From positions 1 through 27,442 of the IMG/VR virus record IMGVR_UViG_3300035164_000304: a stretch of DNA of 27,442 nt. One strand, written 5' to 3'. The position numbers and the translations under genes are program-made. Origin of the DNA: a virus (lineage: Duplodnaviria; Caudoviricetes). Of this stretch, positions 1 to 27,442 are shown in pieces. Numbering within the stretch: position 1 is the stretch's first letter; each line of letters starts with the position of its first letter. Below the pieces are notes generated by a model that did no database searches, was not told where the DNA came from, and saw only the letters and a program-made list of their open reading frames with translations.

Positions 1-3000
1 ACTTGGGCCTAGTAAACTTGTGTAAAACTCATCTCCAAACCTCCCTGCTTCAAACATAGGGAATAGCATAGTCCACGCTCCAAATGCTCCAGAACGGTCG
101 GCAGCTTCTACTAAGTACTCACCGTAGCCCATTTCATTTGTTCTAAATTTACTAAAATCAAAAGATCCCGCTTCAGTGCTCTCGTTAAAGTCTACTGTTC
201 CAGAAATAGGAGATAGTAAGAATTTTAATAGTTCACGTAGTTCCATACCTACCATTGCCAACGGTAATAGAGAAGTAGTAGCTAAAACTGCAGGTAACGC
301 AGCAGCAGAGATTTTACCTTCTCGATTATAGGTGCTTTGAGTGTTTCTAATTACACCCCCTATTATGTTTTTACCATATGCATAAAAGAATGATTTAAGT
401 TGGAATATTAAAGCTGTGTAGGGATTAGAAGCCCAACCCGGTCTTTCTGCAGCATTAGGACGTACAACTGATTCTTCGGTAAATCTAGCTATAGCATCTT
501 GTACTTTTCTATGTTGAGGGTCACTAAAATCCCAATCAGAATTTTGCGCCGCTCTTATTTGTTCGGGTGTAACTTGTAACTCAGCTAAAAAAGCTTTTGA
601 TTTAGCAGAGTTATCATTTGCATGTTTAATAAGAAACTGTCGACCCATACCAGCAGCAAAAACTCTTGTAAACCTTGTGTACCATTCTAGTCCTGTAAAT
701 TTAAAAAATTGTTGAGTATAGTATTTTGTCCCTTCTGTCATATAACCCAACTCCCCAGCATTAATATACATCTGTGAAATAGAATCAAATCCTATAACAC
801 CTACATCACGCGCAAACTGTTCTAACTCTTTTCTATTTGCAAAAGCATCTTTTACTGAGTTTATAAAATTACCACTAAAGATACTCATTTCTTTAGATCT
901 TAATGCTGGACCAGCTAAATCTGGTAAAGAAGCAACAGTAGCAAAAGTTAAATACGTCATTACATTTAAAGCTAATAAATAACTTTGTGCAGTTCTTAAC
1001 CAGCCGGGCATATTCATACCTGCTCTCCCTAACATAGACTGTACTGCTTTTCTTGCGCGTCCTCTATCTCTCTGGTTATCTATTCGATTAATTAAAATTT
1101 CTGCCGCTCTAGGACCAGAATAAAATACACCTTCTTGTTTTTTATCTAATTGATTTGCACTATTTGCAATATCTTTTTTAGTTATCTTTACACGAACTTT
1201 TTTCTTAAATTCTATTTTTTTAACATTCTCAGAAATGTATTTTCTAACTGCATGGTGCGCAGGAATAATCAAATCACCAATACCTTCTATATTACGTAAG
1301 TCAGCGTTATTAGTGATGTTTATGAAAAGAGGTCGTCTATCTTTTTGCATACCAATAGATAAATCTGCAGCTCCTTCTGCTTCTATAGCATCAAGACTCT
1401 CGTCATATAAAACCATTTTATCTACTGCGTTTCGTAATTCTTCTACAGTAGCTTTAGAATTATATTTTTTCAAAACTTTTACTAAAGCTTCTCTTGCTTC
1501 AGGTTCTGCAGCTAACTTAGCTACATCAAATTGCCTAGTAAAGAAAGTTATATTTTTTTGAACTTTAGGTCTTTTAGGGTTTAGTTCATTAGGTAAAATA
1601 TAATCATCATAAAATTTTTCAAAATATTTAAGAACACCTAAAGCTTTGCTTCCATCCACTTGTACAGAGTTACCATCCTTATCTTCTACTACAAGTTTAT
1701 TAGCTGCATTAGGTCTTTCTGCTAATGGTAAAGCAGCTAGTTGTTCAGCTCCCTCTAAAATGTTATCAATATTAGCTAAATCTTCTTGCGTGGGGTCTTT
1801 TACAATGTTAAATATTTTATAAAAATCATTAATATATCTGTACTGCACTACAGGGTGGTAGTTAAAGAAACCAGTTGCTTCTACGGTTTGAGACCTAGAG
1901 TAAAGAGCTTTACCTAATTCTGGAGATACTAAACGTAAAAAGTTATCTGCCGGAGCCAAGACATACACTAGGAATTTGTAAATATCATTGGTTGCCTCAC
2001 TTTTTAAAATTTTTCTAAATAAAGCTTCAAAACGAGTAGCATTCTTTTTACCTACTGCTTTTTGTACAATATCAGCACTGCCTTGGACCCAATTATCAAT
2101 ATCTTTAGACTCGGTAACTGATATACCTATGTTCTCTCTATTAAGACCTCGTTTAACTGCTTCTATTACCCCAAAAGCATAATCGTTAAATACTGGATTT
2201 GTGTCAAGCCTACCTATTTGAAACTCACTTAAAGTATTAAATAGAACACGGACTTTTCTTGCTAAAGCTGTAAAGTAAGAACGCACAGTTTTTTTATTTC
2301 TAGCTTCTATACCTACAAACTCACTTCGTAATTCCATAAGGGTTTTAGGTAATTGTTCTTTCCAAATAGTATTATCTTGAGTATGTGTTATTTTTCTATT
2401 ACCTGTATCTAACAAAGCTTTTCTATGGTCAGCATTTTGTTCTAAAGAAGCCCTAATTAAATCTTTCATTAACTTAAGATTAGTAGCTCTATTTTCTTTT
2501 AAGAAACCTTTAATTTTTACATTACCAGTTCCCCAACGTGGGTTGTTGTAAAGTTTTTCATCAAATTTACCTGACTTAAGAGTTTGATAAGCATGTTCAA
2601 CACTTTGGAACTCGACGCCAGAATTTTCATTAGTAGGTTTAGAAAACCTTGAAAATGTTTTTCTGTCATACTTTTCTCCGCCCTCTACTACTCCAGTAAC
2701 TTTAAATCTAAATGGACGCGCTTTAAGATTACTTAAGTTAGTATTTTGATTTGCGCCAGCATAAATATTTACGGGCGTTCTTTCTGTAGCAATTTCTCTA
2801 GGTAAAGTCTCTTTAACTGTTCCCTCTTGTTCTAATAAAAATGCGCTTGCTTTATCTGCATACCACTCTTCAAATGGAAAAGCTCTGTCTTGATAATTAT
2901 ATCCGGGCTCGCCCCTTACTTCTCTAGTAAATAATGCAAAAGACTCATCAGCATAAGCTCTATACAAAGCTTCTCCTTTTTTAAAATCTGCTTCGGTAAT

Positions 3001-6000
3001 CCCAAGATCTTTTATAAATTCTTCACTACCATACCGTCCACCTCGTTCTTCCGTACGAAATCTACTAAGTCCAAGTCTTGCACTTTCAAATTTAAATAAT
3101 ACATGTCCTAATTCATGCGCAAGTGCATAATTCATAAAAGTGCTTTTAGCAGCATTTTGGACAAGGGGGTCTTGATCTTGTAACTGGGTTTCTATAAAAC
3201 GAGCATCTGGGTTGAGAACTACAAACGCATATTTTGGTAGTCCTTCAAGTGGTCCGTCCTGATGCATTACACTTAAAACAGATGCGGGTTGGCCCGAAGC
3301 TCTATTCTCGGCTTGTATCTTCCTAATTACCAAATTCAAAGGAAGGCCGGTTGTAGTTTTCATGTCGGTTGGGAAGTTAACTTCATCATCTAAACCTAAA
3401 ACAAACACTTTTGTCGTTACTCCAAAACCTTTCATTTTTTTAGATAACTCACTAATAAAACGTTCGCCAGTGGTATCACCTACATCTTTAGTAAATTTTG
3501 GATCTTTAATATCAAAGATATTTGCAACTCCCTGACTTACTTTTATTTCTCCCAATTCCATCGCTATTGCGTCTGGGTCGGTTTCAAATTTAGTATTAAA
3601 TACAGGTGTCCCTTTGTACGCTGCGCCTTCTTGCCCTTTAACTTTTACAGGAGGTTGCGCTAAGAGTATCCCTTGTGCTAACTGCGGAAAAATATCCATT
3701 AACATGTTGTTACCTAAGTCTGTTTGTTCTACAGTTTCGACTACCTCACTTATGGGTGTTCTTTCCATAGGAACTCTACGAGGTTTCTCCATGTTATAAA
3801 GAGAAGCTCTTGAACCTGCGCCGTTTAAAACTTCTATATTGTTATCTCTTATAAAGTTGGTTATTGTCGCTGCTGAAGTTCCGGGACTAACAACTAAAAA
3901 AGGTTTACCAAGTTCTTCAGCAAACTTAACGGTTAGTTGAGAGCCGCGGCCGAGTGACCCATCTTCTTTAGTCAAAATAATAGTACCGTCAGAATCTTCA
4001 ACGTTTTTTCTAGTTCTTGGTGAGTACTCTGGGGATTCTCCTTCTACTACATTAAATCGGGGCCCTAAAGAAAGACTTGCTCCACCTTCTACTTTAAAAC
4101 CTTTTGGAGCAGTACCACCAGTTTCTAAACCCATCGCTTTTGCCATATAAAGAAAGAACTGGTCAGCACCAAGTTGCCCACCTGATATTATTCTTTTTAA
4201 TGGTGTTTTTGCATTTAATCTATCTAAAGTACTTTGTTCTGCTGCTGTTAAAGTTTTACCGTCTTGTACTTTTTTCAGTAAAGCCCCCTGTCTTTTTCGA
4301 TCTTTTCTAGGTTGTTCTGCCCTTTCTAATTCCAAACGCATTTTTTGTTGCTCTTCCGCTTCTCGCGCTTGTCTTTGTAAACTTACAGGGTCTCTTTCTA
4401 AAGCCGAATCAATTGGGGGCGGAGACAACTTAGCACTTTCAAACCTTGCATCCCCTCGTAAACTCGTTTCGTTTGGAGTTAAAGGATAACGTTTTTCTTT
4501 TTGTGCCTCGGTTCCTTTTAAAACTAAATCCTTAGATTCTGTTACAAAAATTTTCTTACCATTTCTATATTGGGGTACTGATACTCTAACTGGAGGAAAT
4601 CCAATAGTTTTTTGTGGGGGTTGCGCTCCTAAAGGACCTTGAAAATCTTGGTCATCTCCAACTCTTTCCCTCATAGCTTGATCTTCACCGAGAGGTTTTT
4701 CTAAATCTACTTTGCTGTAATCCCCAAACTCGGTGTTCAACTCATATTGTAAATTGTTGTACTGATACTCTAAAGTTGTTAGCTTTTTACCAACTGATTT
4801 CTGTTGTTTAATTAAACGTCCACGCTCTTTTTCGGATATACCACGATTATTTATTTGAGTGTTTAAATTTGCATATAGTTGGCTAACCGGCGCTATCTCT
4901 GCTTCTAAGTCTGCTAACTCGTCTAATCTGCTAGTTAAGCTTTTAATACCCCTTGTAGGTATGGTAAATAATGACTCACTACCACCTTCTTCTATATATC
5001 TTTTACGAGCTAGACTATTAGCAAGGGCGTTTATGTCAGATTTATCAACAAATATTCCAGCTGTAGTAAATCCTATCCCACCTAGTTCTTGTTTTATGTC
5101 TTTTAAAATATTTAAATATTTTTGAAATTCTAAGGAACTTATCTCTCTCGCTTCTATTGATCCAGTTAGAGAAAATTGTTGTAGTTGGCTTGGACTAATC
5201 AATTGTGCAGGTTTATCTGGGGCTATTCTTCTATAAAACATAGGCACGTCTGCTAAATTTTGACCTTCGGTGCTTATGAGTTTTGTTTCATTAGTCATTG
5301 GCGTATAAAGGTCTTCCTTCATAACCACTTCAAACCCATACTTTTTAAGCTCCGCAAAAATTTCGGGCACCATAGTTGCCAAAGCAATGTTATAAGCTCT
5401 AGTTCTATTACCTCCTACACTTTCCAAAATCTCTTCTATACTCATAGTAAAATCTTGTTTTATTTGAGGGAAGATTTTTACTGCTTGAGTTAATAAAGTG
5501 TATAAATTAACAGACACATCATTTCCAGCAAAATTAACTTCTTTATCTCCGTACCCTAGAGTGGCACCCGCTTCTGCATTTTTAACTCTTATTTTAAAAT
5601 AAGAACTAGCCTGTGATACTTCACCACCACCTGTTGTAGATAAGAATTTAAAACCTTCTATAACTGCTGTTTCAACTAAATCTAAAGCTTTAGCTTCTAC
5701 AGTTTGTGGTTCAAAAGTACCAAAAACATAAGCATTGGCATCGTCGGGATCTTGAATAATTGTTAAATCGGGCCCAATATCTGGGTCTGTACCAGCTCGG
5801 CTATCTCGTTGTCTAAAGTATTCTCTTAATAAACTTCTACTATACGTCTGCATTCTAGGAGAATTTATATCTGTAATCCCTAACTCTGTTCTTTCTTGTT
5901 CAGTAAGAGAGTCAAAATACCTTTGACGTAAATCTATTAACTCTTGGTCTTCAGTAGAAAACTCTCCTGTTTCTTCATTTACTTTTGGTTGGTAAGTTGT

Positions 6001-8190
6001 TTTTTTATATTTTCTAGCATCAGTCCTTACAACTCCTCCCTTTGTTTTTTTATCTCCACCTTTTTTTAATTTATCTAATCTTCTTTTTTGAGAAAGCGTC
6101 AAACCTCCTTCTTTTTCAAGTTTTTTTAATTGTTGTAGTTCCGTTTCAGCACGTAGCAATACTTCGGGTTGTGCAGTTAATCTAGCGTCTTCTAACTGAG
6201 CACCAAACAAACCTCCGCTCTGTTGCTCTGATAATCTTTCAATAATCTCTTCAATAGGTTCGCCTGTTCTTTGTGATTCTTCTTGAGCTAGTTTATATAC
6301 TTCAAAAGGACTTAAACCAGACAAAGCAGCAGAATCTCCTTCGTTATCATCAAACGCTTCTGTTACATCTATATCATCTAAAGATGATTCATTTTCAAAA
6401 TCCATGTTATTTATATCTAAGTTAGCTGTTGTAAATACTCTTACGTTAGCTTCAGGATATTTAGCTTGGAGTTTAGTTCTTTCTTCTTGTATTTGAAATT
6501 GATTAACTTCTTTAGTAGCAATAATACGTCCCCCAGCATTGAAAACTTTAATTGTGTGAGTAGCATTGTCTACTACATCGCTAAGTTCTTCACCATCCAA
6601 AGCTTCAATTACTGCATCTCTAAACGCTACATTCCTTCTTCTTTTTTCTTGATCACTTATGACATTTGTATCATCAGCCGCAATATTTGCTTGATATAAA
6701 TTATTAACTTTTTTCATCGCCTCTGGAGTACCAACTACTACTCCACCTTTAAATGGTACAGCTACAGTTCTATTCCCAAAATTTACCTTTGAATACATAT
6801 CTTGGTAAGTTTCAACTCTTGATTGTGGTAAAAACATAACTGATTTTGGAGACTCAACTTCAGCTTCTACTGTTTCAATAGTTTTTTCTAAAGCATCAGT
6901 ATTACCTGCTTCATTTAATATTCGTGTTTCGTAATCGATACGATCAGCTTTACCTCTTGCTATAGCATCGGTAGCTTTACTCATAATTGGACTTACTACT
7001 CCTCCTGCTGCTCCTCTAGCACCCCCAGCAAAAAACCCAGCAAAAGCAGCTTCAGCTAACCTTAACTTAGCTTCTTCACTCGTATAGTTAGGGTCAATAG
7101 CCATTCTTTGGGCTATTCCTAAGCCCTCTTGACCTACTTCAGTAACACCTTCAATTGCACCTGACCCAACAAAACCTTTTCCTACATCTTTTATAATAGA
7201 AGAAAAAAGATTCTTTTTTGGTCCAGAATATAAATCTAAAAAGTCTTGTTCTTTATCGGTTAATTTTTTGTTATTAACTCTCTTTTGAAAAATAGCGTAA
7301 GCTTTTTGCTCATTTTTTGTTAAGTTCTGTACCCCAAAAGTTTGTGCTTTTCTATCTAAAGCGACCAAGGGGCTTTTCTTCAAAGACGCTTTTAATAAAG
7401 CACTAGCAAAAATAGTTTCAGAAGCAGTACCTAATACTGCTTGCGGGATACCTAATAATGCTGCTTGTGCTGCTTCGGCTTTTGTTAACTCTATACCAGC
7501 CTCTTGAAATTCAGAAGCAGATTGAGAACTACCTATTACATATTCTTGACCAAACGCTCCTGCGATACCACCACGTTTTGCCCATTTTGCATAACCTAGA
7601 CCTTCATCTATTAATACTCTTTCTTCTGGACTAAGTACAAGACCTTTATTCTTTTTGTCAATCGCTTCTTTTAATAACGAATCGAGAGGTTTTTTACTAA
7701 AAGTTCTAACTCCAAATTTTCCTAACATACTAACACCAGCTCCAGCTAAACCACTGCTAAGTGAACTTGTCATCATAGGAGTAAATTGACCTAAAGCTTT
7801 TGTTACTTGAGTAAAAAAACCATCAAGGGTAGGTTCTTCAATAAAATCTTCAAAGGGTTGTATTTGATTTAACAAGTCGCCTGATATAGCATCATAACTT
7901 TCTGCAATCTCAAAATTCTTTTGGGCTGCTTCATCAAAACCAAATAGCATTTGGCCAAGTCCTTGAAATCTATCAACATCAGCTGATAACTGAGCACTAC
8001 CACCACGAACGGCAGTAGAAAAAACTTCACCTAAGTTTTGAGGAGAGTCATCTATATCTTCTCGTAAAGGAGTTCTAACAGGGGATACACGTTCCGCTTC
8101 TTGTCGAAGTAACTCTTTATCAACTCTTTCTTGTTGGTTTGCGGTGTCCTCTGGAGTACCAAAAATTGCGTCCGCTAAATTTTTAGCCAT
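1..8190 (-). CDS. Giant (>2730 aa, 3' end outside the window) virion DNA-ejection / polyvalent protein with cpYpsA-SLOG, zincin metallopeptidase and NADAR domains
   Basis: ATG at 8190 (MAKNLADAIFGTPED...), 2 nt after the stop of the 729-aa gene. No in-frame stop in the lines I translated, and the track lists no minus-strand ORF here, consistent with an open frame to the edge. The N-terminal part has Gly/Ala-rich hydrophobic stretches (GKGFVGSGAIEGVTEVGQEG, AAFAGFFAGGARGAAGG). A segment near the window edge (IVRPNAAERPGWASNPYTALIFQLKSFFYAYG) resembles the C-termini of large podovirus internal virion proteins. Confidence 0.9.
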   Translation of the reverse strand, partial: MAKNLADAIFGTPEDTANQQERVDKELLRQEAERVSPVRTPLREDIDDSPQNLGEVFSTAVRGGSAQLSADVDRFQGLGQMLFGFDEAAQKNFEIAESYDAISGDLLNQIQPFEDFIEEPTLDGFFTQVTKALGQFTPMMTSSLSSGLAGAGVSMLGKFGVRTFSKKPLDSLLKEAIDKKNKGLVLSPEERVLIDEGLGYAKWAKRGGIAGAFGQEYVIGSSQSASEFQEAGIELTKAEAAQAALLGIPQAVLGTASETIFASALLKASLKKSPLVALDRKAQTFGVQNLTKNEQKAYAIFQKRVNNKKLTDKEQDFLDLYSGPKKNLFSSIIKDVGKGFVGSGAIEGVTEVGQEGLGIAQRMAIDPNYTSEEAKLRLAEAAFAGFFAGGARGAAGGVVSPIMSKATDAIARGKADRIDYETRILNEAGNTDALEKTIETVEAEVESPKSVMFLPQSRVETYQDMYSKVNFGNRTVAVPFKGGVVVGTPEAMKKVNNLYQANIAADDTNVISDQEKRRRNVAFRDAVIEALDGEELSDVVDNATHTIKVFNAGGRIIATKEVNQFQIQEERTKLQAKYPEANVRVFTTANLDINNMDFENESSLDDIDVTEAFDDNEGDSAALSGLSPFEVYKLAQEESQRTGEPIEEIIERLSEQQSGGLFGAQLEDARLTAQPEVLLRAETELQQLKKLEKEGGLTLSQKRRLDKLKKGGDKKTKGGVVRTDARKYKKTTYQPKVNEETGEFSTEDQELIDLRQRYFDSLTEQERTELGITDINSPRMQTYSRSLLREYFRQRDSRAGTDPDIGPDLTIIQDPDDANAYVFGTFEPQTVEAKALDLVETAVIEGFKFLSTTGGGEVSQASSYFKIRVKNAEAGATLGYGDKEVNFAGNDVSVNLYTLLTQAVKIFPQIKQDFTMSIEEILESVGGNRTRAYNIALATMVPEIFAELKKYGFEVVMKEDLYTPMTNETKLISTEGQNLADVPMFYRRIAPDKPAQLISPSQLQQFSLTGSIEAREISSLEFQKYLNILKDIKQELGGIGFTTAGIFVDKSDINALANSLARKRYIEEGGSESLFTIPTRGIKSLTSRLDELADLEAEIAPVSQLYANLNTQINNRGISEKERGRLIKQQKSVGKKLTTLEYQYNNLQYELNTEFGDYSKVDLEKPLGEDQAMRERVGDDQDFQGPLGAQPPQKTIGFPPVRVSVPQYRNGKKIFVTESKDLVLKGTEAQKEKRYPLTPNETSLRGDARFESAKLSPPPIDSALERDPVSLQRQAREAEEQQKMRLELERAEQPRKDRKRQGALLKKVQDGKTLTAAEQSTLDRLNAKTPLKRIISGGQLGADQFFLYMAKAMGLETGGTAPKGFKVEGGASLSLGPRFNVVEGESPEYSPRTRKNVEDSDGTIILTKEDGSLGRGSQLTVKFAEELGKPFLVVSPGTSAATITNFIRDNNIEVLNGAGSRASLYNMEKPRRVPMERTPISEVVETVEQTDLGNNMLMDIFPQLAQGILLAQPPVKVKGQEGAAYKGTPVFNTKFETDPDAIAMELGEIKVSQGVANIFDIKDPKFTKDVGDTTGERFISELSKKMKGFGVTTKVFVLGLDDEVNFPTDMKTTTGLPLNLVIRKIQAENRASGQPASVLSVMHQDGPLEGLPKYAFVVLNPDARFIETQLQDQDPLVQNAAKSTFMNYALAHELGHVLFKFESARLGLSRFRTEERGGRYGSEEFIKDLGITEADFKKGEALYRAYADESFALFTREVRGEPGYNYQDRAFPFEEWYADKASAFLLEQEGTVKETLPREIATERTPVNIYAGANQNTNLSNLKARPFRFKVTGVVEGGEKYDRKTFSRFSKPTNENSGVEFQSVEHAYQTLKSGKFDEKLYNNPRWGTGNVKIKGFLKENRATNLKLMKDLIRASLEQNADHRKALLDTGNRKITHTQDNTIWKEQLPKTLMELRSEFVGIEARNKKTVRSYFTALARKVRVLFNTLSEFQIGRLDTNPVFNDYAFGVIEAVKRGLNRENIGISVTESKDIDNWVQGSADIVQKAVGKKNATRFEALFRKILKSEATNDIYKFLVYVLAPADNFLRLVSPELGKALYSRSQTVEATGFFNYHPVVQYRYINDFYKIFNIVKDPTQEDLANIDNILEGAEQLAALPLAERPNAANKLVVEDKDGNSVQVDGSKALGVLKYFEKFYDDYILPNELNPKRPKVQKNITFFTRQFDVAKLAAEPEAREALVKVLKKYNSKATVEELRNAVDKMVLYDESLDAIEAEGAADLSIGMQKDRRPLFINITNNADLRNIEGIGDLIIPAHHAVRKYISENVKKIEFKKKVRVKITKKDIANSANQLDKKQEGVFYSGPRAAEILINRIDNQRDRGRARKAVQSMLGRAGMNMPGWLRTAQSYLLALNVMTYLTFATVASLPDLAGPALRSKEMSIFSGNFINSVKDAFANRKELEQFARDVGVIGFDSISQMYINAGELGYMTEGTKYYTQQFFKFTGLEWYTRFTRVFAAGMGRQFLIKHANDNSAKSKAFLAELQVTPEQIRAAQNSDWDFSDPQHRKVQDAIARFTEESVVRPNAAERPGWASNPYTALIFQLKSFFYAYGKNIIGGVIRNTQSTYNREGKISAAALPAVLATTSLLPLAMVGMELRELLKFLLSPISGTVDFNESTEAGSFDFSKFRTNEMGYGEYLVEAADRSGAFGAWTMLFPMFEAGRFGDEFYTSLLGPS
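2317..2775 (-). other. NADAR (YbiA-like) domain inside the giant protein
   Basis: Translation ...NLSNLKARPF...EFQSVEHAYQTLK...LMKDLIRASLEQNADHRKALLDTGNRKITHTQDNTIW...LMELR follows the NADAR pattern SN..F / SxEHxYQxxK / LLxTG / D..W / LMExR. Confidence 0.8.
2830..3250 (-). other. Zincin-like metallopeptidase domain (polyvalent-protein MPTase type) inside the giant protein
   Basis: YALAHELGHVLF (HExxH at 3117-3103) and a downstream helix FEEWYADKASAF (about 2874-2839) that could supply the third Glu ligand. Boundaries are approximate. Confidence 0.7.
3799..4200 (-). other. cpYpsA / 'MoCo carrier'-type SLOG domain inside the giant protein
   Basis: In-frame translation LKRIISGGQLGADQ...GLETGGTAPKGF...YSPRTRKNVEDSDGTIIL...GSQLTVKFAEELGKPFL...NIEVLNGAGSRAS matches the family pattern IISGGQTGxD / GG.xPKG / RT..NV.DSDGT / KP / LNVAGPRxS. 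Confidence 0.85.
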
Positions 8191-8192
8191 TG

Positions 8193-10382
8193 CTACGAGT
8201 CTCCAGCGGCAACCAGAATGCTAATGAATGTATCAGAAAAACCTTGTTTCCTTAGGTCCCTTATTGTATAAACTAAATCACCAACGGTTATTCCTGTAAT
8301 TTTACCTTCCTTATTTTTATTTGCTCGTACATCAATCTCATTACCAAATAAATTTGCTCTACCGCCTTGAGCAAAACCAAGACTAAATACTTCTCTCCAG
8401 AAACCCGGATCCTGTTCAGCGCTATACCTTTTCATAACCTCAATAAGTTGTTGAGCATAATCTTCTCTATCTGCCTTTGTTGATATTTTTGTTTTTAAAC
8501 TATTTATTAAAGGACTTATTGTATTAAAGTAATTTTCATAATTAACTAATGAACTATCCTCGTCCGTTCTAGCTTTTCGTTTAACCGCATTCAACTCATC
8601 TAATTCTTTTTCGTATGGATCAGAGTAATCAAGTGCTTGTCTTGCCTCTTCCCTAGCTAGACGACGATTCGTTGCAACTTGGTTAGCTATAGTAGTGCCC
8701 TGTGTATTTAACAGACCAGTTTCTATAAATGTACCTATACTTATATTGGTAAGATAAGGAGCAATAGGAGCATTTTTAGGTAAAGTAGCTAAACTAGATA
8801 AAACATATTGACGGACTATATCTATATCTGCATTTTTTTGAGTCATTTTTCTAAAGTCCCCACCTGCTTTTACTAAAGCATCTGTTAAAACTTTATTATC
8901 TTCTTCAGATATATCAATACTATTTACTAATTTAGTTATCCCCTCAATATCATTTGCCTCCACTAATTTAGCAAATTGGTCCACTTGTTCTTTAGTAATA
9001 GAGTTGTTCAATGCTTTTTTAGCTTCGGGTGGTATGACATTACCGTATAGCTTTTCTTTATCTAAGGAACCATCTTCTTTAGTATATTTTTGTAAAAACT
9101 CCTCTGGGCTGGTAGTCCTTAACTCCTCACGTAAAGCTGGGTTTTTAGCTATTAAATCAAAATTAGTTTTAGCTAGTAAAGTCCCATATTTAGTTTTATT
9201 ATCGCCCTGTAAAGACTCTAAATTAGTTCTTAAAGTAGTTCTAATATCAAAATTTCTTGCCTCAGTTACTCCAGCATCAAAACGGTTTTGAGCATTTCTA
9301 AGACTCTCTTTTTCTCTTTTATTAAGTTGTTTGCCTGAAAGCTTTTTTATAATATCTCTATCGCTTATTAATGCATTTGTAAGTCCAGTTTGTTTAGCAC
9401 TAATCGTGGATGTTCTACCAGATTGGCCTTGCCCTTTTCTAGTATACCCAGCTGTGAGTTCTCTTATTTGCTCATCAGTTGCATCATAAGAACCAACGTC
9501 AATAAGATTTTCGCCCGACGTTTGAGGTGAAGTAGGCTGCTCTTGTTTTGCTTCTCCCTCAGTGGCTTCTTTGTTTCCTTCGATTGAGTCACTAAGACCT
9601 GACACTATGTTAAGGACAGTTTCTCTAGGAGTCGTTGGACTATTTATTTGATTGTAACTGTTTAAAACATCATCCATACTTAAATTTCTACTTGTTATTT
9701 GATTCATCATACGTATGCCCTGTTCTGTTCCGGCTGGAGCGGTTTGTAATAGTTTTGCTTTTTTAGCATCGTAAATAACATCTAAATCACTACCTCTAAC
9801 GGTAAAAGCCCCCATAGGCTCCCCACCATCCCTTTGGTTTCTCCCATCCATAGTGATATCGTTTTCTCTAATTGCAAAAGTGCCATCTTCATTAGGCACC
9901 ATAGTAGTTACTGAAGGGTTGTAAACAACCTTACCATCCTCTCCTCGTTGTGCAGTATTTTTTAAATCACCTAAATTTATTCTTTTAAAATCCTCATTCC
10001 CTTCTTGTTTTAAGGCCTCTTTAAACATATCTGGATAAAATTTATTTAATTGATCTTCATTTAAAAAAGGCAAAACGCCCTCTGAAAAATTCAATGTGCC
10101 TTGTTGTTTCTTTTTGTTACGTTCTGCTGCGTAGGTACCAAAATCTCCATAAGCTTCTTCGTTCCAACCCGCTGGTACAACACCAGATTTTTCATACTCT
10201 AATATAACCGCATCCGCTTGCCTTTCCCCCTCTAACATGGAGTTTAGTTCATTTAAAGTTAAGTCTCCCGTTTCTTCTTTAGTATAATTTTTCGCAAAAG
10301 GATTAAAAAGATATTCTAGGAATTGACCCCCACTCATATCTTTATTCAGGGTAAAGGTGCCGTCTTCGTTTCTTATTGCCAT
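8193..10382 (-). CDS. Putative DNA-ejection (internal virion) protein, 729 aa
   Basis: Long ORF coupled to the upstream gene (TAATG overlap at 10382), between the small ejection candidates and the giant protein. No catalytic motif recognised, so the call rests on synteny. Confidence 0.6.
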   Translation of the reverse strand: MAIRNEDGTFTLNKDMSGGQFLEYLFNPFAKNYTKEETGDLTLNELNSMLEGERQADAVILEYEKSGVVPAGWNEEAYGDFGTYAAERNKKKQQGTLNFSEGVLPFLNEDQLNKFYPDMFKEALKQEGNEDFKRINLGDLKNTAQRGEDGKVVYNPSVTTMVPNEDGTFAIRENDITMDGRNQRDGGEPMGAFTVRGSDLDVIYDAKKAKLLQTAPAGTEQGIRMMNQITSRNLSMDDVLNSYNQINSPTTPRETVLNIVSGLSDSIEGNKEATEGEAKQEQPTSPQTSGENLIDVGSYDATDEQIRELTAGYTRKGQGQSGRTSTISAKQTGLTNALISDRDIIKKLSGKQLNKREKESLRNAQNRFDAGVTEARNFDIRTTLRTNLESLQGDNKTKYGTLLAKTNFDLIAKNPALREELRTTSPEEFLQKYTKEDGSLDKEKLYGNVIPPEAKKALNNSITKEQVDQFAKLVEANDIEGITKLVNSIDISEEDNKVLTDALVKAGGDFRKMTQKNADIDIVRQYVLSSLATLPKNAPIAPYLTNISIGTFIETGLLNTQGTTIANQVATNRRLAREEARQALDYSDPYEKELDELNAVKRKARTDEDSSLVNYENYFNTISPLINSLKTKISTKADREDYAQQLIEVMKRYSAEQDPGFWREVFSLGFAQGGRANLFGNEIDVRANKNKEGKITGITVGDLVYTIRDLRKQGFSDTFISILVAAGDS

Positions 10383-11149
10383 TATAATTTTCCGTAGTCA
10401 ACCATTAGATATCCAGAACCGTGTGTAGTAACTGCTTCTGGTTTCTCATGTATTATTTCTTGTGCAAGGACTCCGTATTTAGGTAAGTCACCTGCTCCTA
10501 ATTCTATAGCTTCTTTACTCCACTCCCAAGTGTAAACATTGTAGTTACCTTCTTTATGGCTAAACGTAAGATTTTTTTTCAAACGTATATCGGAGAAAAA
10601 GAACATAGCTCCCATAGCTAAACTTCCTAACATACTAGTTTGTGAATTTTTATACGCTACCCTATCTCTTTCATATTGATTTCTTCTTGCTACCGCGTTT
10701 TCTGCAGCAGCACCTAGTCCTTGTAGAGAACTTCTATTTACTCCTTGTCCAATGTTTATTAGGTCACTTAAAACTTTTTGATTTTGATTTAATTGAGCTA
10801 ATCTAGCCTCATTCAAACCACCTGCTAAATTAACTACTCCACCCCTTTGAAAAGCTCGTTGCCTCTCAGCAGTTAGCGCCTGAGTAGACTCAAATCCAAA
10901 TCTTTCTCTATTTCTTCTAGCGATATCTTGTGCAATTTGTGATTGTTGCGCTACGTCTTCCGGCACTGCATCTATTAAACTAGTATCAGTTTGCGCTTGT
11001 TGCACAAGCTCATCCTCAAAAGGTCGGTAATCACGTATATATCGATCTTGCTGACGTTGCGTAACATCAGCAAATATTCTATCAGGATCTTCTTTCCTTG
11101 CCTGAATTGCTCGAGCTGCTCGAGCCATACCTGCTCTTGGACTACCCAT
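10382..11149 (-). CDS. Putative pilot/ejection protein with C-terminal intramolecular chaperone (Peptidase S74-type) domain, 255 aa
   Basis: Gln/Arg/Ala-rich helical body and a hydrophobic segment MLGSLAMGAMFFF, followed by SDIRLKKN...NVYTWEW...GVLAQEI...PEAV...GYLMVDY, the S74 autocleavage-chaperone pattern. Confidence 0.75.
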   Translation of the reverse strand: MGSPRAGMARAARAIQARKEDPDRIFADVTQRQQDRYIRDYRPFEDELVQQAQTDTSLIDAVPEDVAQQSQIAQDIARRNRERFGFESTQALTAERQRAFQRGGVVNLAGGLNEARLAQLNQNQKVLSDLINIGQGVNRSSLQGLGAAAENAVARRNQYERDRVAYKNSQTSMLGSLAMGAMFFFSDIRLKKNLTFSHKEGNYNVYTWEWSKEAIELGAGDLPKYGVLAQEIIHEKPEAVTTHGSGYLMVDYGKL

Positions 11150-11156
11150 ATTCTAC

Positions 11157-11681
11157 CTACGCTCCTCGGCTGTATGCATAACCTTTATTCTTTAGATATT
11201 GGCCCCCTATTCTACCAATATTGCCCTGAATATTTGTAGCTCTACTGAGTCTTGCTGTAGCTCTATTTAAATCTTCTGATCTCGCTAACTTAGCAGCTTT
11301 AGCTAGACCACTACCAGCATCCGCTGCTTGTCCTCTAGCTGTCGCTAATACGCCCACTGCTTCATTTGCTGCTACATCTCCGGCTACTACATTAGCTCGA
11401 AGAATATTACCAACAGCTCCCAAAGCTCTATCAGCGCTAGTGTCAACTCCAGAAACTGTGCTTAATCTAAGAGGTCCGCCAGTTGTAGCTTGCATGGTAT
11501 CAGCCTGCGCACGACCACGAAGAGTTTGACGTGTATCTTGCGATCTAGATTTATCACGCATACGCAGAAGCAAAGGGTCATAAGTTTGTTCAAAATACTC
11601 TTGATCCTCTTTTGCTATACGAGCCTGTGTTTTTTCTACTTCACTTGGCTGGTAATCTTGTTGTTTTGGTCTTCTACCCAT
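11157..11681 (-). CDS. Putative small internal virion protein, 174 aa
   Basis: Ala/Gly-rich C-terminal half; first gene of the ejection cluster; translational coupling at 11681. Confidence 0.55.
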   Translation of the reverse strand: MGRRPKQQDYQPSEVEKTQARIAKEDQEYFEQTYDPLLLRMRDKSRSQDTRQTLRGRAQADTMQATTGGPLRLSTVSGVDTSADRALGAVGNILRANVVAGDVAANEAVGVLATARGQAADAGSGLAKAAKLARSEDLNRATARLSRATNIQGNIGRIGGQYLKNKGYAYSRGA

Positions 11682-12124
11682 TACAGTTCCTTTTTATATA
11701 CTGTTGTTACTGCTTTAAATCCGTGCATGTTAGCCGCTCTGCTCCATCCAGAACGGTCGGAATGAAACTCCATTCCTGTTATGCTGGTATTTTGTACGAG
11801 CCTTTCTAAAAACTCCATCCCAGCTTCCATATTATTATATCCGGGTCTACTATAAGCAACCCAAATATATAAAGTTTTTTCTCCTCCAGCATCATTAATA
11901 ACTGAAAGGACTAAAAATCCTGAGTAGTAGTCTTTAGTATATGCCATATATAACTCAGAGCTACCCTCTCGTAAAGCTGCATATACGTCTGCAGGTATCC
12001 AATCTGCATACGATTTTTGAGTTACACGTTTAAGATCTTTTTCGATATTGCTGTAAGCAGCTTTTACATCCTCTACCGGGATATACTCGAAAACAGTGTC
12101 ATTAATAGTCCAACTCTTTGCCAT
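11681..12124 (-). CDS. Putative GNAT-fold virion-assembly protein
   Basis: Pattern G-F-L-V-L...LYIWVAY...ITGMEFHSDRSGWSR..GF is typical of acetyltransferase-like proteins preceding podovirus ejection genes. Start is probably ATG 12124 (GAGGT upstream) or 12133, not the track start at 12160. Confidence 0.55.
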   Translation of the reverse strand: MAKSWTINDTVFEYIPVEDVKAAYSNIEKDLKRVTQKSYADWIPADVYAALREGSSELYMAYTKDYYSGFLVLSVINDAGGEKTLYIWVAYSRPGYNNMEAGMEFLERLVQNTSITGMEFHSDRSGWSRAANMHGFKAVTTVYKKEL

Positions 12125-12785
12125 ATCGTCCATACCTCTTCCTTGGGGATAAACCTGCACCTTTATATTTTACTGTTCTTTTCACACCAATATTACCACC
12201 TCTACCTCTTAATTCTGCCTCAGATACCTGAGCTTGGAAGAGGTTAAAATAGTCAGAGGCAGCTACTGGGTCTGTCCATTCTTTACTAGGCATTCTTAAT
12301 AGCCTGTAAACAGCACCATAAATGATACCGTCTCGATAATCGTTACTAAAATTAGTATCTATACTATTAGTAGTTCTACTAGGTTTTAAAGCTACATTTA
12401 ATAGCAAACCATTTACATTTTTTGCACTGGGTACTGGCACTAGCCAAAAAGTATCCGGTGTTTTTTGTAGATACACAGTTGGTGTACCTGATTTATCTCG
12501 CCAGTCCGGATAATTTAATTCTAAACTTCTTGGACTAATAGGGTCCAAATCATTGCCATCATAGGTAGCCCATAATATTTGATGTACATCTGTACCGCTG
12601 GGTTGGTCAAACTCATACTCATAAGTCCCTGATATAGTAGTTATTGGGTCTAAATCATGAGTAAAAGCTTTACTCTTTTCACAAAGTTCTATGGTTGCAG
12701 AACGTAAAGTAGTTTCTATCAACGAATCTGGACAACCCGGAACGTATGGTAAAACGTCTTTAATTAATGAATCAAAACTAGCCAC
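12102..12785 (-). CDS. Putative head-tail adaptor/connector protein, 227 aa
   Basis: V.P.VPGCP...LR.A.IE.C...LVPVP...GA.YRLLRMP.KEWTD pattern seen in podovirus adaptor-like genes downstream of capsid genes; synteny. Confidence 0.6.
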   Translation of the reverse strand: MASFDSLIKDVLPYVPGCPDSLIETTLRSATIELCEKSKAFTHDLDPITTISGTYEYEFDQPSGTDVHQILWATYDGNDLDPISPRSLELNYPDWRDKSGTPTVYLQKTPDTFWLVPVPSAKNVNGLLLNVALKPSRTTNSIDTNFSNDYRDGIIYGAVYRLLRMPSKEWTDPVAASDYFNLFQAQVSEAELRGRGGNIGVKRTVKYKGAGLSPRKRYGRYGKELDY

Positions 12786-13464
12786 TTGATACTCCTTGGT
12801 CAGGTTGTACAGCTTGTTGAACTACTCCGCCTCTAGCTAAACTTGCAGTAAATAATTGATAATAACTACCAGCACGTTGTTGGTTTCCAGCAAACTCACC
12901 ATCTTTTAAATAAGCTCTATACAAAACAAAATTAATTAATGCATTTGCAAAGATATCATCCACTTGTATTAAATCAGTATTTGAACCAATACTAGTAGGA
13001 TTTTTAGAGTACACAACTTCTACATAAGCATTACCTGCTACTCCCGGATATACATAAAACACTCTAGGGTCATCACCATCAAAAATATAATGTTTTACTT
13101 CAGTACCATGGGTAGCATCGCCAGTTACAGTTGGATTATGCCAGTTTGGTTCTGTGCTATTTAAGGCATCTTCTAATACTACTCGGATACTCCTAGCTCC
13201 TGTTGCATTTGCAGCAGTGCCAGACACATTTCTTACTACTTTTATCAGTCTTAAGCCATCAGCTGGTATAGTTTGTTCCGTACCAGTAGTTAACTGTACA
13301 TTAGAATGTGTAGCAGTAGCATCAGGACGGATATTAGCAACTTCTCTTTGTGCATCACTTAAATAATCAAACAGCTCACCATCGGTCCAACGCACACCAG
13401 CATTATCCTGAAGTACATTGCGTACTCTGGATAAGATATGTTGTGCTTGTAACGTTCCTGCCAT
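12778..13464 (-). CDS. Putative head-tail adaptor protein (DUF6682-like), 228 aa
   Basis: L.D...VRWT..EL..YL.DAQ...RPDA...FYVYP...AL..FVLYRAY.KD pattern; position after the capsid gene. Confidence 0.65.
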   Translation of the reverse strand: MAGTLQAQHILSRVRNVLQDNAGVRWTDGELFDYLSDAQREVANIRPDATATHSNVQLTTGTEQTIPADGLRLIKVVRNVSGTAANATGARSIRVVLEDALNSTEPNWHNPTVTGDATHGTEVKHYIFDGDDPRVFYVYPGVAGNAYVEVVYSKNPTSIGSNTDLIQVDDIFANALINFVLYRAYLKDGEFAGNQQRAGSYYQLFTASLARGGVVQQAVQPDQGVSSG

Positions 13465-13710
13465 CTATTTTTTCTTAGTTGTTTTAGCTTTTGCCTTTGG
13501 TTTTTCTTCTGTTTCCTCTATAACATCTTCCATTGTTTTAGCTTTTTTGGGCTCTTCTCTTACTTCTTTAGCCCCAGCTTGTAAACAAGCATATCCAATA
13601 TACTCTGGGAATTCTCTTGCTTCTCCTGCGTATAAACGAACAGCATCACCAGTTTTTAGTGATACATATAAATCTGTTTCTGAGATAACTTTCATAGTTT
13701 TTCTTTCCAT
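13465..13710 (-). CDS. Small hypothetical virion-associated protein, 81 aa, Lys/Glu-rich tail
   Basis: AGGAG RBS 6 nt upstream of ATG 13710; stop abuts the next start. Confidence 0.7.
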   Translation of the reverse strand: MERKTMKVISETDLYVSLKTGDAVRLYAGEAREFPEYIGYACLQAGAKEVREEPKKAKTMEDVIEETEEKPKAKAKTTKKK

Positions 13711-13728
13711 TTAAAACTCCTGTTTAGT

Positions 13729-13755
13729 AGAAAGAGGTGGTCCGAAGACCACCCC
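13729..13755 (-). terminator. Rho-independent terminator after the capsid gene (probably leaky)
   Basis: Minus strand GGGGTGGTC-TTCG-GACCACCTC followed by TTTCT: a C(UUCG)G tetraloop with a short U-tract. Confidence 0.75.
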
Positions 13756-13763
13756 AATCTTAA

Positions 13764-14900
13764 TTAAAATGCGCAATCTACTCTGATTACACCAAAGTCT
13801 TCATCCTGACCAGTAATGTCAGAGTTGTAGACTGGTTTTTTAAGACCCATGATCTTACCGATAGAAATACCGTTTTGGTTTCCATAGTCGAAAGTGTCTT
13901 CAACTATTTCAGGCAAACCGATATCTGCCATAGCAAGAGCTTGAGCTCCACAGAATAGGTTAGCAGCGAAGTCAACATCACTACCAGATCCACCTTTCTG
14001 AGTACCTGAAGTACCTTGAGATGTGTTTGGTACGTGTCTGAATTCGTGAACCATAACGCCGTCAACCATTAAGCTAGAAGATCCAGCAAATAGTTCGTTG
14101 TTTGGTCCTCTGATACCAGCGCTTCTTACGTTAGCTAAGAAGTCAGAATCTAGTTTCAGATCAGCCATTACTTGTGGAGTAACAAAAAGATGATACATCT
14201 CTTCATTACCTGCGCCTCTCATACCTCTAATGTATTGGTCTTTAGCGTATGCTTTTAATTCAACAATAGTCTTGTAAGACATTGTGTCAGAAGCAGTTAA
14301 AGCAGAAGTGTCACCAGCAACTAAACCATTAGTTGCGTCTACTCTTCTGTGTCTGTTAGAAGTAGGGGCAGTTACATCACCATTAAAGGCAAGGTCAGAC
14401 AAGTTAGCACCTGAACCTAGTACTGGTCTAGTCGCAGCAGAACCACCGATGTTGTTGTTCTTTCTGTTGTAGTCAATACCAGCCAAAGTCAAGAATGCAA
14501 TTTGGTCTAGTCTGTCCGCCATTGCGTATGCAAGTGCGTCTCTTGAGTGCTCACGGAAGTTGACAACAGATTTTTGATCCGCTAAACGACCAGATAGTCT
14601 GTTCGCAAATCTTAATTGATCTAATTGTACAACGATGTCGAATGCTCTTAGTGCTTCTTCATTACCTTCGAGAGTGTTATCACCAACGATACCATCACCA
14701 GTCATGTCAGCTAAAAGTGTTAATACAGCTCTAGCTCCTTTTTCTGATTGAGTAAGTTCATTTATTCTCTGAACCATAGCGTTGGGTCCACTACCCGCGA
14801 ATTGGTTAATGAAGGACATGTTTCGAGCGACTCGCCAAAAATCACGAGACCAGATAGTAAGCTGTTCACTGGTCAACGCGCTAAAATTTGTATTAGCCAT
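13764..14900 (-). CDS. Major capsid protein, N4-gp56/DUF4043 family
   Basis: Motifs WS...RINELT.SEKG..AV.TL..D..GDG..GDN.LEGNEE, F..P...ADL..D, LF.G....DGV..HE, L.CGAQAL, FDYGN..GISI..I.G..KP.Y...DFGVI. GGAGG RBS upstream of ATG 14900 (the track starts at TTG 14912). Confidence 0.9.
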   Translation of the reverse strand: MANTNFSALTSEQLTIWSRDFWRVARNMSFINQFAGSGPNAMVQRINELTQSEKGARAVLTLLADMTGDGIVGDNTLEGNEEALRAFDIVVQLDQLRFANRLSGRLADQKSVVNFREHSRDALAYAMADRLDQIAFLTLAGIDYNRKNNNIGGSAATRPVLGSGANLSDLAFNGDVTAPTSNRHRRVDATNGLVAGDTSALTASDTMSYKTIVELKAYAKDQYIRGMRGAGNEEMYHLFVTPQVMADLKLDSDFLANVRSAGIRGPNNELFAGSSSLMVDGVMVHEFRHVPNTSQGTSGTQKGGSGSDVDFAANLFCGAQALAMADIGLPEIVEDTFDYGNQNGISIGKIMGLKKPVYNSDITGQDEDFGVIRVDCAF

Positions 14901-15112
14901 TAGGCCCTCCAAATAAAAATTAATAAAATAACCAATCGCTATTTGGGGCGATATCCCGTATACCCTTTATCGTTGGGATACGATACCGTAGGTTTTACGA
15001 GCACGACCTCGAACAGTTAACGTCGTTGTAGACGAAAAAACGATTTTTATACTGAACGACCAGTTGTTGGATATCGTTCCAACCGACGAATTCTCTAATA
15101 CTATACTACTAT

Positions 15113-16177
15113 TTAGTCAAAGTCACCACGCATTCTGCGTAAAGTTTCTTCTGGTAGTGCCCCAAACTCATCATCTGAAAGAGTATTTATATCTACTACT
15201 TTCTTATTTTGAGTAGATTCACCCTTCATTTGAGGTGGTTGTGACTGTGAAGCTTCTACTTTTTTCTTGACTGTAGCTTTTGCTTTTTTCTCTTGTACAG
15301 CTTGACTAAGTTTAGGAGCAGGGTCTGATGCTTCTGAATCACCACCTTGTAATAGCTCGGGTTTTTTACTTAAAAGAGTTACTTCAGTAGCTTTTGCTAA
15401 AGAGTCAGCAGCTCCATACCCTTGATATATAAAAGCATCTCGTAGTTCCATAACTTCATTAGTTAATTTTTCATCATAAGCTTTACTTTTTTCATCAAAA
15501 ATAGGAAAAACTTCCATTATTTCAGTAGCTTTTTGATTTAACTCATGTAACTCACGATCTTGTTGTACGGTTTGACCCATTTTGCTTTGCATTTCAGCCA
15601 TAACTTGCTCTCTTTCAGCAGTTCTTATCTCGTTTCTTAACAAAGCAGCTTTTTCGGTTTCTCCTTCTAGAACTAAATCTTGGTAATCTTTTTCTTTTGC
15701 AACAAAGTCATACTCCGGTAGCTTTTCTGCTTCAGGAGCGTCTTTATCTTCCATATCTTGAAGTCTTTTTTGCATTTCTTTATTTTTTGCAAGCACTTCG
15801 TCAAGACGGGATTTTGGCACCATAGGTGATTTTGGTTCTTCTATCGACTCATCTACCGGTTCATCTTCCTCCACTGCTTCCACAGGTTGCTCATCATCTG
15901 TTGGTACTGAATCTTCGTCTGTCTCAACTGGTTGCTCTTCTGTTGCTTCAGCTGTTGCTTCCTCAGCTTCTTCCTCTGCAACTTCTTCTGTTGTTTCTTC
16001 TGCAACAGGTTCTTCTTCTGTTGTTTCTGTTTCTTCTGTTTCTTCAACGGTCTCCTCCTTGGGTTCGTCTTCAAAGTTCATATCTACTTGAAAAGGTTGT
16101 ACATCCTCTTCAGTTTTTGCATCAGCACCGGGCATGCCCTCAAATACTAATTCTTCTGTTTTTTTATCTTCAGCCAT
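15113..16177 (-). CDS. Capsid scaffolding protein, 354 aa
   Basis: Very acidic N-terminus, PMVPKSRLDEV coiled-coil motif and C-terminal LSDDEF.ALPEETLRRMRGD; lies between portal and capsid. Confidence 0.8.
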   Translation of the reverse strand: MAEDKKTEELVFEGMPGADAKTEEDVQPFQVDMNFEDEPKEETVEETEETETTEEEPVAEETTEEVAEEEAEEATAEATEEQPVETDEDSVPTDDEQPVEAVEEDEPVDESIEEPKSPMVPKSRLDEVLAKNKEMQKRLQDMEDKDAPEAEKLPEYDFVAKEKDYQDLVLEGETEKAALLRNEIRTAEREQVMAEMQSKMGQTVQQDRELHELNQKATEIMEVFPIFDEKSKAYDEKLTNEVMELRDAFIYQGYGAADSLAKATEVTLLSKKPELLQGGDSEASDPAPKLSQAVQEKKAKATVKKKVEASQSQPPQMKGESTQNKKVVDINTLSDDEFGALPEETLRRMRGDFD

Positions 16178-18279
16178 TATCTACCTCCTGATTTCATAGC
16201 TTCAACAGCAACTTTAGAAGCTGCTTGGGTTTGGGTTTGGTCTTTCCTCATGTCATTTGTTAATGCAGATAACTGCTGACGTAAGGCAAGTTCTTGTTGT
16301 TTCATCTCCATCTTAGACTGTATTTCAGCCACTTTAATTTGTGGATCGGCAACAGTGCCTTGAGCTTTTGCCATATTGAGTTGAGATTGAGATTGTAAAT
16401 TCTGTACTTCTGCTTCCATTTTAGCAATCTCAAGTTGAATTTTTTGTATTTCAGCTTGTGCTTGGAAAGCTTGTATTTGAGCCTGTTCTTCTGTCATTGG
16501 TTCCATTCCCTGCATTTGACGTATACGCTGTGCAACTTGACCTTTCTTGGCTAAGTGTGAGTAATCTACAATTAAGTCGTCTGGGATTGGTACACCAACC
16601 TGTCTTAAAGAGATTGCTTCAGCAAATTGTACTTCATCATAATTATCACGAGCCGGCATAGTACCGACCACTACTTTATACTCACCTAAAGTTAAATCAT
16701 TAATTATATCTCCTTCAGGAGTAACTTGGTTTACCACAATAGGTACTTCCGGCTTCATTGGGTCTGTTTCATCTGTAATCTGTATTAACCTTTCTTCTGT
16801 GTAATAAGCCTGAATTAAACGCAACACGTGTTCAGCTAGATACTGTCTAGTCTTTTGTAGGTTGTCTAATGGTACTTGAATCATTAGAACACCACGGTTT
16901 TGTTTCTGTTGTATTGCAACTCCAGACACTTCTGGAGAGTCTGTACCTAACATAGCGTCACTAATACCACTAATTGTTTTTATGTTAGTGGCAGCTTTTT
17001 GACCTAGTCTGTCTAGGCCGGTGGGAATCTGATTTGGTGGTATCTTCGCAGGGGGAGATGAGCCACGATTATACTCTAGTACCAAGCCAGTTTCCGCACC
17101 GTGTTCTTCTAAATCGTCAGCGGTCATACCATTTAATGACCCTGTTTCTACAATCCAACCGCTGTTAGCTGTAGTGTTTACTATGTGAAGTTCTTGTGAA
17201 CTTATTTTGTTGAGCTGTTCTTGTGGAGATATTAAGTTCCTTACCATACCAAATGGTCTACCTCTTCTCCAGTAAGGAAAGTATGGGACAATTGTAAAAC
17301 ACTCATACGGGGACCAGTCATCATGTAGTACAACTTTATCTGCAGTTACGGTCCAACGTACTTTACGGTCTAGCCTAGTAATCATCTCTAAGCCATATTC
17401 ATCTGCAAATTTCTTTTTCTTTCTTTCACCCCAGTTACCGGGTACTTGTCGCATGTCACCAGTAACAGCGTCAACATAGTAACTACATTCTTTGAGTTGA
17501 TAATACTGCCTTTCAATTACTCGAACTGCTCGCATTTGTCTGTTTTCTTCTGGGTTAGTTGTACTACCTTGGTTGTACTCTACACCAGTGTACGTATCAC
17601 CATAACGTGTTTCTTCATACTCTACAGAGTCTTGCCCCATAGTATTACCATATTCTGCTGCTACTCTTAGTTTGTCCGCAGGCTCTTGTCCATACTGTTC
17701 TTCTACTTCATCAAGACTCATCCACTTGGTTTCAAATATTTCATTCCAAGTTTTGGGATCATACTCCTTGGCGTCAGGGTCAATCAGAATGTCTAACGGA
17801 TCCTTGGTACTTATACGCACTTCTCCTTGGATATGATCCGTAAAATCTATTCTTACATCAAAGTAGCCTCGGTCTTGAATAAGACCATCAGCAAAAACTG
17901 TAGATTCTAGCCAATCTAATTTATTAGTATCAGCTATGTGTATGTATAATTTATTTAATACATCGGCAAGTTCCTGAGTACCATTGCCTTTTGGTTTAAA
18001 ATTAACGTCTGCTCTTCGAGTGCTTTGTTCACCAAGCACGGTATTGATTGTTGGTAATATAGTATTAATTGTAAGAGCTGGACGCCCTTCATCATCTAGC
18101 ACCGCTACATCAGCTGCATCCCACTGATTACCACGATAAAAAGCATCACATTTCTTTGCAGTTTCTATATATTCTAAGTGACCGTTATCACGCGCACGTT
18201 CGTAACGCTCAAACTGATTAGTTGCTATAGAATGCTCTTCTTCTGTACTTAACTTTTTCTTCTTCTTGCTGTAATTCAT
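16177..18279 (-). CDS. Portal protein (P22-like), 700 aa
   Basis: FY.G.QW...GRP.LTIN.I, G.V..L..PQ...NK..S and SGVAI motifs, plus a long Gln-rich C-terminal barrel helix; follows TerL. Confidence 0.9.
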   Translation of the reverse strand: MNYSKKKKKLSTEEEHSIATNQFERYERARDNGHLEYIETAKKCDAFYRGNQWDAADVAVLDDEGRPALTINTILPTINTVLGEQSTRRADVNFKPKGNGTQELADVLNKLYIHIADTNKLDWLESTVFADGLIQDRGYFDVRIDFTDHIQGEVRISTKDPLDILIDPDAKEYDPKTWNEIFETKWMSLDEVEEQYGQEPADKLRVAAEYGNTMGQDSVEYEETRYGDTYTGVEYNQGSTTNPEENRQMRAVRVIERQYYQLKECSYYVDAVTGDMRQVPGNWGERKKKKFADEYGLEMITRLDRKVRWTVTADKVVLHDDWSPYECFTIVPYFPYWRRGRPFGMVRNLISPQEQLNKISSQELHIVNTTANSGWIVETGSLNGMTADDLEEHGAETGLVLEYNRGSSPPAKIPPNQIPTGLDRLGQKAATNIKTISGISDAMLGTDSPEVSGVAIQQKQNRGVLMIQVPLDNLQKTRQYLAEHVLRLIQAYYTEERLIQITDETDPMKPEVPIVVNQVTPEGDIINDLTLGEYKVVVGTMPARDNYDEVQFAEAISLRQVGVPIPDDLIVDYSHLAKKGQVAQRIRQMQGMEPMTEEQAQIQAFQAQAEIQKIQLEIAKMEAEVQNLQSQSQLNMAKAQGTVADPQIKVAEIQSKMEMKQQELALRQQLSALTNDMRKDQTQTQAASKVAVEAMKSGGR

Positions 18280-19928
18280 TAAGAACTCATAGCTGATTTA
18301 CGTTTATCACTCTTGACTAGATATTTAAGCTTGTCTCGCCAAGACGGTTCATGTTCTATTTTCTCTACAAAAGTAGCGAATTCTGTCATCATTAATCCTA
18401 TCCATGCTAACGCATCCACTTGGTCATCATGTACCCCGTTTGGAAAACGTAAAAGTTCCGCAATAAGCGGACCAACCCATACCGGATCTTTCGGAAAGTA
18501 TACCATGCCTTGCTGCATTCTACCTTGTATTGCTCTAGCTCTCGCTTCCTTATCTCGTCTACCTACTTTTAAATCTTTAAAGTAAGCTTCGTTAAGTCCA
18601 CGTTCTCGAACACGTTTTTGTAGAAACGGACCTAATGCCATTTCTATGTGACCCTTCTCAATACCGACAACATGTGGTCGCCACGTTTCAAAGAGATCCA
18701 GTATTTGTTCAACAAGTTCAAAACCGTCGTACTTCCCTCTTATGCAATCTACTACGTACAAATTATCGTATTCATCAACCCCAACTACTACTCCTACGGA
18801 GTAATCGTTACGTTCTCGTTGACCAATCGCCAAATCCCATGCGCAATAGAAGCGTAATCTGTCAAAGTCTACTTCATTTTCGTCGTAATACCTAATCATT
18901 TCTCGGTTAAAGTACTCACCTTCGTCCGATACTGGGTTCTGTTGGTACAGCGCTGACCAGTCTCGTGGACCTACCGCTCTTTGAATCTGGGTCAGAGCTT
19001 CCGCACTGTACCGCTCTGGGTGAAGCGCGTCGCCCTTTTCTCTAAACTCTTCGTCCTTCTCAGCGATGGCTGGATACTTAACAACTTCCCACTGATCCGC
19101 GCCCGCGGCTGCCGCCTGTAATAACCTACCAGCTAAATCATCATCGTGCCATCGTGTAAGAATTACGAGTACACCACCTCCGGGGGCCAGTCGTGTATAC
19201 GCAGTAGATGTATACCAGTCCCAGACCGCATCCCGATTGTACTCAGATTCTGCGTCCTCTCTGTTTTTGACTGGGTCATCGATGACGAGTACGTGCGCTC
19301 CTTTACCGGTAATACCACCACCAACACCCGCTGCTACATAACCACCACCCTTGGTTGTATTCCATGACTCTACGGACTGCGAACTAGGGTCGAGCGATAC
19401 ACCAGAAAAGACATTTTTAAAATTAGGTTCTCTCAGTTGATGACGAACTTTACGACTAAAGTTCATGGCCAACGATCCAGAGTACGAACAGCTAATAAAT
19501 TCTTGTTCAGGATTCTTACCTAAATGCCAAGCTGGAAACGCAACAGAAGCCAAAGTAGATTTACCATGTCGTGGTGGCATAAATAACATGAGTCTAGGTG
19601 ACTTTCTGTCATTTACATCTTGGCTGAACTGTTCCAACCGTAGACATATGTCCTTGTGCACCCAACCCGGAACATAGTCTGGATTAAAACGTTCTACGAA
19701 CGGTAACAAATGTTTACGTGACAGTGCACGTAATGCAAGTTCTTTTTGAGCTTTTAATTGTTCAGTTTCTTCTGGAGTTGGTTCTTCTGCAACTTCTTCG
19801 ATTATAGGTTGTTCAACTCTTTCTGCTTCGTCTGCTTTACAGTACACGCAGATCTGATCGTCGCTCGGGTACAACGTATCTGGATGTAACGCTTTACACG
19901 TTAAGCATTCAATCTTTTTTATTTCCAT
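18279..19928 (-). CDS. terL: Terminase large subunit
   Basis: Walker A PPRHGKS, ITGKGAH, Walker B LVIDDP, TRWHDDDL, ALYQQNP, nuclease WDLA and FPNGVHDDQVDA. ATG at 19928 (track TTG at 19931). Confidence 0.95.
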   Translation of the reverse strand: MEIKKIECLTCKALHPDTLYPSDDQICVYCKADEAERVEQPIIEEVAEEPTPEETEQLKAQKELALRALSRKHLLPFVERFNPDYVPGWVHKDICLRLEQFSQDVNDRKSPRLMLFMPPRHGKSTLASVAFPAWHLGKNPEQEFISCSYSGSLAMNFSRKVRHQLREPNFKNVFSGVSLDPSSQSVESWNTTKGGGYVAAGVGGGITGKGAHVLVIDDPVKNREDAESEYNRDAVWDWYTSTAYTRLAPGGGVLVILTRWHDDDLAGRLLQAAAAGADQWEVVKYPAIAEKDEEFREKGDALHPERYSAEALTQIQRAVGPRDWSALYQQNPVSDEGEYFNREMIRYYDENEVDFDRLRFYCAWDLAIGQRERNDYSVGVVVGVDEYDNLYVVDCIRGKYDGFELVEQILDLFETWRPHVVGIEKGHIEMALGPFLQKRVRERGLNEAYFKDLKVGRRDKEARARAIQGRMQQGMVYFPKDPVWVGPLIAELLRFPNGVHDDQVDALAWIGLMMTEFATFVEKIEHEPSWRDKLKYLVKSDKRKSAMSS

Positions 19929-20160
19929 CAATCTCTAGTTCTGCTTCAGTTTCAATAACTACTCTAGCTCCACAAGGTAGAATAGGTTTATCTATACCAC
20001 CATAACGAACAGTAGAATCGCCTTTTATAGTTACTTCGTGACAATAGGTATTCTTTTGACCTTCCTTCACAGTTATAACTGGCTCATTCGTACCATGTTT
20101 TAAGTTAGCCCTTATCTTATGTTGGTTAACGTGAATGTATTTAATCTTTCTTTTCTCCAT
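19909..20160 (-). CDS. Conserved phage hypothetical protein, 83 aa
   Basis: IHVNQHKIRAN.K.G..EPVITVK...Y.HEV.I.G...L.CGARV.IET pattern recalled from other phages; overlaps both neighbours. Confidence 0.7.
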   Translation of the reverse strand: MEKRKIKYIHVNQHKIRANLKHGTNEPVITVKEGQKNTYCHEVTIKGDSTVRYGGIDKPILPCGARVVIETEAELEIDGNKKD

Positions 20161-20656
20161 CCTTTTTAGGCATAAGATATTGGTTATCAGTTCCCGCTAT
20201 CTTGAGTAATTCAGAATCGGGTAGTTTCTCTAGTTGTTCTACAGTTCTATCCAGATTAATGTTGATTTGTGTAGCATGCTCTGGAGCAAATAGACCGTGG
20301 AGCTTGCACAATGAATCGGTAATAACTTTTTCTTCTGTCGCTGTTGCAGACTTACGGTGCGCTTCCAAGTACATGCTTGTCGCTGTTTGTTTATCAAACT
20401 TAATTTCTTCTTTGAACTCTTCACGCATTTTAGCAACCATTTTTTGTACTGCTGGCTTCTTAAATACTTTATAGACATGCTCATTATCCCTATATCCAGC
20501 TGCGCGTCCCGCTGCAGCTTTCGACATGCCACGGAGATGAAAAAGAATTAGGCGCTCTTCTTGAACACTTAATTCATTAAGCTTGACATCAACATAGGGA
20601 TAATGAGACTGAAGCTCGGCCCTTTCTTGTTCAAAATTTTGGTCTTTATCAGTCAT
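20141..20656 (-). CDS. terS: Terminase small subunit (probable), 171 aa
   Basis: N-terminal HTH-like GMSKAAAGRAAGY, L.KLHGL motif and C-terminal LEKLPDSELLKIA; lies upstream of TerL. Confidence 0.7.
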   Translation of the reverse strand: MTDKDQNFEQERAELQSHYPYVDVKLNELSVQEERLILFHLRGMSKAAAGRAAGYRDNEHVYKVFKKPAVQKMVAKMREEFKEEIKFDKQTATSMYLEAHRKSATATEEKVITDSLCKLHGLFAPEHATQININLDRTVEQLEKLPDSELLKIAGTDNQYLMPKKDGEKKD

Positions 20657-21152
20657 TTTCTTTGAATTCTACTATATTTTTAGCCCACCAATAAAGCTCA
20701 TCTTCTTTTAATATGTGTTTCATAGCGTTAGCTCGGGCACAAACTAGTTGGATATTATGTGCTAAGTAATCAACATCCGGGTCTATTCGGTCAATAGAAG
20801 CATTCAAATCTCTCCTACCACTACCATCTTTATGATACGTCATAAACAAACCAGTCAATGCACACTTACCTTTTTGTTGATCCCACAACTCCAAAACATG
20901 TTCTAATTCAATCTCCCACTTAACTTTTGATTTTTCTTTTTTAGTTCTCGCGTGTTTAAGTTGGCCAAATAAACGAGTCAAATAGTTTTGTGGTGTTGCG
21001 CTAGCGTTCTTTTGTCTTACTGCATAAGTGCAAGGTTTACACTTTTTAGAATGAACTGTACCGCGGTCATTTTTAGCCACAAATTCTTCTAAAGGTAACT
21101 CCTTTTTGCAAGAAGTACATTTCCTCGTACTCATGCTTGCCCACTGTAGCAT
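20649..21152 (-). CDS. Zn-finger / HNH-like (beta-beta-alpha-Me) endonuclease, 167 aa
   Basis: CTSC...CKPC N-terminal Zn finger and CALTG...SIDRID...NIQLVC..AN.MK C-terminal motif. An alternative start is at 21134. Confidence 0.7.
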   Translation of the reverse strand: MLQWASMSTRKCTSCKKELPLEEFVAKNDRGTVHSKKCKPCTYAVRQKNASATPQNYLTRLFGQLKHARTKKEKSKVKWEIELEHVLELWDQQKGKCALTGLFMTYHKDGSGRRDLNASIDRIDPDVDYLAHNIQLVCARANAMKHILKEDELYWWAKNIVEFKEND

Positions 21153-21294
21153 AAATTTTTGCTAGAAAATTTTTTTGGTAAAATTTTTTTCTTTATCGCT
21201 CACACAGGGTCCTACTATCATCTATACCTGCCAGCCCCTTCCCCGATTCCGGTTTTGGAACCTTGTTTCTAGTTTTTCGTAGTTGGAACCTTGT
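21153..21294. repeat. Phased AAATTTTT x3 and TTGGAACCTTGT x2 in the divergence region
   Basis: AAATTTTT at 21153, 21167 and 21181 (14-bp period); TTGGAACCTTGT at 21255 and 21283. Confidence 0.7.
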
Positions 21295-21384
21295 CAGGTA
21301 CCTACTGGTTAGTTTTAACCTTGCGCTCCCCGCGCTGCGGTTAGAAGTCTAGTTCAAGTGGAGTGTAAATAAAGGAGATATCAT

Positions 21385-21927
21385 ATGATACATTTTGGAA
21401 ACATCTTCGCCGATGACAACATCGCCGGTCCTATCTTCGGTGAAGAGTACGAAACCCAACTGCTCAACGCAGTTAAATCTCTTCACTACCGAAGAGAGTT
21501 TGGACGCGGCGTTGCTTGGTTCGGCAAAGATGTAAACTACATCTACAGCGGACGATCGCACTACGCCAATCAGTGGCCTGATTGGTTAACACCAATTATC
21601 AGCCACTTCGGCTACCATGTCGATTACACTGAAACTAAACTAAGCAATGAGTGGAATCATTGCTTAGTTAATCACTACGCTCCCCACGAGCGTCTCGGTT
21701 GGCACCGGGACGACGAAGACTGCCTCGAAGGTAGCCTTCTATCAATCTCCCTCGGGGGGACTGGCGAGTTTAGTTACACCACCAATCGTAACGCTTTCGG
21801 CAATACGATTTGTCTCTCTCACGGAGACTACATCATTGCCGATGGCGATTGGTGGCGCACTAACTGGCACATGGCTAAGAACTGGAGCGAAGACCGCTTC
21901 AATCTTACCTTCAGGCGAGTCAAATAA
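21385..21927 (+). CDS. AlkB-family 2OG-Fe(II) dioxygenase, 180 aa
   Basis: YIYSG, CLVNHY, GWHRDDE (HxD), SISLGG, LSHGD, distal His (NWHMA) and RFNLTFR (RxxxxxR); AAGGAG RBS. Confidence 0.9.
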   Translation: MIHFGNIFADDNIAGPIFGEEYETQLLNAVKSLHYRREFGRGVAWFGKDVNYIYSGRSHYANQWPDWLTPIISHFGYHVDYTETKLSNEWNHCLVNHYAPHERLGWHRDDEDCLEGSLLSISLGGTGEFSYTTNRNAFGNTICLSHGDYIIADGDWWRTNWHMAKNWSEDRFNLTFRRVK

Positions 21928-22037
21928 TGACTCGCCTTCCGGTCTCCGATAAGGACATGGCTAAAGCCATGGCATCAGGTGTTGGCTACAACGCTCACGC
22001 GTTGCACCACAACTTTGAGCGCATACATTTGTTTTAG
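21927..22037 (+). CDS. Small hypothetical protein, 36 aa (MTRLPVSDKDMAK...)
   Basis: TAATG stop/start overlap with the AlkB-like gene; below the track cutoff. Confidence 0.45.
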   Translation: MTRLPVSDKDMAKAMASGVGYNAHALHHNFERIHLF

Positions 22038-22219
22038 ACTAACCTCCAGCAAAAATTAAACTGCAATGCACAGCATTGTCGGGTTCGCCGCAGGCGACCG
22101 CGCGATTGCGCTACCCTCAGTTTAATTTGTAGCTTACGGTTAGTACTATCATGCGCTTACTCTGTTCGCGTCACTACTGACGCGCACTTTCACTTGGCCG
22201 CTCCGCGTCCGGCGTGTAG

Positions 22220-22240
22220 AGCCGAACTCGTTCGGCTTTT
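22220..22240 (+). terminator. Possible rho-independent terminator
   Basis: AGCCGAA-CTCG-TTCGGCT followed by TTT, immediately before the TCTAGTTTAA box. Confidence 0.45.
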
Positions 22241-22287
22241 AAAGTCTAGTTTAAATGGAGTGTAATTAACTTTTTATGGAGATTAAA

Positions 22288-22668
22288 ATGTTTATCTATA
22301 AAACTCAGTTTGGAGAAGAATACATCTGTGAGTGTGTTGTTTCTCAGTATCGCGAGAGCGGTGCATTTGCTCTTCAGTTGATTGGCGCTGAAGACTCGCC
22401 TTATGAAGGTGAACCCATAGCCATGGCTACAGTAAACCTACCACACCTAAATGTAGGTCTTACTGATGGTGAACGAGTCCTCACCTTCATAAAGGACTGG
22501 TCAGAAAACCAAGGCATCTTGGACCAGCTTGTCGAACAAAATCTTGTTCAACGAGTCTGTCGCCACGGCGAACCTGTTAGAGTCCCAACAGGGTATGTCC
22601 AAGCTGACTTGGTTGAAGTTATCTGCCCTACCATGGTCGATGACTTCAAGGAACTATCATCTAGGTAG
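22288..22668 (+). CDS. Hypothetical protein (DUF4313-like), 126 aa
   Basis: GGAG RBS before ATG 22288; PIA.ATVNL...FIKDWSEN.GI...L...PTGYV pattern. Confidence 0.7.
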   Translation: MFIYKTQFGEEYICECVVSQYRESGAFALQLIGAEDSPYEGEPIAMATVNLPHLNVGLTDGERVLTFIKDWSENQGILDQLVEQNLVQRVCRHGEPVRVPTGYVQADLVEVICPTMVDDFKELSSR

Positions 22669-22772
22669 TTCCTCGTTGGCGGATAGTCACAGCTATTCGC
22701 CGGCTCGGCGCTCCGCGCCTCGCGGCAAGGAAATCTAGTTTAAGGTAAGTAAATATAAATAAAGGAGATATT

Positions 22773-23075
22773 ATGGAAAAATGTTATGTATGTAGAGATG
22801 AAGTGGTTAATGGAGAAGAGATTTGCATTGGCCCCGCAGAGCATCTAAGTGAAGATGTTGTAGTATGTATGAATTGTAAGCTTGATTGGCTTGAAGGAAT
22901 ACAGAAAGACAGATGTTGGCTTGGATGTGATAAAGAAGGTGTTGAAAGGTTGACCTTTGGTTATGAGTCAGGTGGTCAGGCTTTTGATGAAGAAGCCTTT
23001 GTTTGTGAAGATTGTGTTAACGAGCTTGGCAGAGAAGGATGTATTGAAGAAATTAGGAGAGAGTATTATGTTTAG
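22773..23075 (+). CDS. Acidic Cys-rich protein with probably two Zn fingers, 100 aa
   Basis: CYVC, CMNC, CWLGC and CEDC; AAGGAG RBS. Confidence 0.75.
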   Translation: MEKCYVCRDEVVNGEEICIGPAEHLSEDVVVCMNCKLDWLEGIQKDRCWLGCDKEGVERLTFGYESGGQAFDEEAFVCEDCVNELGREGCIEEIRREYYV

Positions 23076-23301
23076 TAAAATATATGTTAGCTTTTTAGCT
23101 ATGGGTTTCCTATCGTTTTTAACGATAGGATTAACCCACGGATACTTAGTATTCAATGGTGTTGGTTATATCTCCCTTGGCGATGTCGTGGTCATGGTGG
23201 CTAACGGCTTCGCCTCAGGGTGTTGTTTGTGTCTGTGGATATTCCACGACCCAACTGTGTACTACGCAGTCGAGCCCGAAAGGGTTTCGGCTTCGTGGTA
23301 A
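23068..23301 (+). CDS. Small membrane protein with two hydrophobic helices, 77 aa
   Basis: AGGAG RBS before ATG 23068 (MFSKIYVSFLAMG...); overlaps the upstream stop. Confidence 0.65.
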   Translation: MFSKIYVSFLAMGFLSFLTIGLTHGYLVFNGVGYISLGDVVVMVANGFASGCCLCLWIFHDPTVYYAVEPERVSASW

Positions 23302-23556
23302 TCACTGATCGGGGTGTGCGTGGTGTGCGTGGTGTGCCTAACTACTATCATGTGTGCCGTCGGAGTGTGCCCACCTACTATCATCTTTTTGTTGGGGACC
23401 CCCCACCCCAACGCGCTCGCGCTTCCAGCGCTCGCGGATCTTCGCTCCTTACCAGTCGCTCAGTAGGGAAATCGGAGATTTCCAAATCTAGTTTAATTGA
23501 ATTGGTTGGGAAGTATTTTCCCTTTTTTTAAATATATATATTACACGGAGAATATC

Positions 23557-23778
23557 ATGAGTAGTATTGTACTAAAGGTTTGTAGACCCTATGAATCTAC
23601 CGACAAAGACGGGAATGTCGTTAAAGCAACTCGTTGGCCTTCCATTGGAAGAATTGTAACCCATGAGAATGGTAATCAGAACATCTATCTAGATTTCATG
23701 CCTGAAAAGTCTACTGACGGGCAAGGTTTTGAAACAATGTTCGCATTCAAGGAGCAAGGCAATGGGCAACAAAGCTAA
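23557..23778 (+). CDS. Small beta-rich phage protein, 73 aa (possible nucleic-acid binding)
   Basis: GGAG RBS before ATG 23557; K.TRW..IG......NG...IYLD..P pattern recalled from small phage proteins. Confidence 0.7.
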   Translation: MSSIVLKVCRPYESTDKDGNVVKATRWPSIGRIVTHENGNQNIYLDFMPEKSTDGQGFETMFAFKEQGNGQQS

Positions 23779-24085
23779 AGCTATAAAAGAGTCTGGTGGT
23801 CTAGTCGGTAGACTAATTGACCATACTCTTTATTGGGTTGGTTATCTTGGAGAGTCAGCAAATATACGGCTTGATAAAGCTAAAGACGCTAGACGCCATG
23901 GAGCCAATGCAAGAAGGCAAGACATTGTAGAAGTTGAAGAAACTTTTGACCCTAAGTCAGAGTTTTTAGACTCTCTCAAGTCTTGGATAGACAAACCCGA
24001 AAATCAAGGCAAAAGTATCCTTGATTATCAAGCTGAAGACCCTGACGGGCTCTTCGCTAAACTAAAAGGAGAGTCTCATGACTGA
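23762..24085 (+). CDS. Hypothetical protein, 107 aa
   Basis: AAGGAG upstream of ATG 23762; overlaps both neighbours. Confidence 0.65.
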   Translation: MGNKAKAIKESGGLVGRLIDHTLYWVGYLGESANIRLDKAKDARRHGANARRQDIVEVEETFDPKSEFLDSLKSWIDKPENQGKSILDYQAEDPDGLFAKLKGESHD

Positions 24086-24212
24086 GTTATTCTATACTCT
24101 TGGTTGTATGTTTTTTATTACAACCATCTCAGCCCAGTGTATGTTCATATACACTTGGTTGAGAATGCATTATGACTTTGAGTCGTACTTAAACGACGAC
24201 GACGAGAAGTAA
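24078..24212 (+). CDS. Small single-TM protein, 44 aa (MTELFYTLGCMFF...DDDEK)
   Basis: AAGGAG RBS, overlap with the upstream stop, and a terminator-like hairpin downstream; below the track cutoff. Confidence 0.6.
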   Translation: MTELFYTLGCMFFITTISAQCMFIYTWLRMHYDFESYLNDDDEK

Positions 24213-24221
24213 TTCTCCCCT

Positions 24222-24258
24222 AGGACAGAGCTACATAGGTAGTTCTGTCCTTCCTTTT
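24222..24258 (+). terminator. Terminator-like hairpin
   Basis: AGGACAGAGCTAC-ATAG-GTAGTTCTGTCCT (13 bp with one G-U) followed by TCCTTTT. Confidence 0.6.
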
Positions 24259-24469
24259 CGTTCTCCGCCCTGCGCTTCGCTAGCCCGGAACCCCAGCCGA
24301 CAAAGGTCACGACGCTGTCGTGGCCTTTCTTTGGCCAAAGCAGGGCTTTGGCAGGGGGTCTCGGTGTGCCAACTACTATCATCACACCTTAGGACTACTA
24401 TCATCGCGTAGCGATGTGGACTTCACGAGTAGTGGACCACTGTCTACGAGTCATTGACGAGTCTCCAAG

Positions 24470-24791
24470 GTGTACCGGGTGTACCACCAGTGTACCACCC
24501 GTTTTACAGCGTGCTGGTACACCTACATCCTTTATTTTTGCTGTGCTTTTTCCAAAAAAGCGCTAAGTGTACCGGGTGTACCACAGGATTTGCGTTAGCT
24601 TTAGTAATCGACCGTGGACCGTGGTTATAGAATCTTAGTTCGATTCGTTAAATAACCGGTACAAATGGTACACCTACCACGAAACCCTGCTAACGCGGGG
24701 CCTGCGGGTGTACCACCTGCTTTTTCTTCGTGGTACACCCAAGCGTGGATCTGTAAACAAATCAATAACTTAGGGTGTACCACGGTGTACC
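24470..24791. repeat. GTGTACC iteron-like cluster (11 copies) with IHF consensus; candidate replication origin
   Basis: Forward copies at 24470, 24479, 24490, 24567, 24576, 24708, 24775 and 24785; inverted copies at 24516, 24667 and 24732. AATCAATAACTTA at 24760-24772 matches WATCAANNNNTTR. Confidence 0.7.
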
Positions 24792-24859
24792 ACAAACGCG
24801 TCTTACCAGCCGCGTTTTATCAATCTAGTTCAATTAAGTGTAATTAATGGAGAAATATT

Positions 24860-24991
24860 ATGAATGAATTAATGAAACATTTGGATGAAATGAAGACTGT
24901 AAATAAATTTACAGAATCTGATTATGAAATCGAATGCAAAATTAATGAAGAGTTAGCTCGTATGAAAGCTGGCTCAAATACAAATAGGTAG
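24860..24991 (+). CDS. Small hypothetical protein, 43 aa (MNELMKHLDEMK...)
   Basis: GGAG RBS directly after a TCTAGTTCAA box; below the track cutoff. Confidence 0.6.
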   Translation: MNELMKHLDEMKTVNKFTESDYEIECKINEELARMKAGSNTNR

Positions 24992-25073
24992 TCAATTACG
25001 GTATCTATTTGCAGGTTGCATTTATGAAGGTAAATGCGTTTTATAAATCACTTTACTATATATAGGAGTTATT

Positions 25074-25820
25074 ATGAGTGAACATTTTGACCCAAGTGAG
25101 CAAGAAACTAAAGAGCTCTTGCCCAAAACTGAGTCTGACATGAGTGACTACACAGAAGACACCATTGCAGATTCTGAAGGTGCAGAACAGCGTTCTGTGA
25201 AAGCATCAATCAGCCTACCTGACTTTTTTCATGTCAACTACAGGCTAGATGACACTGGTAACCCAACATTCAAAGATGATGTGGTTGCTAAAATCATGGC
25301 TATCTTTGACCAAAAGATTGATACCAAACCAACTTTTGCAGAAAAAGAAGGCTATGCACCAGTAGATGAGCAAGTAGCTCAGTTTGAAGAATCAGTCGAC
25401 AACATTGTTGTTGGTATTCAAGAACTGACTATTGTTGACCCACAGTCAACTGGCTTGTCTTTCTTGCAACTATGCACCAGAACATGGGCAGAGTTTGCAA
25501 GCATCTCTTACGATTATCAAACAGCTATGGCTAAAGCAGGCGATGAAATCCCTGACTGGTTGCTCGAGCGTGAACAAAAGATGTTCGACCTTGGTCGTAA
25601 GGCAAGAATGATGTCTATGGCTCTCAAAGCACTAGACCATTCGTTTGGCTTGAAAGAAGTTTCAATCCAAAGAAACAGAGTTCAATCAGCAGTTGAGCAA
25701 AGATTGCAAAGACTTGCTGAATGGAATTTCAAACAGTATGCAGATACTTCTGGTAAAACAGCACAAAAACTTAATGGTGCGACCAAAGAACATATGCAAA
25801 CTATGTTTGATAACGCGTAA
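25074..25820 (+). CDS. Hypothetical helical protein, 248 aa
   Basis: AGGAG RBS and long ORF; no family recognised. Confidence 0.8.
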   Translation: MSEHFDPSEQETKELLPKTESDMSDYTEDTIADSEGAEQRSVKASISLPDFFHVNYRLDDTGNPTFKDDVVAKIMAIFDQKIDTKPTFAEKEGYAPVDEQVAQFEESVDNIVVGIQELTIVDPQSTGLSFLQLCTRTWAEFASISYDYQTAMAKAGDEIPDWLLEREQKMFDLGRKARMMSMALKALDHSFGLKEVSIQRNRVQSAVEQRLQRLAEWNFKQYADTSGKTAQKLNGATKEHMQTMFDNA

Positions 25821-25875
25821 GCGTTACAAAGTCCTAGCTAGTCTTATCATTGTCTGAACGATTCGTCCTAGCTAG

Positions 25876-26070
25876 GCACAGAATTCGACTCTAAAGTTGT
25901 AAAAGTCGAGTCCTGAAAGAGTGAGTCGAACAGTTCTCGCTCACATTGAACTGCCAAAATGCTCTTCAGGATTCGCACAGAATTCGGCTCATTTATCCAC
26001 AAGTCGAAGTCTAAGTAGGGAGCCGAATAGGTCCAAATATACCTTTTCATAACTACTTAGGCTTCGCATA
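25876..26070 (+). ncRNA. Candidate structured RNA: two tandem H-type pseudoknots
   Basis: Two units of about 95 nt begin with GCACAGAATTCG and share the same pairing topology with compensatory changes; G-U pairs favour the plus strand. Confidence 0.55.
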
Positions 26071-26085
26071 AACATAGGAGAAAAT

Positions 26086-26241
26086 ATGCATCGTAGCAAT
26101 CTACCAAGACCTTTTCGCAAAGGCGCAAGAACTGGCGACCGCAAGGTTATTTCATCAACCATAGTCAACGGTAAGACTGTGCAACAACAAGTTGTTTACT
26201 GTGCTAACGGCCAGTCAATTACCCGACACGAAAAGAAGTAG
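26086..26241 (+). CDS. Small basic protein, 51 aa (MHRSNLPRPFRKG...)
   Basis: AGGAG RBS 5 nt upstream; below the track cutoff. Confidence 0.6.
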   Translation: MHRSNLPRPFRKGARTGDRKVISSTIVNGKTVQQQVVYCANGQSITRHEKK

Positions 26242-26565
26242 TTTTTTTGTGTGTGCCGTGCTCGTACAAACTAAATCTCGGCGATGCCCGCGCCAAAGCT
26301 CCGCTTTGTCAGCTACATCGCCTCGACGCTTCCGGCCATCCTTTGGGCACCGCACTGCGTGCGTGCCGTCGGATGCCTTCAGCGGTTTGTACCTTCGCCC
26401 GCTCGTGGGCCGTGGACTTCGCAAAAAATACGCCGACACGAACGGCGTATCTTTTTGCTGAACTTGTGCGACAAGTTAGTAAACAAAATTTAATTAAGTA
26501 TTTCGCTCGGTGCAAATCTGAGATTTGCACCCTCGCGGAGAGTATTTATATGTAGGAGTAAAATT

Positions 26566-26817
26566 ATGTCATTTTTACAAAAATTATTACCTAGTAGATT
26601 AAGTATATTTAATAAATTAGGAGCTATTATGGCTACAAGAATGTTTAGAGCTACTTTTGTAGATTCTTTTTCACAAAATACTATTGTGGTGGAGTTTGAA
26701 GCTCCATTTCCAGTAGATGAGCAAGTTGATTATAAGAAACTTGCGACCCAAAGGTTGGGTGAAATGATACGAAAAGACTTAGTCAAGATTCGTGATATTG
26801 AGCCCATTGAAATATAA
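26566..26817 (+). CDS. Hypothetical protein (83 aa, or 62 aa from ATG 26629)
   Basis: Both in-frame ATGs are preceded by TAGGAG. Confidence 0.65.
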   Translation: MSFLQKLLPSRLSIFNKLGAIMATRMFRATFVDSFSQNTIVVEFEAPFPVDEQVDYKKLATQRLGEMIRKDLVKIRDIEPIEI

Positions 26818-26838
26818 CTATTTGATAAGAGGAGTACT

Positions 26839-27442
26839 ATGTCAGATACAACAACAATGCAGACTGTTACAGCAACAGATCTCAAACAGGAGATACGCGA
26901 TAACATGCGTATCGGACTAAACACTATGATCTGGGGCGGACCCGGTATCGGTAAATCTGAGATTCCTCAGCAAGTCGCTGATGAACTCAACATACCGTTG
27001 CTAGATTTTCGTGCCAATCTATTCGACCCTGTCGATGTTCGTGGTATACCACGAGTCATTGACAGTGAAACATATGGTGCGATGACCTCGTGGGCTCCAC
27101 CAGATATTTTCCCTACCGAAGAAACGCACGGCCCTCGTGGTTTGTTCATGATTGACGAACTGCCAACGGCGCCACCTGCTACACAGAATGCGTTTCTACA
27201 ACTTCTACTAACTCGTCAGGTTGGTAATTACAAAATGCCTGATGGTTGGTCATGTCTTGCTGCAGGTAATCGTCTAACTGACGGTGCCTCAGTCTACCAA
27301 ATGCCCTCACCTGTAAGAAACAGACTGATGCATTACGAACTCGAACCTAGCTTGGACGCTTGGTGCGAGTGGGCGCTAAAGAATGAAGTCAATACTACTT
27401 TGGTTTCTTTCATGCGTTACCGTCCTAACCTTTTGTACAGTT
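26839..27442 (+). CDS. MoxR-like AAA+ ATPase (N4 gp24-like), truncated by the window
   Basis: GAGGAG RBS; translation MSDTTT...WGGPGIGKS (Walker A)...DPVDVRGIP...LFMIDEL (Walker B)...AAGNR...VRNRL (Arg finger). Not in the track because no stop lies in the window. Confidence 0.9.
   Translation, partial: MSDTTTMQTVTATDLKQEIRDNMRIGLNTMIWGGPGIGKSEIPQQVADELNIPLLDFRANLFDPVDVRGIPRVIDSETYGAMTSWAPPDIFPTEETHGPRGLFMIDELPTAPPATQNAFLQLLLTRQVGNYKMPDGWSCLAAGNRLTDGASVYQMPSPVRNRLMHYELEPSLDAWCEWALKNEVNTTLVSFMRYRPNLLYS

Follow-up and report, generated by a model that had tools for sequence, protein, structure and literature searches.

What are the two strongly folded elements that lie one behind the other near the right end of virus record IMGVR_UViG_3300035164_000304, and what could they do for the phage? 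A sequence-only reading of this DNA had taken them for tandem covarying pseudoknots and for a candidate novel noncoding RNA array on the plus strand. That description stands: the pseudoknots covary, their G–U pairs fit the plus strand, and no Rfam family matches them. The structure and the modularity of the array are well supported, and its processing into separate RNAs is a reasonable inference. By the window we mean the whole stretch of DNA analysed, which is the entire virus record of 27.4 kb.

Setting of the array in the early region

The virion genes of the window run leftwards and the early genes rightwards. The major capsid protein is nearest to those of Pseudomonas phages KPP25 and phiR18 (54%), and the RNA runs that contain the region are mostly marine. 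The phage is a KPP25-like marine podophage, and the array lies in its early transcript, behind a gene for a 248-aa protein (Table 1). The early arm also encodes an AlkB-like 2OG-Fe(II) oxygenase (21385-21927) and a MoxR-like AAA ATPase (26839-27441). Three intergenic stretches (21930-22270, 23300-23490 and 26245-26480) are GC-rich and fold strongly; the last of these is conserved among close relatives and has a terminator at its end. A gene-free stretch at 24480-24800 carries a cluster of direct and inverted GGTACACC/GTGTACCAC repeats. Its position fits the repeat-rich gap of KPP25, and it is possibly an origin or a genome terminus.

The 248-aa protein has 257 homologues, with none in genome contigs and none in the cultured phages searched. 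Pfam and PHROG place it in no family, and Atlas and Foldseek return no match. A fold search gives only a generic helical hairpin, in which TasH comes 26th (Z 8.4) in a list of unrelated coiled coils, and residues 140-198 match a CARF model of PADLOC weakly (E 5.7e-5). Cassettes of the kind described below also occur after an SSB-like gene with no 248-aa gene within about 2 kb. The 248-aa gene is context for the cassettes and is not required. The 51-aa ORF downstream of the array has no family in Pfam, PHROG or PADLOC searches. It is present without a preceding pseudoknot in two related loci (L014/L172), and the pseudoknot units precede other genes in other phages; the ORF and the pseudoknots are not coupled.

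No convincing promoter was found for the array (one 9-of-12 match; three matches in the region versus 4.9 by chance), and there is no terminator inside it or before the next ORF. Therefore, its transcription is probably by read-through from the 248-aa gene. RNA-library contigs, which show neither strand nor ends and could derive from DNA, cover the units in two of four runs, and one of them joins the end of the 248-aa gene to unit 2. A gap in their cover at 26132-26871 is not counted as evidence.

Table 1. Features of the array and its flanks in window coordinates.
Feature	Position	Strand	Remarks
248-aa early gene	25074..25820	+	array in its 3' untranslated region
Hairpin cassette	25829..25878	+	overlooked by the sequence-only reading; frame match; same loop family in relatives
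Hairpin cassette, AAGU foot	25829-25832	+	
Hairpin cassette, stem	25833-25841/25868-25876	+	9 bp; 26-nt U-rich loop; CA follows
Linker 1	25879..25885	+	RNase E-like site G25881-A25882 ^ A-U-U, predicted from sequence and linker census
Pseudoknot cassette type 1 (unit 1)	25884..25977	+	length 94 nt, counted from P1 through CA; seen at 9 of the 81 loci
Unit 1, P1	25884-25891/25923-25930	+	
Unit 1, AAGU	25903-25906	+	
Unit 1, P2	25907-25921/25962-25975	+	14 bp and one bulged A
Unit 1, P3	25931-25936/25948-25953	+	
Unit 1, CA	25976-25977	+	
Linker 2	25978..25984	+	RNase E-like site G25980-A25981 ^ A-U-U, predicted from sequence and linker census
Pseudoknot cassette type 2 (unit 2)	25983..26068	+	length 86 nt, counted from P1 through CA; seen at 22 of the 81 loci and also in a second group of phages
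Unit 2, P1	25983-25990/26020-26027	+	9 bp counting the flanking A-U
Unit 2, AAGU	26001-26004	+	
Unit 2, P2	26005-26018/26053-26066	+	
Unit 2, P3	26029-26032/26041-26044	+	CAU in single-stranded stretch of the unit
Unit 2, CA	26067-26068	+	
RBS and 51-aa ORF	26075..26241 (ORF 26086-26241)	+	downstream of unit 2, RBS about 10 nt after it

Structure and covariation of the two units

Both pseudoknots are present as proposed, with every stem in its place. They are the only two of such strength in the 27-kb window when both strands are searched, none appears in six dinucleotide shuffles, and the 255-nt region folds with a z of -4.9, P1 left out. The flanks that the sequence-only reading had described as shared, AAGU before P2 and CA after it, are found in both units. 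It had also placed the head of each unit at a common start, GCACAGAAU. On this point its unit borders have to be redrawn around the two pseudoknots, as the common start consists of the linker and, before it, the 3' foot that ends the preceding cassette.

Twenty units from the window and its relatives were aligned with MAFFT. P1 is 97.5% paired and P2 96.8%, and 94.8% of all cells pair, in an alignment that misregisters the bulge and the P3 of the unit-1 types. Thirteen pairs change on both sides (two in P1, eight in P2 and three in P3), which bears out over more units the observation that the stems differ with their pairing kept. None of 500 shuffles matches the alignment in paired share, in the number of two-sided pairs or in covariation score, a control that is inflated by the relatedness of the units. 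P3 is kept as a hairpin of 4-7 bp, and its sequence differs between the types. A rival hairpin, formed by the 5' strand of P1 with AGUCGA, is 99% compatible with the alignment but shows no two-sided change, and P1 is therefore the supported pairing. The 16 G–U cells in P1 and P2 fit a plus-strand RNA, as had been claimed; a count of 23 G–U versus one A–C is biased by the selection of stems and is not proof of the strand.

The absence of any Rfam match in the window at the gathering score supports the novelty of the RNA. Six weak matches appear at E values up to 10, all far under their cut-offs, and no array cassette was matched when 38 related loci were scanned. The RNA is undescribed in the literature we searched; judging by the accessible text of PMC10690425, it may sit among the unnamed candidates of that catalogue of viral structured RNAs. 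Arrays of cassettes made of RNA alone and built on a constant foot are also undescribed there, most subscription papers lying outside the search, and the accessible part of an editorial on phage countermeasures (PMC13728456) holds nothing comparable.

A shuffled system of framed cassettes

The two units and a hairpin just upstream are built on a common frame, which consists of AAGU, a stem with a closing C–G pair, CA, and an A/U-rich linker. The stem varies from 7 to 16 bp across cassettes and surrounds a variable payload of 5 to >50 nt. The loop family of the upstream hairpin recurs in relatives whose 248-aa proteins are 57-94% identical to that of the window. In the pseudoknot units, this frame is extended by a leader whose pairing with the loop forms P1, and by an inner hairpin, P3; the tandem pseudoknots of the window are one arrangement within a wider shuffled cassette system. 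The frame may resemble the end hairpins of IS200/IS605, hairpin-ribozyme substrates, Cas13 repeats and group II intron D5.

The commonest linker includes GA^AUU, and the RNase E consensus is RN^WUU according to the accessible text of PMC5222698. Of 65 distinct cassettes, which are not independent of one another, 37 have a site of this form no more than 8 nt from the foot, versus 20.5 in shuffled tails (0 of 2000). The sequence-only reading had counted processed RNAs among its proposals, and we judge processing probable, with the positions of cleavage taken from these linker sites. The array would be transcribed by read-through from the 248-aa gene, and host RNase E would cut the A/U-rich linkers at GA^AUU. 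The closing stem, plus P1 in the pseudoknot units, would clamp the ends, and stable RNAs of 50-100 nt would be freed. After a cut in the linker, P1 would start a single base inside the new 5' end, which it could then shield. Recombination between the repeated feet would shuffle the cassettes.

The 248-aa gene was found at 132 loci; we compared the best 80 of these with the window, which makes 81 loci, some of them cut short by contig ends. Framed cassettes occur in 34 of the 81, and 26 different arrangements are seen, each with one to six units. A pseudoknot unit is present in 26 loci, and the two types are adjacent in only two, the window and L174. The 47 loci without a framed cassette, a few of them incomplete at contig ends, indicate that the array is dispensable. 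Which cassettes a locus has is not predicted by the tree of the 248-aa protein next to them. L174, with a 248-aa protein 59% identical to that of the window, has the same arrangement, and L160, at 98% identity, has a different one of six cassettes. The region is modular in eighteen close relatives. In L234 and L160, up to six different cassettes follow one another without an intervening gene or RBS. As a rule, the type-2 unit closes its array and adjoins an RBS, and some terminal frames end in terminator-like U runs. It is clear that gain, loss and reordering of cassettes have taken place, and that unrelated phages have cassettes in common.

In more distant relatives, the slot behind the 248-aa gene holds either a plain terminator or other structured RNAs, among which are several small pseudoknots. 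One other pseudoknot in this slot covaries over eight sequences. A second pseudoknot cassette, without the frame and designated type C, is found within the same arrays in L160, L161, L166, L167, L183, L185, L202 and L234 (~2256-2360); its stem 2 covaries, and its start is on RNA contigs of two runs. Other small structured RNAs follow the 248-aa gene in L190-L201, L203-L209, L213-L216, L219, L221 and L235. They include hairpins whose loop resembles GAUGAAAAG and short H-type pseudoknots near the size of type III antitoxins, and Rfam matched none of them in the 18 loci scanned. A further two-cassette array lies upstream in the early region of L008 (480-600).

With the cassette system in view, two of the functions that had been suggested for the pseudoknots, namely self-cleaving ribozymes and a tandem riboswitch for the 51-aa ORF, appear very unlikely. 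A compact pseudoknot fold, invariant bases around AAGUCGA and UCGCA, and an RBS so soon after unit 2 speak for such a function, but no Rfam class matches even at E 10, and the invariant bases belong to a frame common to plain hairpins. Since the same frame closes simple hairpins with loops of 5-6 nt, a new ribozyme is not to be expected. A tandem riboswitch is at odds with an unpaired RBS, with a downstream gene that varies, with the 51-aa ORF being found without pseudoknots, and with the rarity of adjacent units.

The cassettes are not confined to relatives of the 248-aa gene. The covariance-model search envisaged by the sequence-only reading found type-2-like units in a second phage group and did not list unit 1 of the window. 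The model (R1) was built without P1 and with P3 one column off, and it probably missed unit 1 because of its overlap with unit 2. In the second group (L035, L036, L110, L123, L152 and L159), an SSB-like gene is followed by hairpin cassettes and by units resembling type 2, and the linkers are the same. A third phage type (L092) has a cassette almost identical to that of L014, and near-identical loops are found across the L035/L110/L159 group and the L003/L030 group. These near-identical loops in different phage types suggest a shared host-side partner.

The bare frame pattern occurs in at least 119 viral loci versus 9 for a scrambled-flank control, and stems of at least 7 bp are present in 91 of the frame loci listed versus 3 of the 9 control loci. 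By our reading, the frame loci fall into about 19 unrelated contexts, and a common function is not required. L080 (IMGVR_UViG_3300038825_001608) has seven AAGUCC...GGCA frames between small genes, each followed by an AAUUU-like tail and mostly then by a repeated leader and an RBS. In L143, a frame ends 7 nt 5' of a tRNA-Met. In L075 (2001-2050), the frame encloses an abiF RNA (Rfam RF03085, 44.6 bits, cut-off 37) located between the tail tube and tail chaperone genes. No Abi_2 gene was found in that record, which is 44% complete, and the match makes the framed abiF RNA a candidate AbiF antitoxin mimic. Among bacteria, abiF RNA matches occur in 8 of 151 genomes, and the frame is absent from all of the loci inspected, 4 of the 9 matched.

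Other searches were negative within their scope. The unit model matched none of 151 Gammaproteobacteria genomes and a sister pseudoknot pattern none of 401 proteobacterial genomes, both run without a positive control. At the DNA level, there is no match in 50,697 phage records, and no frame was found in the parts examined of KPP25 (44 of 64 kb) and phiA008 (50 of 65 kb). A loose pseudoknot pattern gave at least 120 loci, mostly chance, with no new group among the matches listed. No host candidate emerged from nine small genomes sampled.

Possible functions of the array

Our best explanation is that the array is a polycistronic precursor processed into small RNAs that act in trans, in the likeliest case as decoys for defence proteins or RNA-binding proteins of the host. 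We hold this tentatively, at somewhat less than an even chance. Because conserved payloads move between unrelated phages, the RNAs appear to act in trans on something in a shared host. Decoys or mimics are ranked first since the slot attracts many pseudoknots, the shape of P3 is conserved, the frame is found around an abiF RNA, and tests of antisense pairing were mostly negative. The least certain step is that the freed RNAs would act in trans by binding host RNA-binding proteins as decoys or mimics. Their most likely targets would be RNA-controlled defence nucleases or translation-related factors, and the array would then be the RNA counterpart of a variable anti-defence gene cluster. The decoy role that the sequence-only reading had raised is thus plausible and unproven. 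Several points weigh against it. The genomes searched yielded no host, no partner protein and no bacterial template RNA, and the abiF case is a single unrelated phage with the incomplete record described above. In L080, the frame stands 5' of single genes seven times, as a cis element would, and many loops are rich in U and lack structure, as would be equally fitting for antisense RNAs. The CAU of the type-2 unit lies in the context UCAUAA, the same as in the anticodon loop of the L143 tRNA-Met, and so a tRNA-Met-like bait is also possible.

The cassettes could instead be antisense guides on a constant scaffold, in the manner of the C4 RNA of phage P1 or the CI RNA of phage P4, with loops that pair with host mRNAs and with the pseudoknot units directed to start codons through CAU. 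This is somewhat unlikely. The trinucleotide CAU is in loop 3 of all 24 parsed units (25 of 26 in a fuller listing), and in the antisense direction most type-1 loops correspond to a start codon and three codons in register ending in Asn, and the type-2 loops to Met-Lys-Arg. CCU is enriched in the loops (16 versus 9.1 of 35 loop families, p 0.002, as one of 14 motifs tested), and purine tracts resembling a Shine–Dalgarno sequence on the loops' own strand are rarer (0.3 versus 2.9). However, the combination of Shine–Dalgarno sequence and start codon is not enriched in the antisense direction (3.0 versus 3.1 of 29 families), and neither is CAU when all loop families are taken together (12 versus 11.5). 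P3 stays a hairpin through its changes of sequence, and some variants, in the antisense direction, run into in-frame stops. The complement of the unit-2 loop gives 56 scattered matches in metagenomes with no dominant gene, and in a 14-base scan for viral targets, only the cassette itself extends well among the matches listed.

One candidate target within the phage itself was tried and rejected. Over 16 nt, the unit-2 loop is perfectly complementary to positions 8423-8438 of the window, in a 729-aa virion gene. A self-complement of this length was reached by 2 of 3000 shuffles and 7 of 1977 genomic controls, and it was found post hoc among 59 loops. Five relatives were checked, and the site is missing from the homologous gene in the two that have the gene, just one of which carries a type-2 unit. 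On account of this absence, the match is treated as chance.

Alternatively, the frames could be cis elements, that is, processing or stabilising signals of the early mRNA and recombination joints, with the pseudoknots as nuclease blocks that set cistron levels. Blocking of nucleases had been among the first suggestions, and we regard the cis explanation as unlikely. The single L080 locus with its seven frames between small genes, the frame before the L143 tRNA, the terminal frames with terminator-like U runs and the usual place of the type-2 unit, last and next to an RBS, are what it would predict. Against it, as many as six cassettes can stand in a row with neither gene nor RBS between them (L234, L160), and loops of 13-52 nt are conserved and common to unrelated phages, whereas simple blocking would not call for a conserved loop. 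The unit also has no convincing promoter, unlike the PeSLs, which are defined by one in the accessible text of PMC2839356, a PeSL cassette combining a sigma-70 promoter, a stem-loop and a Shine–Dalgarno sequence ahead of one gene. The same text describes PeSLs as intergenic stem-loops in the variable early regions of T4-type phages that act as shuffling joints. The cassettes are like them in being repeated stem-loops at shuffled joints. They differ in that the unit is without promoter or Shine–Dalgarno sequence, and in that the RNA itself is shuffled rather than a gene between the elements.

The units might also be mimics of Y RNAs that catch host Ro60 through a bulged helix at the foot. We consider this extremely unlikely. 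In unit 2, GUCGAAG fits the GNCGAAN0-1G motif proposed for Ro60 binding in the accessible part of PMC4201824, and the size (80-130 nt), the long stem and the large loop resemble the YrlA and YrlB RNAs described there. However, the motif is short, and unit 1, the hairpin cassettes and other cassettes lack it. No tRNA-like module and no YrlA match came from Rfam and tRNA-type searches of the window, and the 3' strands of the YrlA alignment differ. A Y RNA would be expected to have a Ro60 gene within 4 kb. There is no Ro60 gene or TROVE family among the proteins scanned, including those adjacent to the array, in a window that ends 1.4 kb downstream.

Among known systems, a close comparison is with the type III antitoxins. 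Their repeat unit is about 35-57 nt long and of one repeated type, and phage phiTE reportedly carries pseudo-ToxI mimics. Like the antitoxin RNAs ToxI, CptI and TenpI, the units are tandem H-type pseudoknots with an A-containing loop 3 and would be cut from one precursor. Unlike these RNAs, the cassettes have no terminator, no toxin gene behind them and no Rfam match, and the pseudoknot units have an inner hairpin. The likeness to type III antitoxins drawn by the sequence-only reading does not extend to membership: the units are about 90-100 nt long with a 14-bp stem, they are mixed with cassettes that are not pseudoknots, and the ORFs downstream match no toxin family in Pfam, PHROG or PADLOC. 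The cassettes of the window also differ from the abiF RNA (RF03085), the antitoxin of AbiF, in matching no abiF model. In differing from each other, the two units also resemble the TenpI antitoxins, whose repeats may be non-identical according to the accessible portions of PMC12283969 and PMC13682666.

Two other kinds of RNA share the combination of constant and variable parts. The C4 RNA of phage P1 and the CI RNA of phage P4 are processed antisense RNAs in which a loop pairs with sequence just upstream. Like them, the cassettes combine a scaffold that stays constant with loops that vary, and would be small RNAs cut from a longer phage transcript, as predicted here from the linkers. Unlike them, the cassettes match no C4-type model in Rfam, are many to an array, yielded no target gene in the scans, and belong to a lytic-type early region. 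TIGR-Tas systems consist of a Tas protein with a Nop domain and of box C/D repeats with spacers of fixed length. As in TIGR-Tas and CRISPR arrays, constant and variable parts alternate behind a protein gene and are probably processed. In contrast to both, the variable part is inside the stem and ranges in length from a few to dozens of nucleotides, there is no box C/D or CRISPR repeat, and a family search of the 248-aa protein found no match to the Nop family.

More generally, phages may keep RNA-only accessory islands, in which exchangeable small RNAs with different payloads are carried on one host-processed scaffold and traded between unrelated phages. We regard this as possible and rather doubtful as yet, and the same applies to the particular contents it would have: a scaffold of AAGU-stem-CA with an RNase E site, and as payload an antitoxin mimic, a pseudoknot decoy or an antisense loop. 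To our knowledge, the phage RNA counter-measures described so far (antitoxin mimics, RNA anti-CRISPRs and C4-type antisense RNAs) are single families with one target. If the islands exist, a constant scaffold with many payloads would be a new layer of the arms race that is invisible to protein-based annotation, and the two pseudoknots would be a lead to host factors or defence systems of marine bacteria that are controlled by RNA and have yet to be described. If the frames act in cis instead, they would still be an undescribed and widespread RNA-processing signal of phages. The frame is a handle for finding such RNAs in many phages, and the cassettes are small enough for direct tests.

Framed hairpins were also seen in two settings apart from these arrays. 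In Pasteurellaceae elements and prophages (L044, L089, L255, L261, L271, L279, L281 and L282), the order is a gene for an ibs-like hydrophobic peptide of 18-19 aa, the framed hairpin, a complement of the peptide's RBS, and a gene for a small DNA-binding protein; from this order, the loci are probable type I toxin–antitoxin systems. In one Elusimicrobiaceae genome, L249, L252, L259 and nine more loci are copies of a short element with the framed hairpin in its middle and with terminal hairpins that we presume to be like IS200/IS605 ends.
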